Source of the DNA: Candidatus Krumholzibacteriia bacterium
GTDB taxonomy: Bacteria; Krumholzibacteriota; Krumholzibacteriia; Krumholzibacteriales; Krumholzibacteriaceae
Assembly (NCBI GenBank): GCA_963836185.1
Contig: CAWIIQ010000001.1
Coordinates: 256,001 to 320,000, forward strand
Reading direction: 5' to 3'
DNA length: 64,000 nt
Shown: piece after piece, positions 1 to 64,000 of the stretch
How the letters are laid out: each line of letters starts with the position of its first letter
Position numbering within the stretch: position 1 is the first letter of the stretch
The notes under the pieces: generated by a model
What the model was told of the DNA's origin: nothing
The model's database searches: none
The model's input: only the letters and a program-made list of their open reading frames with translations
Translations under genes and position numbers: made by a program

Positions 1-1
1 C

Positions 2-298
2 TGCTGGAAAGTGGTCCTGACCCCGGCAGCCGGTGAGGTCTACACGATGTTCTTCGAGAAGGAATCGGGCCTTCTCACCAGGGTCGACACGACAGCCGAA
101 ACTGAGATGGGGCGGATCCCTGTCGAGGCGCACCTGAGCGACTACAGGGAAGTGGACGGGATAAAGCTCGCGTTCAAGACCGTTATCAAGGTCATCGGAC
201 AGGAGAGGATCTTCACGACGACAAGCATCGAGCAGAATATCGATATGCCGGAGGGCATCTTCGATCTGCCCGAAGAGATAAAGGCGCTGCAGGAATAA
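2..298 (+). CDS. 3' part of a LolA-like / DUF620-like periplasmic protein (truncated at window start)
   Basis: Frame is open from the window edge (CWKVVLTP...FFEKESGLL...SDYREVDGIKLAF...IFDLP). The motif pattern resembles the protein at 24150..24950. Confidence 0.6.
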   Translation, partial: CWKVVLTPAAGEVYTMFFEKESGLLTRVDTTAETEMGRIPVEAHLSDYREVDGIKLAFKTVIKVIGQERIFTTTSIEQNIDMPEGIFDLPEEIKALQE

Positions 299-337
299 TT
301 CCTCCGGCAGGAGGGATCCTCAGGGCGCGGCTGCCGG

Positions 338-362
338 AAAAGGGCGGCTGCGCCCTTTTTTT
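338..362. terminator. Bidirectional intrinsic terminator
   Basis: AAAAGGGCG-GCTG-CGCCCTTTTTTT hairpin between convergent genes. Confidence 0.8.
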
Positions 363-363
363 A

Positions 364-1203
364 TCAGAGATAGAAATCGAGGCCGAGGAGCCAGCGGTCG
401 CCTGACGGCTTGATGTCCTGGTTGTCCCAGCGCGGCCCGGTAAAGAGGCATACCGTCCCGCTGGTTCCGTACCACGAGAGATAGAGGAAGAGGTCGTTCT
501 TCCACTTCCACTCTCCGCTGTGGTCAAGGAAGTAGAGGAGGTTCGGCCTGAGCTCGAAGGCGAGCGCCTTCCTGTGGGCGAAAGCGACCTTGAGGCCCCC
601 GCCGATGGCCAGGGAGAAGTCGTGCTGGTGCTGGACGTAGTCGTGCAGGTCGGAACGGGGGAAGTACCAGAATGTACCCATCCATGCCGCGTCGAGGATC
701 AATCCCGAATCTTCCCTGACGGACCATGCTTCCCTGCGGTAGCGAGGGTACCAGTCGCGAGAGTAGAAACCGACCCTGGCGACGTTCCATATCTCGCTCG
801 AGTCGTCCTCACGGTCTACATCGTGGAAGCAGTCGTGAAGGTATTCGAGATCTGCCATCCATCGGCCCCATTCGAAACGCGCCCCGAGTATGATCGAGTA
901 GTGGGAGTCGTACGGGTCGAACACTACGCCGCCGTTCTCCTGGTATCCCATGCCGACGTAGAGCCCCGCGCCGGCGTATATGCTCCAGTCGAGTCTCTCT
1001 CCGTCCGCGGTAAACGCGTCGACGGTGGCGACGATCCCGCCGTCGAGGTAGAACTGCTGATCGTGGGGGAAAAACTGGAGCATCCAGCCGTGCGCGTTCC
1101 ACCTGATCGGGAACGAATATTCCGCCGCAGTGAGGGATGAAGCGAATATCAGCAGCGCGGCGAGGCCGAGCAAGCATCCGCGGAATCTCCTGCAAATCTC
1201 CAT
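364..1203 (-). CDS. Exported protein, probable outer-membrane beta-barrel
   Basis: Start reassigned to ATG 1203 (GAGG SD, signal peptide MEICRRFRGCLLGLAALLIFASSLTA). Aromatic-rich amphipathic strands, C-terminus LGLDFYL. 8 nt downstream of the Fic gene. Confidence 0.6.
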   Translation of the reverse strand: MEICRRFRGCLLGLAALLIFASSLTAAEYSFPIRWNAHGWMLQFFPHDQQFYLDGGIVATVDAFTADGERLDWSIYAGAGLYVGMGYQENGGVVFDPYDSHYSIILGARFEWGRWMADLEYLHDCFHDVDREDDSSEIWNVARVGFYSRDWYPRYRREAWSVREDSGLILDAAWMGTFWYFPRSDLHDYVQHQHDFSLAIGGGLKVAFAHRKALAFELRPNLLYFLDHSGEWKWKNDLFLYLSWYGTSGTVCLFTGPRWDNQDIKPSGDRWLLGLDFYL

Positions 1204-1211
1204 TATATTCC

Positions 1212-1799
1212 TCACGATCTGACGAATTCGATCAGGGGGCCGTAGTCGTTCGATCTGTCGACAGCTCTTATCGCCTCGATGTAATGGCTGCGTATCGTTT
1301 CGTCCCTCGAGACGTTGCCGCCTCCCCATGAGAAGATCTCCGCTCCGAGTTTCTTCTGCATCAGCAGGTCGGTCATCAGGCGCCCGTGCCTGCCGTTTCC
1401 GTTGGGGAAGGGATGGATCAGTTCTATACGATAATGAAATCTCGCCCCGATCTCGTCGTCCGGCATCGTCTTTTCATCGATCCAGTAACGGGTATCGCCG
1501 AGCAGCTTCGCGATCTCCTCCGGTATCGTTTCCCACGCGACGCCGATATTCTTGTCGCTGTGCCGATAGGTGCCGGCCCATTTCCAGACCCTGTCGAACA
1601 TCCTTCGGTGCAGCTTCCTTACAAAATCCTCTGAGAGGATCTCCCCTATCCACCCGGTCTCTGTCCATTCGACAGCCGCGAGGATATTCTCCTGTTCCCA
1701 GCGGTCCAGTTCGGGACGCGTCGTTATTGACTGGATCTTCAGCCCTGCCATCTCGTCCGGATCGAGGGGGGTCGCGCCATCGGGGAAAATGAGTCTCAT
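1212..1799 (-). CDS. Mobile mystery protein B (Fic domain)
   Basis: N-terminal PDGATPLDPDE...ELDRWEQENI signature and Fic motif HPFPNGNGRHGR; overlaps the upstream XRE gene by 4 nt. Confidence 0.9.
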   Translation of the reverse strand: MRLIFPDGATPLDPDEMAGLKIQSITTRPELDRWEQENILAAVEWTETGWIGEILSEDFVRKLHRRMFDRVWKWAGTYRHSDKNIGVAWETIPEEIAKLLGDTRYWIDEKTMPDDEIGARFHYRIELIHPFPNGNGRHGRLMTDLLMQKKLGAEIFSWGGGNVSRDETIRSHYIEAIRAVDRSNDYGPLIEFVRS

Positions 1800-2290
1800 C
1801 TATCCCTCTTCTGCCGGATCGTCATGTTCCAGAGGGTCCTCGGCGTCTGGTCGACCAGATTCTCGACTTCTCTGCGCCAGACCTTCCCCGCTTCCTCCTC
1901 GGGCAGCTCCTGGCCCTCGAGCATCATCGTCCGGTTGATCCTGTCGATCCTTTCACGTGCGACGATCTCCGCCTGGTGCCTGACGATATCGTCGAATGAT
2001 TTGTTCGGCAGAAATCCGTAGAAGAATGTGCAGTCCATTGCCTCGGCTACCCGCAGCATCATCTGGATAGTCACGGAGCCATCCTGCTCCCTCTTTTCGA
2101 TAGCGCTGATACTGCTTCTTGTGATCCCCATCCTCTCGGCCAGCTGCCTGCCGCTCATCCCGAGGGCAAACCTGATCGCCCTGATCCATCCGTGCACCGG
2201 CTTTTTCATCAGTGCCGCCCTGGCCTTCGGAAACCTCGATACATGCCAGGAATCGAGCTGTTCCCTGGCAATTTTCTGTTCATAACCCAT
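1796..2290 (-). CDS. Mobile mystery protein A (XRE-family HTH)
   Basis: GWIRAIRFALGMSGRQLAERMGI...E...GSVTI...AEAMDC.F.YG, TMMLEGQ, PRTLW; paired with a Fic gene. ATG 2290 follows a GGAG SD. Confidence 0.9.
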   Translation of the reverse strand: MGYEQKIAREQLDSWHVSRFPKARAALMKKPVHGWIRAIRFALGMSGRQLAERMGITRSSISAIEKREQDGSVTIQMMLRVAEAMDCTFFYGFLPNKSFDDIVRHQAEIVARERIDRINRTMMLEGQELPEEEAGKVWRREVENLVDQTPRTLWNMTIRQKRDR

Positions 2291-2371
2291 GGTCAACTCC
2301 TGAATTGCGTAACCTGTTATAAATAATACTTATTATTGTAGAACTGTCAATATATATATGGCCAATATCCA

Positions 2372-2432
2372 ATCAAATGACTATGTATAGTAATACATTA
2401 TCAAGAACTATGTCATAGTATACTATGACATA
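2372..2432. promoter_or_regulatory. Operator-like palindromes upstream of the mobile mystery A/B pair
   Basis: Perfect 24-bp palindrome TATGTCATAGTATACTATGACATA (2409-2432) and a related imperfect ATGACTATGTATAGTAAT (2377-2394) in an AT-rich tract. Confidence 0.55.
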
Positions 2433-2477
2433 TAATCAAGATAAAGACTTTTCTAAGGAATAAGATGACGGCCGCGG

Positions 2478-4832
2478 CTACCTGAGGAGTACGGCCTTCC
2501 TGCTGACCATCCTGCCCTCGGCCCGCAGCAGGTAGAAGTAGACCCCGCTCGCGAGGCCCGATGCGTTCCATGCGATCTTGTGCGTGCCGGCTTCCATTCT
2601 GCCCGATGCCAGCACGGCGACCTCGCGGCCGGCGATATCGTAGGCTCGCAGATCTACATGGCCCTCGCTGCCGAGTGTGAAGCGGATCGTCGTCGAAGGA
2701 TTGAATGGATTGGGGGAGTTCTGGAAGAGGGCGAGGCCGGGAGCGCGGTCCCCGCTGCCGGAATAATCGGTCACCGCGATCCTTGACCTGTAGACCGACT
2801 TGTCGTGTCCGGTGATCGTGAGGTCAAGCGAATCGATCATCCCCGGAATAGTGTCGGCGAGGCGTATCGTCATAAACCCGTCGGTCAGTGCGGTCCCCGT
2901 GCCGAAGCACGTGCCGTCCCCGTAAAGGGAACCGATGGAGCCGGGTGTGTCGGTCTCGACCGTAAAACCGAGGGCGCCGCGGTCAATCCCAGGTTCATGG
3001 TCCGCCGCGATCAGGGATGGCTGACCGGTCCATACGTCCATCGCGGGATCGCCGAGAACGTTCAGCGCATAGAAGCACCAGCGGTGGGCTCCCGGTTCGT
3101 ATTCGTCGGGAAGGTCGATGAAAGGAACGGTCTCGTCTTTCGAGCGCGCGTGAGCGTCGCCGATGGTCGTGATCCCCTCGGTGAATATCGCGTCGAAGAA
3201 CTCCCGCTGAAAATGATGCGACGGGCCATTGGTCGTTCCCTCGGTGAACCATCCGTAGCGAGAGTTGCCGACATAAGCCGAGGCGCATGTCGAGATGGAT
3301 ACCATCTCCTCGGCTATGCAGTCGTTGAAGTCGAATCCGCCCGCATTGCACCCGTACGAGTTCACCACGGGGAAGTTCGCCGAGATGCCGTCATTGGTCA
3401 GGTTCGCTGTCGTGACATTGCTGACATTCATCAGCATCACGTAGCCGTAACTCGAGTGCCCCGCGTGGCAGACGAGACTGGGGCCGTCGCTGATACCGGC
3501 ATAGACGTCGTCGACCGTGTACGAGATGTCCCGCTCGTAGAGCTTGACGATATCGAACGCCGGCGGTATCCCGGTCGTCTCGAATCCGTGGATGTCCCAG
3601 GTTCCGATCAGCTGGTCGATCTCGTTTCCTCCATATGTAAGCGGAACGCTGTAGAGGTGCTCGCCAAGCATCAGGGCGTCGTCGCACCGGGTCACTACGG
3701 GGGATTCCTGGTACATCACGATCTTGTTAATTATCGCCGCCGCTTCACCGGCGCCATCGAAGGAGATCCTGCCGACAGCGACCTCGGAATAGAAATCCTC
3801 TTCGCCCGGTTCGCCCCACAGGGTATCGCCGTCCGCGTTCCAGTCGCCGTCGAGCGCCGCGTAGTACAGGTCGGCCGGGATGCCTTCGTCCTCGTAGAGG
3901 GTGGATGAATGAACGGCGCAGTAGAGCCCGCGATGAGGGAGGTCGTACGGCCCGTTGTCGCTGTCGCCGGCCAGCAGTACGTGTGTGACTCCCTCTTCTA
4001 TATAGGCGTCGAGGATCGCCATGCGTATCTCGTCGGGCAGATCGAGCCCTGCGTAGGCGAGGTCGATGCTCTCGACGGTCATGATCTCCGTGCGCATGCC
4101 CCGCCTGTTGTAGAAGTCCCTGAGCGGAGCCATGTCGGTCACGTAATGTTCGCGGGTTATGATGAGGTATTCATACCCTTCACCTGCCGCGGGGAACTCT
4201 TCGGCGGCGGGCAGGGCGCCTGGATTATCGATAAGGGATGCGAGCCTCCCGATAGTCGCCGCATCGCGGCGCAGCATCCTGGACGCGTCCGCCGGTCCGG
4301 CCTGGACCCTGGTCTCGACAGTGATCTCGATCTCGGACCAGTATCCCGCCTCTCCGGTAGCCGGGTTGTGCCCGACCGGAGAGAAGGCCCCGGTAGCGAT
4401 CGCGTGCCCCCGCAGATATCTCGTCCTCAGACGCGGGGAAGGGGGGTGGATCCAGCTGTCCCGGGCGTATACGTCCGCCTTGTAGAGGAAGCGTTTTTCC
4501 GGGCGTTCGCTTCCCGGCACGGGATCCTGCCTCGGGTGCAGTCGCACTGCCTGCGGTATGACCTTCCAGCCTCGTCTCTCGATCCGGAGCGAAACAGCTT
4601 CTTCACCGGGCGGCAGGAGCACAGCGGCTCCCCTGAACGGGAAGCTCGGCTCGCCCGCTTTTCCTGCCTGCACGGTGGATGGAAATACGATCCGGGAAAA
4701 TCCGCCATCGAGACTTTCGACCGAGGGGGCGTCGAAAATATACTTGACTGATATATCGGCAGAAGACGATCCGGTGGGGAAAGCGATAAGAACGGCTGCC
4801 AGGAGCAGAAGGATGCAAAATCGGTCATACAT
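2478..4832 (-). CDS. C25 family (gingipain-like) cysteine peptidase with propeptide and FlgD-Ig/T9SS-like CTD
   Basis: YEYLIIT, HVLLAGD, DLYYAALDGDW, VAVGRI, catalytic HAGH and YGCNAGGFD, NVLGDP; C-terminal QNSPNPFNP...RKAVLLR; signal peptide. Confidence 0.88.
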   Translation of the reverse strand: MYDRFCILLLLAAVLIAFPTGSSSADISVKYIFDAPSVESLDGGFSRIVFPSTVQAGKAGEPSFPFRGAAVLLPPGEEAVSLRIERRGWKVIPQAVRLHPRQDPVPGSERPEKRFLYKADVYARDSWIHPPSPRLRTRYLRGHAIATGAFSPVGHNPATGEAGYWSEIEITVETRVQAGPADASRMLRRDAATIGRLASLIDNPGALPAAEEFPAAGEGYEYLIITREHYVTDMAPLRDFYNRRGMRTEIMTVESIDLAYAGLDLPDEIRMAILDAYIEEGVTHVLLAGDSDNGPYDLPHRGLYCAVHSSTLYEDEGIPADLYYAALDGDWNADGDTLWGEPGEEDFYSEVAVGRISFDGAGEAAAIINKIVMYQESPVVTRCDDALMLGEHLYSVPLTYGGNEIDQLIGTWDIHGFETTGIPPAFDIVKLYERDISYTVDDVYAGISDGPSLVCHAGHSSYGYVMLMNVSNVTTANLTNDGISANFPVVNSYGCNAGGFDFNDCIAEEMVSISTCASAYVGNSRYGWFTEGTTNGPSHHFQREFFDAIFTEGITTIGDAHARSKDETVPFIDLPDEYEPGAHRWCFYALNVLGDPAMDVWTGQPSLIAADHEPGIDRGALGFTVETDTPGSIGSLYGDGTCFGTGTALTDGFMTIRLADTIPGMIDSLDLTITGHDKSVYRSRIAVTDYSGSGDRAPGLALFQNSPNPFNPSTTIRFTLGSEGHVDLRAYDIAGREVAVLASGRMEAGTHKIAWNASGLASGVYFYLLRAEGRMVSRKAVLLR

Positions 4833-5005
4833 GCAACTCATTATAACATAGTGTGGTACCGGGCGAAAGAACAGAAAAGCACTTTACAGACAGCAATATC
4901 TCTCTATATATTTATACAGCGGATGAGCAAAACTCCACCGGCATCCACAATCTGACATCCATGGGGCTGCACCTCTGCTGAAACTCGAATTGGGGGGGAA
5001 TCGCG

Positions 5006-6418
5006 ATGTATCGATCCATTCTTGTCATCTTTCTGGTATTACTTATCTCTTCCGGCGCGTATGCGCACGAGGGGATGATAGCGCTTGTCGCCGACCCGGC
5101 GATGCTCGACTGCGACGACGGCATCGAGACAGGCACCCTGGTAAACCTCTATCTCTATTATATGCGAGGTGACGGGCCTTACAACATAGGCACTGCCCAG
5201 TTCAAGCTCCTGTGCTCATCGAGCGAGGTACTTGTCCTTGATCCCGACTGGACTCCCGGCATGTTGGGTTTTGGGGATGTGACCGAAGGCATCGCCGTGT
5301 TCGATACAGATAACAGGGTAGAGGAGTACTGCGGGGCCGATCAGGTCTTCTACGGGACCGTTCCGATATTCAATCTCTCGGACGACGATACATTTACAGT
5401 CAGCGTTACCAGCCCGTGCTTCGATGGTATTACTCCGCTCGACATCGCTATAGCGGCATGCGATGAATCCCGTACGGAAATCGCGGTGGGGGGAAACAGC
5501 TACACCTTCAACGGAAAGTGCAAAAAGAAGGATGACTCGCCGATAGTCCTGGGCGCCGACGCGGCAGATCAGCGGGTCGTCACCGTCCTGTTCGATGAGG
5601 AGATCGACTATGTTTCAGCCGGCGAGGTATCACGTTATCTGCTGATCAGGTCGGGCGAGCCGGAAGCGGCTATCGAGCTGAGTGGAGCGGACCTGATGGA
5701 TGACAATCGCACGGTACAGCTGCAGCTCGGAGAGGACCTTGTCGAGCTGGGGGATTACTCGATCTTCATCGACGGTGTGGCCGATCTCGACGGGAACCCG
5801 GTGATACCCGGAGAGCCGTACAGCTACGCCCTGTTCACCGCTCCGCAGGTAGCGACGCTGCTGCAGTGTTTCTCCTCATCGGTGGAGGGCCGCGCGATCA
5901 GCGTCAGATGGGAGCTTTCCGAATATGAAACGGACGACCGGTTCATCGTGACCCGCAGCGTCGCGGCGACCGGCACTTCGCGTGAGCTGCGCGATATCGA
6001 GATCGCCCGCGAGGAGCTTTCGTTCCGGTTTGTCGACGTGGATGTCATGGCGGGCGAGGAATATATCTACCGCGTGGATGTCGTCTCAGCTGGTGAAAGG
6101 AAGACCCTGTTCGCTACGGGGGCCGTAGTCGTACCGCTCTCGCCGGCCGCCCTCTATCAGAACACGCCCAATCCGTTCAACCCGAACACGACTATCAGGT
6201 TCTACCTGCCGGAAGCGGGGGACGTGAAGGTCCAGGTGTTTGATGTGGCGGGCCGGTCGATCAAGACGCTGGTAGACGGTGCGCGCGCGGGAGGGGAGCA
6301 TTCGGTCGACTGGAACGGGTCGACTGACATCGGCACGCAGGCCGCGACAGGCATCTATTTCTACGTGCTCGAATATGAAAAGAATTCGATAACGAGGAAG
6401 ATGGTTCTTCTGAGATAG
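5006..6418 (+). CDS. Secreted protein with a Cys-rich N-domain, SbsA-like Ig domain, TLLQ-type Ig/FN3-like domain and FlgD-Ig CTD
   Basis: Signal peptide; VTVLFDEEID...V.L...GVADLDGN Ig repeat; QNTPNPFNP...RKMVLLR. Confidence 0.75.
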   Translation: MYRSILVIFLVLLISSGAYAHEGMIALVADPAMLDCDDGIETGTLVNLYLYYMRGDGPYNIGTAQFKLLCSSSEVLVLDPDWTPGMLGFGDVTEGIAVFDTDNRVEEYCGADQVFYGTVPIFNLSDDDTFTVSVTSPCFDGITPLDIAIAACDESRTEIAVGGNSYTFNGKCKKKDDSPIVLGADAADQRVVTVLFDEEIDYVSAGEVSRYLLIRSGEPEAAIELSGADLMDDNRTVQLQLGEDLVELGDYSIFIDGVADLDGNPVIPGEPYSYALFTAPQVATLLQCFSSSVEGRAISVRWELSEYETDDRFIVTRSVAATGTSRELRDIEIAREELSFRFVDVDVMAGEEYIYRVDVVSAGERKTLFATGAVVVPLSPAALYQNTPNPFNPNTTIRFYLPEAGDVKVQVFDVAGRSIKTLVDGARAGGEHSVDWNGSTDIGTQAATGIYFYVLEYEKNSITRKMVLLR

Positions 6419-6460
6419 GAAAATATCAGAGAAGGATGACGGTCGCTGCGACTGTCAATA

Positions 6461-6506
6461 GGAGGGAACGGGCACTGGCTCTCGCCGGGTGTCCGTTTCC
6501 TTTTTC
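6461..6506 (+). terminator. Intrinsic terminator after the 5006..6418 gene
   Basis: GGAACGGGCAC...GTGTCCGTTTCC stem followed by TTTTT. Confidence 0.7.
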
Positions 6507-6513
6507 AGGGCGG

Positions 6514-6606
6514 AATAAAGCGGGGAGGCGAGTCCTGCGCACGCCTCCCCTATCCTTTGAGGTTACCCGGAAGGTCCCAACCTTCACCTCTCAGGATTTC
6601 CGTTAC
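6514..6606 (-). ncRNA. Candidate orphan small RNA (~90 nt)
   Basis: Lies just downstream of a near-consensus sigma70 promoter; two hairpins, ending in a GGGGAGGCG/CGCCTCCCC stem plus GCTTTATT; no credible ORF. Confidence 0.5.
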
Positions 6607-6612
6607 TACCTG

Positions 6613-6641
6613 ATTATATTACCCGCATATCCGGCGCTCAA
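6613..6641 (-). promoter_or_regulatory. Sigma70-type promoter pointing into a convergent intergenic region
   Basis: TTGAGC-17 nt-TATAAT on the minus strand. Confidence 0.65.
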
Positions 6642-6735
6642 TATATTTAATAGCTGAACCCCGATATAAGCGATATTACCCATATCCCAGCGAACATCGT
6701 ATCTGCTTGAGCAGCAAGGTCATTGCCGCCTGCCG

Positions 6736-9219
6736 CTAGCGCAGCAGGACCATTTTCCGCGTCTGTTTATCGCCGTCCTGGCTGAGGACGCAGAAGTATA
6801 TTCCCGATACGGCGTTATGGCCCGAGTCATCCCTGCCGTCCCACGTGACACTGTGCGGGCCCTCGCTCATCCACTTCTCTCGGAGTGTCTTGACCAGAGC
6901 GCCCCTGACGTCGTAGATCCTGATCGAAGCCTGCCCGCTTTTCGGCAGGTAGAAGGGGATCCACGTGCTCGGGTTGAACGGGTTCGGATAGTTCTGGTCG
7001 AGAAGGAGCGCCGGCGCCAGCCTGCCGTCGGCCATATCCTCGACACTGGAGGCGACTCCGATCGCTCCGAGTATACGCAGCTTCCCGTATCCCCAGGTAT
7101 CGTTGTAGACGGTCCCGGTGAACCCGTCTTCAAGAGCATGAGATGCGAGCAGCAGCTCTACCTCGGGCATCGTCGCGGAGGGCCATGCCTGCTGCACGAG
7201 GGCCGCCGCCGCGGCGACATGGGGCCCCGCCGCGCTCGTCCCGCTGAACTGGCGGTAAGAGCCGTTGGGGTACCCGTTGCTCGTCGTGTGTGACAGAGTC
7301 GAGTAGACGTCGTAGTTGCCGGGCGAGGTGATATCGAGAAGATGTTTCCCGTCTATTCTCCTTCCGCGCCCGCTGAACGCGCTGATCTCGCCGACAGGGA
7401 TCGACCCTCCGCCGACCCCGCCGTATCCCTCGAAGCCGCGGGTCGAGTACGATCCGTTGCAGAAGGCGCTGTCGCAGGTCGCCGGCCAGGTGACGTTTTC
7501 TTCGCTCGAGTTGTAGTTCGTGAACTCGGCTCCGCCGGCCCACGAAGAAAGATTGTCGGCTATATTGGATATGATCCTGTAATTATCACCGACCATGTTC
7601 AGGACGCTCACGGTAAGCTCCCACACACCCATGGCGTCCGGATGGGTGTTGTGATCGATGTAGAGGTCCATCTTGTTCGTGCCGCGGACGCTTGTCGAGA
7701 AATCCGTCCAGATATAGTAGTTATCGATGAGCTGCCATCCGCCGGTGAGCTCTTCCTCCGTGCCGTCAGGGGTGCGCAGCCTGAAGGACAGGCCCGTCAG
7801 GTCCCCCAGCCACAGCGTCGATCCGTAGACGTACTGGATTGCGTTGCCTCCATAAGTCGGCACGATCATCTCCAGCGTCCGGCTGCTCGCCGAGGGGATA
7901 TTCACTATCGCGTGCTTTCCGCCGCGGCCGAGATTGCCCGACGGCGTTATCTGTATGATCGTCTCGTTCTCGATCGAGATGATCTCCTCATCGAGGGTCG
8001 ACCCGTCGAGGAACTCCCATATGAATCCGCCGAACTCGTAGAGCATCACGTCCGCGCCGCGGGATCTCGCCCACGGGACGAGGTATGAGATCGGCACTCC
8101 GGAGAAGTAGTAACCGGCGAGCAGCTCTGCGTCGGGAGCGATGCCGCAGAACTTGTGGAGTCCGCGCGTTCCGCCGGCGACGATGCCCATCACGGCCGTG
8201 CCGTGCCCGTTGGTGTCGTCGTCGGAGAGCATCAGGTCGGTGCCGCGCACCCTCTCGGTCGAGTCGGCGTTCATCGTCGCGAATATCTTGGAGGTCCCCA
8301 GCTGGACGAGCTTTTCGCCGACGTCGAGCTCGCCGTCACCGTTGTCATCGAGGGCTACGAATATCGGTTCCCCGAATCCGGGCGTGCTCTCGGTGAATCC
8401 CCACACGGGCCCGAATTCCCTGCTGCCGCTGTAGTTCTGGTCGGCGTATATCCAGTCCCAGTAAGTCTGGTAGACATAGTCGTTGTTCGCCGGCGGCCCT
8501 CCGCCCCAGACATTGGCGTAGTCGAGGATATGCCCGTCCTGCAGCCTCAGTATCTCCCCGAAATCGAAAGAACCGTTGTCGTTGAGATCCACAAAGTCGT
8601 AATTCGGGTCGAAGGTGTTGTTCTCGTTGTCATCGATCCAGTTGAATGTGTCTCCGTCCGCGAAGAAGAAGGATGGATGGAAAACGTCTATGCCGGTGTC
8701 GAAATCGGCGACCCGCATCCCTTTTCCCGTGATGGGGAATCCCAGCGGGTCATCGACCGCCCACGCCGAGTCCGCCTCGATCTCCGGGACGCTGACATCG
8801 AGCGTAGGGTAGACTGCCGGCTTCCAGTTTGATTCGAGCCGGAGGACCTCACGGCGAGAACCGAGGCCGTCTATCTCGTCCCAGGGGATCTTGACAGGGT
8901 ATATCGCTCTCGTCCTCGCGATCTGCCCGTCGATGCGATAGAACTCGATCCCGTTCGATTCGAGATCGGAGATCTCCGCCCCGTTGAGGACGTGATCGAA
9001 TTTCACGGTCGCGACAGCTTTGTCGCCGCCCGCTGCCCCGAGCATCTCCCGCCGGGGATCGTGCGTCCTGATCGGTGAATTGCGCATGGAGCGCTGGAAC
9101 CTCATCTGGGCGTTCATCTTGCCGTCCGCCGAGGCGGGTCCGGAGTCGATCGAAGGGGCGAAAGCTATGCTGGATACAAAAGCGGCGAGTATGAAAAGAA
9201 CAGGGGTATGTCTTCTCAC
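6736..9219 (-). CDS. S8 (subtilisin-like) serine peptidase with FlgD-Ig CTD
   Basis: Catalytic motifs DFDTGID, NGHGTAV, FSGTSAAGPHVA; WGYGKL; QNYPNPFNP...RKMVLLR. GTG start at 9219 after AAGGAG. Confidence 0.9.
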   Translation of the reverse strand: MRRHTPVLFILAAFVSSIAFAPSIDSGPASADGKMNAQMRFQRSMRNSPIRTHDPRREMLGAAGGDKAVATVKFDHVLNGAEISDLESNGIEFYRIDGQIARTRAIYPVKIPWDEIDGLGSRREVLRLESNWKPAVYPTLDVSVPEIEADSAWAVDDPLGFPITGKGMRVADFDTGIDVFHPSFFFADGDTFNWIDDNENNTFDPNYDFVDLNDNGSFDFGEILRLQDGHILDYANVWGGGPPANNDYVYQTYWDWIYADQNYSGSREFGPVWGFTESTPGFGEPIFVALDDNGDGELDVGEKLVQLGTSKIFATMNADSTERVRGTDLMLSDDDTNGHGTAVMGIVAGGTRGLHKFCGIAPDAELLAGYYFSGVPISYLVPWARSRGADVMLYEFGGFIWEFLDGSTLDEEIISIENETIIQITPSGNLGRGGKHAIVNIPSASSRTLEMIVPTYGGNAIQYVYGSTLWLGDLTGLSFRLRTPDGTEEELTGGWQLIDNYYIWTDFSTSVRGTNKMDLYIDHNTHPDAMGVWELTVSVLNMVGDNYRIISNIADNLSSWAGGAEFTNYNSSEENVTWPATCDSAFCNGSYSTRGFEGYGGVGGGSIPVGEISAFSGRGRRIDGKHLLDITSPGNYDVYSTLSHTTSNGYPNGSYRQFSGTSAAGPHVAAAAALVQQAWPSATMPEVELLLASHALEDGFTGTVYNDTWGYGKLRILGAIGVASSVEDMADGRLAPALLLDQNYPNPFNPSTWIPFYLPKSGQASIRIYDVRGALVKTLREKWMSEGPHSVTWDGRDDSGHNAVSGIYFCVLSQDGDKQTRKMVLLR

Positions 9220-9382
9220 GGTGTGCTCCTTCCGGTACAGTGCCCGGTGTGCGCGGGACAGGCGGGGAGTCCGAGTCGACATAAGTAAAATAATACATTT
9301 TTATGGCAGGGAAAAACGAAATTCATATATAGTCTGGTTGCAAAAGGGATTACGGCAACACGGCCGTCCCGGAAGGAGCAGG

Positions 9383-10777
9383 ATGCCCGTTAAAGCAATG
9401 AACGATATATCAGCCGCTTCGCTGCGGCGCCTTTTAATGATCCTTGTCGCTCTCATCGCTTTCACTGTCGGCGCCGCGTACGCGGGGGAGATCCCGTCGT
9501 CCGCTCTCTCGCTGTCGGGGGCCGATACTGTCTCCGCTATTACGTCCACATCCGTCACGGAGAAGGTGACTCACTGGGACTGGGGATTCCGTTTCAGGCT
9601 CAGGGAGACATATATCGTCAACCCGTTCGACCTGACGTACGACAATTTCGACGACCTGCATTTCTTCAGGTTCAGGACGCAGCTCTGGGGGGCGTACATC
9701 CCGAATGAATCGTGGAAGATCCACACTATGCTCAATAATGAGCACCGCCGATGGTTCAAGCCGGAGGGGGTGGATTTCACCTGGAACGAGGTGATATTCG
9801 AGAGCCTCTACATCGAGGGTAAAAAGATCGGCGATACCCCGTACGGGTTCAAGATCGGCCGGCAGAACATCTTCTACGGCGAAGGGCTGATCTGCTGGGA
9901 CGGCGGGCCTCTCGACGGTTCGAGGACCGCCTACTTCAACGCGGCCCTTCTACAGGGAGACTGGGGGAAGAGGCGGCTCGACGCCCACTTCATATCTGAT
10001 CCGGAGAAGGACGAGTACCTCCCCGTGATAAACAGCCAGGACCGGTACCTGATCGAGTGGGACGAGACGGGCGCCGGGCTATACTATACGGACGAATCAT
10101 TCGATGACGCGAAGTTTGAGGCATACTACTTCTTCAAGAACGAGGACGATCCCGACGGCGTCTTCCCTGAGAGCGACATCCATACGGTAGGAGGGAGGGC
10201 CACGGGGAGGTCGCTGGAAGCCTTTGACTACGCCCTTGAGTTCGCCGGACAGATCGGGGACCGCGGCGATGCGAAACGCCTCGCGTGGGGAGGATACCTC
10301 TGGGGAAAATACGATGATCCCGGGGATGCCTTTCCTCTCGGAGTGGGGATCGGGGGATTCATCCTTTCGGGTGACAAGCCCGGGACCGATGACTACGAGG
10401 GGTGGAACCCGGTCTACGCGCGCTGGCCGAAGTGGAGCGAGCTCTACATATACACACTCGTCAACGAGCGAGGCGTCGCTTACTGGGAGAACATCTCTTC
10501 GGGATGGCTGAACGTCTCATGGAACACCAATCCGCGAGTCCAGGTAGACTGCAGGCTCTACTGTATGTGGGCCCTCGAGCAGGCGCCGGATCCTGACCGC
10601 CCGGTCTTCGGCGAAGGCGATTTTCGCGGGATGCTCTCCGAGATCAAGCTTAAGTGGAACTGGACCGAGTACCTCAGCGGGCATTTTCTCTGGGAAGCCC
10701 TGATGCCGGGCGATTATTACGCCGAGGGGAGCGACTACTCCCATTTTCTCCGATGGGAGTTGTACTTCAGGTACTAG
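9383..10777 (+). CDS. Alginate-export (AlgE-like) family outer-membrane beta-barrel
   Basis: FRLRE, RFRTQL, KIGRQNIFYGEG..DG, SGDKPGT..YEGWNP; ends LYFRY. ATG 9383 after AAGGAG; signal peptide. Confidence 0.75.
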   Translation: MPVKAMNDISAASLRRLLMILVALIAFTVGAAYAGEIPSSALSLSGADTVSAITSTSVTEKVTHWDWGFRFRLRETYIVNPFDLTYDNFDDLHFFRFRTQLWGAYIPNESWKIHTMLNNEHRRWFKPEGVDFTWNEVIFESLYIEGKKIGDTPYGFKIGRQNIFYGEGLICWDGGPLDGSRTAYFNAALLQGDWGKRRLDAHFISDPEKDEYLPVINSQDRYLIEWDETGAGLYYTDESFDDAKFEAYYFFKNEDDPDGVFPESDIHTVGGRATGRSLEAFDYALEFAGQIGDRGDAKRLAWGGYLWGKYDDPGDAFPLGVGIGGFILSGDKPGTDDYEGWNPVYARWPKWSELYIYTLVNERGVAYWENISSGWLNVSWNTNPRVQVDCRLYCMWALEQAPDPDRPVFGEGDFRGMLSEIKLKWNWTEYLSGHFLWEALMPGDYYAEGSDYSHFLRWELYFRY

Positions 10778-10875
10778 GAGAGTTGTACTTCAAATACCAC
10801 GCCGCGTGTGCTACCATTGCGGCGACTTCACCAGGGGATGATTCACAACTTAATACGGCTGGCAAGGAGGTTGTC

Positions 10876-11136
10876 ATGTCGGAGATAGAGGTGGGCAGGG
10901 TAGAGGATTACTTTGCCCATATCGGCGTCGTCGCTATCGAGGTGACCGCCGAAGGGATCAATGTTGGTGATACCCTGCACTTCAAGGGACACACTACCGA
11001 CTTTATGGAGAAGGTCACTTCCATGCAGGTCGATCACGAGTCGGTCTTGGAGGCGCCTGTCGGCTCGCAGGTCGGTATCAAGGTCGATGACCGTGTCAGG
11101 ATCCATGACATGGTCCTGAAGGTCATGGAAGACTGA
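10876..11136 (+). CDS. Small translation-elongation-factor domain-II-like / U32 C-terminal-like protein
   Basis: MSEIEVGRVEDYFAHIGVVAI...VGDTLHFKGHTTDF...SMQVDH...VGIKV..RVR; strong AAGGAGG SD. Confidence 0.8.
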   Translation: MSEIEVGRVEDYFAHIGVVAIEVTAEGINVGDTLHFKGHTTDFMEKVTSMQVDHESVLEAPVGSQVGIKVDDRVRIHDMVLKVMED

Positions 11137-11203
11137 AAGGCCACAGGGGACCAGGACGGCCTGTCAGTACCAGGTCATGTAGTCGTTCAGAGTGGCGGAT
11201 AAG

Positions 11204-11402
11204 TGAGTAAAATTACCCATAATGGTAATGGACTACCATTATTGATGTTAGGCCGACGAATGTGACCCTGATGGAGCACTGTCTCTACCCTGATTGCACC
11301 TGACGGTACACTTATCCTCCTGTCACAATATCTGACTTTTTCCATAACTCGTTATCATCCCGCACGTTCGTTCGTTCCATCGGAAGGGGCACGGGGATTG
11401 CC
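11204..11402 (+). promoter_or_regulatory. Sigma54 promoter with upstream palindromic activator sites
   Basis: GGCACGGGGATTGC (GG 11388-89, N10, GC 11400-01); imperfect palindromes TGAGTAAAATTACCCA (11204-19) and TGGTAATGGACTACCA (11223-38). Confidence 0.6.
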
Positions 11403-11475
11403 TTAACACGAGATGAATGGGCGCCCACAGCAGTCAGTACAGACAAGACTCGAAACCGATGGAGGAAGCATTAAC

Positions 11476-11853
11476 ATGCTGAGGAAAAGTATCATAGTGC
11501 TCGCACTGGGCCTGCTTCTCGCGGCCCCGGCGACAGCAAGGATGTATTTCGACGGAACGATGCTCGTATCACCGCAGGTATTCGTCCTCGATCACCAGGG
11601 ATCAGAAGTTTCCATTCACACGGAAGTGCCATACAGCGGTATCATACGTTCCAGTGTCGTGCTTCGCGGCGCGAACGGCGTAACGATAACGCCCAAGTAC
11701 CTCGCAAGTGACCTGAGGGGGAATCTTGTAGCGAAGTTCACGTCCGATGATATGAGGAAGATCGTCGAGACCCCGAGAACGGATCTCATGCTTACAGGGA
11801 CCTATTCGGACAACGGGACCATTTCCCTTCACGCGACGATCACCGTCAAGTGA
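11476..11853 (+). CDS. Small secreted single-domain (Ig-like) protein
   Basis: GGAGG SD, signal peptide MLRKSIIVLALGLLLAAPATA; resembles the internal domain of the arylsulfotransferase (LVAKF / LMVKF). Confidence 0.7.
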   Translation: MLRKSIIVLALGLLLAAPATARMYFDGTMLVSPQVFVLDHQGSEVSIHTEVPYSGIIRSSVVLRGANGVTITPKYLASDLRGNLVAKFTSDDMRKIVETPRTDLMLTGTYSDNGTISLHATITVK

Positions 11854-11907
11854 CACAGGGTGTTCACACTCACTGATCGATCCTGATCGATCAGGCTCCT
11901 TGTAGAG

Positions 11908-11941
11908 AAAGAGCCGCCCCCGACGGGGCGGCTCTTCTTTT
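11908..11941. terminator. Bidirectional intrinsic terminator
   Basis: AAGAGCCGCCCC-CGAC-GGGGCGGCTCTT then CTTTT. Confidence 0.85.
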
Positions 11942-11962
11942 CATCACGTATGCGGCAGCGGA

Positions 11963-13441
11963 CTACTGGCCGGAGGGCCTCTCCAGTCCGTAATTCTGCC
12001 TCTTGTCCGCTTTCTTGAGCAGGAACGCGAGGTAGATCGAGACCACGCCGAGCCCTACAAGCATCAGGATCGGGATCGTGTAGTTGTACGTCGCGATCTC
12101 CCCCGACGCCTTCATCAAGTCGATCTCTGTCGAGATCTCCTCGGGACTCAGTCCCGCGGCAGTAAATTTATCGCGGGCGGCCGCCATCTGGCTGACCGTG
12201 GTCGGGTTGACCATGTCGAGGACCTTGCCGATCCCGTAGTAGAATGCCGCAAGCCCGTAGTTCTGGATCGTGAACATAGTCGCGTACGCCGTTCCGAGCC
12301 TGTTCTCGGCTACGATCTTCGCGACCGACGGCCACATCGCCGCAGGTACGAGAGAGAAGGCCACGCCCAGAGCGAAGAGGCCGGTATATCCGAGGAACTT
12401 GACGTCCAGCACCGAAAGAGTAAGGTGCGCGTAGATCAGAAGTATCGAACCGAGGATCATCAGCGAGGCGGCCTTGCCCTTGGCGTCGACGAGGCGGCCG
12501 AATATCGGTGTGAAGATGATCGTTCCGAGCGGGATAAGTCCGCTCACCTTCGGTCCGTTGTTGAGGTACGCCCCGATCTTCTGAAAGAACGACATTCCCG
12601 CCAGGTCGGGAAGTACGTATGTGAACCCGAACTTGTTCACCAGCAGATCCGGCGCGTACTGGAGGAACGGGAAGACAGCGGAGTAGAACGCCACGCAGAG
12701 AAGCGAGATGTATATGAACGAATGGTCCGTGATCAGCTTCACGAGATCGCTGAACTTGAACTCATCTTCATGTACTACCTCGCCGCTTTCAGCCGCCTGT
12801 TCCGCCAGCTGGCGGTCGAGCTTCTTGTCGAGGCCGAGATAGGCGATAAAGAAGAGCGTGCCGAGCATGATGATCGAAGCGGAGATGACCAGAGCGTTGC
12901 TCAGGTTCCCGCCGCCGAGATCGAGGGAGAACGATATGGCCATGAAGCTTCCGAGCCTTCCGACCACGATGTTCATCCCCATTGCGAACGCGAGCTCTTT
13001 CCCCTTGAACCATTTGACGATCGTACGGCTTATAAGCACGCACGTCGTCTCCAGTCCTATTCCGAAGAGTATTCGTCCCACGACCATCGACCAGAGCATC
13101 TGGTTCTTGCTCTTGCCGAAGTAACCCATGCTGCCGGCCCATACGACGAAGGCGCCGATCGTCGCGATGACGGCGAGGATCACTCCGACTTTGCGGATCC
13201 CCCACTTGTCCAGGGCGATTCCACCGAGGATGATCATCAGGGCCAGGTTGGCCCATGTAGTAGAACTGATGAGGAGTCCGAACTGGGAGCTTGTGAATCC
13301 CAGCTGGCTCTCGAACAGGCCCTTCAGGGGTCCGAGACCGTCCTGAAACCAGTACGTTCCGAACATCAGAACGCTGATCATGAACAGCACGGAGAACCTC
13401 ATGGCCTTCGAGTCCTTCAGAAGCTTAACAGCCTGGTTCAT
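11963..13441 (-). CDS. MFS transporter
   Basis: About 12 TM segments, GGIALDKWGIRK and FGRLVDAKGK loop motifs, GRILFGIGLE. Confidence 0.9.
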   Translation of the reverse strand: MNQAVKLLKDSKAMRFSVLFMISVLMFGTYWFQDGLGPLKGLFESQLGFTSSQFGLLISSTTWANLALMIILGGIALDKWGIRKVGVILAVIATIGAFVVWAGSMGYFGKSKNQMLWSMVVGRILFGIGLETTCVLISRTIVKWFKGKELAFAMGMNIVVGRLGSFMAISFSLDLGGGNLSNALVISASIIMLGTLFFIAYLGLDKKLDRQLAEQAAESGEVVHEDEFKFSDLVKLITDHSFIYISLLCVAFYSAVFPFLQYAPDLLVNKFGFTYVLPDLAGMSFFQKIGAYLNNGPKVSGLIPLGTIIFTPIFGRLVDAKGKAASLMILGSILLIYAHLTLSVLDVKFLGYTGLFALGVAFSLVPAAMWPSVAKIVAENRLGTAYATMFTIQNYGLAAFYYGIGKVLDMVNPTTVSQMAAARDKFTAAGLSPEEISTEIDLMKASGEIATYNYTIPILMLVGLGVVSIYLAFLLKKADKRQNYGLERPSGQ

Positions 13442-13644
13442 AGATCCTCTCCGTCAAGGGGTTGAGTGACGATGCAGCGGCACTTTTCCGGCCGCCGACG
13501 GATGGAATAATATACTACAGACCCGCGGCTGGCCCCAAGTGTTTTATGACGGTCTCTGTATCCGGAAAAGTGCTTCAAAAGGGTTATTAGCGGGTCTATG
13601 CATGAGACGGTGCTGCGGGGCCTGATATATGATATCATCCGGGC

Positions 13645-15174
13645 GTGATTATAGATAATGACAATGAGAAAGCGATGATCGGCCATCCCGAGAGCGATAC
13701 CCCGTTCTGCGCCGATCTGCCGACCTCGCCGCGCCGCGACATCGGAACCGTACTCGTGACCGGCGCTTCGGGTTATATCGGGGGCCGACTGGTGCCCGAG
13801 CTGATGCTTAGAGGATACCGCGTCAGGGCGATGGTAAGGGGCGGAGCAGCGGAGATCACCCGACGCTGGCCGGGAGTCGAGGTCGTGGTAGCCGACGCGC
13901 TCGACAGGCCAAGCCTCGTCGCCGCGCTCGAGGGAGTCGACACGGCGTACTACCTGATCCACTCGATGCTGCTCGGGCCTGGCGAATTCGCGGGAGCTGA
14001 CGCGAAAGCAGCGGAAAATTTCGCCGAAGTCGCGGCTGAATGCGGGGTGAGGAGGATCATCTACCTCGGCGGCCTCGGCGATGTTCGTAGCGATCTCTCA
14101 ACGCATCTCCGCAGCCGGATGGAAGTGGCGAAGCGGCTGCGGGACGGGCCGGTTCCGGTCACGATCCTCCGTGCGGCTATCATAATCGGTTCGGGAAGCG
14201 CTTCATACGAGATACTCAGCAGCCTTGCAGCCAGGCTCCCCCTGATATTAACGCCCCGCGAGGCCGGGACCCTCTGCCAGCCGATCGCGATCCGCGATGT
14301 CGTCAAGTACCTCGTAGGGTCGCTCGAATCGGAGGAGACGGCCGGGGGCAGCTTCGACATCGGCGGCGACGAGGTGATGTCGTACAGGGAGATGATGAAG
14401 ATCATCGCGCAGGTCCTCGACAGGCGGCGCCTGCTGATAACGATGCCGCTGTTCAGCCTGAAGACATTCGGATATGCCGCCGGCCTGCTGACGCCGGTGC
14501 CGGGTCCCATCACCATAAGCCTGATGGAAGGTATGAAGAACGATGTGATCTGCGAGGACAGTTCGATCAGGAGGATAATCCCGTTCGATCCGCTCCCATA
14601 CAGGACCGCGCTGGTCAGAGCGATGACCAGGGAGGAGCAGGACCGCGTTCATACGAGATGGTCCGATGCCTATCCGCCTGCCCATGAGCTGGCGATCAAG
14701 CTCGAAGAGGTCCACGACCGCCCGATGTACACCGGTTCGAGTTCAATGGAGACGGCGAAGACTGCCGACGCTCTTTTTGACTCTATCTGCCGCATCGGCG
14801 GGCGCGAGGGATGGTTCCACGGCAACTGGCTGTGGAGGGTCCGGGGAGCGTTCGACCGCATCATAATGGGGGTCGGAACGCGCAGGGGCAGAAAGAAAGC
14901 GAGCGGCCTTGCCGAAGGGGACGTCGTCGACTTCTGGCGGGTCGAGGATATAATCCCCGCGAGGCGGCTTCTGCTGCGGGCCGAGATGAAGATGCCGGGA
15001 AAGGCATGGCTCGAGTTTCACATCGGTGATCACGGCGACCGCAGGGAACTGTCGCTTACTGCCCGCTACATGACCGCTACTCTGTTCGGCCGCGCCTACT
15101 GGTACTTCTTCCTCCCCTTTCACCGGTTCATCTTCAAGGGGCTGATCAGGCAGATAGAGGAGAGAAGCCGGTAA
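13645..15174 (+). CDS. Atypical SDR oxidoreductase with C-terminal DUF2867 (YbjT-like)
   Basis: VLVTGASGYIGGRL, YYLIHSM, IIIGSGSASYE, IGGREGWF, DFWRVE, LRAEMKMPGKAWLEF, PFHRFIF. Start is 13645 (GTG) or 13675. Confidence 0.88.
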   Translation: MIIDNDNEKAMIGHPESDTPFCADLPTSPRRDIGTVLVTGASGYIGGRLVPELMLRGYRVRAMVRGGAAEITRRWPGVEVVVADALDRPSLVAALEGVDTAYYLIHSMLLGPGEFAGADAKAAENFAEVAAECGVRRIIYLGGLGDVRSDLSTHLRSRMEVAKRLRDGPVPVTILRAAIIIGSGSASYEILSSLAARLPLILTPREAGTLCQPIAIRDVVKYLVGSLESEETAGGSFDIGGDEVMSYREMMKIIAQVLDRRRLLITMPLFSLKTFGYAAGLLTPVPGPITISLMEGMKNDVICEDSSIRRIIPFDPLPYRTALVRAMTREEQDRVHTRWSDAYPPAHELAIKLEEVHDRPMYTGSSSMETAKTADALFDSICRIGGREGWFHGNWLWRVRGAFDRIIMGVGTRRGRKKASGLAEGDVVDFWRVEDIIPARRLLLRAEMKMPGKAWLEFHIGDHGDRRELSLTARYMTATLFGRAYWYFFLPFHRFIFKGLIRQIEERSR

Positions 15175-15318
15175 CTAGAGCCTGGACGCGCGAGCACACT
15201 GCCGTTCCTGTCCAAAAGACACACTTGACTGTAAAACGTTCCTCGCTGAATATTGCTGTCGCAATAAGATTCTGTTCAGAGAAGAATCGAGATCCAATAC
15301 ATAAACAAAGGAGACCAG

Positions 15319-16632
15319 ATGATCCGCCTACTCATTATCGCCGGCCTGCTGTTCGGAACGGCACTTTCATCGTGCGGGGGCTCTGACCCGAAGGCGCAGC
15401 GCGCCGCCGTCGACAAAGTCGCAGAATCTTACGTGAAGCTCAGCCTCGTTCTGGGGCAGTACGATTCCGACTATGTCGACGCATACACCGGACCCGAAGA
15501 GTGGAAGCCCGCGCCGCTCCCTGAGGGTGAGGACCATTCGATCCCGTCGGCGGAGATCGCGGCGAAGGCCGATGCCCTGGTCGCAGAGCTCGACGGGGTA
15601 GATGTATGTGTGCTGAGCGACCTGGAACAGCGCCGTGTGAAGTTCCTTCGCAGGCACATCATCTCGCTGAAGGCGCGCGCCGAGCTGGTCGGCGGAAAGA
15701 AGATGACATTCGACGAGGAATCGAAGGCCCTCTACGATGCTGTCGCCGAGCCGGCAGACATTGCGGCGCTCGATGCTGCGCTTGCCGACCTGGAAGTCCT
15801 CGTTCCAGGCGACGGAGATCTCTCATCGCGGGTCGAGGCGTACAGGGCGGATTTCACGATCCCGAAGGACAAGGTGGATGCGGTCTTCACGAGGGCGATC
15901 GAGGAGGCACGCTCCCGGACACTTCCGTATATCCCGCTTCCCGAGGGAGAGAGCTTCGACAAGGAGTATGTCACTGGCGTTTCGTGGGGCGCCTACAACT
16001 GGTACAAGGGCGACTACAGGTCCCTAATCCAGGTGAACATCGAGCTGCCGGTGCGGATCAGTTCGCCGCTCGGGCTCGCCGTGCACGAGGGGTACCCGGG
16101 GCATCACGTCCAGAACGTCCTTGTCGAGAAGAACATGCTGGGTGACAACGGCTGGATGGAATACACGGTGCAGCCCCTTTACTGTCCGCAGGCGACACTG
16201 AACGAGGGAGGGGCGAACCTCGGCGTGAAGATAGCTTTCACCGAGGAAGAACGCGTCGCCTTTATCCGCGACGTCCTCTTTCCGATGGCTGGGCTCGATC
16301 CCGCGAGGGCCGAGGAGTACCTGAAGTTCGAGACGCTTACGAGGAACCTGCGCGGGGGGAGGACCGAGGCCGTCCGCAAGTATCTCGATGGCGACTGGAC
16401 GAGGGAAGAGGCTAACAAGTTCCTGCAGAAGTACGCGCTGATGACCGAGGCGAGGGCCGACATGTACCTGCGCTTCGGCGAGAAGTACCGCAGCTATGTC
16501 GTCACATACGTCGTCGGCCTGCAGATGGTAAGGGATTATATCGAGCGTGAGGCGGGCGATGACACCGCGCGGCGATGGGAACTGATGAGGGAGATATATG
16601 CGGTTCCGCACCTCCCGTCGGATCTTCAGTAG
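15319..16632 (+). CDS. Lipoprotein, DUF885-like zincin metallopeptidase fold
   Basis: Lipobox LSSC; HEGYPGHH motif; YVDAYTGPEEW; AYNWYKG; AAGGAG SD. Confidence 0.75.
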   Translation: MIRLLIIAGLLFGTALSSCGGSDPKAQRAAVDKVAESYVKLSLVLGQYDSDYVDAYTGPEEWKPAPLPEGEDHSIPSAEIAAKADALVAELDGVDVCVLSDLEQRRVKFLRRHIISLKARAELVGGKKMTFDEESKALYDAVAEPADIAALDAALADLEVLVPGDGDLSSRVEAYRADFTIPKDKVDAVFTRAIEEARSRTLPYIPLPEGESFDKEYVTGVSWGAYNWYKGDYRSLIQVNIELPVRISSPLGLAVHEGYPGHHVQNVLVEKNMLGDNGWMEYTVQPLYCPQATLNEGGANLGVKIAFTEEERVAFIRDVLFPMAGLDPARAEEYLKFETLTRNLRGGRTEAVRKYLDGDWTREEANKFLQKYALMTEARADMYLRFGEKYRSYVVTYVVGLQMVRDYIEREAGDDTARRWELMREIYAVPHLPSDLQ

Positions 16633-16708
16633 CCGGACCTCCAGCAGTCTTCTCTGGAGCTGTCCATCCTGGAACGTAAGGTACTTCCGCCGGGATCAAA
16701 TTCCCGCG

Positions 16709-16851
16709 ATGATTCGCAAATATCCTGCATCAATCAGGAAATACGAAAACCACTCCCGGCGCCGGGAGTGGTTTTTTTGTAGCGAACTTCGCTTCGAAAA
16801 AGTGGCAGATTTTCCACCGCCACCTGTGGCGGTAAAAATCCTGTCATGGCG
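16709..16851. repeat. 143-bp dispersed repeat, copy 1 (two GC palindromes)
   Basis: Matches 58598-58740; contains CCACTCCCGGCGCCGGGAGTGG and ACCGCCACCTGTGGCGGT. Confidence 0.9.
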
Positions 16852-16903
16852 CAATAGTCCTGTTGTCAGAGGTATTTGCGCAATCTGAAATTCCTGCCAG
16901 ATA

Positions 16904-19336
16904 TCATTTCAGCAGGATCATCTTCCTGGTCTTCGCAAACTCCTCCGTCTCGAGTTTATAGAAGTATACTCCGGAGGCTGCCGGTGAACCGTTTTGGGCT
17001 TTTCCGTTCCATACGGTGGCGTACTGTCCGGCCGGCCTCGATTCGTCGATCAACTCCGCGACGAGCCGTCCCGCGGCATTATAGACGCTGAGGTTCACAT
17101 ACCCGCCCGACTTCAGCCCGAACGCGATCGTCGTGTTCGGGTTGAACGGGTTGGGATAGTTCTGCGAAAGATATGTCGCGTCGGGCAGAGGCATCGGGTC
17201 GTCGCCGGTGATCATGTCGGGGCCGAATACAGCATACGGGCTTTCGTTGCCATGGATATCGACCGCCGCGACCTTGTACCAGAAGCCGGAGGCCCAGGAC
17301 CATTCTTCATCGACAGTGGCGGTATCGGGAGTCGAGGTGAGCAGGCTGCCAGGTCCGGGGATGAATCCGCTGTCTGTATCGCGGTAGACCCTGTATCCGG
17401 CAAGGTCGCTCTCGATGTTCGGATCCCATGTCAGTTGAAGGGCGTTCGGAGAGAATATCTGCTCGCCGGCAAGGCCGAGAGGAGCCGCAGGGGCGAGGTT
17501 GTCGACCGAGTACCCGCTGTCGACGGGAGATATCCAGTATATCTCCGGATCGGCAGTGTGAGCGATCACCTGGAAATAAGTGAATTCATTTATCAGGTCG
17601 GTCGAATCGAAAAGGGTGGGAACCGTCACCGAGTAACTTTCCAGCTCGAACGCGCCGACCGTAGCGAGCAGTTCCCAGTAGTACTGTCCCGCGGCAGTCT
17701 CGGATATCATCAGTGCCGGCCGATCAGTTTCGGGCAGTTCGATGGCCCCGGCCTGCAGTAACGACGCTCCGCTCTTCCGCATCGACAGGGCGGCAGGCTC
17801 GCTGATTGCTCTCCACGCCGTATAATTCTCGATCTCCCCCGCCGGCCAGGGATCGAGCCTGCTCGCGTCCCACGCGAGGTTGACCCAGCCGCCCTGGTCA
17901 AGGGGAACATCACGGACATGCGATACGACGCCTGATGGATATCCCCAGTATCCGTTTCGCTCTATTCTCTGTATGTAAACATTGTAATCGACCGTGGTCC
18001 TGTAATCCTGCCAGGTCAGGATCGCACCTCCCGCTCCATCTGAAGTGATGCTGATATTTTCAGAATAGTGCCTGGCCTCCCGGACGGGAGTTCCATAAGG
18101 CTCCCAATGGTGCCCCCCCTCGCTGTCTATCCGGTCTATATAGATGTTGGGTTCCATGCCTGAGCGCATATCCTCCCAGGCGACGATCGCGCCTCCGTTT
18201 CCGTCAGGTATCATCTCGTGATCGCCCTTGTCGCTTCCCGTCAGCCCTGAGACAAATGTGCCGCCGCTGGTCCATGACGTGTTTCCGCTCCCGTTGATCT
18301 TCTGGGCGAGGATCTCAAGAGGAAAGGTTCTCTGGTCCTCCCACGAGATGATCGCTCCCCATGAACCGTCGGTGACGATCCGGGGATCGATCTGATCGCC
18401 GCCTTCATCACAGATGGCGACGCCGTCGGCTGTCCATTGGGCGGTGCCGTAAATGTTGATCTTCTGCGCATAGATGTCCCAGTTCAAATCTCGGGAATCC
18501 ATCCATGTGATGATGAATCCGATGGAGATATCCTGCGTGATCCGAGGGGAGGTCTGATCGATGGCTTCCGTACAGATCGGTATCCCATTCACCGCGAAGG
18601 AGACAGAGCCATCAGGCTCAAGGCGCTGGGCGTAGATGTCCGAGTAGGTCCCGGAACGATAGTCGGACCATACGATCATAGCTCCGCCGAGGCCGTCAGA
18701 CACAATATCGGTGCGATACTGAGAGAAGGCTGCAGTACAGACAGGAACGCCGTCGACCGTCCATAGAGCTGTGCCAGCTCCGTCGAGGCGCTGGGCATAG
18801 ATGTCCGCCAGGCCGCTCCTCGAGTCTTCCCAGGTCAGAATGGCACCGCCCTCTCCGTCAGGGACCATATGAGGATACATCTGATATTCGTCGGCCGTGC
18901 ATACGGGGATCCCGTCGGTCGTCCAGACCGGGATCCCGTCGCCGCTGATGCGCTGCGCGTATATATCTTCTCCCGAAGTCAGGTAGTCCCTCTCGTCATG
19001 CCAGGCGATGATGACACCACCGGAGCCGTCTAGGGAGAGTACCGGATGGCGTTGCTGCCAGATACCTGTACATACAGGGATCCCGCCGGTTCCCCACAAC
19101 ACGTTTCCATATGCGTCAAGCCGCTGCGCAAAGATGTCATAATCTCCGTTTTCAAAACTTTCCCAGGCTGTAAATGCTCCGCCAGACCCGTCTGCCAGCA
19201 CGACTGGATCGATCTGGTCGAACTCATTTGTCCTTATGCCTGTGCCGTTTTCCACCCACATCGCGTGAGTGGAAGAAGCGGAAACGAGTAGAAGCACGAG
19301 CGCAAGACAGATCGTGCCCGCAACGCCTGACTTCAT
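16904..19336 (-). CDS. Secreted DGxGGA/DIYAQR repeat protein (paralog A) with FN3-like domains and FlgD-Ig CTD
   Basis: About 7-8 repeats of ~60 aa (VC..Q..P...DG.GGA.I.W.D.R...DIYAQR....G...W); DSGYSVDNLAP; QNYPNPFNP...RKMILLK. Confidence 0.85.
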   Translation of the reverse strand: MKSGVAGTICLALVLLLVSASSTHAMWVENGTGIRTNEFDQIDPVVLADGSGGAFTAWESFENGDYDIFAQRLDAYGNVLWGTGGIPVCTGIWQQRHPVLSLDGSGGVIIAWHDERDYLTSGEDIYAQRISGDGIPVWTTDGIPVCTADEYQMYPHMVPDGEGGAILTWEDSRSGLADIYAQRLDGAGTALWTVDGVPVCTAAFSQYRTDIVSDGLGGAMIVWSDYRSGTYSDIYAQRLEPDGSVSFAVNGIPICTEAIDQTSPRITQDISIGFIITWMDSRDLNWDIYAQKINIYGTAQWTADGVAICDEGGDQIDPRIVTDGSWGAIISWEDQRTFPLEILAQKINGSGNTSWTSGGTFVSGLTGSDKGDHEMIPDGNGGAIVAWEDMRSGMEPNIYIDRIDSEGGHHWEPYGTPVREARHYSENISITSDGAGGAILTWQDYRTTVDYNVYIQRIERNGYWGYPSGVVSHVRDVPLDQGGWVNLAWDASRLDPWPAGEIENYTAWRAISEPAALSMRKSGASLLQAGAIELPETDRPALMISETAAGQYYWELLATVGAFELESYSVTVPTLFDSTDLINEFTYFQVIAHTADPEIYWISPVDSGYSVDNLAPAAPLGLAGEQIFSPNALQLTWDPNIESDLAGYRVYRDTDSGFIPGPGSLLTSTPDTATVDEEWSWASGFWYKVAAVDIHGNESPYAVFGPDMITGDDPMPLPDATYLSQNYPNPFNPNTTIAFGLKSGGYVNLSVYNAAGRLVAELIDESRPAGQYATVWNGKAQNGSPAASGVYFYKLETEEFAKTRKMILLK

Positions 19337-19593
19337 GGAAATCCCCCCTGTTTTTAGTTTCAATGAGTAGAGTCCCTGGCTGCAGAGATACTATACCATA
19401 TACCACAAATAGAGACGAGATAGGCAGGAAATAAATGCATATATCTCACGAGCATTTTTTATAATACGGCACATCCTTCAATGTGATACAATATCGACGG
19501 TAGATTCAAATGTAGAACGCTTCACGGCAACGGACGGTGCCCCCGCGGGTATCCGGCCCGGTGTCAGTAAACGCATCAAGGAGGGGGTATCCA

Positions 19594-22155
19594 ATGCGTA
19601 AATCAGCCGTACTTATGGTAACCGTGGTCCTCATCGTGGCGATCGGCAGTTCTGTCTGCGCGAAACCATCCGGCACGATCTTTCGCTACCTTTCCCCGAC
19701 GCCCGGCGCCCGGCAGGTCATGCCGCAGAGCACTCTGATATTCAGGCCTGGCGATGATCTGCAGAGATCCGGGACCGTGTGGACCTCATCGACGGTGGTC
19801 ACAGGCTCGGTGAGCGGAGTGCACGAGGGAAGATGGACGAATGCCGATGATTCGCGCACGGTAATATTCAGGCCCGACCGGCCATTTGAATCGGGTGAGA
19901 TCGTGACAGTCTCCTGTGCGTTCGAAGTGGGCGGCGAGAGAGCCGTATATACTCATGATTTCAGGATCGCGCCGAGGATCGTCACGTACACGCCCGATAC
20001 CTTCGATAAGACGGGATCAGGCACGGATGAGATGCCGGCCGAGGCATACAGCGGGGGTTCGCCTCCACTGGATATGTGCAGGAAGAAAGATGGCGATAAA
20101 AAGAAACGCCGGGACTGTCCCGGCACGTACAGCCTTCCCCCTGATTTCCCCACCCCCGAAATAACTGTTTATGACGAGCCGGAAGACGGAAAGCTGTTCC
20201 TGGCCAACATCACTCCGAGGATGTCCGCGCCGGTCGCGTGTTACATGATGATCCTCGAGAAGGACGGCACCCCCTGCTTCTTCAGGAAGATGCCCGGGCG
20301 GATTGTCGATTTCAAGAAACAGCCGTGCGGACTTCTTTCGTACGCCTGGACCAAGCCGGGAGATAACTATTTCCATACGATGGACAACACCTATTCGGCT
20401 GTCGACAGCTATACGACAGTGGACGGTTACGATCTCGACTCACACGATTTTTTGATGCTGCCGAACGGCCATGTAATGCTGATCGGCGATGATCCCGAGA
20501 TCATGGACATGAGCCAGATCGTAGAGGGGGGAGATACGGCCGCTCTCGTGATCGGAAGCGTGATCCAGGAACTCGACGCTGCAAAGAATCTCGTCTTCCA
20601 GTGGCGCACGAGGGATCATTACGACATCCTCGACACGAACACGGACCTGACGGCAGGCCGGATACGCTACTCGCATGTAAATGCGATCGAAGTCGATCAT
20701 GACGGCAACATCATGATATCGAGCAGGCATATGAGCGAGGTCACCAAGATCGACCGGGATACCGGACAGATCATCTGGAGGATGGGAGGGAACAAGAACG
20801 AGTTTACCCTCGAAGGTGATACCCAGTGGTTCTCCCGCCAGCATGATATTCGCCGCCTCGATAACGGGCATGTGACGGTCTATGACAACGGAAACCTGAA
20901 CGATCCCCAGGAGTCGAGGGCCGTCGAGTACGCACTGGACGAGGAGAACATGATCGCGACACGGGTCTGGGAGTTCCGGAACGATCCTCCCATTTACGCC
21001 GGTGCCCAGGGCAGCGCCCGGAGATTGCCGGGAGGGAACACATTGATCGGCTGGGGAAACTGCCGCGAAGTCGACATAACCGAGGTGCGTCCCGACGGTA
21101 CAATTGCCTTCGAATTGATACTGCCCCCGGGATTGAATACCTACAGGGCATTCAAGTACCAGTGGGAGGGAGTCGCCGCAGAGCCTTACGCCTGGGCGGA
21201 TACGACAGGCGGAGAGCTGTGGCTTGACTTCACGAAGTTCGGCGACAGTGAAGTAAACAGGTATTTCGTGTATCGCGGGACATCGCCTTCTCCGGACTGG
21301 AAAGCATACGTGACGTGCGGAAATTCGGTCAGGATCAGGGACTTTGAAGCGGACGAGCCCCTTTACTTCAGGGTGACGGCCGTCGACCGCTGCGGCAATG
21401 TGAGCCCGTACTCCAACGAAGTCGTGATCACTCCCGGATTCGCCGACGACCCGGAAGTAAAGGACGCCATCGTAAAGGTCACACCCTCCACTCTCAATCT
21501 CCTGTCCGAGGGGCGCTGGGTGACCGCGCAGATCGAGTTCCCCTGTGAGAGCGGATTACACGTATCCGATATAGACAGGACATGCATCCTCTTCAACGAT
21601 ACGATCCTCGTCGACCACACAGGCGGGAATGGAAACATAAAGAAATCGGCGAAGAAGAAACTGATGGTCAAGTTTCCCAGGGATGAGATAACAGCGATCC
21701 TTCCAGCCGGCTGCGTTACTGTAAAGGTCAGCGGTTATGTCGGCGAGCTTGCTTTCGAGGCCTTCGACAGTATCATGGTGATCAGCGCTGACAGCTCGTG
21801 TGCCGGAGACGGTGACGAGGACAATGAAGAGGATGTCGCAGAAGGAGAGAAGGAGCGCGGGGAGAGACCCGTCTCTGAAAAGGTCGCGTTGTTCAGAAAC
21901 TTCCCCAACCCGTTCAATCCGATGACGACGATATCGTTCACCCTTTCCGCGTCCTCGCATGTGAACCTCAGCATCTATGACGTCTCAGGAAGGCTCGTCA
22001 GGACCCTCGCGGACCGTACGATCGATGAGGGAACGCACGAGATGACTTGGGACGGCAGAGGCCTTAACGGGGAACAGGCCGCTTCGGGGATCTACTTCTA
22101 CAAGCTCAGGACGGACAGGGAGGTCCTGACGAGGAAGATGGTCCTCTTGAGATGA
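19594..22155 (+). CDS. Arylsulfotransferase (ASST) family protein with Ig, FN3 and FlgD-Ig CTD
   Basis: DSHDF, YSHVNAI, ISSRH.SE..KID, IWRMGG, FSRQHD, YDNGN, GSARRLPGGNTLIGWG; NFPNPFNP...RKMVLLR. Confidence 0.88.
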   Translation: MRKSAVLMVTVVLIVAIGSSVCAKPSGTIFRYLSPTPGARQVMPQSTLIFRPGDDLQRSGTVWTSSTVVTGSVSGVHEGRWTNADDSRTVIFRPDRPFESGEIVTVSCAFEVGGERAVYTHDFRIAPRIVTYTPDTFDKTGSGTDEMPAEAYSGGSPPLDMCRKKDGDKKKRRDCPGTYSLPPDFPTPEITVYDEPEDGKLFLANITPRMSAPVACYMMILEKDGTPCFFRKMPGRIVDFKKQPCGLLSYAWTKPGDNYFHTMDNTYSAVDSYTTVDGYDLDSHDFLMLPNGHVMLIGDDPEIMDMSQIVEGGDTAALVIGSVIQELDAAKNLVFQWRTRDHYDILDTNTDLTAGRIRYSHVNAIEVDHDGNIMISSRHMSEVTKIDRDTGQIIWRMGGNKNEFTLEGDTQWFSRQHDIRRLDNGHVTVYDNGNLNDPQESRAVEYALDEENMIATRVWEFRNDPPIYAGAQGSARRLPGGNTLIGWGNCREVDITEVRPDGTIAFELILPPGLNTYRAFKYQWEGVAAEPYAWADTTGGELWLDFTKFGDSEVNRYFVYRGTSPSPDWKAYVTCGNSVRIRDFEADEPLYFRVTAVDRCGNVSPYSNEVVITPGFADDPEVKDAIVKVTPSTLNLLSEGRWVTAQIEFPCESGLHVSDIDRTCILFNDTILVDHTGGNGNIKKSAKKKLMVKFPRDEITAILPAGCVTVKVSGYVGELAFEAFDSIMVISADSSCAGDGDEDNEEDVAEGEKERGERPVSEKVALFRNFPNPFNPMTTISFTLSASSHVNLSIYDVSGRLVRTLADRTIDEGTHEMTWDGRGLNGEQAASGIYFYKLRTDREVLTRKMVLLR

Positions 22156-22213
22156 TGACAGTCCTCAAGACAGCGGAATAAGTTTGAGAGTTTCGCTATC
22201 GCGCTTTGGAGAG

Positions 22214-22239
22214 AGAGGCGGGCCGCATGGCCCGCCTCT
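22214..22239. terminator. Hairpin between convergent genes
   Basis: AGAGGCGGGCC-GCAT-GGCCCGCCTCT; U-tract is weak. Confidence 0.55.
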
Positions 22240-22260
22240 ACCAGTTAAGCGCGGATGTGT

Positions 22261-22464
22261 CTATTCTGCGGGTGTTTCACTCTCGGAGCAGCATGAATCA
22301 TCCTTGCCCTTGCGGCAGCAGCATTTGTTGTAGAAGAAGCTCATTATGGTCAGAAGCGCTGCCAGGATGATTATTACGATCTTCGCCCAGCCGTGAGCAT
22401 AGAAGAAGAGCGACAGGACGAGGATTCCGGCCGCCATCAGAAAGCGGCAGAAACAGAGTTTCAT
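22261..22464 (-). CDS. Small two-TM membrane protein with Cys-rich tail
   Basis: AGGAGG SD; MKLCFCRF..., two hydrophobic segments, tail KCCCRKGKDDSCC. Confidence 0.7.
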   Translation of the reverse strand: MKLCFCRFLMAAGILVLSLFFYAHGWAKIVIIILAALLTIMSFFYNKCCCRKGKDDSCCSESETPAE

Positions 22465-22614
22465 ATCGGTCACCTCCTGGTTAATGCCATTGTGGATATT
22501 GAAAACCTCTTATCCTGACCTTTCAAGTAAAAAATGGAGATATCACATGGAGTTGAAAACAGATTGAAACATATCCATATGAGGGTAGTATTCAGTTGAG
22601 TGCGGGGGGAAGTA

Positions 22615-24153
22615 ATGAAAGGATTTCGATTTATGAAGGTACCTGGTGCAATCTCTTGTCGATCATTAATGATGGCTGTAATTATCGCTGTCACTCTATT
22701 GTCAATATCCGGGTGCAACGGAGGCGATTCAGGTTCCGGTGGAGGCAGAATACAGTTCCAGATAACATATGCTGATTCCGTCTGCAATGGTCCGCTCGAC
22801 GGCAGGCTCTTCGTGCTGCTCGACTCGAACCTGAAGGGCAATCCGCTCTTCGGTCCGAACCCCGCCGATCCGGAGCCGATCCTCGCGGCCGATTTCAGAA
22901 ACTGGAAGCCGGGCGAGGATATCGTGCTGGGAGACGGTGCGGATGCGTATCCTTTCAGGGCCTCTGACATTCCTGCCGGAAAGTATGTCATCCGTGTAGT
23001 CGCCGACGTCAACACCGTCGAGCGAAGTTTCGCCCTGGCAAAGGGGAATCTGCTCAATGCTGCTGATACGATCGAGATCCCCGGACATGGAAGCGCGGTC
23101 TTCGAGATCGACCTGGTCCGCGGCTTTGACGGATTCAAGATTGAAGAAACAGAGGATGTGAAGGAAGTCAGGCTCGAAAGCGCCCTTCTAAGCAATTTCT
23201 ACGGGAAGCCGGCGTATATAGAAGCGGCGATCGTTCTTCCGCCGTCATATCAGGAAAGTCCAGCGAAACGGTATGCGGCTGTCTATGTGCTGCCCGGCTG
23301 GGGATCGACGCATCATTCGATTCAGTGGGGAGATTTTCAGAGAAAACGTTACGGGATGAACACCGCGGGTGAGGAGAAGATCTTTATCTTCCTCAACCAG
23401 GAATGCGTCAACGGATATCACGGATTTGCCGACTCGGACAACAACGGTCCGCGAGGGGCATCGCTGGTCGAAGAATTCATCCCGTATATCGAAGAGAAGT
23501 TCCGCGTGATCCCGTCGCCGGCGGGCCGTTTCCTCGTGGGGCAGTCCTCGGGTGCCTGGGCGGCGCTCTGGCTGCAGATCAGCTACCCGGGAGTCTTTGC
23601 GGGCGCCTTTGCCGCATCACCCGACCCGGTCGATTTCCGTGATTTCGGCGGTATCAATATCTATGAGCCCGGCGCGAACTATTTCTATGACAAGGATGGC
23701 GAACTGATCGGGTCGAATGAGATCTCGTCCGACCTGGAGGAAGTGACCGGGCCGGGCGGACAGCTCTACTCCTTCGAGGCCGTTTTCGGCGGCAGGAGGG
23801 AGGATGGCAGGCCAGAGATGCTCTGGGACAGGGAGACGGGAGCGGTCGATTCTGCGGTAGTCGAGCAGTGGAGACGTTACGATATCCGGCTCGTACTGAA
23901 GGACGCGTGGCCGCAGGTCGGTGATCTGCTCGCCGGAAAGATCCATATCTATGTCGCCGCTGATGACGATTACGGGCTGGACGGCCCCGTAAGGCTGCTC
24001 GAAGAAGCCGCAAAGACCGGGAACTGGGATATCGACATGACTTTCTTCGAGGAGGGCGGTCACAATATCTGGAACGACGCGCTGCGGGAACGGATTCATT
24101 CCGCGATAGACAGCACAGTCGAGACAGAGCATCAGGAAATAAAGGAGAGATGA
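22615..24153 (+). CDS. Lipoprotein alpha/beta hydrolase (enterochelin-esterase-like)
   Basis: Lipobox ISGC; VLPPSY, FADSDNNGP, nucleophile GQSSG, SPDPVDF, GGH. Confidence 0.85.
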   Translation: MKGFRFMKVPGAISCRSLMMAVIIAVTLLSISGCNGGDSGSGGGRIQFQITYADSVCNGPLDGRLFVLLDSNLKGNPLFGPNPADPEPILAADFRNWKPGEDIVLGDGADAYPFRASDIPAGKYVIRVVADVNTVERSFALAKGNLLNAADTIEIPGHGSAVFEIDLVRGFDGFKIEETEDVKEVRLESALLSNFYGKPAYIEAAIVLPPSYQESPAKRYAAVYVLPGWGSTHHSIQWGDFQRKRYGMNTAGEEKIFIFLNQECVNGYHGFADSDNNGPRGASLVEEFIPYIEEKFRVIPSPAGRFLVGQSSGAWAALWLQISYPGVFAGAFAASPDPVDFRDFGGINIYEPGANYFYDKDGELIGSNEISSDLEEVTGPGGQLYSFEAVFGGRREDGRPEMLWDRETGAVDSAVVEQWRRYDIRLVLKDAWPQVGDLLAGKIHIYVAADDDYGLDGPVRLLEEAAKTGNWDIDMTFFEEGGHNIWNDALRERIHSAIDSTVETEHQEIKER

Positions 24154-24950
24154 TGGAAAGAGTATTGCGCCGGATATGCCTGCTGTCGGCAACGGCAGCG
24201 CTGCTGGTGACGGTTTCTTTTTCGGATTCGTCAGCAGAGAAGCCTGTGCTGACCGAAGAACAGCGGGCACGGGTCGAGAAGGCTATCGAAAAGGCGAAAG
24301 CTTCTCTCGGAGATAAGCTGCTCACGACAGCCGACGAAGTTATCACCATGCACGTTGATGCTATCGGCGGGAGAGAAGCGATAGAGTCGGTCCGTACGAT
24401 GATGTACCGCGGCAGGAACATTGTGCTGCTCAGCGAGGAGAGGCCGATCGAGCGGTACTTCAGCACCCCGGACCTGTTGCGCCAGCAGAGGCCGGGCGGA
24501 GATAGTTACACATTATCAAATGGTGAAAAAGTTTACGGAGTAAGCTCCCGGGGCAGTATGGAGATGACGCAGGCCTGGGTGCCCGAGCTCAAGCACGCCC
24601 GGATCGACGGCAATTTCCTCGATTATTCCGAACGTGGGATAACATACGAGTATCTCGGTCTTCACGCCGTCTATACCGAGCCGACCGTCTTCTATCACCT
24701 GCGCAGGGATTTCGGGGACGGGCATGTAGATGAGCTGTACTTCGACGTAGAGACAGGCCTGCTGCGGATGACATACGTGCCGGCAACGGAATCATTCCGC
24801 GCGTACTACGATTTCAGGGAGGCTGGAGGGATGCTGTTCCCGCACATGTGGATGCGTCTCTTCGGCGAACAGACACCTCCGCACCTTTTCATCATCGACG
24901 AGGTGAGGGTCAACGAGGAATATGACGATTCATTCTTCGCGGTGCCATAA
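24150..24950 (+). CDS. Exported LolA-like / DUF620-like protein
   Basis: Signal peptide; EVI..HVDAIGGREA, LYFDVETGLL, YYDFREAGGMLFPH, VRVN...DDSFF; overlaps the esterase stop. Confidence 0.7.
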   Translation: MMERVLRRICLLSATAALLVTVSFSDSSAEKPVLTEEQRARVEKAIEKAKASLGDKLLTTADEVITMHVDAIGGREAIESVRTMMYRGRNIVLLSEERPIERYFSTPDLLRQQRPGGDSYTLSNGEKVYGVSSRGSMEMTQAWVPELKHARIDGNFLDYSERGITYEYLGLHAVYTEPTVFYHLRRDFGDGHVDELYFDVETGLLRMTYVPATESFRAYYDFREAGGMLFPHMWMRLFGEQTPPHLFIIDEVRVNEEYDDSFFAVP

Positions 24951-24961
24951 GGCTATACGTT

Positions 24962-25843
24962 TCAACGCTCAGGTTTCGGCGCGTCCGGGTTCATCACCCA
25001 CAGGACATTGACGATCTTCCACTCGCCGTTGATCTTAGCGAGCTGGAGATAATCGTAGAACATCGCCGACAGCACCTCGACCACCGCGATGTCGTCGCCG
25101 TAGTCGAAAACGGTCATCGAGATATTCCTCTTGCCTTCGTCGACCTTGCCGTTGCCTGTAGCGGTCGCCTCTATCAGGTAGCTGGCCCCGATCTTGTCGA
25201 GATACATCTTGCCGGTCTTCTGCATCGTCTTCGGCCAGACCTTGTTCAGTTCCGGATGGATAGCCTTCGCCATCCGTTCGGCGTCGCCGGTGTAATAACC
25301 CTCGAGGTAGTTCAACGCCGCCGCCTCGATCGCCCTCTTCTCGGCGATGGCGTCGAAAGGTTCCTTTCCCTCAAGCATTTCGGGCCTGTTCTTCTCGACC
25401 CACTCGGGATTCATCTTCCACATGACATTGATGATCTTCCACTGACCGTCGATATCGGCGAGCAGGAGATAATCGTAAAACATGCTCGAAGTGATTTTGA
25501 CCGCGGCGATTCCGTCGCGTACTGCGAAGATCTCATGCTTGATGTCCCTTTCGGCCTCGGGCAGCGGGGCGGCGTTCGCCCGGATCAATTCGATGAGTCT
25601 TGTGGCTCCGGCCTTCTGGATTATGTCCTTGCCGCTCGGCATCCGCCTGACGGTGACTTTGGTCAGCTCGGGGTGGACCGCCCGCTCCATTCTCGCCGCG
25701 TCACCGGCATGCGCGCCGTCCATGTAGTCCATCGCTGCCTGTGTGACAGCTTTCTTTGTCGCATCATCGATCTCGGCACGGGCCGGAACGGCAAACTGGA
25801 AAGAGATCGATAATACCAGTAAAACGAATGCGATCCTCTTCAT
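24962..25843 (-). CDS. Exported NTF2-like protein with tandem Lumazine_bd_2-type domains
   Basis: Two internal repeats: A..Y.EG...GDA.RM..A.HPEL.KV ... YDYL.LA.I.G.WKI.NV.W. Confidence 0.85.
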   Translation of the reverse strand: MKRIAFVLLVLSISFQFAVPARAEIDDATKKAVTQAAMDYMDGAHAGDAARMERAVHPELTKVTVRRMPSGKDIIQKAGATRLIELIRANAAPLPEAERDIKHEIFAVRDGIAAVKITSSMFYDYLLLADIDGQWKIINVMWKMNPEWVEKNRPEMLEGKEPFDAIAEKRAIEAAALNYLEGYYTGDAERMAKAIHPELNKVWPKTMQKTGKMYLDKIGASYLIEATATGNGKVDEGKRNISMTVFDYGDDIAVVEVLSAMFYDYLQLAKINGEWKIVNVLWVMNPDAPKPER

Positions 25844-26065
25844 CTGAACGCTCCTTTCGCGACAAGTCGCGCAATTGTGAAATGTACATGTTTGAAATCC
25901 CTACGCTGTTTTCTGATTATACGTTGAAAAAGGCGCAAAGTTTTAGGCAATACTGCCAGAAATTTATTGAAATATTCCCTGATCCGGGTAAGAATGCGCT
26001 CTTTGTGGGTCTATAAGCGGTTTTTTACAGTTTCCAGTTCCGAAAAACACATCCAGGGAGGGTTT

Positions 26066-26965
26066 ATGCACCAGGCAGAGACTGCAGCGTTCCTTAATCA
26101 GAAGGGCGGAGTAGGCAAGACCACGTCGGTCGTCAATGTCGGCGCGGGATTGTCCATCCTCGGCAAAAAGGTCCTTATCATCGATCTCGACCCGCAGGGC
26201 CACCTGACGAGTTTTCTCGGGATCGGTCCGGATGAGGTCGACTATACGATATACGATGTGATGAGGGGGAGGGTCCATCCGCGCGATGCTATCATCTCAA
26301 GGCCCCTGCGTGCGCGTATCTATATAGGTGATGATGAGACGCAGCTTTCGATATCGGTGATCCCGGCAGCGCTCGACCTGTCGGATGCGGACACGGCTTT
26401 TGCGAACACATTTGAACGCGAACACCTGCTCAAAAGGGCCATTGCGAGGATCAACAGCGATTACGACTACATCATCTTCGACTGCCCGCCGAGCCTCGGG
26501 CTGATCACGGTCAACGCTCTCGTTGCTTCGAAGAAGGTTTTTATCCCTATCCAGACCGAGTATCTCGCGCTTAAGAGTCTCGAAAGCCTTATGGAAAAGA
26601 TCGAGTCTGTGATGACAGAGCTGAATCCCGACCTGACGATCGGCGGCATCATCGCGACACGCTACGACGGCAGGAAGGTGCTGAGCCGCACGGTCGTCGA
26701 AGCTTTGAAGGAACAGTACGGCGCACTTCTTCTCGATACGGTGATCAGGGAGAACATCGTTCTCGCCGAGTCGCCGAGGTTCGGGAAGGACGTCTTCAGC
26801 TACCGTCCGAGGAGCTATGGGATGGAAGATTATCTCAACCTCTCGCTCGAGATCATGGGCAGGATAGCGGCGGCGAACACACTCTTCTCCGTTGAGCGCG
26901 GCGTGATCAGAAGCAAGGTCGACGATGCCGTCTCCGGCATAGAAGGTGTCATCAGCAATAATTGA
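26066..26965 (+). CDS. ParA/Soj family ATPase (orphan, no adjacent ParB)
   Basis: NQKGGVGKTT, IDLDPQG, DCPPSLG..TVNAL, IPIQTEY.AL, IRENI.LAESP. Confidence 0.92.
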   Translation: MHQAETAAFLNQKGGVGKTTSVVNVGAGLSILGKKVLIIDLDPQGHLTSFLGIGPDEVDYTIYDVMRGRVHPRDAIISRPLRARIYIGDDETQLSISVIPAALDLSDADTAFANTFEREHLLKRAIARINSDYDYIIFDCPPSLGLITVNALVASKKVFIPIQTEYLALKSLESLMEKIESVMTELNPDLTIGGIIATRYDGRKVLSRTVVEALKEQYGALLLDTVIRENIVLAESPRFGKDVFSYRPRSYGMEDYLNLSLEIMGRIAAANTLFSVERGVIRSKVDDAVSGIEGVISNN

Positions 26966-26992
26966 TCGGAATCGTTCCTGCAGATTCCGCGA

Positions 26993-27026
26993 AAAGGGGC
27001 ATGCGTTCAACGCATGCCCCTTCTTT
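26993..27026. terminator. Bidirectional intrinsic terminator
   Basis: AAGGGGCATGCG-TTCAA-CGCATGCCCCTT then CTTT. Confidence 0.85.
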
Positions 27027-27049
27027 ATGGGTCGTATTGTGAGGCGGGG

Positions 27050-27933
27050 TCAGTCGATGCAGTCGACATCGTGCTGCGTGCCGTTCCAGCAGGAGCGCTC
27101 TCCGCCGCGGTAATCCGGCCATTCGATGTATCCCGAGCCGTCGAAGCGCCAGAGGATCGTGCCCGTGTTCTCCTTCTCCGCGTCATAGAAGACGACAGAT
27201 GAGTATTCGGGGAGCTCCTCGAAGGTCAGCGTGCTTCCTTCCGCGGGATCGCCGGCTTTGTTGACGAGCAGGATCAGGCTGTTCCCGTTCATGCCGCCGT
27301 CGGCCCAGTCGATTCTGATGCTCTTAATGCCGGGAGTGGCGAGGGCCATCGCCTCAGTCTCTTCTTCAACCGGCTCGTAGAACTGCCAGTATCCTCCACT
27401 GTCATCACTTTCGATCTCACCGGCGAACCAGGTGAAGTGGTCCAGGGGCATTTCCGGGTCGTTCGATGAGACATCGAGGTGCCAGCTCGAATATGTCCCC
27501 TCGTCCTTGCCGTACAGATATATCGCGTACTCGTTGGCACCCTCGACGACTATGTATGTCCAGAGCCACGAGCCGTCGTCCTGCGGCTGCGGAACGGAAC
27601 GTATCGCGAGCTGGAAGGCGACGACCGGCTCGACGAGAGCCGAGTAGACTACGACGTCGAGAAAGAGGACCCGTACCGCGGCGTTGAGGAAGTTGAGGTG
27701 CGTTCCATCCATCGCAACGGCGTCGAGCGCGTCGAGTTTGCCGGCCTCTATCGTCTGGGGGGGAGATCCGCCGACTCGAAGAAGCCGACATCGAGCTTCA
27801 TCGTCTCGATCGAAGGAAGGTCCGGGGCCTGCTGCTCATCCATGGCGACCGGGTTGTCGTCGGTCGAGCATCCTGCGAGCACCAGGGCGGCGAGCAGGAC
27901 CGTAAGGCTGATGATGTTCAGTCGCTTTCTCAT
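27050..27933 (-). pseudogene. Lipoprotein gene frameshifted at a C7 tract (phase-variable, pseudogene or sequence error)
   Basis: AAGGAGG SD and lipoprotein signal (LAGC) at 27933. The frame stops at 27748 just after G7 (27757-63). One extra C gives DLPPQTIEAGKLD..., joining ORF 27050..27712. Confidence 0.75.
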
Positions 27934-27988
27934 CTTGTGTCCTCCTTTGAAGGGCGGGTAATCTTTTGCGACTCTCAATATAAGCAAT

Positions 27989-28004
27989 CGCAGGGAGCGT
28001 GCCA
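27989..28004 (-). promoter_or_regulatory. Sigma54 promoter of the lipoprotein gene
   Basis: TGGCACGCTCCCTGCG (GG-N10-GC); IHF-like AT tract at ~28018-28041 upstream. Confidence 0.7.
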
Positions 28005-28160
28005 GTATGCGATTCTGTAACACGTTGTGATATAAGGTTATATGAAGTGCCGCAAAAACGGGGATGAGTGGCGGAAATTCACGGGTGTTGCTGAAAAACA
28101 ACGATGCCGGCTGTGCCGGCATCGTCAGGACAAGGTTCTGCTGAATGTTTCAGGAATCAT

Positions 28161-28817
28161 CTAGAAGTTATACGAGAACGAGAGTCCCAGCGTCGTCAGG
28201 GAGCCTTCCTCGTCGACCTCGAAGGAGTATTCATCGCTTCCGAGGGCGATCGTCGCCGTGTCGTACTGGATGATATTGGTCGTCAGGTCGAGCCCGATAG
28301 CGAAGTGCGAGGTGAAGAAGTAATTGAATCCGGCACCGATCGCGACACCGCCTCCATTGAGACGAGCCGCCGCGTCGCCGTAAGCGACCTCGAGGCTGTG
28401 GCCGCCGAGCCCGAACTTTATGAAGGGCCGGAAGGCGCTGTGAGGTGAGAACCTGTAGTACCCCAGGAGCCAGAGCGAGTAGATGTTGGCGTCGATTTCC
28501 TGTACAGATGTTTCGTGGTTCGAGGTGCCGATGGCGAATTCGAGGGAGAAGGCCCTGTTGAAACGGTAGCCGATATCGAACTGTACGCCTCCGCCATCGT
28601 CCTTGATGAAGAAAGAATCTTCACCCTTGTCCTCTGCATGAAGCGAGGATCCCACGAACTTCAGCCCGAGATAAATCCCGCTCTTGTCCTCGACGTACTT
28701 CGCGCTCGTAGAATCTGCCGGATCGTGCGCCGATGCCCCCGCCGTGAGCAGAGCCGTCATGACAAATGTAAGGGTCGTCGCTTTTACCGTTTTTCTTATT
28801 CTTTCCATCGTATTCAT
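28161..28817 (-). CDS. OmpA/OmpW-like 8-stranded outer-membrane beta-barrel
   Basis: Signal peptide; SGIYLG, IGYRFN, RPFIKFGLG, GAGFNYF, terminal LSFSYNF. Confidence 0.85.
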   Translation of the reverse strand: MNTMERIRKTVKATTLTFVMTALLTAGASAHDPADSTSAKYVEDKSGIYLGLKFVGSSLHAEDKGEDSFFIKDDGGGVQFDIGYRFNRAFSLEFAIGTSNHETSVQEIDANIYSLWLLGYYRFSPHSAFRPFIKFGLGGHSLEVAYGDAAARLNGGGVAIGAGFNYFFTSHFAIGLDLTTNIIQYDTATIALGSDEYSFEVDEEGSLTTLGLSFSYNF

Positions 28818-28873
28818 CCTCGTTCCTTTCGCTGTCGTATCCGGACCGGTTTATAAGTTCCGGTGACAGTTAC

Positions 28874-28889
28874 TACAAGAGGAGTGCCA
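28874..28889 (-). promoter_or_regulatory. Sigma54-like promoter of the beta-barrel gene
   Basis: TGGCACTCCTCTTGTA (-12 element GT instead of GC); TGT...ACA-type boxes at ~28970-29030. Confidence 0.55.
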
Positions 28890-29030
28890 TAATCCGCTCT
28901 TAGTGTAAAAACTGAAGCGTCTGTGTAAGGTCCTATAATTATTCATCTTATCTTTCTCTGCCAGGGGCTGTGTCATCCAGTGTTTCAGCACGGAACCTGT
29001 TGCCTCTTATCACACTGTGTTCTCACGGTA

Positions 29031-30428
29031 TCACTGCCCGTCCTTGGCAAGGCCGTATGCCTTTATCTTCTTATGGAGGTTCGTCCGCTCGAGGCCGAGC
29101 TCCTCGGCCGCCCTCGTTACGTTCCATCCGTTCCGTTCAAGGGTCCTGCGGATCATTGTCTCCTCGAGTTGCTTCTTCGCCTCCTGGATCGGCATCCCCT
29201 CGAATATCACAGTGTCATTATCCACGGGCTCGTCACCAGTCTCCGAAGCCTGGATGGCAGGGCCGCCCCGCCGGATCTCCTCGCTTACATCTCCGATCGT
29301 TATCGTCCTGCCCTGCGACATGATCACCATCCGCTCGATCTGGTTTCGAAGTTCGCGTACGTTGCCCGGCCAGCTGTATGAGGCGAGTACCTCCGAGACG
29401 CGCGGATCTATCTTCTTCAGCGGGATATCGTTCTCCACGCAGTATTCCTCGAGAAAGGCCTTCGCGAGCACCGGGATATCACCGGGATGCGAGCGCAGGG
29501 GGGGAGCGGTTACAGGTACGACGTTGAGGCGAAAGAAGAGGTCCTCCCTGAATCGCCCTGCCGCAACCTCCGCCTTAAGGTCCTTGTTTGTCGCAGCGAT
29601 GGTGCGTACATCGACCGTGATGATCCGGTCGCTTCCGACTCTCTCGACCTCGCCCTCCTGGAGGACTCGCAGCACCTTCGTCTGCACCTTGAGCGACATG
29701 TCCCCGACCTCGTCGAGAAAGATTGTTCCCCCATCGGCAGCCCTGAACTTGCCCTCTCTCGTCTTGACCGAACCGGTGTAGGCCCCTTTGACGCTTCCGA
29801 ACAGCTCCGCCTCGATCAGCTCCTCGGGGATTGCGGCACAGTTGACCTTTATGAATGCAGCGCCGGAGCGTTTGCTCCTGCGGTGGATCTCGCGGGCTAT
29901 AAGTTCCTTGCCGGTGCCTGATTCGCCAAGTATTAGAACGCGTGTCGATGTCGGGGCGACCTTCGCTACCTGTTCGAGCACGCCGGCTATATCTTTACTC
30001 GCTCCGAGCAGTTTTCTGTCCCCGAGCACACGGGATCGAAGCTTCTCGTTCTCCCTCTCGAGGGAACTCATCTCCCATGCATGCGACGATGTGAGAAGTA
30101 TCTTCTCCTTGCCGACTTCCTTCTCGAGGAAATCGAAGGCGCCGAGCTTGATCGCCTCGACGGCAAGCTCGATCGTACCCTGGCCGGTGAGTATTACGAC
30201 GGGCAGCTGGGGACGGAGGAGTTTTATCTCTTTCAGGATATCGATACCCGACATTCCCGGCATCGACATGTCGAGATACACGAGGTCGTAATCGTCGGAG
30301 CGGATCTTCGCGAGCCCGGCCTCGCCATGCTCCGCCGAATCGGGCTCCCACCCGGCTCCCTTGTGGATCATCTCCATAGTCTTGCGGATATTGGGCTCGT
30401 CATCGATGATCAGGATCTTCCCCGGCAT
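29031..30428 (-). CDS. Sigma54-dependent response regulator (NtrC/NtrX-like: REC-AAA-Fis HTH)
   Basis: ILIIDDE, LDMSMPG, GESGTGKE, ELFGSVKGAYTGS, FLDEVG, FREDLFFRLNV, WPGNVREL, HTH. Confidence 0.95.
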   Translation of the reverse strand: MPGKILIIDDEPNIRKTMEMIHKGAGWEPDSAEHGEAGLAKIRSDDYDLVYLDMSMPGMSGIDILKEIKLLRPQLPVVILTGQGTIELAVEAIKLGAFDFLEKEVGKEKILLTSSHAWEMSSLERENEKLRSRVLGDRKLLGASKDIAGVLEQVAKVAPTSTRVLILGESGTGKELIAREIHRRSKRSGAAFIKVNCAAIPEELIEAELFGSVKGAYTGSVKTREGKFRAADGGTIFLDEVGDMSLKVQTKVLRVLQEGEVERVGSDRIITVDVRTIAATNKDLKAEVAAGRFREDLFFRLNVVPVTAPPLRSHPGDIPVLAKAFLEEYCVENDIPLKKIDPRVSEVLASYSWPGNVRELRNQIERMVIMSQGRTITIGDVSEEIRRGGPAIQASETGDEPVDNDTVIFEGMPIQEAKKQLEETMIRRTLERNGWNVTRAAEELGLERTNLHKKIKAYGLAKDGQ

Positions 30429-30430
30429 CG

Positions 30431-32005
30431 CTACACTTCCTCCGTGTTATTCGTTACGGCGGGCCCGGAAAGGGGCAGCGTTATAGTGAACTTCGCGCCT
30501 CCCCGGTTCTCCGCCTTTATCGTTCCTCCGTGAAGGAGGATTATATTCTTTACCATTGCCAGTCCCAGTCCCGTGCCGCCGCGCCTCTTCGAGAACCAGG
30601 GCTCAAATACGCTGTCGAGATCCTCTTCAGGGATCCCCTGCCCGTTGTCCGCCACCGTAAGTACTGCGTTCTCTCCGACGCGCACTACACCGACCGTTAT
30701 CTCCGGCTTTGTTCCTTCGGGCATCATCCCGATCGCATTCTCGAACAGGTTTACGATGACGCGTCTCACCTGGTCGGCATCGAAGGGGAATGGGGGCGGC
30801 GCGCCGGCAGCATCGATGTCGATATCGGCCTGCGAATAAAGTGCGGCTACATCGGCGGCGAGTTTTTCGAGCGGCTGTTCCGTCGGCGTCAGTCCCGGCA
30901 TCTTCGCGAATGCCGAGAACTCGCGGACCAGCCTCTGCAGGTGGTCGAGCTCCTCGTCGACGACTCTTCCCGATTCAGACAGCAAGGCGCCGTACTCCTC
31001 ATCGCTGCCGTCGTAGCGGTCACGCATCTCCTGCACCGTCAGCCTGATCGGGAGGAGGGGGTTCTTTATCTCGTGGGCAAGATGCCTGGCGAACTCTCTC
31101 CATGCGGCCATCTTCTCGAGGTCGGTCAGCCTGCGCTGCTGCGAGTCGAGAGTTTCTACCATCTCGTTGAATCCATCGACGAGGCTGCCGATCTCTCCGC
31201 CGGTCCTGTCCGAAACGCGGACATCCCAGTTTCCGGCAGCGACCTCGGAAGTAGCGGCGGCGAGATGCTTGACCGGAGAGGCGAAACGTTCCGATATGAG
31301 CAGGGCCGCGAAGAAAGTCAGCGCAGCCACTGCGGCATATATGATCAGGAATGAAAGAAGAAAACTTTTTGTCAGCCTGTTCTCGACTGCTCGAAGCCCG
31401 GCGAATCCCTGGCCCGTCTCGACGAGTTTCTGAGCGGCAGCAATAAACGCAGGGTCCGTCCTGCCATATATGAGAAGAGTCGTATCTGTCTCAGGGTCGT
31501 TCGAGTAAAGGGCGATCATAACCGCCCTGTCTTCTGTCTCGAAGTAACGTATGCCGCCGGCATCCCTGGTAACCGGGTTGCGTTCGATGATGTTGCGGCC
31601 GGCGACAAGGGCGTTGTACTCTTCGATCGATGAGAAGCGTTCAAGGCCTTCCTGCGATCCGTCTCCTGTCAGAACGATCATGAATCCGCGTGCCCCGGGC
31701 GGATACCCGCCCGTTACTACTTCACTGATAAACGCCGTGTCTATTACTGCGGGTGAACCTGCAAGTCCGGGGCGTCTCATCCCCAGTACCTCAAGGACCT
31801 GCGACTCTTCCTCGAAATCCTCACGCAGCCTTTCGAGATATTTCCGCGAGATCGCCATTCCCCCTCCAAGAGCGTCCGACACGGAGCCGCTGAGGCCGAC
31901 ATCGAACGACCGGTCTATCATGTCGCTCACGACGAGCGAGACCGGTATCGCGGGAAGAAGGGCAAGCGTGAGGCATAAAAGGACCAGCCTTGTCCGTATC
32001 GACAT
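30431..32005 (-). CDS. NtrY-like sensor histidine kinase (HAMP-HisKA-HATPase)
   Basis: Two TM segments, HAMP, AWREFARHLAHEIKNPL.PI, NLFENA, DNGQGI, GTGLGL. Confidence 0.93.
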   Translation of the reverse strand: MSIRTRLVLLCLTLALLPAIPVSLVVSDMIDRSFDVGLSGSVSDALGGGMAISRKYLERLREDFEEESQVLEVLGMRRPGLAGSPAVIDTAFISEVVTGGYPPGARGFMIVLTGDGSQEGLERFSSIEEYNALVAGRNIIERNPVTRDAGGIRYFETEDRAVMIALYSNDPETDTTLLIYGRTDPAFIAAAQKLVETGQGFAGLRAVENRLTKSFLLSFLIIYAAVAALTFFAALLISERFASPVKHLAAATSEVAAGNWDVRVSDRTGGEIGSLVDGFNEMVETLDSQQRRLTDLEKMAAWREFARHLAHEIKNPLLPIRLTVQEMRDRYDGSDEEYGALLSESGRVVDEELDHLQRLVREFSAFAKMPGLTPTEQPLEKLAADVAALYSQADIDIDAAGAPPPFPFDADQVRRVIVNLFENAIGMMPEGTKPEITVGVVRVGENAVLTVADNGQGIPEEDLDSVFEPWFSKRRGGTGLGLAMVKNIILLHGGTIKAENRGGAKFTITLPLSGPAVTNNTEEV

Positions 32006-32664
32006 CACTCATTCCTCCCCTGGATCCTTTGTACCTGTTCCGGCGAGACGGGGCCGGCCTCGAACCATTCGCTTCTGCTCGCCGCGTCGCGGCTGCGCGA
32101 GAAGAGATGCGATATCAGGTCGTTTACGTTGAGCACCTGTTCCCTCCATGACGATCCCTGCCTGACACCGGCGCCTTCCTCTATCCAGCCTTCGACCTGT
32201 TCGCCCTCCGATCCGGAGAACGGATTGACCGCTATGCTGAACTTCACCGTGAATCTCTTTCCTTCGGTCAGCCTGGAGAAAGGGATGAGAGAAATGCCCT
32301 TGAGCCGGCTGATCATATTTTCCATGGCTTCTATCGATTCGATAGTGACAGTCGTGTCACCGTCAGAGACGGAGTAGATATCTTCCCAGACATCGTAGCG
32401 GAGCGACCATGAGTGAATTCCCTCGACCTTTACTCCCCGGCCCTTCGTCGAAAGCTGGTAGAAGAGTTCGACGACGGCGGGGAGCCCGCTTTTCACCGTT
32501 CCGGTGATCCTGTCGCTGAGCATCCCGCTGCTCGTGATATCACAGAAGAGGGTGCTGCCGTCAGTATAAATACGGGCATCTTTTATGACGGGGCGGTCCG
32601 ATGACGGGGCACGGGCGGACGCCGGCATTGCGGCAAGGATCAGCCCCGCCGTCATGACCGTCAT
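32005..32664 (-). CDS. DUF4390-like periplasmic protein of NtrY/X-type operons (5' end possibly frameshifted)
   Basis: SGLP, SLRYDVWEDIY motif; directly upstream of the kinase with TGATG coupling. Confidence 0.7.
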   Translation of the reverse strand: MTVMTAGLILAAMPASARAPSSDRPVIKDARIYTDGSTLFCDITSSGMLSDRITGTVKSGLPAVVELFYQLSTKGRGVKVEGIHSWSLRYDVWEDIYSVSDGDTTVTIESIEAMENMISRLKGISLIPFSRLTEGKRFTVKFSIAVNPFSGSEGEQVEGWIEEGAGVRQGSSWREQVLNVNDLISHLFSRSRDAASRSEWFEAGPVSPEQVQRIQGRNE

Positions 32665-32705
32665 GAATGTGCGCCCAGTCTCTCATCGTTCCTTCCAACG
32701 CCCGA

Positions 32706-34136
32706 TCAGTATGAGAATCCGATCGATCCATGTATCCTGTACGAGTCGCCCGTGGTCCCTTCACTCAGCGGAACGCCGACATCGACACCGAGCATCCCCA
32801 GCCAGGGGAGGCGCAGTCTGAATCCATATCCGAGAGAGGATTGAATGGTCGAAGTCGTCAGCGGCTCGTCACGCAGCCAGCCCTGCCCCGCATCGAAGAA
32901 GAGCAGACCGGTAAGTCTCGGAGGTTTCTGTCCCGACGGGATCAGCGGCACGCGCCATTCGAGCCCGGCTAGCCAGAATCCGTCGTTTCCGCCCGGGGGA
33001 GAGAGGCTCAGTTCCTGAAAGCCTCGTATCGAGTAGATGCCGCCTATCAAGAACTTGTCGAAGTAGGGTGTCCCGGACGAGGTGATCCCCGCCTTAAGCC
33101 GTCCGTTAATCGAACGCCAGCCGCCCGCCCCTAGATAGAACCTCGTTTCGAGAACTGCCTTCGAGAATATCTCGTCGCCGCCGAGCATCTCGGTGTTTGC
33201 CTGGAGGGAGAGGTTTGTGTATGAACCAGATCTCGGGAATGCCTGGGAGTCGCGAGTGTCGCGGATCATCCTGAACTGCAGGCCGGTGATGACGGTCTCT
33301 TTCAGATCCTGCTGCATCGACGGGGGGAGGTCGCTGCCCGTGTATTCATCGTCCGAATCGGCATCCCTGAAGGTGCTGTCCGGATCGACCTTTTCGGCAC
33401 GGAAGCCGAATGTGAATCTTGTCGTCCGTTCCTGCTTGTAGAGGAGATAGAGCTCGGTGCCGGCCCGTCCGATATTCTGCCTGAACTCCTGCTGCGCCGG
33501 CCTGTCTTCATGCGGCGGGTCACCCGGCCCGTAGAAGAGATGCTCCTGGTTGTAGATCCAGAAGCGGGCTCCCACTCCGGCGCCGTTGTCGAGAAGGCCC
33601 GGCTTCTCCCAGTCGGCGTCGATTCCGGTCAGGTGGAACCCGATCCTCACCCCGGCCCGCCACATCGAGTCGTTCCCTTTTACCGGCTGCCACCTGATGC
33701 CGGCTACGGTGAGGAACCATCCATAGATATCGTGATATCCGAATCCGGTCTCGAATGCGACCCGGCTGCGTTCATCTATTTCCATTTCCACGGCGACATA
33801 TCCGAGGCGTGAGCCGGGGCTTGTCGAGACGCGGACGTCGCGGATGAGGTGATGCGAGTGGAGAACATCGAGCCTTGCGCGGGCCAGCGCTCCGACCGTT
33901 ATTGTATCGCCCGGCCGCATCGTGAGAGCGCCGCGAAGGATCTCGTCGGGTATATGATCGTTGCCCGTGAATGTGACTCCGTCGAGCAGAAGCGCCCTGC
34001 CCGCTGGCATCGCCTGGTTCGCGGCAGAGGTCGTGTCATGCGCGGCGGCATTTCCCGATGCGGGCCAGACACAGGCCAGGAACACCGCAAAAAGCAGGAG
34101 GGGAGCGATATGCTTATTTTTCACAGGTCGTTTCAT
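32706..34136 (-). CDS. Omp85/BamA-TamA family outer-membrane protein with a single POTRA domain
   Basis: VTFTGN POTRA, DTRD..AFPRSG, IGGIYSIRGF, FFDAG, GYGFRL..PWLG...DVG, terminal GFSY. Confidence 0.88.
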   Translation of the reverse strand: MKRPVKNKHIAPLLLFAVFLACVWPASGNAAAHDTTSAANQAMPAGRALLLDGVTFTGNDHIPDEILRGALTMRPGDTITVGALARARLDVLHSHHLIRDVRVSTSPGSRLGYVAVEMEIDERSRVAFETGFGYHDIYGWFLTVAGIRWQPVKGNDSMWRAGVRIGFHLTGIDADWEKPGLLDNGAGVGARFWIYNQEHLFYGPGDPPHEDRPAQQEFRQNIGRAGTELYLLYKQERTTRFTFGFRAEKVDPDSTFRDADSDDEYTGSDLPPSMQQDLKETVITGLQFRMIRDTRDSQAFPRSGSYTNLSLQANTEMLGGDEIFSKAVLETRFYLGAGGWRSINGRLKAGITSSGTPYFDKFLIGGIYSIRGFQELSLSPPGGNDGFWLAGLEWRVPLIPSGQKPPRLTGLLFFDAGQGWLRDEPLTTSTIQSSLGYGFRLRLPWLGMLGVDVGVPLSEGTTGDSYRIHGSIGFSY

Positions 34137-34149
34137 TACAAGTGTATAA

Positions 34150-34165
34150 CGCAATAGGCGTGCCA
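34150..34165 (-). promoter_or_regulatory. Sigma54 promoter of the Omp85-DUF4390-kinase-regulator operon
   Basis: Consensus TGGCACGCCTATTGCG; IHF-like tract at ~34191-34215 and a TGT..ACA box at ~34260-34278. Confidence 0.8.
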
Positions 34166-34382
34166 TGCCCCGGATCTGGCGACCATTCTGTAACCTGTTG
34201 TATAATAACAAGTAAGTGCGACCGTAGTTGCTGATTCAATGTGATGTTATGGCCAGATGTGTGAATATTTTATACACCATTGTGCCGATGACTCAAAGAA
34301 GAAACTGGAATCACATGAGCGGGTTTTGCGTAATACATCTTAGTACAGGTGTCCAGGTGGTGACTTAAAGGGAAGGGGCAGG

Positions 34383-35399
34383 ATGAACTCCAGCAGAATG
34401 CGCATCGCGGTTACAGCAGTATTGATCCTAATATCACTCACAGGCGGCCAGGTGTTCTCCGAAGAGAAGACAGCAGGGCTAGGCCCCCCGCCGGGCAGCT
34501 ATAAAATCACCGGCTCTGAGCCTGTAAGGATCCCGTTCACGATGCATGGAAGCGACATCATGATGGAATGCGAAGTCAACGGCGTGAAGTGCCAGATGCT
34601 GATAGACAACGGCGTGCTCTGGGACGAACTGATGTTCTTCGGTAACGAGACCTGCGATTCTCTCGGTTTCGTGCTCGAAGGCGGTGGGATAAATGTCGGC
34701 GGCGCCGGTGAGGGGGAGCCCCTTATGGCCGATGGGGCCTCGGGCGTAAAGCTGAGTTTTCCCGGGATCGAATTCACCGATCAGCCTGCTGTCGTCATGC
34801 GCAAGGATGCGGGGATGGGCAACTGGTGGCCAGGCGTCGAAGGGCAGGTCAGCGCCGTATTCTTCAAGCACTTTGTGACCGAAATAGATTTCGATGAATC
34901 AGTGATAGTCCTTCACAGGCCGGAGACTTTTAAATATTCGGGAGAGGGGAAAGTGATCCCTTTGAAGCAACTGCCCGACGGCTCGTGGATGTTCCCCGCG
35001 TCGGTGCAGGTGACAAAGGAGGGCGAAACGGTTGACGGCAACCTTATCCTCGACCTCGGCCAGGGGAATGCTGTCGATCTCTATTTGGGCTCACACACGG
35101 GCATCTCGCTTCCGGCGAACGTGAAGGAAAAGATCCTTGGTTACGGGGTCCAGGGCCCGATCACGGGGCACGTAGGAGTTGCGCACAGCATCATGATTGA
35201 CGGTTATGAGCTGAGCGATGTATATGCCGGATTCACAGAACCGGACGGCCGTACAGACAACGGTCAGGTCGGGATGATCGGGATGTCCATGTTTCAGAGG
35301 TTCAAGGTCATCTTCGACTATCCCCGCGCCAGGATGATACTCGAGCCGAGTCGAAGATTCACCGAACCGTTCGACGATCCTTTCAAGCGTGTGGACTAA
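34383..35399 (+). CDS. Exported retropepsin-like aspartyl protease with two domains
   Basis: VNG...MLIDNG and LILDLGQ at the DTG positions; GMIGMSMFQRFKVIFDY. Confidence 0.75.
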   Translation: MNSSRMRIAVTAVLILISLTGGQVFSEEKTAGLGPPPGSYKITGSEPVRIPFTMHGSDIMMECEVNGVKCQMLIDNGVLWDELMFFGNETCDSLGFVLEGGGINVGGAGEGEPLMADGASGVKLSFPGIEFTDQPAVVMRKDAGMGNWWPGVEGQVSAVFFKHFVTEIDFDESVIVLHRPETFKYSGEGKVIPLKQLPDGSWMFPASVQVTKEGETVDGNLILDLGQGNAVDLYLGSHTGISLPANVKEKILGYGVQGPITGHVGVAHSIMIDGYELSDVYAGFTEPDGRTDNGQVGMIGMSMFQRFKVIFDYPRARMILEPSRRFTEPFDDPFKRVD

Positions 35400-35423
35400 T
35401 CGTCTAAGGGCCGTGCGCGACGA

Positions 35424-38123
35424 CTACCTCAGAAGGATCATCTTCTTCGTCTGCTCGAACTTTTCTGCTGTCAGCCGGTAGAAATAGACGCCGCTCGCAG
35501 CGGTTCTTCCCGATGAGTCGCTGCCGTTCCATTCCACTGTATGGCTGCCTCCGGATCGGATCCCGTCTGTCAGCGTCGTGACCAGTCTTCCCGTCACATC
35601 GTAGACGTCGATGCGGACGTGCGATCTCTCCGGCAGATAGAAGGCGATCGACGTCGACGGGTTGAACGGGTTCGGAACATTCTGGTAAAGTGTGAGGGGC
35701 ATCGCCGGCGCCTCGATCTCATCACTCTCGAAGAGGATCCTCCGGCCGCCCGATTCCTCTACCTCTATCCGGTAGAGATAGGTCACTCCCGGCTCGCATG
35801 TGCGATCCTTGACCGTAAAAGACATCCCGTCCCTCTCGAGATGAGCATCGTCGATCTCTTCGAAATCCCCCCCGGGATTCTCCGCACGCAGCACATGGAA
35901 CTCGGTCCCGTCGTCAGCCTGGGAGAGGGTCCAGTTGAGCTCTACCCATGAATCGGTCCACGACGCAGACCAGCTCTGCAGCAGGGTACCGACGTATATA
36001 TTCTCGGGCCTGAGCGTGGCAGCCGGCCCCCTGTTCCCATGAACGTCGACTGCGATGAGCTTGAAGAAATCCTGGTCGGCCGGCGTCCAGCCGGCGTCGA
36101 GAAATTCCGTATCGAATATGCTGCCCACGAAGTTCAGTCCGCCGGGAACAAAGTCCTCGGTCGCTCCCTTGTAGACCTCGTATAGCGAGAGGTCGGCCTC
36201 GGTTCCAGCGTCCCAGTACAGGTTCAGCCCGGGAGGTGCGAGGCTCTGGATGCCGCCGAAAGCGACCGGCTGCGCCGGAGACAGGTTGTCGACCGAGTAG
36301 CCGCTGTCGACCGGCGAGTCGAAGTAGAGGATCGAACCCTCCATATGGGCGGTCACGACAAAGTACTGCCACCCTGGATCGGTACCCATCGAGTCGAACA
36401 GGCTCTCAACCATCAGCGCGTACTCTTCAGCCTGACGTGCGGGGATATAGCCGACCAGTTCCCACGCCTCCCCGGCAGCGGTCTCGAGGTGTCTTACCGC
36501 GCCCACGCTGAGATCCTCGACCGGGCCGGCCTCCGCGAGCGGCATGGCCCGGCTGCTCGCTGCCATCTGGCCGGGTAGGAGCCTCCACGCCGAATAGCTG
36601 TCTATCCAGGCCTCGGGGAACGTATCGGCCTCGCTGGCCATCCACCTGAGCATCAGCCTTCCGCCCTGGTCGTTAGGTACGTCACTGACCGATGAGATCA
36701 CGGGCGGTTCGCTCAGAGGCCCGATCCCGCCATACATATTGATGCGGGAACCGAAGAGATCGAAATCGGCATTCCTGTCATCGGACCAGACGCAGTACGC
36801 GCCGCCCAGCAGGTCACTGGTCATATAAGTTCTGTCGACATCGCTGTCCTCGAAACCCGAAGTGACCTTCCGTCCCCCCGCGGTCCAGCGTGGGGTCCCG
36901 TCGTGGTCGATCTTCTGGGCATACAGTGCCATTGTGCCCTGGTCCGTGTCCCGGAAGTCATACATCAATACAATGGCGCCGCCTTCGCCGTCGGGGCATA
37001 TACATTCAGAGTAGGTCGGCCAGGAGCCGGTGCTGGCCAGGATGCCTCCGGGCCACCACAGGATGTCGCCGTCAGCATCGATTCTCTGTACAGTGGTGTG
37101 GATATCCATCCCTGCACCAAGGGTTCCGGCCACAAATCCGATTATCGCTCCCCCCTCGGTGTCTGTAGTTATTGTAGGTGGCCCTAATGTCGGTATTCCG
37201 TCAGCTATAGCCACTCCATCGGCAGCCCAGTCGCCATTGCCCCACTGATCGACCTTCTGGACGAACACTTCCTCGTCACCCGTCCTGTAATCCGTCCATA
37301 CGATTATGGCCCCCCCCGCACCGTCAGCAACCAGGGCGATGTTTCCCGGCGACGAAGGATCGGTGCACATGGCCGCTCCGGTCGCGCCCCAGGCGACGGC
37401 GCCGGTCAGATCGAACTTCTGGGCGTAGAGGTCGTTATTGCCGGACCTGTTGTCCCGGTAAGCAAGGATGAATTCTCCGCCGCCCGCCGGGATGACCGCC
37501 TGGGGGAACTGGGAGTCGGTGAGATTCGTCATCGGCTGCCCCGTTGCGCCCCAGAGACGATCGCCGTTTTCATCGATGCGCTGTCCTATTATGTCGTATG
37601 AACCGAAACGGTAATCGGACCACAGGACGATCGCTCCGCCGGCGCCGTCGGAGGTCATCAGGAGACTTTGCAGGCCGTTTATCTCGGTGAAGAGGCTGTC
37701 TCCGTTAACGGCCCAGAGAGGATTGCCATCGGGATCAAGCCTCTGGGCGAAGATCGCCATAGCCGGGCCCCGCTCATCCTGCCAGGCGACAATTGCTCCG
37801 CCCGCGCCGTCGGGCACGACCATCTGATAGCTCTGCGTACCAGTGGCGGTACAGACAGGGACGCCTCCCGCCGTCCAGGGAAGGTTCCCATCGGGATCGA
37901 GTCTTGCCGCGTAGATGTCAGGCGGGCCTCCTGTCCGCTCGTCCCTCCATGCTACGATGATCCCTCCGTCTCCGATCGTCTCCGTGATTGCCATATCATA
38001 CTCATCACCGGGCACTCCGGTTATCAGCACCCCGTTCTCCTCCCATACGGCATGGAGCGCGGTGATTCCTGTGATGACGGCGAAAAGCACAAGGACTGAA
38101 GCGACATTTGCGCGGCGTGTCAT
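35424..38123 (-). CDS. DGxGGA/DIYAQR repeat protein (paralog B) with an extra TLLQ domain and FlgD-Ig CTD
   Basis: Start at ATG 38123 after GGAGG, signal peptide; same repeats as paralog A; DSGYSVDNLSP; QNVPNPFNP...KKMILLR. Confidence 0.85.
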   Translation of the reverse strand: MTRRANVASVLVLFAVITGITALHAVWEENGVLITGVPGDEYDMAITETIGDGGIIVAWRDERTGGPPDIYAARLDPDGNLPWTAGGVPVCTATGTQSYQMVVPDGAGGAIVAWQDERGPAMAIFAQRLDPDGNPLWAVNGDSLFTEINGLQSLLMTSDGAGGAIVLWSDYRFGSYDIIGQRIDENGDRLWGATGQPMTNLTDSQFPQAVIPAGGGEFILAYRDNRSGNNDLYAQKFDLTGAVAWGATGAAMCTDPSSPGNIALVADGAGGAIIVWTDYRTGDEEVFVQKVDQWGNGDWAADGVAIADGIPTLGPPTITTDTEGGAIIGFVAGTLGAGMDIHTTVQRIDADGDILWWPGGILASTGSWPTYSECICPDGEGGAIVLMYDFRDTDQGTMALYAQKIDHDGTPRWTAGGRKVTSGFEDSDVDRTYMTSDLLGGAYCVWSDDRNADFDLFGSRINMYGGIGPLSEPPVISSVSDVPNDQGGRLMLRWMASEADTFPEAWIDSYSAWRLLPGQMAASSRAMPLAEAGPVEDLSVGAVRHLETAAGEAWELVGYIPARQAEEYALMVESLFDSMGTDPGWQYFVVTAHMEGSILYFDSPVDSGYSVDNLSPAQPVAFGGIQSLAPPGLNLYWDAGTEADLSLYEVYKGATEDFVPGGLNFVGSIFDTEFLDAGWTPADQDFFKLIAVDVHGNRGPAATLRPENIYVGTLLQSWSASWTDSWVELNWTLSQADDGTEFHVLRAENPGGDFEEIDDAHLERDGMSFTVKDRTCEPGVTYLYRIEVEESGGRRILFESDEIEAPAMPLTLYQNVPNPFNPSTSIAFYLPERSHVRIDVYDVTGRLVTTLTDGIRSGGSHTVEWNGSDSSGRTAASGVYFYRLTAEKFEQTKKMILLR

Positions 38124-38279
38124 GGCACGGCCTCCCTTGAATGTGGAACTGGTTTTGCCTTTTGTGAGAGCGGATGCAGTATAGCATAAGGCGCAGAAAG
38201 GTGAAAACAATTCTGTCTTGTCCGCCAGTGCCGAATAAACATTCCTGTTATATCCTCTGAAAATGCTAGAATATAGAGG

Positions 38280-41200
38280 ATGCACTCGCCGACCGATCAT
38301 AAGATAAAAAGGGCCCGTTCCCTGTGGCTCTCTCTGGCCGCCTTCTGCATACCGGCGGTCATCGCCGTCAGCATATTGCCCGGCAGGGGCGGCACGAGCA
38401 GTTCGCCTCCATCCGCTGCACCTGACTCCCTTTGCAGGATTCTTCCCGCCGGCCCGCGCCCGGTGAGGAACTGGCCTATAAATCTGAGCAACTCGATTAT
38501 ATTTGCTCCCGCAGTGGCTGATATCGACGGCGACGGCACAGATGAGCTTGCCGTCGGGGTCAAGGACTGCCGCGTCTATCTTCTCGAAGGAAACGGGAGG
38601 ATCCTTCCCGGCTGGCCCTGTGAGACGGCTGCATTCATATCCCGCGGTACGATGATGGAAGATATCGATGGGGACGGAGAGTACGAGATCGCGGCCGGAA
38701 GCAACGATGGTCTGCTGCATATGTGGCGCGAGGACGGCAGCATCGTGGAAGGATGGCCGGTCGATCTGGGAGGCAGCGCCGCATCCGCTCCCATACCGAT
38801 TCGCTCTGAGCGGCTGGAGGGCACATCGATACTTGTCTGCAACTCGCCCGGAACCGTTCATCTTCTCTCACCCGCGGGGATCGATCGCGATGGGTGGCCG
38901 AAGAGACTGCCGCAGAGTATTCAAGCGACCCATTCTGACAGGCGGCCCGCCTGGGCAGTGGACCTTGACGGCGACGGCACGGCAGAAGTCATCTGCCAGA
39001 CAACAAGACCTCCAGTGATTCACGCCTGGTACCTCAGCGGCGATGAATATCCCGGATTTCCGATCGAACTGGGAGAAGACCCGGTCATCGGCATGGCGGT
39101 CAATGATAATTCAGATCCCGGGCGTATCGCCTCTCTGACAGCATTCGAGGTCTTCCTCCGGAACCTCGATAACGGGAATGTGATATCTCTTTCCCCGGTG
39201 AGTGAGAAGGATGTTTTCTTCGCCGGCCCCTGGTTTGTTTCGTCTGGAGAGGGGGGAGACGCGAAACCGGATCTCATCCTCGCTTCGACAATGAAGGGCC
39301 GGGTATATATGTGGGATCTCGATGGCCGGCTGAAGACGGGCTGGCCGGTCGACACAGACGGATTTATCTACGGTCTCCGCGAGGATCAGGAAAACCACGA
39401 GATCTTCGGGCCGCCGATAATGGCCGATGTAGATGGAGATGGCAGGAACGAGATAATACTGGGAAGCCGAGACCACCACCTTTACTGCTTCGAGCTCGAT
39501 GGTGCTCCTGTCCCGGGCTGGCCGGTCGTCCTTGACGATTTCATCTTCAACGCGTTGACCCTCGCGCAGCTGGACGGCAAAGGTGCTGAAGAACTGGTCG
39601 TCGGCCAGGCCGGAGAGACCCTCTTCGCCTGGCATCTTGATCCGTTCCGGCCTGTAAGAGAGGCGGGCGGCAGCCCTGAACCCCGCGCGTATTCAGAATG
39701 GCCGCCTGTATACTATACTGTTGCTCTTTTTATCCTGCTCATGCTGCTTCTCCTTATGCATCTGCTCAGGATGGAACTGACAGGTCATTTCGATTCCACG
39801 GGAAGAAGACTGCGTGGTGCGCTGATCTTCTTCAGCCTCTTCCTGGTGATCAGGGCGCTCTTCTTCGCCGGCGATCTCTACAGGTACAGGACTGTGATCG
39901 ACAGGCTCGAAAAAGCTGAGACAGCTGTGAGGACAAAACTTGAAACCGAACGTGTCGAGGCGCAGAAGCTGACGGATAAGCTCGCTGTAGATCTCCGGGC
40001 CTGCAGGCCTGAGAATCTCCTGGACCCGCACAGGGCCCTGCGCTGCCTCGAGCGGCTTGCTGACCGCAATCGTCTCGAATACAGGTTCAGCGGGATTCTT
40101 ATGGCTGATCGTTCGGGGCGTGTCATCAGGGGAGTGGGCCTGGGAAGAGGATGGTTCCATCTTTCAGAGATGGGACTGGAGGAAGGCGGCGCCGAAGATC
40201 CCGTGCTCCTCGGTGATATCCCCGTCTTTGCGACCGAGAGCGGCGTCGGCCTCTCCGGCGGACAGGATACATTGCGGGTTTTTCTTCTTACGAGTCTGCT
40301 CAACAAGGTCCCGAACTCGTTGGCTGACGCGACGGGATTTTCCGCCCATATCCTTGTCGACGGGATGCCGATGGCCTGGGGAGGCGCGGGTCCGCGGCCG
40401 TTCAGGAGCCTTCGCCCCTGGCTCGGCATCGTTCAGCCTTCGAGAGAGATGTCGATCGCTCGTTCACAGGACCAGCATGAGGTTACGGTCCTTCTCGCAA
40501 AAGAGGATTTCGACCGGCCTTTCTCGCAGTGGCTCGACCTCATGGCGGTCCTGATCATGCCCTGCATCTACCTTTTTGTCGCGAGATGGCAGGGGAGCAA
40601 GGGCAAGGTCAGGTTGAAGTACTGGTGGATAATCTCGTTCGCCCTGCTATATGTCATCGCCTCTGTTCTGCTTCATCGAGGCAGACTCGATGCAGGGCCC
40701 GTTCCGGCAGCGGGACGTGTACTCGAGGTGCTGCTGCACATGGCAGGGGTCACCGGAGTCGTTGTCGCGCTGCATCGGATAGTGACCTCGCGCAGGAGCC
40801 GGCGTCTCAATTTCGCCCTGCTGGGATCTTACCTCTTCGTGAGCCTGATACCCCTGACGGTGATAATGATCGTCGGGGGGAATCTCTTTCTCGGCGTTCA
40901 GCGCGGTGTTGTCGAAAAGACGATCGAGGGGCTGGAGAAACGGGCCGACAATATGGTCCTTGCCTATGTAGGAAACATGGGATTCAACAATCTGCTCGGC
41001 AAGGCCGGACCGGAGCTTTTCGAACTTTCCACAGAGACGAGCTGGCTCAACTTTGTCGCGGAGAACCAGTACCTGTTCACCTACGACCTGCCGAGTGCCT
41101 ACATCACACTCTGGGCCAGTGACAGGAATGATCCTGACAGATTCTTCACAGGCTATTCATACACGGCTCCCCGGACCGGGAAGCTCTACTACAAAAGGCC

Positions 41201-42527
41201 AGGCTGGACAAGGGGGCAGAATGTAAAGGGCCTGTTCCTCGACAACGGCACCGCGGTGGTCAGGGCGATTCGGATGTACCGGTTCAGAGAGTATGAGATG
41301 GACCTCGTCAGCCATATCACGATAGACGACAGGATAATCAGCGAGATGGAGGACCGGCTCAGGGTGGTGCCGTTCATGCCCCGCATCCATCTCGAACCGG
41401 CCTGGCTCGAGTCGACGACCGAGAGAAGCAGGCCGGAGGGCTGGTACATCCCGTATGCCAGTGAACTGGTCCTGCAGGCGAGGGGATGGTATTCCGGCAA
41501 ACCCCGCTGGGCCATATACAGGGCGAGCATGTATATACCCGCCGGCAAAGATATGCTCAACGTCCTTGTTCCCCTGATCCTGCTGATCCTTCTTCCTCTC
41601 GGGCTCTCGTTCTGGGGGGCTTACACGACATTCAAGAGGACGGCCAGGCCTCTGACACGCCTGCTGACAGGTATCAGGCGCGTGGGGCAGGGCGACCTCG
41701 AGTACCGACTCGGGGAGTCGGGACAGTCGGAGATAGGGCTCGCGGCCCGCTCGTTCGATACGATGGCGGCGAGTCTAGAGGAGACGATCGATGAGCTCGC
41801 CGCGAAGAAGAAGGTCGAGGAGGTAAGCGAGCTGAAGAGCCACTTCATCTCGATGGTGAGCCACGATCTGAAGACGCCGCTCTCATCGATAAAGGGAGCG
41901 ACCGAGAATATCCTCGAGGAAGTCGCCGGGCCGGTGACGGACCGCCAGCGCCGGTACCTGGAGATGATAATAAAAAGCAGCGGTGACCTTCAGAGGATGA
42001 TCACCGATCTGCTCGATCTGTCCCGTATCGAGAGCGGACGGCTGACACTCGATATAGAGCCGCTCGATATACGGCGCGAGGCGGAGGACCTGCTGCGCTC
42101 AATCGCTCCCCTGCTCGAGAGGGAGGAAATGACCGGTCTGCTGAAAATCACCGCGGAAGAGACGATCGTGCAGGGAGACAGGACGAGAGTATGGCAGATC
42201 CTCAACAATGTCGTCTCGAACGCCATCCGTCATTCGCCCGAGGGAGGGAGTGTCGAGATAAGGATAGATGATATCCAGGTCGATGAGACTGACGGCCGGC
42301 GAATGCTGCGGGTATCGGTCAGAGATGAGGGACCCGGTATCGATGATGAGGATGCGGCGAAGCTGTTCGAACCATTCTTCTACCGGTCGTCGGGAAGGGC
42401 AGGTGCCCACGGTGCCGGGCTAGGCCTCGCTATCGTCAAGCAGCTCGTCGAACTTCATGGTGGGTCAGTATCGCTGAAAAGCGCCATGGCAGGTGGCGCT
42501 GTCTTCTCCTTCACCCTTCCTGTCTGA
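38280..42527 (+). CDS. Large membrane sensor histidine kinase with extracellular FG-GAP/'GWP' repeats, multi-TM region, HAMP, HisKA and HATPase
   Basis: DIDGDG..E repeats with PGWP; several TM helices; SMVSHDLKTPL, NNVVSNA, DEGPGI, GAGLGL. Confidence 0.9.
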   Translation: MHSPTDHKIKRARSLWLSLAAFCIPAVIAVSILPGRGGTSSSPPSAAPDSLCRILPAGPRPVRNWPINLSNSIIFAPAVADIDGDGTDELAVGVKDCRVYLLEGNGRILPGWPCETAAFISRGTMMEDIDGDGEYEIAAGSNDGLLHMWREDGSIVEGWPVDLGGSAASAPIPIRSERLEGTSILVCNSPGTVHLLSPAGIDRDGWPKRLPQSIQATHSDRRPAWAVDLDGDGTAEVICQTTRPPVIHAWYLSGDEYPGFPIELGEDPVIGMAVNDNSDPGRIASLTAFEVFLRNLDNGNVISLSPVSEKDVFFAGPWFVSSGEGGDAKPDLILASTMKGRVYMWDLDGRLKTGWPVDTDGFIYGLREDQENHEIFGPPIMADVDGDGRNEIILGSRDHHLYCFELDGAPVPGWPVVLDDFIFNALTLAQLDGKGAEELVVGQAGETLFAWHLDPFRPVREAGGSPEPRAYSEWPPVYYTVALFILLMLLLLMHLLRMELTGHFDSTGRRLRGALIFFSLFLVIRALFFAGDLYRYRTVIDRLEKAETAVRTKLETERVEAQKLTDKLAVDLRACRPENLLDPHRALRCLERLADRNRLEYRFSGILMADRSGRVIRGVGLGRGWFHLSEMGLEEGGAEDPVLLGDIPVFATESGVGLSGGQDTLRVFLLTSLLNKVPNSLADATGFSAHILVDGMPMAWGGAGPRPFRSLRPWLGIVQPSREMSIARSQDQHEVTVLLAKEDFDRPFSQWLDLMAVLIMPCIYLFVARWQGSKGKVRLKYWWIISFALLYVIASVLLHRGRLDAGPVPAAGRVLEVLLHMAGVTGVVVALHRIVTSRRSRRLNFALLGSYLFVSLIPLTVIMIVGGNLFLGVQRGVVEKTIEGLEKRADNMVLAYVGNMGFNNLLGKAGPELFELSTETSWLNFVAENQYLFTYDLPSAYITLWASDRNDPDRFFTGYSYTAPRTGKLYYKRPGWTRGQNVKGLFLDNGTAVVRAIRMYRFREYEMDLVSHITIDDRIISEMEDRLRVVPFMPRIHLEPAWLESTTERSRPEGWYIPYASELVLQARGWYSGKPRWAIYRASMYIPAGKDMLNVLVPLILLILLPLGLSFWGAYTTFKRTARPLTRLLTGIRRVGQGDLEYRLGESGQSEIGLAARSFDTMAASLEETIDELAAKKKVEEVSELKSHFISMVSHDLKTPLSSIKGATENILEEVAGPVTDRQRRYLEMIIKSSGDLQRMITDLLDLSRIESGRLTLDIEPLDIRREAEDLLRSIAPLLEREEMTGLLKITAEETIVQGDRTRVWQILNNVVSNAIRHSPEGGSVEIRIDDIQVDETDGRRMLRVSVRDEGPGIDDEDAAKLFEPFFYRSSGRAGAHGAGLGLAIVKQLVELHGGSVSLKSAMAGGAVFSFTLPV

Positions 42528-42584
42528 ACAGGGCTTTTCCCTAAAAAAAGGTGTACATCCGGGTTGCGATAGAGGCATAATCGC

Positions 42585-42722
42585 TGCGCATAAATTGCGC
42601 GGCAAGTGGATGGAAGATTGCCGTAAAATCGCGATACGTGAAATACCTTGGATGACAACTGACTTATTGACAGCATGTTATAAAAGCAGTCCGGCTGATG
42701 TCGTGATGGTATGCTATGTGCA
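42585..42722 (+). promoter_or_regulatory. Sigma54 promoter plus activator box upstream of the response regulator (probable autoregulation)
   Basis: TGCGCATAAATTGCGCG (42585-601) and TGGTATGCTATGTGCA (GG 42708-09, GC 42720-21). Confidence 0.6.
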
Positions 42723-42774
42723 GTATATGTGAGTTCGATTCCATGGAAATCATGACGGAACGGATGTCAGCAAG

Positions 42775-44148
42775 ATGCCTGAAAAAGGGATAAACGGAGC
42801 GGCACGGATACTCGTCGTCGAGGACGATGAGAGTCTGCGGATGATCATAACCGACCGCCTCGCCGATATGGGATACCGGGTAAGCCAGGCCTCGAGTCTC
42901 AGGGAGGCTTTCGAGGAACTCGACAGGGAGAGCTGCCAGCTTGTTCTGCTCGATATTTTCCTGCCCGATCAGAGCGGGCTCGAGGGGCTGAAAGAGATGC
43001 GCGGCATATTCCCGTCAATGCCGGTGCTCGTCATGACCGCTCACGGAACGATCGACATGGCGGTCGAGGCTATGAGGGAAGGCGCCTACGAGTTCGTCAC
43101 AAAGCCGCTCGATTTCAAGCGCCTCGGGGTCCTCGTTCAGAGGGCGATCGAGAGCTTCCAGCTCAGGACAGAGGTAGATTATCTCAGGCGCGCGGCCGAT
43201 GAGCCTTTTACCCTGATAGTCGGCGAGAGGACAGGGTTGAGAAGCGTCATGGAACTTGTCCGGCAGGTTGCTGATTCCGACTCGACAGTACTTCTGCGTG
43301 GAGAGACCGGGACGGGGAAGGAAGTGGTCGCCAGAAAGATATGCAGGCTCTCCAAAAGGGGGAAAAAGCCGTTTGTCGTGGCGAACAGCGCGGCGATTCC
43401 GAGGGACCTGATGGAGAGCGAGATGTTCGGCCACGTCAAGGGTTCCTTCACCGGCGCTATCGCAGACAGGGCCGGGGTCTTTGAGACTGCCGGCGACGGT
43501 ACCCTTCTACTCGACGAGATAGGCGATCTCGATTACAACCTGCAGGCAAAGATCCTCAGGGTCCTCGAGGATGGTTCATTCAGGAGGATCGGGGCGAAGG
43601 CGCCGCAGAGCAGCCGGGCCCGGATACTTGCTTCGACCCATCAGAACCTTGAAAGACTGATCGAGGAGAAACGTTTCAGGGAGGACCTTTACTATCGTCT
43701 CAATGTATTTCCGATCACGATCCCACCTCTGCGCCACAGGCGTGAGGACATCCCCGATTTCGCGAAATTCTTCCTGCAGCTCGCTACGAGGGGCGGCCGT
43801 GGCGGATTGACGGAGATCAGCGATGACGCGATCGACGTGCTGGTCGATTATCCATGGCCGGGAAATGTGCGCGAGTTGAAGAACCTGATGGAACGGCTCG
43901 CGATTACGATGTCGGGGCGCACGATAAAAGCCGATGATGCCAGGACGTATCTCGGGCAGGCGAGGATCGCAAAGCCGGAGATCGTGGTGCGGCCCATGGT
44001 AGAACTAGAAAAACAGGCGATCATCGAGGCGCTCGACAAGTACAACGGCAATCGTACCATAGCCGCCGCAGCTCTCGGAATCAGCAGGCGCACACTTCAG
44101 AACAAGCTCAAGTCGTACGGCATGCCCGATTACGGAAACACCGGTTGA
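42775..44148 (+). CDS. Sigma54-dependent response regulator (NtrC/AtoC/ZraR-like)
   Basis: ILVVEDD, LLDIFLPD, GETGTGKE, ESEMFGHVKGSFTGA, LLDEIG, FREDLYYRLNV, WPGNVREL, Fis HTH. Confidence 0.95.
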   Translation: MPEKGINGAARILVVEDDESLRMIITDRLADMGYRVSQASSLREAFEELDRESCQLVLLDIFLPDQSGLEGLKEMRGIFPSMPVLVMTAHGTIDMAVEAMREGAYEFVTKPLDFKRLGVLVQRAIESFQLRTEVDYLRRAADEPFTLIVGERTGLRSVMELVRQVADSDSTVLLRGETGTGKEVVARKICRLSKRGKKPFVVANSAAIPRDLMESEMFGHVKGSFTGAIADRAGVFETAGDGTLLLDEIGDLDYNLQAKILRVLEDGSFRRIGAKAPQSSRARILASTHQNLERLIEEKRFREDLYYRLNVFPITIPPLRHRREDIPDFAKFFLQLATRGGRGGLTEISDDAIDVLVDYPWPGNVRELKNLMERLAITMSGRTIKADDARTYLGQARIAKPEIVVRPMVELEKQAIIEALDKYNGNRTIAAAALGISRRTLQNKLKSYGMPDYGNTG

Positions 44149-44180
44149 CATATATCACAGCTCTGTAAACAGGCGTTAAC

Positions 44181-44319
44181 TGCGCAGATGTTGCGCATTA
44201 GTGCGTATATTCTGCGCACCATTTCACCCCTCCAGCCGGATGCCCATATAGTTAATACATTGATAACAAATCGGTTAACATCTTGTGAAACTCTTGCTGT
44301 TTTTGGAACGAAGGATGCA
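44181..44319 (+). promoter_or_regulatory. Complete sigma54 enhancer-dependent promoter (two activator boxes, IHF site, -24/-12)
   Basis: TGCGCAGATGTTGCGCA (44181-97), TGCGTATATTCTGCGCA (44202-18), IHF consensus TAATACATTGATA (44253-65), TGGAACGAAGGATGCA (GG 44305-06, GC 44317-18). Confidence 0.8.
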
Positions 44320-44330
44320 TATACAGTATT

Positions 44331-44460
44331 GCCAGCAAAGTGCGAACCGGGGGGGATACTTGGTTTGCAATATACTCTTGCTAAGATAAGCGGAAGAGGT
44401 GAGCACCGGGGTTGTTGTGGAATGGCCGGGTACCTGCAATGGGACCCGGCCTTTCTTTGT
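44331..44460 (+). ncRNA. Candidate sigma54-dependent small RNA (~130 nt)
   Basis: Bounded by the sigma54 promoter and an intrinsic terminator. 5' hairpin TGCGAACC-GGGGGGGATACTT-GGTTTGCA. No credible ORF, and the next gene is convergent. Confidence 0.65.
44424..44460 (+). terminator. Intrinsic terminator of the candidate sRNA
   Basis: GGCCGGGT...ACCCGGCC followed by TTTCTTTGT. Confidence 0.75.
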
Positions 44461-44507
44461 CTCATCGCCGGCATTGCCGGTCGACCCGTCATCTGATCAT
44501 TTCACGA

Positions 44508-46934
44508 TCACCTCAACAGGATCATCTTCTTCGTCTCTTCGAAATCACCCGCACGCAGCCTGTAGAAGTAGACGCCGCTGGCCGTGTCTGTCCCGTTCCG
44601 GTCCTTTCCGTTCCATGCGGCGGCGTACTTACCGGCAGACCTCGATCCGTCGATAAGTGTCGCGACGAGTCTTCCCGCCGCATCGTAAATGCTCAGCCTC
44701 ACATGTCCCTTCTTTTTGAGACCGAACGTGATAATCGTGTTCGGGTTGAACGGGTTGGGATAGTTTTGCGCGAGGAATGTCGCTTCGGGCACGGGCATCG
44801 GGTCGCCGCCGGTGACATCGGAAGGTCCTGTCATGGCGAAAGGTCCCTCGTTGCCATGGATATCGACGGCATTGATCTTGTACCAGTACCCTGCTTCCCA
44901 TGTCCAGTCATCGTCGAACAGTTCCTCTTCTTTGGTCGATGTAAGATAGTTTCCCGGTGCGGGGACGAAATCGCTCGAGGTCCCCCGGTAGATGCTGTAG
45001 GCGATGACATCTTCTTCTTCGTTCGGATCCCAGGTCAGCGCCATTCCTTCCGGCGAAAATGACTGTGTGCCGGCCAGGCCTGTCGGCGCGAGTGGGGCGA
45101 GGTTGTCGACCGAGTACCCACTGTCCGGATCTGATATCCAGAAGAGATAAGGATCGGCAGTGTGCGCTATCACCTGGAAATAATGCAGGTCCCAGGCAAC
45201 GGCGGTTGAGTCGAAAAGGGTCTCGGCTGCGTAGGAATACTGCTCCAGGTAATAGGCGGGAGCGATGCCGACAAGCTGCCAGTAGAATTCGTCGTCGTAA
45301 AGTGTCGAAGATCTGAGCACGGGGCGGTCGATCTCCCCCGGATTAAGCCCGGACAGTTCAGCCGGGCTGCCGAGAAGATGCGCTCCTTTCTCGATCATAG
45401 TCAGCGCGGGCGGCAGTTCGATGGCTCGCCATATAGTGTATTCAGTTATCATGTGTGCGAGTACATCGGCTGGTGACGCGTCCCAGGCTACGACTACGCG
45501 GCCGCCTTCATCACCCGGAACATCGGTCACTGAGTGGATGGCGGGCGGCCGGTTCGCGGTCCTTCCGGATGCATCTATCTGCTGGATGTAGAGATCTTCA
45601 TTGCCGTTTCTTTCATCCACCCACAGTATTATCGCACCGCCTCCGCCGTCACCGGTCAGCTTCGGAATCTTCTGATTCCCGACCGACGTGCATACAGCGA
45701 CACCGTTCATGGTCCAGCGAACAGTTCCCGAAGCGTCGATCCGCTGAGCATAGATGTCATCATCGCTGTTTCTCTCATCGTGCCATGTCAGGATGGCTCC
45801 CCCGGCATCGTCCGATATGATCTGGATGGTATTCTGGGTGCCTGGATCCGTACATACGGGGACTCCATCGGCGGTCCACAGGGACGTTCCCGAAGAATTG
45901 ATCCGCTGTACATAAACGTCATTGTTCCCGTTTCGGTAGTCCTGCCATGTCACGATCGCTCCGTTTGCTCCATCGGAAACGAGATATGTGATCGACTGGT
46001 GAAGTGGTGCTCCGGACACCAGGACTCCATCAGTTGCCCAGAGCACGGTGCCTGCCGCATCGAATCGTTGAGCATAGACGTCATAGGTATAGGAACGATA
46101 ATCATGCCAAACGACGATCGCTCCATCGACTCCATCCGATATTACCTGAGGGGAGAACTGGTTATGATTTGCCGTGCATACGGGGACGCCGGCAGCTCCC
46201 CACTGGATGGTCCCGTTGAAATCGATCCGTTGAATATAGAGATCCTGGTACGATGCCGGGCGCTGGTCCTCCCAGACGATAAATGCACCTCCAGCGCCAT
46301 CAGGCCCTATCTGTATTTTAAACTGTCCCGAGGGGTCAGAGCATATTTGAACGCCGTTCAATGTCCATTGAGGTGCACCGGATTCGTTTAACCTCTGTGC
46401 ATACGCTCTGTAATATCCGTTTCTCCAGTCATGCCATACTATGATCGCCCCGCCCTGCGTATCTGAGATGATCAAAGGCGTTTTCTGGTTCCCGGTGATA
46501 GTACACACAGGAAGCCCGACAGCGGTCCACAGCATGTTACCCTGGCCGTCGATTCTCTGGGCGTATATGTCGATATCACTGTTCCTGGTGTCCTCCCATG
46601 TGACGATCGCTCCGTCAACTCCATCCCTGATGACCTGGGGGTAATTCTGGCTCAGGCTCGCTGTGCTGAGTATGATGCCGTCAGCCGTCCACAGGGCATT
46701 TCCCCCGGCATCGATCCGTTGGATATATACATCGTTGTTGACCCCGGCCCTTTCGTCGTACCAGACAGCGAACGCTCCCGCTGCCCCGTCAGGGGCCACT
46801 TGCTGGGTATTCTGGTCATTGATCGCTGTACAGACCGGTGTTCCCTGGTCGGTCCAGAATGCATGCAGCGACGGCATGGCGACCAGTGATGAAAAGAGAA
46901 TGACAAGGAACAGAGTCCTGGATGTCCTGCTCAT
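44508..46934 (-). CDS. DGxGGA/DIYAQR repeat protein (paralog C) with FlgD-Ig CTD
   Basis: AGGAGG SD, signal peptide, regular repeats; QNYPNPFNP...KKMILLR. Confidence 0.85.
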   Translation of the reverse strand: MSRTSRTLFLVILFSSLVAMPSLHAFWTDQGTPVCTAINDQNTQQVAPDGAAGAFAVWYDERAGVNNDVYIQRIDAGGNALWTADGIILSTASLSQNYPQVIRDGVDGAIVTWEDTRNSDIDIYAQRIDGQGNMLWTAVGLPVCTITGNQKTPLIISDTQGGAIIVWHDWRNGYYRAYAQRLNESGAPQWTLNGVQICSDPSGQFKIQIGPDGAGGAFIVWEDQRPASYQDLYIQRIDFNGTIQWGAAGVPVCTANHNQFSPQVISDGVDGAIVVWHDYRSYTYDVYAQRFDAAGTVLWATDGVLVSGAPLHQSITYLVSDGANGAIVTWQDYRNGNNDVYVQRINSSGTSLWTADGVPVCTDPGTQNTIQIISDDAGGAILTWHDERNSDDDIYAQRIDASGTVRWTMNGVAVCTSVGNQKIPKLTGDGGGGAIILWVDERNGNEDLYIQQIDASGRTANRPPAIHSVTDVPGDEGGRVVVAWDASPADVLAHMITEYTIWRAIELPPALTMIEKGAHLLGSPAELSGLNPGEIDRPVLRSSTLYDDEFYWQLVGIAPAYYLEQYSYAAETLFDSTAVAWDLHYFQVIAHTADPYLFWISDPDSGYSVDNLAPLAPTGLAGTQSFSPEGMALTWDPNEEEDVIAYSIYRGTSSDFVPAPGNYLTSTKEEELFDDDWTWEAGYWYKINAVDIHGNEGPFAMTGPSDVTGGDPMPVPEATFLAQNYPNPFNPNTIITFGLKKKGHVRLSIYDAAGRLVATLIDGSRSAGKYAAAWNGKDRNGTDTASGVYFYRLRAGDFEETKKMILLR

Positions 46935-46947
46935 GACAGTTCCTCCT

Positions 46948-47007
46948 TCAGAAGATGGATATAAGAGATCCCTGAGCGGGTAAAACGACAAAAGACAGCC
47001 GATTCAC
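46948..47007 (-). CDS. Candidate 19-aa leader peptide (MNRLSFVVLPAQGSLISIF)
   Basis: AAGGAGGT SD 6 nt before GTG; its TGA abuts the SD of paralog C. Confidence 0.4.
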   Translation of the reverse strand: MNRLSFVVLPAQGSLISIF

Positions 47008-47068
47008 AGCCGGACCTCCTTGAGAAGAACGAGTTATTTTTGAAATTTGTCCCGTAGTATTCAACTGG

Positions 47069-47097
47069 ATTATATCACAGATCTTTACAGAATTCAA
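47069..47097 (-). promoter_or_regulatory. Sigma70 promoter for the leader peptide and paralog C
   Basis: TTGAAT-17 nt-TATAAT with an extended TG. Confidence 0.7.
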
Positions 47098-47100
47098 AGA

Positions 47101-47133
47101 ATCGCCGGGACCCTTGAGCAGGATCCCGGCGAT
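47101..47133 (-). terminator. Intrinsic terminator after the C39-like gene
   Basis: ATCGCCGGGA...TCCCGGCGAT stem, followed by TCTTT on the minus strand. Confidence 0.65.
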
Positions 47134-47164
47134 ATGGTTATTCAGCCTTTTCTTTCCGCCGTGA

Positions 47165-49450
47165 TCATCTCAACAGGATCATCTTCGCCGACGAGCGGGT
47201 GTCATCCGCCAAGAACCTGCAGAAGTAGACCCCGCTCGAGACGCTGCTGCCCTTGTCGTCGAGGCCGTCCCACGAGATCGTGTGAGTGCCTGCTTCTGTC
47301 ATCTTTGCGTTGAGCAGCGTCCGGATCCGCCGGCCGGCTGCGTCATACACGGCAAGGGTGACCGGTCCGTCCTTTTCGATCGAGTAGACGATCGTCGTCG
47401 CCGGGTTGAACGGGTTGGGGTAGGTCCCCCGCAGGCCGGTTTTCACTTTCGGAGTCGCGGGATCCGTATCCGTGGTCGGATCGGTCAGCAGGACCATCCT
47501 CAGGTCGCGGCACGTGATGCCCTGGTGGTTCGTCGTGATGACCTCCATCAGGTACAGACCGGGCATGAATCCGTGCGTATCCCAGTGCAAGGTGTCAACG
47601 AGGCCGTTGCCGCGGACCGGGCCTGCATCTACGGGCGTCCAGTGAGGATCGAGCGAAGGAGCGCCGGGAGCGCGGCTGATGCCGGAGCTGCCGCTGCTTC
47701 CTCCCTCGGGTGGCGATACCTTGATGTACCCGGCGATAACAGCGTCGCCGCCGGCGCCGTCGAGATCGTATCCCTTGGTAGTAGGATTCCCGTTGGCGTC
47801 TTCACCGACTTCATACTTGTTGTCGGCGGTGCTTCCGCCTCCCCAGGGATCCATGAAATCGATATGCTGCTTGGTGCTGTCGCCTACTCCGTATGTCGTC
47901 TGCTCCCTCGATCCGAGCGTTACCCAGTGTCCGATCGTATCTCCCGCTCCAGGGCCGGATGTCGTCGTGTCCTGCAGCAGCACGAGCACGTCCTCGCTGT
48001 CCGCCTCGAATTCGCGGAACATCTCACCGAGGTCGGTATCGCTCTCGACGGGATGGCTGCTGACTCCCCAGCCGCTCTGTCCATGGCCCTCGAGGTATTT
48101 CTCTATACCGGATACCATGCCGTCGCTGGAGGTGCCCGTATCCTTGTCCGTGCCCATCGCTCCCTGGAGCTCCTTGGCGATGTCTTCGCCGCTCTGCTCG
48201 GGCTTGGACTCGTCTCCGCCGGGATTGTCCAACCCGGGGTATCCGTTGTCGGCGAAATATTTCAGGCAGGACGCCGCTGAAGCGGGACCGCACGAGGTCG
48301 AATCCTTGTCTGTCCCGAGCCCGAGCTGATCTACGGGCGTCAGGGTTCTCTGGAACGATGTGGTGAGTGTGAATACCTGCAGCTCGGCCGATCCGGGCTC
48401 CGGGAGCTCGTCATCGAGCTTGAATGTGATATCGAAGAACGAATCGACGCTGTATGCCCAGATCGTATCCTCCGGGCCGGTGAAGGCCGGGATCGGTGGG
48501 GTGGGATCGATCCATACGACGATGGTATCCCTGAAGAATCCACCATGAAAAGGCGCGTTGAACTCCACCCTGCACTCGGCGACCTGGCCCTCGAAGGGCT
48601 CTGAGCCCGGCTCGAAGTATCCGCACCAGCCGTCGCCCTCGCCGACCGGATTGATCGTGGAGGCATCTGTTCCCTCGCCGCTGTAGTCCATGTAGAACAC
48701 CGTGAACGGGTCCAGGCTCCCGAGGGGCCTGTAACCGAACTCGGCGTATTCGATATCCTCGTCGTCTATGCCGTTGAGCGAGGCGGGGAACTCGATCAGC
48801 CCGTCTTCGTTTATCAGCGCGACCTCTGATTTATACGCCATCGGACAGGTAATGTGTGCCTCAGGAGGGTAGTACGGGAGAAAATCCACATGCCATTCAA
48901 GGATAGCGGCGACCTCGATCCCGCCTTCGTTGTAAAGGAGGATGGGCGGCCCCATGTATTCGTACCTGGAGAAATAGGGCGGGAACTGTTCGATGATGCT
49001 CGTCAAATGCATCGGTTCGTAATTTATCAGTAGCTGACCCGGCAAGTGCTCAGGCAGCTCGATCTCGTACATCACGTCGAAGAAAGATTCGGCGGGGAAG
49101 TCGATACCGGGCGTGATGCCTCGAACAGAGCCGGGTGAAGCGGGGCCGGGATTCCTGCGGACGGCTATGTTGCCGTCTACCAGGTCCATCGCTATTATCT
49201 CGGTGTCGATCATGACGTGTCCGTCGGGATCGAGATAGGGAGGGGAATAGTCGATCACGCAAGGCCCCAGGACGTCCGAGAATTCGACGGGGCCGTACCC
49301 GTACACTTCGACAACGACGGTCCGCAGACCTTTCTGTATGAGGATCGGTTCGGCGAATGCCGAGGTGGCCGAAAGCAGGCTGATCAGAATAACAGCGGTG
49401 ATCAGGCCGACGGCCACCTTTGATGGCGGGGCGGATTTAAGGTGTGACAA
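47165..49450 (-). CDS. Secreted protein with papain-fold C39-like peptidase domain, 'SFFD' N-domain and FlgD-Ig CTD
   Basis: Q...SCGPASAASCL, GHWVTL, FMDPW triad pattern; YPNPFNP...AKMILLR; TTG start after AGGAGG. Confidence 0.7.
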   Translation of the reverse strand: MSHLKSAPPSKVAVGLITAVILISLLSATSAFAEPILIQKGLRTVVVEVYGYGPVEFSDVLGPCVIDYSPPYLDPDGHVMIDTEIIAMDLVDGNIAVRRNPGPASPGSVRGITPGIDFPAESFFDVMYEIELPEHLPGQLLINYEPMHLTSIIEQFPPYFSRYEYMGPPILLYNEGGIEVAAILEWHVDFLPYYPPEAHITCPMAYKSEVALINEDGLIEFPASLNGIDDEDIEYAEFGYRPLGSLDPFTVFYMDYSGEGTDASTINPVGEGDGWCGYFEPGSEPFEGQVAECRVEFNAPFHGGFFRDTIVVWIDPTPPIPAFTGPEDTIWAYSVDSFFDITFKLDDELPEPGSAELQVFTLTTSFQRTLTPVDQLGLGTDKDSTSCGPASAASCLKYFADNGYPGLDNPGGDESKPEQSGEDIAKELQGAMGTDKDTGTSSDGMVSGIEKYLEGHGQSGWGVSSHPVESDTDLGEMFREFEADSEDVLVLLQDTTTSGPGAGDTIGHWVTLGSREQTTYGVGDSTKQHIDFMDPWGGGSTADNKYEVGEDANGNPTTKGYDLDGAGGDAVIAGYIKVSPPEGGSSGSSGISRAPGAPSLDPHWTPVDAGPVRGNGLVDTLHWDTHGFMPGLYLMEVITTNHQGITCRDLRMVLLTDPTTDTDPATPKVKTGLRGTYPNPFNPATTIVYSIEKDGPVTLAVYDAAGRRIRTLLNAKMTEAGTHTISWDGLDDKGSSVSSGVYFCRFLADDTRSSAKMILLR

Positions 49451-49728
49451 GGGAACACCTCCTGTTTCAAGACACGAACCAGGGGCGCCGCCATAGATAA
49501 ACGGGCGAGAATAGACGGACCGCTATACGGTCAATCATTACAATATTAAGACAGCGAATTTTCCCCTGAGTCCTCTAGTGACGGAAATAGTAACACAGAA
49601 GGGGCTGGTTTTCAAGGAATCAGTCCACCGCCAGGCCCGGAGATCCTCTCCGGCAGACATTGTTGGTGAAAGACGGGTGCGCTTCTGGTATAATAAATGG
49701 ACTACTCACAACTAGGGGGAGGGTTCTC

Positions 49729-52700
49729 ATGAAACGTATCGTCATGCTGGCGATTCTGTCGCTTGCTCTGGCTACGTCTGTGTCGGCTCAGGTCTATCCG
49801 ACTGTAGACAGTGTTTATCCGAATCAGAACGGGACTCGAGCATATGCGACAACGGACATCCGGGTCGCATTCAGCCATGTCATGGACCTGGCTACCCTGA
49901 ATGGAACGACAATCGTAGTATACGGCAGTTTTACCGGGTACCATTCAGGCGCCATCTCGTGGATAAGCGCGAGAAGTTCGGCCCTGTTCAATCCTGACGA
50001 CGACTTCGCGTACGGCGAACTCGTTACCGTTACAGTTACGACGGGAGTGAAGATCGAGGGCGGCAACTATATGCAGGAGCCCTTCGTCTGGAACTTCATG
50101 ATAGGCCCGATAGGCGGGTCGGGTACGTTCGCGACGGCTGTGACCCAGTCTACGAGCGGTTCGGCGCCGGGGTTCATCAGCGCCGCCGACTTCGACAATG
50201 ATCTGGATATCGATCTTGTGACCAGGAGGAACTATCCTTATTACAACGTCCTTACGACCTGGGACAATAACGGAAGCGGGACCTTCACCGGCGCAAATCA
50301 TGAGACCGATGACGAATTTGATAACTTTGACGACGTTATACCGGTCGATATCGACTGGGACGGCGACATGGATATCATGGTCGAATGGCTTAACTGGTCC
50401 AACGGACAGAGTTTCGGGTTCGCGGTCGTACGCAATCCGTTCAGCCCGACTGCATCCCCGAGCGGTCTTGCCGGCGCGGACCACACCAATTCCGGGTATG
50501 CCTTCACCGATTTCAATGGAGATGGATACCGGGATGTAGTGCAGTCTTTTTATGATCTCTCTTTTGACTACAATGTCCGTGTCCTGACATACAGCGATTT
50601 TTTCAGCTCCTTCGTTCAGGACTGGTACGAGGAAACAGCCGCCATCCACAACTATCCCTGCGTAGCCGACTTCAACAATGATGGAAAGATAGATTTCGCG
50701 ACGCTGAGCGAATCGTCCAGCTTTGTCGAGGTATGGATGAATGATGGAGGTTCATCCTTCACTTCCAACGGAACATTCTTTCTCGGCAGGCCTCCGACTG
50801 CTGTTTATGCCGCGGACCTGGACGGCGACGGGGACGCCGATATCGTCACTGTCAACAGGGGTACCGATGATATTTCGGTACTGCTCAACAGCGGAATCGG
50901 CTCATTCGAGCCGGTTTCGGTGTACGGCGTCGATGATGAACCGAATTCGATGGTCCTCGCCGACCTCGACGATGACGGCGATCTCGATGTCGCGACGGCC
51001 AATCCGGTTCAGTTTACTGTCACGGTGCTGCTGAACGATGGGACCGGTGGTTTCGGCAGTTCGCGCACTGAATTTGCGTCGGGACAGACCAACCGTCCGC
51101 CGGGTCATATAGCGGCCGCCGATTTTGACGGTGACGGGGATATCGATCTGGCGACCTCCAACGGCGGATTGTATTCCACATACATATATATCCTGTCCAA
51201 CATGGCGCAGCCTCAGATCGTCTCGACATCGCCCGGGATGAACGAGATCGATGTCGATCCATCGGCCGATATCACGGTGACCTTCGACATGGATATGGAC
51301 GGAGCTTCGATTAACTCCTCCTCGTTCGTAGTGAGTACGAGGACGGACGGTTTCACCGCAGGAAGTGTCAGCTACGACAATCCGTCGAGGACCGCGACAT
51401 TTAACCCGGCTGGAACGTTCGATGACGGGGAACTTGTTGCTGTGTCTCTTACCTCTGATATCGAATCGGCAGACGGGGCGCCGCTGAGAAGCCATGTCTG
51501 GAGCTTCACCGTCACAGCGGACGCCGGCTCAGCCGGATTCAATGCGGATGTAGAGTACGGAACGGGCGACTTCCCGAGGTACGTCTATGCCGCCGACCTG
51601 AACGGAGACGGGTACCCCGATCTCGCCGTGGCAAACCGGAACTCACATTATATGTCGATACTGCTCAACAACGGCGACGGCACGTATGGATCACAGATCA
51701 CGTATACGACAGGTGGCTACCCTCTATATCTCTTCGCCGCCGATCTCGATGATGACGGTGACGTTGACATCGCTGTCGCGAACAGCGGTGACGACGACAT
51801 CTCCATATTCAAGAACAACGGATCCGGGGGCTTCTTCGCCAAGGCGGATTATCCTTCAGCGAACTATCCATCCAATATCCACGGCGGCGACATGGATGGA
51901 GACGGGGACATCGATCTGGTCGCCGGGTGCAGCGGAGACGTCGCAGTACTCCTGAACAATGGAACCGGCGCCTTCCCGTCGTATGAGGCCTATGACACGG
52001 GAAGCCCGGTTACGCGGGCATACGTCCTCGATTGCGACAACGACGGGGACCTCGACGTTGCGGCGGTCCATGTCAACCTCGATGAGGTCGTCCTTATGAT
52101 CAACGGCGGATACGGCGCCCTTTCGGTCGGTTCGTCCGTTCCTACAGGCGATAGTCCGGGGTATATGTGCGCCGCCGATTTTGACGGCGACGGTGATATG
52201 GATATGGCTGTGACCAATCGTAGCGACGACAACATCTCGTATTTAAGGGGAGGCGGGAACGGCTATTTCACCGACGAGGCGTTATATGCTACAGGTGAGG
52301 GACCGGTGGAGATCTTCGCTGCCGATTTCGACGCTGACGGGGACATGGACATGGCGACGGCGAATTATGATGACAATAACGTCTCCATCCTGATAAACAA
52401 CGGGGCTGCCGTATTTTCACCCGGGGGAACGTACGGCGCGGGCAACGGGGCTTTCGGCCTCTTCTCTGCCGATCTCGACAATAACGGCACGATGGACCTC
52501 GCCGTTTCGAATCTTCTCGGGAGCACGGTATCGGTCCTTCTTAACATCAACGCATCATGCGTCACGATGCCGATAACCGCGACAGGTGTCGATATTCCAT
52601 TTGTCGCCGGGGATGATACGATCGCTGTCCTGAACTTCGTCTCCGAGACCCTGGACAGCGTCAATATCTGCGTGCACCCGGGTCAGATTCCTCCGTATAT

Positions 52701-53280
52701 CCTTACCTGGACCGACTGGGTCGAGAGATACTACGTGATCACGCCGTATCCCGTGTCGGCGACATTCGAGGTCGATATGACCCTTTTCTACGACCAGTCG
52801 GAGTTCGACGCTTCGGGGCTCGCCGAGGAATGGGCCCTTCATCCGTACAGATACGATGTTGGCGATCACCACTGGCAGATGGCGGAAGGGATCGTCGGCG
52901 AAGATGCGAACGAGGTTTTCTGCACCGGGGTCACTGAATTTTCCGTCTGGGGATTCTCCGATTCGGAGGCCCTGGTCGATGACGAGGTCGAAGAACTTCC
53001 TGCGGCCACTGCCCTCTACCAGAATTACCCGAATCCCTTCAACCCCGCGACCCAGATAAGGTATTACCTCAGCCGGGATGAGATCGTGAACCTGTCGGTC
53101 TACGATGTGCTCGGCCGTGTAGTGGCGGTGCTGGTCGACGGAAAACAGGATGCGGGGTTCAGGACGGTGACCTGGGACGGCAAGGACCATGCGGGCAGGC
53201 AGGCGGCGAGCGGGGTCTACTTCTACAAGCTCGCGGCAGGCGACTTTGTGCAGACGCGCAAGATGGTGCTGCTGAGGTGA
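49729..53280 (+). CDS. FG-GAP repeat (two probable propellers) and SbsA-Ig protein with FlgD-Ig CTD
   Basis: Many AADLDGDGD.D.A.AN...SVLLNNG repeats; two Ig domains (I.V.F...MD); QNYPNPFNP...RKMVLLR. Confidence 0.9.
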   Translation: MKRIVMLAILSLALATSVSAQVYPTVDSVYPNQNGTRAYATTDIRVAFSHVMDLATLNGTTIVVYGSFTGYHSGAISWISARSSALFNPDDDFAYGELVTVTVTTGVKIEGGNYMQEPFVWNFMIGPIGGSGTFATAVTQSTSGSAPGFISAADFDNDLDIDLVTRRNYPYYNVLTTWDNNGSGTFTGANHETDDEFDNFDDVIPVDIDWDGDMDIMVEWLNWSNGQSFGFAVVRNPFSPTASPSGLAGADHTNSGYAFTDFNGDGYRDVVQSFYDLSFDYNVRVLTYSDFFSSFVQDWYEETAAIHNYPCVADFNNDGKIDFATLSESSSFVEVWMNDGGSSFTSNGTFFLGRPPTAVYAADLDGDGDADIVTVNRGTDDISVLLNSGIGSFEPVSVYGVDDEPNSMVLADLDDDGDLDVATANPVQFTVTVLLNDGTGGFGSSRTEFASGQTNRPPGHIAAADFDGDGDIDLATSNGGLYSTYIYILSNMAQPQIVSTSPGMNEIDVDPSADITVTFDMDMDGASINSSSFVVSTRTDGFTAGSVSYDNPSRTATFNPAGTFDDGELVAVSLTSDIESADGAPLRSHVWSFTVTADAGSAGFNADVEYGTGDFPRYVYAADLNGDGYPDLAVANRNSHYMSILLNNGDGTYGSQITYTTGGYPLYLFAADLDDDGDVDIAVANSGDDDISIFKNNGSGGFFAKADYPSANYPSNIHGGDMDGDGDIDLVAGCSGDVAVLLNNGTGAFPSYEAYDTGSPVTRAYVLDCDNDGDLDVAAVHVNLDEVVLMINGGYGALSVGSSVPTGDSPGYMCAADFDGDGDMDMAVTNRSDDNISYLRGGGNGYFTDEALYATGEGPVEIFAADFDADGDMDMATANYDDNNVSILINNGAAVFSPGGTYGAGNGAFGLFSADLDNNGTMDLAVSNLLGSTVSVLLNINASCVTMPITATGVDIPFVAGDDTIAVLNFVSETLDSVNICVHPGQIPPYILTWTDWVERYYVITPYPVSATFEVDMTLFYDQSEFDASGLAEEWALHPYRYDVGDHHWQMAEGIVGEDANEVFCTGVTEFSVWGFSDSEALVDDEVEELPAATALYQNYPNPFNPATQIRYYLSRDEIVNLSVYDVLGRVVAVLVDGKQDAGFRTVTWDGKDHAGRQAASGVYFYKLAAGDFVQTRKMVLLR

Positions 53281-53313
53281 GTTCCAGGCCGCGGATCGGA
53301 ATATGAAAAGAAC

Positions 53314-53340
53314 AAGGGCCGGGATAAACCCGGCCCTTTC
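53314..53340. terminator. Bidirectional intrinsic terminator
   Basis: AAGGGCCGGG-ATAAA-CCCGGCCCTT. Confidence 0.8.
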
Positions 53341-53376
53341 TATCAAGAGCTCGCTCTTCGACAATATCTGAAGATC

Positions 53377-55809
53377 TTATCTCAGCAGGATCATCTTCTT
53401 TGTCTCCTTGAACTCTCCAGCATTCAACATGTAGAAATAGACTCCGCTCGCTGCGGAAGATCCGTCAGCGCTTTTGCCTTTCCACTCAGTGGTATATCTA
53501 CCTGCGGATCTTGATTCATCGATAAGAGTAGTTACGAGTCGTCCGGCAGCGTCATATATCCGGAGCGATACATGCCCGGACACTTTTAATCCGAACCCGA
53601 TGGTCGTAACTGGGTTGAACGGGTTGGGGAAGTTCTGCGCAAGGAATGTAGCGTCGGGCAGCGGCATCGGATCGTCGCCGGTGACCATGTCCGGCCCGAT
53701 GACGGAGAAGATGCTTTCGTTGCCGTGTATGTCGACCGCCGCGATCTTGTACCAGTACCCGGCATCCCACGACCAGTAACCATCGACAGAGAAGGTATCG
53801 GGGGTCGAGGCCACGAAGTTCCCCGGGCCCGGCTCGAACGTCTCGCTCGTCCCTCGGTAGATCTTGTATCCTGCGAGGTCAGCCTCGCTGTTCGGATCCC
53901 ACGTCAGCTGCAGGCCGTTCGGCGTGAAGAGCTGCTCGCCCGCGAGTCCGAGCGGAGCGGCGGGGGCGAGGTTGTCGACAGAGTATCCGCTGTCGGGGAG
54001 CGATTCCCAGAAGACCGTGCGGTCACCGGTGTGCGCTATCACCTGGAAGTAGTGCCAGGCGCTGTGCACACCGGTAGAATCGAAGAGTGTCGAGATGACA
54101 TCTGCGTAATTTTCCTGCGCGTATGCCTCATCGTACGAGACGAGCTGCCAGTAGTAGGGCTCGCCTGCAAGCATCCCGCGGCGGATTACATCTGTGCCGA
54201 GCCTGGAATCGAGGTCACCGGCGCTGGTCAGCACGGTCGCGCCGTTTGTCTCGAACATCATCGCGGCAGGCTGGTCTATCGCCCGCCAGACCGAGTACTC
54301 GGAGATCGCATATCCGGGCCACGCGTCGAGATAGCTCGCGTCCCACGCTACACTGACGCCGCCTCCCTGGTCACCCGGTATGTCGATGATCGAGGTTATC
54401 TCGGGCGCGGGGAATCCCCAGTTGCCGGTCCTGTCCATCCGGCCGGCGTATACGTCGTAATTAGAGTTGCGGTAGTCTTTCCACGCCGCGATCGCGCCTC
54501 CGCGGCCGTCATGTGTGATGTCTATTTCGCTCTGAAGTTTCGTAGCTTCAGTGAGCTTCACCCCGTCCGTCCCCCAGAGGAGGGAGCCGGAGGCGTCGAC
54601 GCGCTGCATAAAGATATCGCCGTCGTACCGCCCGTCTTGCCAGGCCGTGATTGCGCCGCCATCGCCGTCCGTGGCAACCGCCGGGTTGTAGCAGCCTGCC
54701 GATGTGCCGCACAGGAGGACGCCGTCGGCGGTCCACGCCACGGTGCCATTCATCTCTACCTTCTGAGCGTAAGCTTTATTCGTCCCGCTCCGGCCGTCCT
54801 CCCAGACAACCATGAAGCCACCCTGTGGATCGGCGCAGACATCCAGGTCTTCTGCAGAGTCCGCGTTGGCGCCATAGAGCACGACGCCTCCGGCGGTCCA
54901 TCCCTCGTTGCCGCTGACGTCGAACGACTGCGCGTATATCGAGTAATGGCTCATGTTGCGGCCATCCCGCCAGCAGGCAATGAACCGGTAATTTCTGTCC
55001 ATGATCAGCTGGACGTTTCTCTGGGAGTCAGTGGCGTTATTGAGGACTATTCCGTTGACGGGCCATCCCCGTGAGCCGGACAACGAGTATCGGTGCCCGT
55101 AGATGTCGGAATAGGTCCCGCTGCCCCTGTAGTCCGCCCATGCAAAATATACGTAGTTGCTCAGGACGTCCACGGTCACATCCGGGTCGATCTGGTTGTA
55201 TGCCGATTCAGTGCAGACCGGCTCTCCGTTGGCCGTCCAGAGTGCGGTGCCGCCGGCGTCGATGCGCTGGGCGTATATGTCGTATGTCGCGCCCATGACG
55301 CCGGCATAGCTTTCCCAGACTATAACGGCGCCTCCGGACCCGTCGCAGGCGATTTCCGCGTCTCCCTGGGTGCCTGTCGCTGTAGTCACCGCGACTCCCC
55401 ACGCCGTCCACAGTTCGTTCCCGTCGGCGTCGAGACGCTGCGCGTATATGTCAGTGTCGCTTCCGCGGCTGTCCTGCCAGGCGACGATCAGGCCGCCCTC
55501 GCCGTCCTGTTCTATCACCGGCCACGTCTGGTTGCTGCCGGAAGGTGTGATCTGGATACCTCCCGGGGTCCACATCTCCTGGCCGTATCCGTTGAGGCGC
55601 TGGGCGAATATCTCGCCGAGATTCGAGTCAGTCCAGACGACGAACGCCCCGCCCTCCCCGTCGTTGATGACGAGAGGCATAGACTGGGTACCTGATGCGG
55701 TCGAGACGGGGTTGCCGTCCTCGATCCACTGAGCAGCTGCGCCTGTCGTAAGAAGAACCGAGAAAAGTAAAAGTAAAGTGATCGATGCGAAGACCCTGGA
55801 GAACATCAT
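53377..55809 (-). CDS. DGxGGA/DIYAQR repeat protein (paralog D) with FlgD-Ig CTD
   Basis: AAGGAG SD, signal peptide, same repeats; QNFPNPFNP...KKMILLR. Confidence 0.85.
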   Translation of the reverse strand: MMFSRVFASITLLLLFSVLLTTGAAAQWIEDGNPVSTASGTQSMPLVINDGEGGAFVVWTDSNLGEIFAQRLNGYGQEMWTPGGIQITPSGSNQTWPVIEQDGEGGLIVAWQDSRGSDTDIYAQRLDADGNELWTAWGVAVTTATGTQGDAEIACDGSGGAVIVWESYAGVMGATYDIYAQRIDAGGTALWTANGEPVCTESAYNQIDPDVTVDVLSNYVYFAWADYRGSGTYSDIYGHRYSLSGSRGWPVNGIVLNNATDSQRNVQLIMDRNYRFIACWRDGRNMSHYSIYAQSFDVSGNEGWTAGGVVLYGANADSAEDLDVCADPQGGFMVVWEDGRSGTNKAYAQKVEMNGTVAWTADGVLLCGTSAGCYNPAVATDGDGGAITAWQDGRYDGDIFMQRVDASGSLLWGTDGVKLTEATKLQSEIDITHDGRGGAIAAWKDYRNSNYDVYAGRMDRTGNWGFPAPEITSIIDIPGDQGGGVSVAWDASYLDAWPGYAISEYSVWRAIDQPAAMMFETNGATVLTSAGDLDSRLGTDVIRRGMLAGEPYYWQLVSYDEAYAQENYADVISTLFDSTGVHSAWHYFQVIAHTGDRTVFWESLPDSGYSVDNLAPAAPLGLAGEQLFTPNGLQLTWDPNSEADLAGYKIYRGTSETFEPGPGNFVASTPDTFSVDGYWSWDAGYWYKIAAVDIHGNESIFSVIGPDMVTGDDPMPLPDATFLAQNFPNPFNPVTTIGFGLKVSGHVSLRIYDAAGRLVTTLIDESRSAGRYTTEWKGKSADGSSAASGVYFYMLNAGEFKETKKMILLR

Positions 55810-55970
55810 CGCTCCTTCCGGCAAAGGTCGTGAATTCCGTGCCGCCACGGTATGGAAATCCACGAAACAGGGGAATCCATAAAGCGGATATGAAGCGAGG
55901 CACCTCGTGATGCCTGATTATGATGTCGTGCAGAAGTACCCCTCATCTTTATCCGCCGCTTACGGGACGC

Positions 55971-56000
55971 ATTATACCACAGGAGCGGGTGAAACATCAA
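55971..56000 (-). promoter_or_regulatory. Sigma70 promoter of paralog D with a ~155-nt structured leader
   Basis: TTGATG-18 nt-TATAAT with an extended TG. Confidence 0.6.
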
Positions 56001-56079
56001 GCAGTTAAACGAATTGCGGGACTACGACATGCACGCGGTCGTATTAAGACTGTTTGAAGTTGTGACGACGTTTTAAGGT

Positions 56080-58524
56080 TCAACGGAGCAGGATCATCTT
56101 CCTGGTCTCCTCGAACTCTTTCGATATAAGCCTGTAGAAATAGACGCCGCTCGCTGCGGATGATCCGTCAGCGCTTTTGCCGTTCCACTCAGTGGAATAT
56201 CTGCCTGCGGATCTTGATTCATCAACGAGAGTAGTTACGAGTCGTCCGGCAGCGTCATATATCCGGAGTGACACATGTCCGGACTCTTTTAACCCGAACC
56301 CGATGGTCGTGACCGGGTTGAACGGGTTGGGATAGTTCTGTGCGAGGAATGTCACTTCCGGGACAGGCATCGGGTCGTCGCCAGTGATCACGTCCGGCGC
56401 GAGCACGGCGAACTGGCTCTCGTTCCCGTTGATATCGATCGCCGATACCTTGTACCAGTACCCGGCCTCCCACGACCATTCGCTGTCGAAAATCTCTTCT
56501 TCGTCGGTCGACACGACGAGATTCCCCGGCCCCGGCGTGAATCCGCTGCTCGTGCCACGGTAGACATTGTATCCGGCAAGATCGCTCTCGCTGTTCGGCT
56601 CCCATGTCAGACGCATTCCTACAGGCGTGAAGAACTGCTCACCGGCCAGTCCCAGGGGAGTGTCGGGTGCGAGGTTGTCGACCGAGTACCCGCTGTCAGG
56701 AGCGGATATCCAGTAGTGCGTTGATTCGTATCCATGAGCGACGACCTGGAAGTAGTGGCGTTCGAACCCTGCTGAAGATGAGTCGAACAGTGTGGGGACG
56801 AGCTCGGCGTAGAAGTCGGTGATATCCGAAGAGTACACCGTTGCGATCTCCGTCCAGTAATATGGCTCACCCGCTTCCAGCGTGCGCCTTAGTAGCGGGG
56901 AGGAGGGATCTGATTCCAGCTCATCGTCGGCTACACGCAATGCCGAACTGCCGTCGAGCATCGCCGCACCATCGTTCAGCATGGCCATCGCCAGTTCCTC
57001 GTCGATCGATCGCCAGATCGTGTAGTAGAAGATCTCGCTGTTCGGGAATACGTCCAGCCTGCTGGCGTTCCACGAGATGTTGACCTGTCCGCCCTCGTCG
57101 CCGGGGACATCCCGGACCGAGGCGATGTGCGGAGCGGGAAATCCCCACTTGCCGAACCGGTCGATCCGCTGTGCGTATATGTCGCCGTCAAAGAGGTTGC
57201 GGTCATCGTTCCATACGAAGATAGCATTGCCCATGTCATCGACCGCGATCGATGAGACGATCTGGTCGAACGGGCTGGTACAGACGGGAAGACCGCTCTC
57301 GGGCCAGAGGATATTGGCGTTCAAGTCTATCCGGGTCGCGTAAACATCCGCGCCGCTTCCGCTGCGATTGTCCTGCCAGGAGATGATCGCCCCTCCGTTT
57401 CCATCAGATTCGGCGACAGGAAAGTACTTGAGTCCCTCGGCGGCGCAGACAGGGATCCCGTCACCGGTCCACTGCGGTGTTCCGACACCGTTCAGTTTCT
57501 GGGTATATATGTCGTAGTCGCTGTTTCGGCCGTCGAGCCATACGAGGATAGCACCCGCAGCTCCGTCACTGACTATTGCCACGCTGCCCTGAGCGCCCGG
57601 GTCCGTGCATACGGGAACTCCGGATGACCACATCGGAGAGCCGAACCCGGGTTCAAGCTTCTGCGCGTAGATGTCGCCGAACGGATCCGATCGGAAATCG
57701 TCCCAGCATACGATGGCGCCGCCGGCTCCATCGGCGATTATCGACGGGTATTCCTGGCTGTTGATCTCTCCACAGACGGGTACGCCGTTGGTGCCGCCCC
57801 ATGCGATATAGCCGCCAAGCTGTACCCATTCTGCGTAGATATCTTCATTGGTGTAATCCACCCACGTTAGAAAAGCGCCTCCATAGCCGTCCGAAGCGAT
57901 CTGCAATTCTGACTTGAGAACGGGTGACGAGGTTATCTGATGGCCGCCGTCTGTCCAGAGAGCCGTACCTTCGGCGTCCAGCCTCTGGGCGTAGACCTGG
58001 TAACCGCCTCCCCGGCTGTCGAGCCACGCGAAGACGGCGCCTCCAGCATGATCGGGGCAGATCCTGATATTATCCAGCACTCCCGAAAGTGAGGTGATCT
58101 GGATTCCGTCCAGGGTCCACAGCAGGTTTCCATCTCTGTCGATCTTCTGTGCGGAGACTGTGTAGACCGGGCCGTCCTGCGAGATCCAGGCGATCATGAC
58201 GGTGCCGTCACCGGCGTATGCCGCTACAGGCTGCAGCTGGATCGTATCGACTGCGCAGACCTGTATTCCGTCGGGGTCCCACGCGGGGAAACCGCCCTCA
58301 TCGATACGCTGCGCGGTGATCATGACCCAGGGAAATTGCCTTCCATCGGTCCATACGATGAAGGCGCCGCCCCCGCCGTCCGTCACGGCGACCTCCTGGG
58401 CCTGGTAGCCGATAGCAGTGCAGACGGGTGTGCCGTTCTCGAACCACTCGGCTCGCAAAGAAGCCGGTATGCATATGGAGATGACGACGAAAAGAGCAAT
58501 CAGTGACAAGCTTCGCCTGAACAT
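56080..58524 (-). CDS. DGxGGA/DIYAQR repeat protein (paralog E) with FlgD-Ig CTD
   Basis: Signal peptide, same repeats; QNYPNPFNP...RKMILLR. Confidence 0.85.
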   Translation of the reverse strand: MFRRSLSLIALFVVISICIPASLRAEWFENGTPVCTAIGYQAQEVAVTDGGGGAFIVWTDGRQFPWVMITAQRIDEGGFPAWDPDGIQVCAVDTIQLQPVAAYAGDGTVMIAWISQDGPVYTVSAQKIDRDGNLLWTLDGIQITSLSGVLDNIRICPDHAGGAVFAWLDSRGGGYQVYAQRLDAEGTALWTDGGHQITSSPVLKSELQIASDGYGGAFLTWVDYTNEDIYAEWVQLGGYIAWGGTNGVPVCGEINSQEYPSIIADGAGGAIVCWDDFRSDPFGDIYAQKLEPGFGSPMWSSGVPVCTDPGAQGSVAIVSDGAAGAILVWLDGRNSDYDIYTQKLNGVGTPQWTGDGIPVCAAEGLKYFPVAESDGNGGAIISWQDNRSGSGADVYATRIDLNANILWPESGLPVCTSPFDQIVSSIAVDDMGNAIFVWNDDRNLFDGDIYAQRIDRFGKWGFPAPHIASVRDVPGDEGGQVNISWNASRLDVFPNSEIFYYTIWRSIDEELAMAMLNDGAAMLDGSSALRVADDELESDPSSPLLRRTLEAGEPYYWTEIATVYSSDITDFYAELVPTLFDSSSAGFERHYFQVVAHGYESTHYWISAPDSGYSVDNLAPDTPLGLAGEQFFTPVGMRLTWEPNSESDLAGYNVYRGTSSGFTPGPGNLVVSTDEEEIFDSEWSWEAGYWYKVSAIDINGNESQFAVLAPDVITGDDPMPVPEVTFLAQNYPNPFNPVTTIGFGLKESGHVSLRIYDAAGRLVTTLVDESRSAGRYSTEWNGKSADGSSAASGVYFYRLISKEFEETRKMILLR

Positions 58525-58597
58525 CAAGACCCCCCTGTGATATGTTTCTTGAGCAGTTAAAAGTCCCCGTTAGCTATGCGAGTGTATCATATTCCGA

Positions 58598-58740
58598 ATG
58601 ATTCGCAAATATACTGTCTCAGTCAGGAAATACGAAAGCCACTCCCGGCGCCGGGAGTGGCCTTTTGAAACGGCTGTCGCATCTTAAAAAGTGGTAGATT
58701 TTCCACCGCCACCGGTGGCGGTAAATATCCTGTCATGGCG
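58598..58740. repeat. 143-bp dispersed repeat, copy 2
   Basis: Matches 16709-16851; palindromes GCCACTCCCGGCGCCGGGAGTGGC and ACCGCCACCGGTGGCGGT. Confidence 0.9.
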
Positions 58741-58751
58741 GGATCACGGCG

Positions 58752-59213
58752 CTATTCCTTCTTGAAATAGAGTCCTTCGAACTTGTCGACGAGCGCCCGC
58801 ATCTCATCGATCTGTTCCTGCTCGAGTGTCTGCTTCGACTTCATCGCCTTGATAAGGAGCTCGTGAAGCAGTGTGATCTTCGCGATGTACTCGTCGTATT
58901 CGGCGCCCGGGCCGGTGGCAGGCTTGATCCTCTGCGTCATGAAGTACTGGTAGACGATATGCTGGATCTCTTCGGCGTGCTTTTCCTTGTTGTTGACCCA
59001 TCTGATTAGCTGGTTATAGTTCACTTCGTCTTCGGCGCTCAGCGTGCGGATCATCTTCATCGATTTCTCGACAGTAATGATATGTTCGCGAAGCAGAGCG
59101 ATCCTTGTCTCGTCCCCGTAAATCCCGCACGGGACCTCGCAGTGGGCCAGCACTCCGCGTGCCGACAGGGCCACGATTGATATTACTGCGAATACGATCA
59201 ATCTCGATCTCAT
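58752..59213 (-). CDS. sodN: Nickel superoxide dismutase precursor
   Basis: Ni-hook HCEVPCGIY directly after a leader; NQLIRWVNNKEKHA, YFMTQRIKP. Confidence 0.93.
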   Translation of the reverse strand: MRSRLIVFAVISIVALSARGVLAHCEVPCGIYGDETRIALLREHIITVEKSMKMIRTLSAEDEVNYNQLIRWVNNKEKHAEEIQHIVYQYFMTQRIKPATGPGAEYDEYIAKITLLHELLIKAMKSKQTLEQEQIDEMRALVDKFEGLYFKKE

Positions 59214-59269
59214 GATTTCCTCCTTCTGTGAATTAAATCTGTGATCTGCCGCCTGATCAGTCTACCACA

Positions 59270-61261
59270 TCAATCGGCCGGAGTGGTGACGATCTCTTTC
59301 CTGATATCGTCGAGAAGGCTCTCGGGAAGGCCGGGATCGATGCTTCGCGCCGCGTCGACATGCCTTCTCGCGCTGTCGATGTCGCCGAAGGCTACAAATG
59401 CCTTCGCCAGGTTGACGTGCAGTACGGGATTCGCCGGTTCCAGCTCGACGGCTTGAAGGTAGCTGCCGACCGCTTCACGTGCCCTTCCCGTGACGAGGTA
59501 GATATATCCGAGGTTCTGCAACACCTTGACGGAAGAGGGATCGACTTCAAGAGCCCTTTTGAAATACGGCTCAGCTTCAGCGGGTCGTCCGAGATAGAGA
59601 TACGAGACTCCTGAATTGTAAAGGGCCTCAAAATGCCCGCCCTGCCTTTCGAGGACCTTGAAGTACTGTTCGAGCGCCGCGCCGTGCTTGCCGAGGCCCG
59701 AATACATCTCGCCGGCATAGTAGCTGTACTTCACGTTCCCCGGATCGTATACGGCGGCCCGGCCGTAGAACTGGATCGCCTGCAGAGTCTTTCCGTGGTG
59801 ACGGTAATACTGGCCGAGAGTGCTGTGCCCGTAACCTTTCGCCCGGTTGCTCCAGTAACCGTTGTCGCACATGTCGACGAACCGTTCCTCAGATTTGACG
59901 AGGTCGGAGTTGAGGATGATCCATGGCGCCGTATGCGTGATGATGACCGCAGCGATCAGGATGGTGAATTCACCGCGCCTTTTCGGGAATACGTCCCGGA
60001 TCAGGATCGCGATCCACAGGACCATCGGGATCGCGAGTGGAGAGAAGAGGTCCCAGTCCCTGCTCGTCCCGATGATCTTGTTGAAGGCGATGAAAGCGAG
60101 GAAATAGAAAAGGGCGCAGGTCGCCAGAAAGATGCGCTCGCGGGATCCTCCTTTGTGGCCCCTGACAAGCAGGACAGGCAGCAGGACCGCAAGCGGAACG
60201 ATCAGGAGGAGCTCATTGACATTGTCAAATAACGCGCGCAGCGAGAAGATCGGATATGCGACGTCCTGATTCGAATGCGAGCCGAACAGGGGGAGGAAAT
60301 GCTCGCTGAAGAATCCGCCGAACGCTCCCGTTGCCTGAAGTGCCCAGAGAGCGCCGAATCCCGCCGCGATGACTGCGATGAGGAAAATCTTCAACTGCTT
60401 TCTGTCGATATCCTTACCAGCGTGGTAATGCAGCAGGATCAGCAGCCCGGGCAGAAGCGCGATGGCCGAGAGGTGCAGGATGACAGTTGCGAGGAAAGCC
60501 ATTACAGCCGCAATGATCGATCCGCCGCGCCGCATCCACCTGAGCGCGAAAAAGATGAATGCCATCACGCCCGCCGCTAAAGGCGGGTATGTCTCGACGT
60601 ATCCGAAGAAGAGCATGATCGTTCCGCAGGAGAACAGGGATGCGATCAGCAGGATATAATCCCCTCGCTTCTCCGCGAGGAGCTTGGCAGTCTTGTGGGC
60701 GAAGACGATAAAGACCAGTCCCGCGAGGATGCTCGTTATCGCCGATGACATGACGGGATTGATCTCGCCGAAGATCCGCGCGTCATTCAGCCCGCGATAG
60801 ATGCCCCTATACAGCCAGGTCGACACCGGTTCGCGGAATACGATGTCACCCATAAGATGGTTGGCCCAGAGGAAACCGTCGCCGAGGAAGTGTGTGGCGT
60901 TACTGAATCTCCAGAAGATCGCGGCGGCGGATGCTAGACAGACGAGGGACAGCAGGGCCGCTCTTCCCCACGGCCTCTCTTTCGTCGCGAATCCATCGAT
61001 CCACTCGGCCGGCCGCGCGAGGATCCTGCTGACCGGGACCTGCAGCAGAAGGATGCCCGCTACGAGAAGTGTCCGTGCCAGCCATTCCGGGATGTACTGC
61101 CACTGGTCCAGCCCCCATGGATGAAGGTCCTTGAACAGAAAGGGCAGGCCGTGAAGGATTATGAGCAGTCCCAGGACAAGCCTGACAGTAAGCAGCCCCC
61201 CCGTAAACAGTTTCGGCCTGCTGTGGTTCAGTTCTGGCTGCTTGTCTGCTATGACGTTCAT
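59270..61261 (-). CDS. Polytopic membrane protein (GT-C-like) with C-terminal TPR repeats
   Basis: More than 10 hydrophobic segments, FLGDG, FFGYVETY, RDWDLF; about 5 TPRs (ALYNSG..Y...G...EA...F.RAL..DP). Confidence 0.7.
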   Translation of the reverse strand: MNVIADKQPELNHSRPKLFTGGLLTVRLVLGLLIILHGLPFLFKDLHPWGLDQWQYIPEWLARTLLVAGILLLQVPVSRILARPAEWIDGFATKERPWGRAALLSLVCLASAAAIFWRFSNATHFLGDGFLWANHLMGDIVFREPVSTWLYRGIYRGLNDARIFGEINPVMSSAITSILAGLVFIVFAHKTAKLLAEKRGDYILLIASLFSCGTIMLFFGYVETYPPLAAGVMAFIFFALRWMRRGGSIIAAVMAFLATVILHLSAIALLPGLLILLHYHAGKDIDRKQLKIFLIAVIAAGFGALWALQATGAFGGFFSEHFLPLFGSHSNQDVAYPIFSLRALFDNVNELLLIVPLAVLLPVLLVRGHKGGSRERIFLATCALFYFLAFIAFNKIIGTSRDWDLFSPLAIPMVLWIAILIRDVFPKRRGEFTILIAAVIITHTAPWIILNSDLVKSEERFVDMCDNGYWSNRAKGYGHSTLGQYYRHHGKTLQAIQFYGRAAVYDPGNVKYSYYAGEMYSGLGKHGAALEQYFKVLERQGGHFEALYNSGVSYLYLGRPAEAEPYFKRALEVDPSSVKVLQNLGYIYLVTGRAREAVGSYLQAVELEPANPVLHVNLAKAFVAFGDIDSARRHVDAARSIDPGLPESLLDDIRKEIVTTPAD

Positions 61262-61441
61262 CCTCCCGTGAATTTGTCGATAATCCTAAATGCACAGGGA
61301 CTTTTCGTCAACATCGATGAGGTGCGGCTGCATGCATCATGGAAAAGTACCCTAAGTGTTTCGATAAAGTGGGGGATTATCCTCAAAAAATATCCGCCTC
61401 GAAATTCGGATCGGGATTGGTGTTCGAAAACACGCCTTACG

Positions 61442-61499
61442 AATCAACAGGTTAAAATGAAGTGTAAATTAGATGTGTAGGATTGGCATGATACTTCCT
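61442..61499 (+). promoter_or_regulatory. IHF site and sigma54-like promoter (degenerate -12 element)
   Basis: AATCAACAGGTTA matches WATCAANNNNTTR; TGGCATGATACTTCCT has GG-N10-CC. Confidence 0.4.
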
Positions 61500-61731
61500 G
61501 CTGCCCGGGAGGGGGGATATCTATTTACGGATTATCCTTTAAATAGCTTCACGACTGTCGGCCGGTATCGGCCTGACTTTGGAGGTAATTTGAAACAGCT
61601 GTTACAGCACGGGCTGGAGTGTGACCTGTAGATAACAAGCAACCTTGATCCGCATACCGGCCAGGCACACAACGCAGATAAAAGCATCAGAAGGGAGGTA
61701 GGTATGTAAACGCTTCAGGAGGGGTCCTGCC

Positions 61732-64000
61732 ATGAGAAAATCTGTCGTTCTTCTCGTATTGTTTGGTCTTCTTTCAATCCCATTTTCACTCTCTGCCCAG
61801 ACCGGTGGCTACTCCACGATGGGTCTGTACACCGACGCGTCGGGCAATACGTCTGTTACATTCGTCGATCAATACGAACAATTTACCGTCTATCTCTTTG
61901 TCCAGCCAGGAGATAACGGCATGACCTGCACGGAATTCGCACTGGAGCACGATCCGGGCCTTACAATATCCGGGTATCAGGCGAATCCCGATGTCGCGTT
62001 GGAACTCGGGAGCTTCGAGACCGGCCTGAGCTCATGCATGGATGACTGCAGGGAAGACTGGACCCTGATGCACACGATAACCTTTCTCAGCATGACTTCG
62101 GAGCAGGCGGGAATAAGGATCGTCAGGCATCCGGATGCCGGTTACCACCAGGTAGCCAACTGTCTCTTCGACAGGGACATCGAGCCGGCGTTCGTCTATC
62201 CTGATGTCTGCATCAATCAGGTATGTATGCCGGACGAAGAACCTCCATCCGTGACGGATGTCGCTATTCTTTCCGAAACGGAGATCCAGCTGCGGATGAG
62301 TGAGCGGATCTTTCTTCCAGATGCAGTTAATCGTTTGAATTACCTGATATATAAACAGAGCGACAGCTCGGAGATCCTTCCTGTACTCGATGCTGGACTA
62401 AGCGGGGACGACGACCATATCTGGATACGTTTCGGATCTCCCCTCGACAGCGAGGCCTGCGAACTCAGGCTGTCCGGACTGCGCGACATGGCCGGTAATG
62501 CGATCCCCTCGGGTACGACCGTGGTCTTCAACGAGACCGACATGATTCCTCCGTGGATTCAAAGCGCCCGGGCGGCCGACGACTCGACCGTGGTGGTCGT
62601 ATTCAATGAGCAGGTAGCGCCTGCTTCGGCCTCCGACTCCGGTAATTACAGCGTGGTGTCTCTGCTCACGGGCGAGACGGTGCCTGTCGACTCGGCGCAG
62701 CTTCAGGCTGACGGCGTCACGGCCGTCCTGCGTCTCAGCAGGCCCATGGAGCGTGGAGTCGTTCATGAAGTAACCGCGGGCGGGATCCAGGACCTCTCGG
62801 GAAATATACTTGCTGCCGGCTCGAAGAGCTTCATGTCTATCGACGATGTTCCACCTCTTCTGAGCGGTGTCTTTGTGGACGCGGAAAGTTATCTGAGGAT
62901 CGTCTATAACGAGGCGATGGACCCTGTCTCTTCAGCCTCCATCGGGAACTACGCGATCTTCAGGGCCGGAGACCCGGACTCCGGCATCACGATAGAGGCA
63001 GCTACGGCCTCCAATGATTCATCGGTCATCCTCCATCTTGCAGAAGGGCTCGAGAGCGAGACACTCTATTCTCTCGCCGTAAATGGAGCGATGGACAGTT
63101 CCCTGAACATGATCGTGCCGGATACCTTCGAGTTTTCATATCCCGATACGATTCCGCCGCTATTTCTTTCGGCGGTCTCTGTCGGTGGAATGACTGTCGA
63201 GCTTGGTTTCAGCGAGGAACTGGACGCTGATGCGGCGACAAACGCAGCTGCCTACAGGCTGTATGCCGATAACACTCCTTCCGTCCTCCTGCCGGTCGAC
63301 TCCATCGAACTGATGTCCGGCGCATCGTTGGTACGTCTCCACCTGGGAGTGGAGATGGTCTTGAACGGAAGATACACCGTGTTCGCCAACAGTCTTGCCG
63401 ACCGGCACGGCAATATCATGCAGGCGGAGCAGGGCCGGCATTTCACTCATGTCGAGAGAGTGCCTCCCGTGGTGACTGGAGTCGCCGTGAAGAGCCCCGG
63501 CCTGCTGAGGGTCGAGTTCAACGAACCTCTCTATAATGCGACTGTGGGCGACCTCGCCAATTATGTGATCTTCGAAGAGGGTGATACGGCAGCAAGGATG
63601 AATGTCGTATCGGCGGATCAGAGCTACGCTGCCGGCACGATCACCCTGGGCGTCTATCCGTCTTTCTCCGACAATATCTTCTACGAACTGTGTGTTTCCG
63701 GGATCAGCGATCTGGCGAGAAACGGTATAGACCCCGATACATCATACGTCTTCTACGGACGCGACGCGGTGCAGCCGGAGCTTGAAGATTACCTGGTTGA
63801 AAATGAGAACGCGGTGATCCTGACCTTCGATGAGGCGATGGATCCCCAGTCGCTAGTCGATCCCGATCTATACTCATTTTACAGGTCCGGTGATCCTTCC
63901 GCCGTACTGGCGACAGGGACCGTTACGATCCAGGGCGACAGGTCTGTGAGAGTCGAAACCGCCGAAATGCCTGTACCACAGGAGATGTACACTCTGCATA
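61732..64000 (+). CDS. Large secreted protein with tandem SbsA-like Ig repeats (runs off the window; absent from the ORF track)
   Basis: AGGAGG SD; signal MRKSVVLLVLFGLLSIPFSLSA; Cys-rich N-domain like 5006..6418; repeats D..PP......V.F.E......NY.I...DL.GN; no in-frame stop seen. Confidence 0.85.
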   Translation, partial: MRKSVVLLVLFGLLSIPFSLSAQTGGYSTMGLYTDASGNTSVTFVDQYEQFTVYLFVQPGDNGMTCTEFALEHDPGLTISGYQANPDVALELGSFETGLSSCMDDCREDWTLMHTITFLSMTSEQAGIRIVRHPDAGYHQVANCLFDRDIEPAFVYPDVCINQVCMPDEEPPSVTDVAILSETEIQLRMSERIFLPDAVNRLNYLIYKQSDSSEILPVLDAGLSGDDDHIWIRFGSPLDSEACELRLSGLRDMAGNAIPSGTTVVFNETDMIPPWIQSARAADDSTVVVVFNEQVAPASASDSGNYSVVSLLTGETVPVDSAQLQADGVTAVLRLSRPMERGVVHEVTAGGIQDLSGNILAAGSKSFMSIDDVPPLLSGVFVDAESYLRIVYNEAMDPVSSASIGNYAIFRAGDPDSGITIEAATASNDSSVILHLAEGLESETLYSLAVNGAMDSSLNMIVPDTFEFSYPDTIPPLFLSAVSVGGMTVELGFSEELDADAATNAAAYRLYADNTPSVLLPVDSIELMSGASLVRLHLGVEMVLNGRYTVFANSLADRHGNIMQAEQGRHFTHVERVPPVVTGVAVKSPGLLRVEFNEPLYNATVGDLANYVIFEEGDTAARMNVVSADQSYAAGTITLGVYPSFSDNIFYELCVSGISDLARNGIDPDTSYVFYGRDAVQPELEDYLVENENAVILTFDEAMDPQSLVDPDLYSFYRSGDPSAVLATGTVTIQGDRSVRVETAEMPVPQEMYTLH

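Follow-up and report, generated by a model that had tools for sequence, protein, structure and literature searches.

A candidate RNA sponge beside an FG-GAP sensor kinase and a sigma-54 activator in Krumholzibacteriota

At one locus of a Candidatus Krumholzibacteriia genome (G000), the genes for a sensor histidine kinase and for a sigma-54 activator are followed by activator boxes, a sigma-54 promoter and a convergent gene, which raises the question of what this signalling pair controls. The locus lies within a stretch of 64,000 nucleotides (the window), and coordinates below are counted from its first letter. We consider it likely that the sensor and activator switch on a conserved RNA of ~130 nt, which probably acts as a sponge for a second sRNA, encoded at a distant place on the chromosome, by pairing of its G-rich motif with a C-rich loop; both the expression of the RNA and the RNA-RNA pairing are predictions. 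The features of the locus are as follows.

38280..42527, + strand: sensor histidine kinase, 1415 aa, with FG-GAP repeats and HAMP-HisKA-HATPase domains (Pfam)
42585..42601, strand not assigned: single activator box 5' of the activator gene, like the box in most orthologous kinase-activator spacers listed
42707..42721, + strand: sigma-54 -24/-12 element preceding the activator gene
42775..44148, + strand: NtrC-family sigma-54 activator, 457 aa, with REC, AAA (GSFTGA loop) and HTH_8 domains (Pfam)
44181..44197, strand not assigned: predicted activator box 1, TGCGCA-N5-TGCGCA, centred at -141
44202..44218, strand not assigned: predicted activator box 2, TGCGTA-N5-TGCGCA (one mismatch), centred at -120
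44253..44265, - strand: IHF-consensus match in the AT-rich spacer
44304..44318, + strand: sigma-54 -24/-12 promoter of the RNA, GG-N10-GC, a conserved element
44330..44460, + strand: predicted non-coding RNA, ~130 nt, aligning at 75-87% identity in five relatives of the genus
44347..44356, + strand: G-rich motif CCGG(A/G)GGGA, common to the aligned RNAs and complementary to the partner RNA loop
44424..44459, + strand: terminator-like hairpin with imperfect U-tail (from the fold)
44508..46934, - strand: convergent gene, its product a secreted repeat protein whose C-terminal domain is of T9SS type (context, outside the transcription from the RNA promoter)

Sensor, activator and predicted control sites

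Orthologues of the kinase were found in 18 of the 208 genomes of the phylum (set of 32 proteins, identity at least 41% throughout). The protein has 8 membrane helices predicted from hydropathy, and the FG-GAP domain is a candidate sensor only, as two other extracytoplasmic domains are predicted in the same kinase. The predicted structure of residues 835-1118 has a pLDDT of 80.5, and the label "Cache-like" for a kinase domain is suggested by helix-strand order and weak Atlas leads (0.90-0.91). The activator scores under every NCBIfam equivalog cut-off among the matches listed (e.g., 357 for the LuxO equivalog, cut-off 800), and rpoN is present in the genome.

The original prediction placed two TGCGCA-N5-TGCGCA boxes, an IHF site and a GG-N10-GC element (44305-18) between the activator gene and the RNA. 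The box centres are indeed 21 bp apart at the predicted positions, and box 1 is perfect, but box 2 departs from the pattern at one base. TGCRYA-N5-TRYGCA has two sites in the 3.5-Mb genome, both here, where ~3 would be expected from composition, so that weight rests on the spacing and place of the boxes rather than on their number. All 16 loci keep the positions -141 and -120 to within 2 nt, and the -24/-12 element, found at 44304-18, is likewise present in every one of them. The IHF consensus, on the other hand, is exact in this genome but has 2-3 mismatches in each of the nine relatives tested, and the three HU/IHF proteins of the genome each score under the IHF cut-offs.

Only two box-plus-promoter sites occur in the whole genome, one at the RNA gene and one at the activator gene; the RNA is the likely sole output of the kinase-activator pair besides the activator's own gene. 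Positive autoregulation of the activator is predicted through the single box and promoter 5' of its gene, two elements that were absent from the original prediction.

Conservation of the module and features of the RNA

The box pair with its sigma-54 promoter occurs as one copy each in 16 of the 208 phylum genomes, at the kinase locus in 15 of them, while a reversed-control pattern occurred in 0 of 208. Among the 18 kinase genomes, 11 carry the complete set of box pair, promoter, RNA with the G-motif and terminator, and a twelfth has it with the promoter falling in an N gap. The module is inverted in one genome, and in two others the RNA that is driven is a different one. The proposal that the activator drives the adjacent RNA gene thus passed a conservation check beside orthologues and is supported, with transcription, activator binding and any role of IHF as predictions. 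When the module is inverted (G038), the G-motif stays on the promoter strand. In G176 and G177 the RNA carries another motif, and neither model nor pattern search found a partner for these two RNAs. L070 was left out as the same locus as G003, and L071, L072, L073, G001 and, for the partner side, G177 were left out because their contigs end too early.

CCGG(A/G)GGGA is the sole motif common to the RNAs aligned; most have one copy, and G008 has two in tandem. The RNA folds at -49.3 kcal/mol (z -2.3) with the GGGGA loop open in G000, motif accessibility being variable among 15 homologues. Across 7 close homologues no two-sided change was seen in its hairpins, with just 76% pairing in the 5' stem; a second RNA subfamily has two-sided changes at 13 of 34 pairs (4 sequences). 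The RNA body and terminator are kept across genera despite changing neighbour genes. Of the intrinsic terminator proposed earlier, the hairpin is present, but the U-tail is imperfect and a simple scanner did not list the site. No ORF is conserved among homologues, which agrees with the earlier statement that the RNA holds no credible ORF. The RNA had also been called unrecognised, and the Rfam search proposed at that time (gathering and E-value thresholds) gave no match, including to the models of Pxr, CrcZ, GlmY and Qrr.

The next gene is convergent, as predicted. Its product is the best G000 homologue (35%, E 2e-80) of a promoter-linked gene in the distant relative G065, where the same boxes and promoter directly precede the gene for a secreted protein of 1112 aa. 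This G065 gene also has a G-rich ribosome site, its distance from the start being similar, and the arrangement in G074 is alike.

The partner RNA, predicted pairing and rival explanations

A scan for the complement of the G-motif located a second small RNA, which was not part of the original prediction.

G000:C1:1229324-1229419: partner RNA, ~95 nt, with an invariant C-rich loop and a sigma-70-like promoter

The motif is complementary to the invariant loop region over 9-16 contiguous bases, although it resembles a plain ribosome-binding site, so that complementarity to any anti-Shine-Dalgarno RNA is partly built in. Across 14 RNAs, 139 of 140 core cells pair (135 Watson-Crick, 4 G-U, 1 mismatch), and the helix is extended at the 3' side in one RNA subfamily and at the 5' side in the other. 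By Watson-Crick cells the partner site ranks first among the 810 CCCC(C/T)CC sites of G000, a rank that is post hoc given how the partner was located. Site C3:58149 ties with the partner on mean duplex energy, but it was found in just one of five genus relatives.

The partner, picked without regard to conservation, turned up in 41 of the order's 51 other genomes with its loop invariant, and it shows two-sided changes at 13 of 31 pairs (0 of 500 shuffles). It is much more widespread than the sensor and is present in all 14 of the order's kinase-bearing genomes, which are not independent, as its presence or absence tracks kinship. In the 4 kinase genomes outside the order the partner was not found, and in none of them does the GGAGGGGA motif stand behind the boxes. 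For the G038 motif, the duplex with the partner variant of its own genome is the stronger (-31.2 vs -27.3), the only lineage-matched change because the loop is invariant, and the motifs of family f1 favour their own partner in 3 of 3 cases. Co-folding brings a small net gain (-0.4 to -11 kcal/mol). Rfam searches at the same thresholds gave no match for the partner, for a third RNA located upstream or for the f6 RNAs, and a suspected resemblance between the f6 RNA and the c-di-AMP riboswitch was not supported.

Under the favoured reading, an extracytoplasmic signal would alter kinase activity and lead to phosphorylation of the activator. From the -141/-120 boxes, the activator would then open the sigma-54 promoter of the RNA and, through one box and the second promoter, raise its own expression, as the conserved sites suggest. 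The RNA motif would pair with the partner loop, the complementarity itself being seen in the sequence. Should the partner act by blocking GGAGGGG-type ribosome-binding sites, its removal would free those mRNAs, many of which might, more tentatively, code for secreted proteins. Of the genes with GGAGGGG ribosome sites, 34 of 53 are signal-peptide-like (vs 249 of 704) and 8 of 53 have a C-terminal sorting motif (vs 18 of 704), while the GGAGGTT class is likewise rich in signal peptides (28 of 45); the gene calls and signal peptides behind these counts come from rough in-house scripts. A wider version is possible but doubtful: autoregulation aside, the kinase output may be one sigma-54 RNA sponge, a ribosome-binding-site mimic that titrates an order-wide anti-Shine-Dalgarno RNA and so releases secreted proteins. 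In this version the sponge RNA may stem from the leader of a secreted-protein gene (with the promoter directly upstream in a distant relative) and would be one of four or more undescribed small RNAs forming a network without Hfq in this phylum.

It is rather unlikely that the sigma-54-driven RNA has its main target elsewhere than in the partner, whether in mRNAs, where it could open anti-SD stems in the manner of GlmZ, or in another C-rich RNA. One such RNA, with a C7 tip (G000:C3:~195070-195245), is conserved in 20 of the order's 52 genomes and reaches about -20 kcal/mol with the all-G motif variant, and RosA, as described in the cited account, is a precedent for one RNA sponging two (PMC8216469). 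However, the partner is the stronger pairing RNA of the two in all 6 valid comparisons (the G002 row, at a wrong site, was excluded), and the limited distribution of C3:58149 also speaks against other RNA targets. For mRNAs, the motif complement shows no clear pile-up in leaders, a naive duplex scan of the RNA against all leaders gave no convincing target and a complement search in 14 genomes returned matches too numerous to use. Protein sponges carry many motif copies. With mostly one copy per RNA here, and with substitutions that tolerate G-U and so fit base pairing, we regard as unlikely a decoy for an RNA-binding protein (CsrB, CrcZ or GlmY type) whose complementarity is incidental or due to a shared protein partner, even though CrcZ and GlmY share the gene layout, loops show repeated G-runs and each of the 5 genomes tested has KhpA/B-type proteins. 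Gene content led us to reject decoys for CsrA, Hfq and RapZ in particular: searches found Hfq in 0 of 208 phylum genomes, RapZ in 0 of 5, and CsrA in 120 of 208 but in none of the RNA carriers (0 in genera g1, g2, g3 and g18 and family f6).

The G065 and G074 arrangements would also suit a transcript that is the remnant leader of a lost secreted-protein gene, whose promoter and ribosome site persist with no role in trans. That the RNA body and terminator outlast changes of neighbour genes, that the module survives inversion and that the second subfamily has two-sided changes make this quite improbable. Least probable of all is a very small peptide encoded behind the G-rich ribosome site; a TTG 6 nt past the GGNGG core would give similar 9-residue peptides in G000, L069 and G002, but frame, length and start vary in G003, G004, G005 and G006, and no start lies 2-14 nt past the core in G027, G007 and G083. 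A conserved peptide was rejected for this lack of a kept frame, length and start among homologues.

Relation to known systems

In Vibrio, the sigma-54 activator LuxO adjoins its sRNA Qrr1, and Qrr RNAs are Hfq-dependent and pair with mRNAs. The layout here is alike, but the activator falls far short of the LuxO cut-off. Compared to CsrB/RsmZ protein sponges, the RNA has one conserved motif rather than many GGA loops, in carriers where CsrA was not found.

The locus had been proposed as a candidate new system, a claim that does not hold for its layout, which has precedents in pxrK-pxrR-pxr, cbrAB-crcZ and GlrKR-glmY. PxrK-PxrR(Nla19)-Pxr of Myxococcus xanthus comprises a kinase, a sigma-54 response regulator and a stand-alone sigma-54 sRNA (PMC10217877, PMC5568312, PMC11928866). 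As far as these accounts describe it, the same order is seen here, likewise in a lineage with no detected Hfq, but the sensor architecture differs from that of PxrK, and a primer in PMC5568312 implies a C-run in the first stem-loop of Pxr, whereas our RNA is G-rich. In Pseudomonadaceae, the two-component genes cbrA and cbrB are followed by the sigma-54 sRNA CrcZ, which works by sequestration (PMC8871633). The layout is alike, as is the predicted sequestration, but CrcZ is described as antagonising the Hfq/Crc complex, and CbrB controls many genes from TGTTAC-type sites, compared to two promoters here. The GlrK/GlrR(QseE/QseF)-GlmY system likewise has a sigma-54 sRNA whose activator sites lie upstream, and IHF is required there (PMC3045617). 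GlmY is described as a decoy for RapZ, the protein not found in the five genomes above.

G-rich stand-alone RNAs that pair with C-rich sRNAs are described, where Hfq has no global role, for RosA-RoxS/FsrA in Bacillus subtilis and RsaI in Staphylococcus aureus (PMC8216469). The likeness lies in a G-rich stretch whose complement is found in a conserved sRNA, as its C-rich seed. RosA, by the same account, is ~229 nt long with a sigma-A promoter, CcpA repression and three G-regions, whereas the RNA here has one motif, a dedicated sensor and sigma-54 control in an unrelated phylum, with no homology by Rfam. The best reading is a two-component-controlled RNA sponge that would combine the gene layout of Pxr and CrcZ with RosA-RoxS logic. 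If true, this would add a way of signalling by which a two-component system exerts its control through the removal of another RNA. It would join the sigma-54 sRNA layout of Pxr, CrcZ and GlmY to the logic of G-rich sponges, in a phylum where Hfq is not detectable. Among the top-ranked literature matches, no paper dealt with regulatory RNAs of this phylum. An orphan RNA also becomes precisely testable, with two short RNAs, a predicted helix of 12-16 bp and defined compensatory mutations. The RNA has no RF00013 match, and 6S RNA (RF00013) lies elsewhere in 5 of 5 genomes.

Kinase, activator and promoter elements

The original prediction was that an FG-GAP sensor kinase and a sigma-54 activator drive a neighbouring dedicated small RNA (the window RNA, 44330-44460, +). 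The kinase (38280..42527, +; 1415 aa) contains FG-GAP repeats and HAMP, HisKA and HATPase domains, and hydropathy analysis identified 8 helices; by their parity, the kinase core would be inside and the FG-GAP region outside, along with two additional domains. The third domain was modelled as a helix-strand sensor fold, with weak Cache-type leads. The activator (42775..44148, +; 457 aa) is of the NtrC type and scores below every named equivalog cut-off shown. The source genome, G000, encodes one rpoN and three HU/IHF proteins. A -10-like TAGAAT is located approx. 8 nt before the kinase ATG, without a ribosome site (38260-38282; likewise in several relatives), and the kinase mRNA is possibly near-leaderless, judging by this sequence. 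Another kinase/sigma-54 activator pair, preceded by a small gene, was observed at 29031-32664 (-), in a layout that we take to be NtrY/NtrX-like.

Two TGCGCA-N5-TGCGCA boxes had been predicted behind the activator gene; their positions (44181-44197 and 44202-44218) held, but box 2 carries one mismatch and is thus not a perfect match. The IHF consensus lies where it had been placed (minus strand, 44253-65), as does the confirmed sigma-54 element (44304-18). As predicted, approx. 130 nt come next, with a GC-rich terminal hairpin whose U-tail is imperfect, and the gene beyond is convergent. TGCRYA-N5-TRYGCA sites were found genome-wide only as the two boxes behind the activator (approx. 3 per genome expected by composition), and the composition expectation for the full pattern of box pair and promoter is approx. 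0.0006. Box centres were located at -141 and -120 in 16/16 loci, with deviations of no more than 2 nt. Of 208 phylum genomes, 16 contained the composite pattern, each a single time (reversed control, 0); as it was derived from these same loci, their recovery is by construction, and the informative part of the search is the once-per-genome occurrence together with the empty reversed control. The sixteenth match (genome G074) has a related activator on one side and a secreted protein on the other. A box and a sigma-54 element are combined at only two G000 promoters, i.e., that of the RNA and that of the activator gene, the latter comprising:

42585-42601, third box, upstream of the activator gene
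42707-42721, sigma-54 element, upstream of the activator gene

The window RNA is 75-87% identical among close relatives, and CCGG(A/G)GGGA (the G-motif; variant CTGG in genome G038) is the sole sequence common to all RNA subfamilies. No peptide is conserved among the homologues, in agreement with the predicted lack of a credible ORF, and the Rfam search proposed with that prediction gave no match. Folding z-scores ranged from -1.2 to -5.4 (15 homologues). As to covarying stems, also proposed as a check, the internal hairpins showed no two-sided change among 7 close sequences, with 76% pairing in the 5' stem, so that the conserved feature is the G-motif rather than a proven fold. Overall, we consider it very probable that the window RNA is a real, activator-driven non-coding RNA.

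Distribution across the phylum

The kinase was present in 18 of 208 phylum genomes. Conservation next to orthologous activators, also raised as a check, was observed in 11 of the 18, which carry the box pair, promoter, G-motif RNA and terminator. A further kinase genome has the same module, except that its promoter falls inside an N gap, and in G038 the module is inverted. Boxes and promoter precede a different RNA of approx. 180 nt in G176 and G177 and a 1112-aa secreted protein in G065; G071 has no boxes, promoter or RNA behind the activator, and the G001 contig stops too early behind the activator for the module to be scored. Genes 3' of the module vary between genomes.

The approx. 180-nt RNA (loci L093 in G177 and L094 in G176) carries GGTGGGGG and an internal C-tract; it had no Rfam match, and a search for its partner found none. 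The box pair and sigma-54 promoter are located directly 5' of secreted proteins in G065 (L096, after the activator) and G074 (L099). The G074 activator apparently lacks its receiver domain, and the window RNA has a 5' end similar to the G065 leader.

Candidate targets of the G-motif

Readings of the window RNA as a protein decoy fail because Hfq, CsrA and RapZ were not found in the relevant genomes: Hfq was found in 0/208 phylum genomes, CsrA in 120/208 and none of the carrier lineages, and RapZ in 0/5 genomes tested, all counts that, as the genomes are incomplete, signify "not found" rather than absent. CsrA occurrence across the phylum is patchy by family.

A scan of G000 intergenic DNA with the complement of the G-motif gave 74 sites. 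The RNAs considered here are:

G000 contig C1, 1229324-1229419 (locus L155, 7324-7419), (+), candidate partner, Y-shaped RNA of approx. 95 nt with two invariant loops and a U-tail
G000 contig C1, ~1229083-1229270, (+), conserved upstream neighbour RNA of the partner
G000 contig C3, ~195070-195245, (+), second C-rich RNA, rod-shaped, with a C7-8 tip

Of 51 other genomes of the order, 41 have the partner, as do two family f9 genomes; a TTGAC hexamer lies 35-48 nt upstream in 30/30 loci (a sigma-70-like promoter), and the loop region, GGA(C/T)ATCCCCTCCG, is invariant among the loci shown. Its stems show two-sided changes in 13/31 pairs, matched by 0/500 shuffles, a result that kinship may inflate. 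Neither the partner nor its upstream neighbour matched Rfam; the latter has a sigma-54 element in 20/29 loci and an invariant GTGGGGTCT in 29/29, and related motifs occupy the equivalent position in G176, G074, G065 and G071. Tandem partial copies of the partner's C-rich arm occur in G003, G005 and G008.

When 14 G-motif RNAs were aligned to the partner, 139 of 140 core cells paired (135 Watson-Crick, 4 G-U; 1 mismatch), with 9-16 contiguous pairs per duplex; the helix extends on the 3' side in one RNA subfamily and on the 5' side in the other. The G038 helix (16 pairs) reaches the position where that genome's own partner differs, and the G038 RNA favours its own partner by 3.9 kcal/mol. In post hoc rankings, the partner site was first among 810 by Watson-Crick cells and tied first among 10,161 by mean duplex energy. 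The partner was present in 14/14 kinase-bearing genomes of the order; it was not found (BLAST and model) in the 4 outside the order, which have no GGAGGGGA motif behind the boxes. Against a sponge of this partner, however, stand the single lineage-matched change, the small co-folding gains and a presence/absence pattern that tracks kinship. The second C-rich RNA, present in 20/52 genomes of the order, is an alternative but weaker candidate for pairing; it is preceded by a sigma-54-like element whose -12 is non-standard. On balance, we lean towards the window RNA being a sponge of the C-rich partner.

Related systems and possible output

The gene layout is the same as in pxrK-pxrR-pxr (PMC10217877, PMC5568312, PMC11928866), cbrAB-crcZ (PMC8871633) and GlrKR-glmY (PMC3045617), and the predicted action resembles that of RosA on RoxS and FsrA (PMC8216469); the subject of PMC11187230 is an anti-SD sRNA that depends on RpoN and is not a sponge. 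By Rfam, the window RNA is not a member of these families, and none of the top-ranked literature matches dealt with this system or with a sigma-54-driven G-rich sponge.

By analogy with RoxS-type RNAs, the partner would use its UCCCCUCC to occlude GGAGGGG ribosome sites. Based on rough gene calls and p-values uncorrected for 16 classes, signal-peptide-like starts occurred in 34/53 GGAGGGG genes vs 249/704 other GGAGG-site genes (P = 4e-5), and a C-terminal sorting motif in 8/53 vs 18/704 (P = 2e-4), although 5 of these 8 share sequence with another among them; the GGAGGTT class is likewise rich in signal peptides. The G065 promoter-proximal secreted protein has 16 paralogues in G000, the best match being encoded by the gene that converges on the window RNA, and 3 of the 16 have GGAGGGG sites; thus, the direct (G065) and RNA-mediated wirings may both end in secreted repeat proteins, as these paralogues weakly suggest. 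The full chain from sensor through sponge to secreted proteins appears rather doubtful.

Secreted repeat proteins bearing T9SS-type C-terminal domains are clustered around the locus, and the cluster extends beyond these members:

35424-38123, (-), T9SS-type C-terminal domain
44508-46934, (-), T9SS-type C-terminal domain
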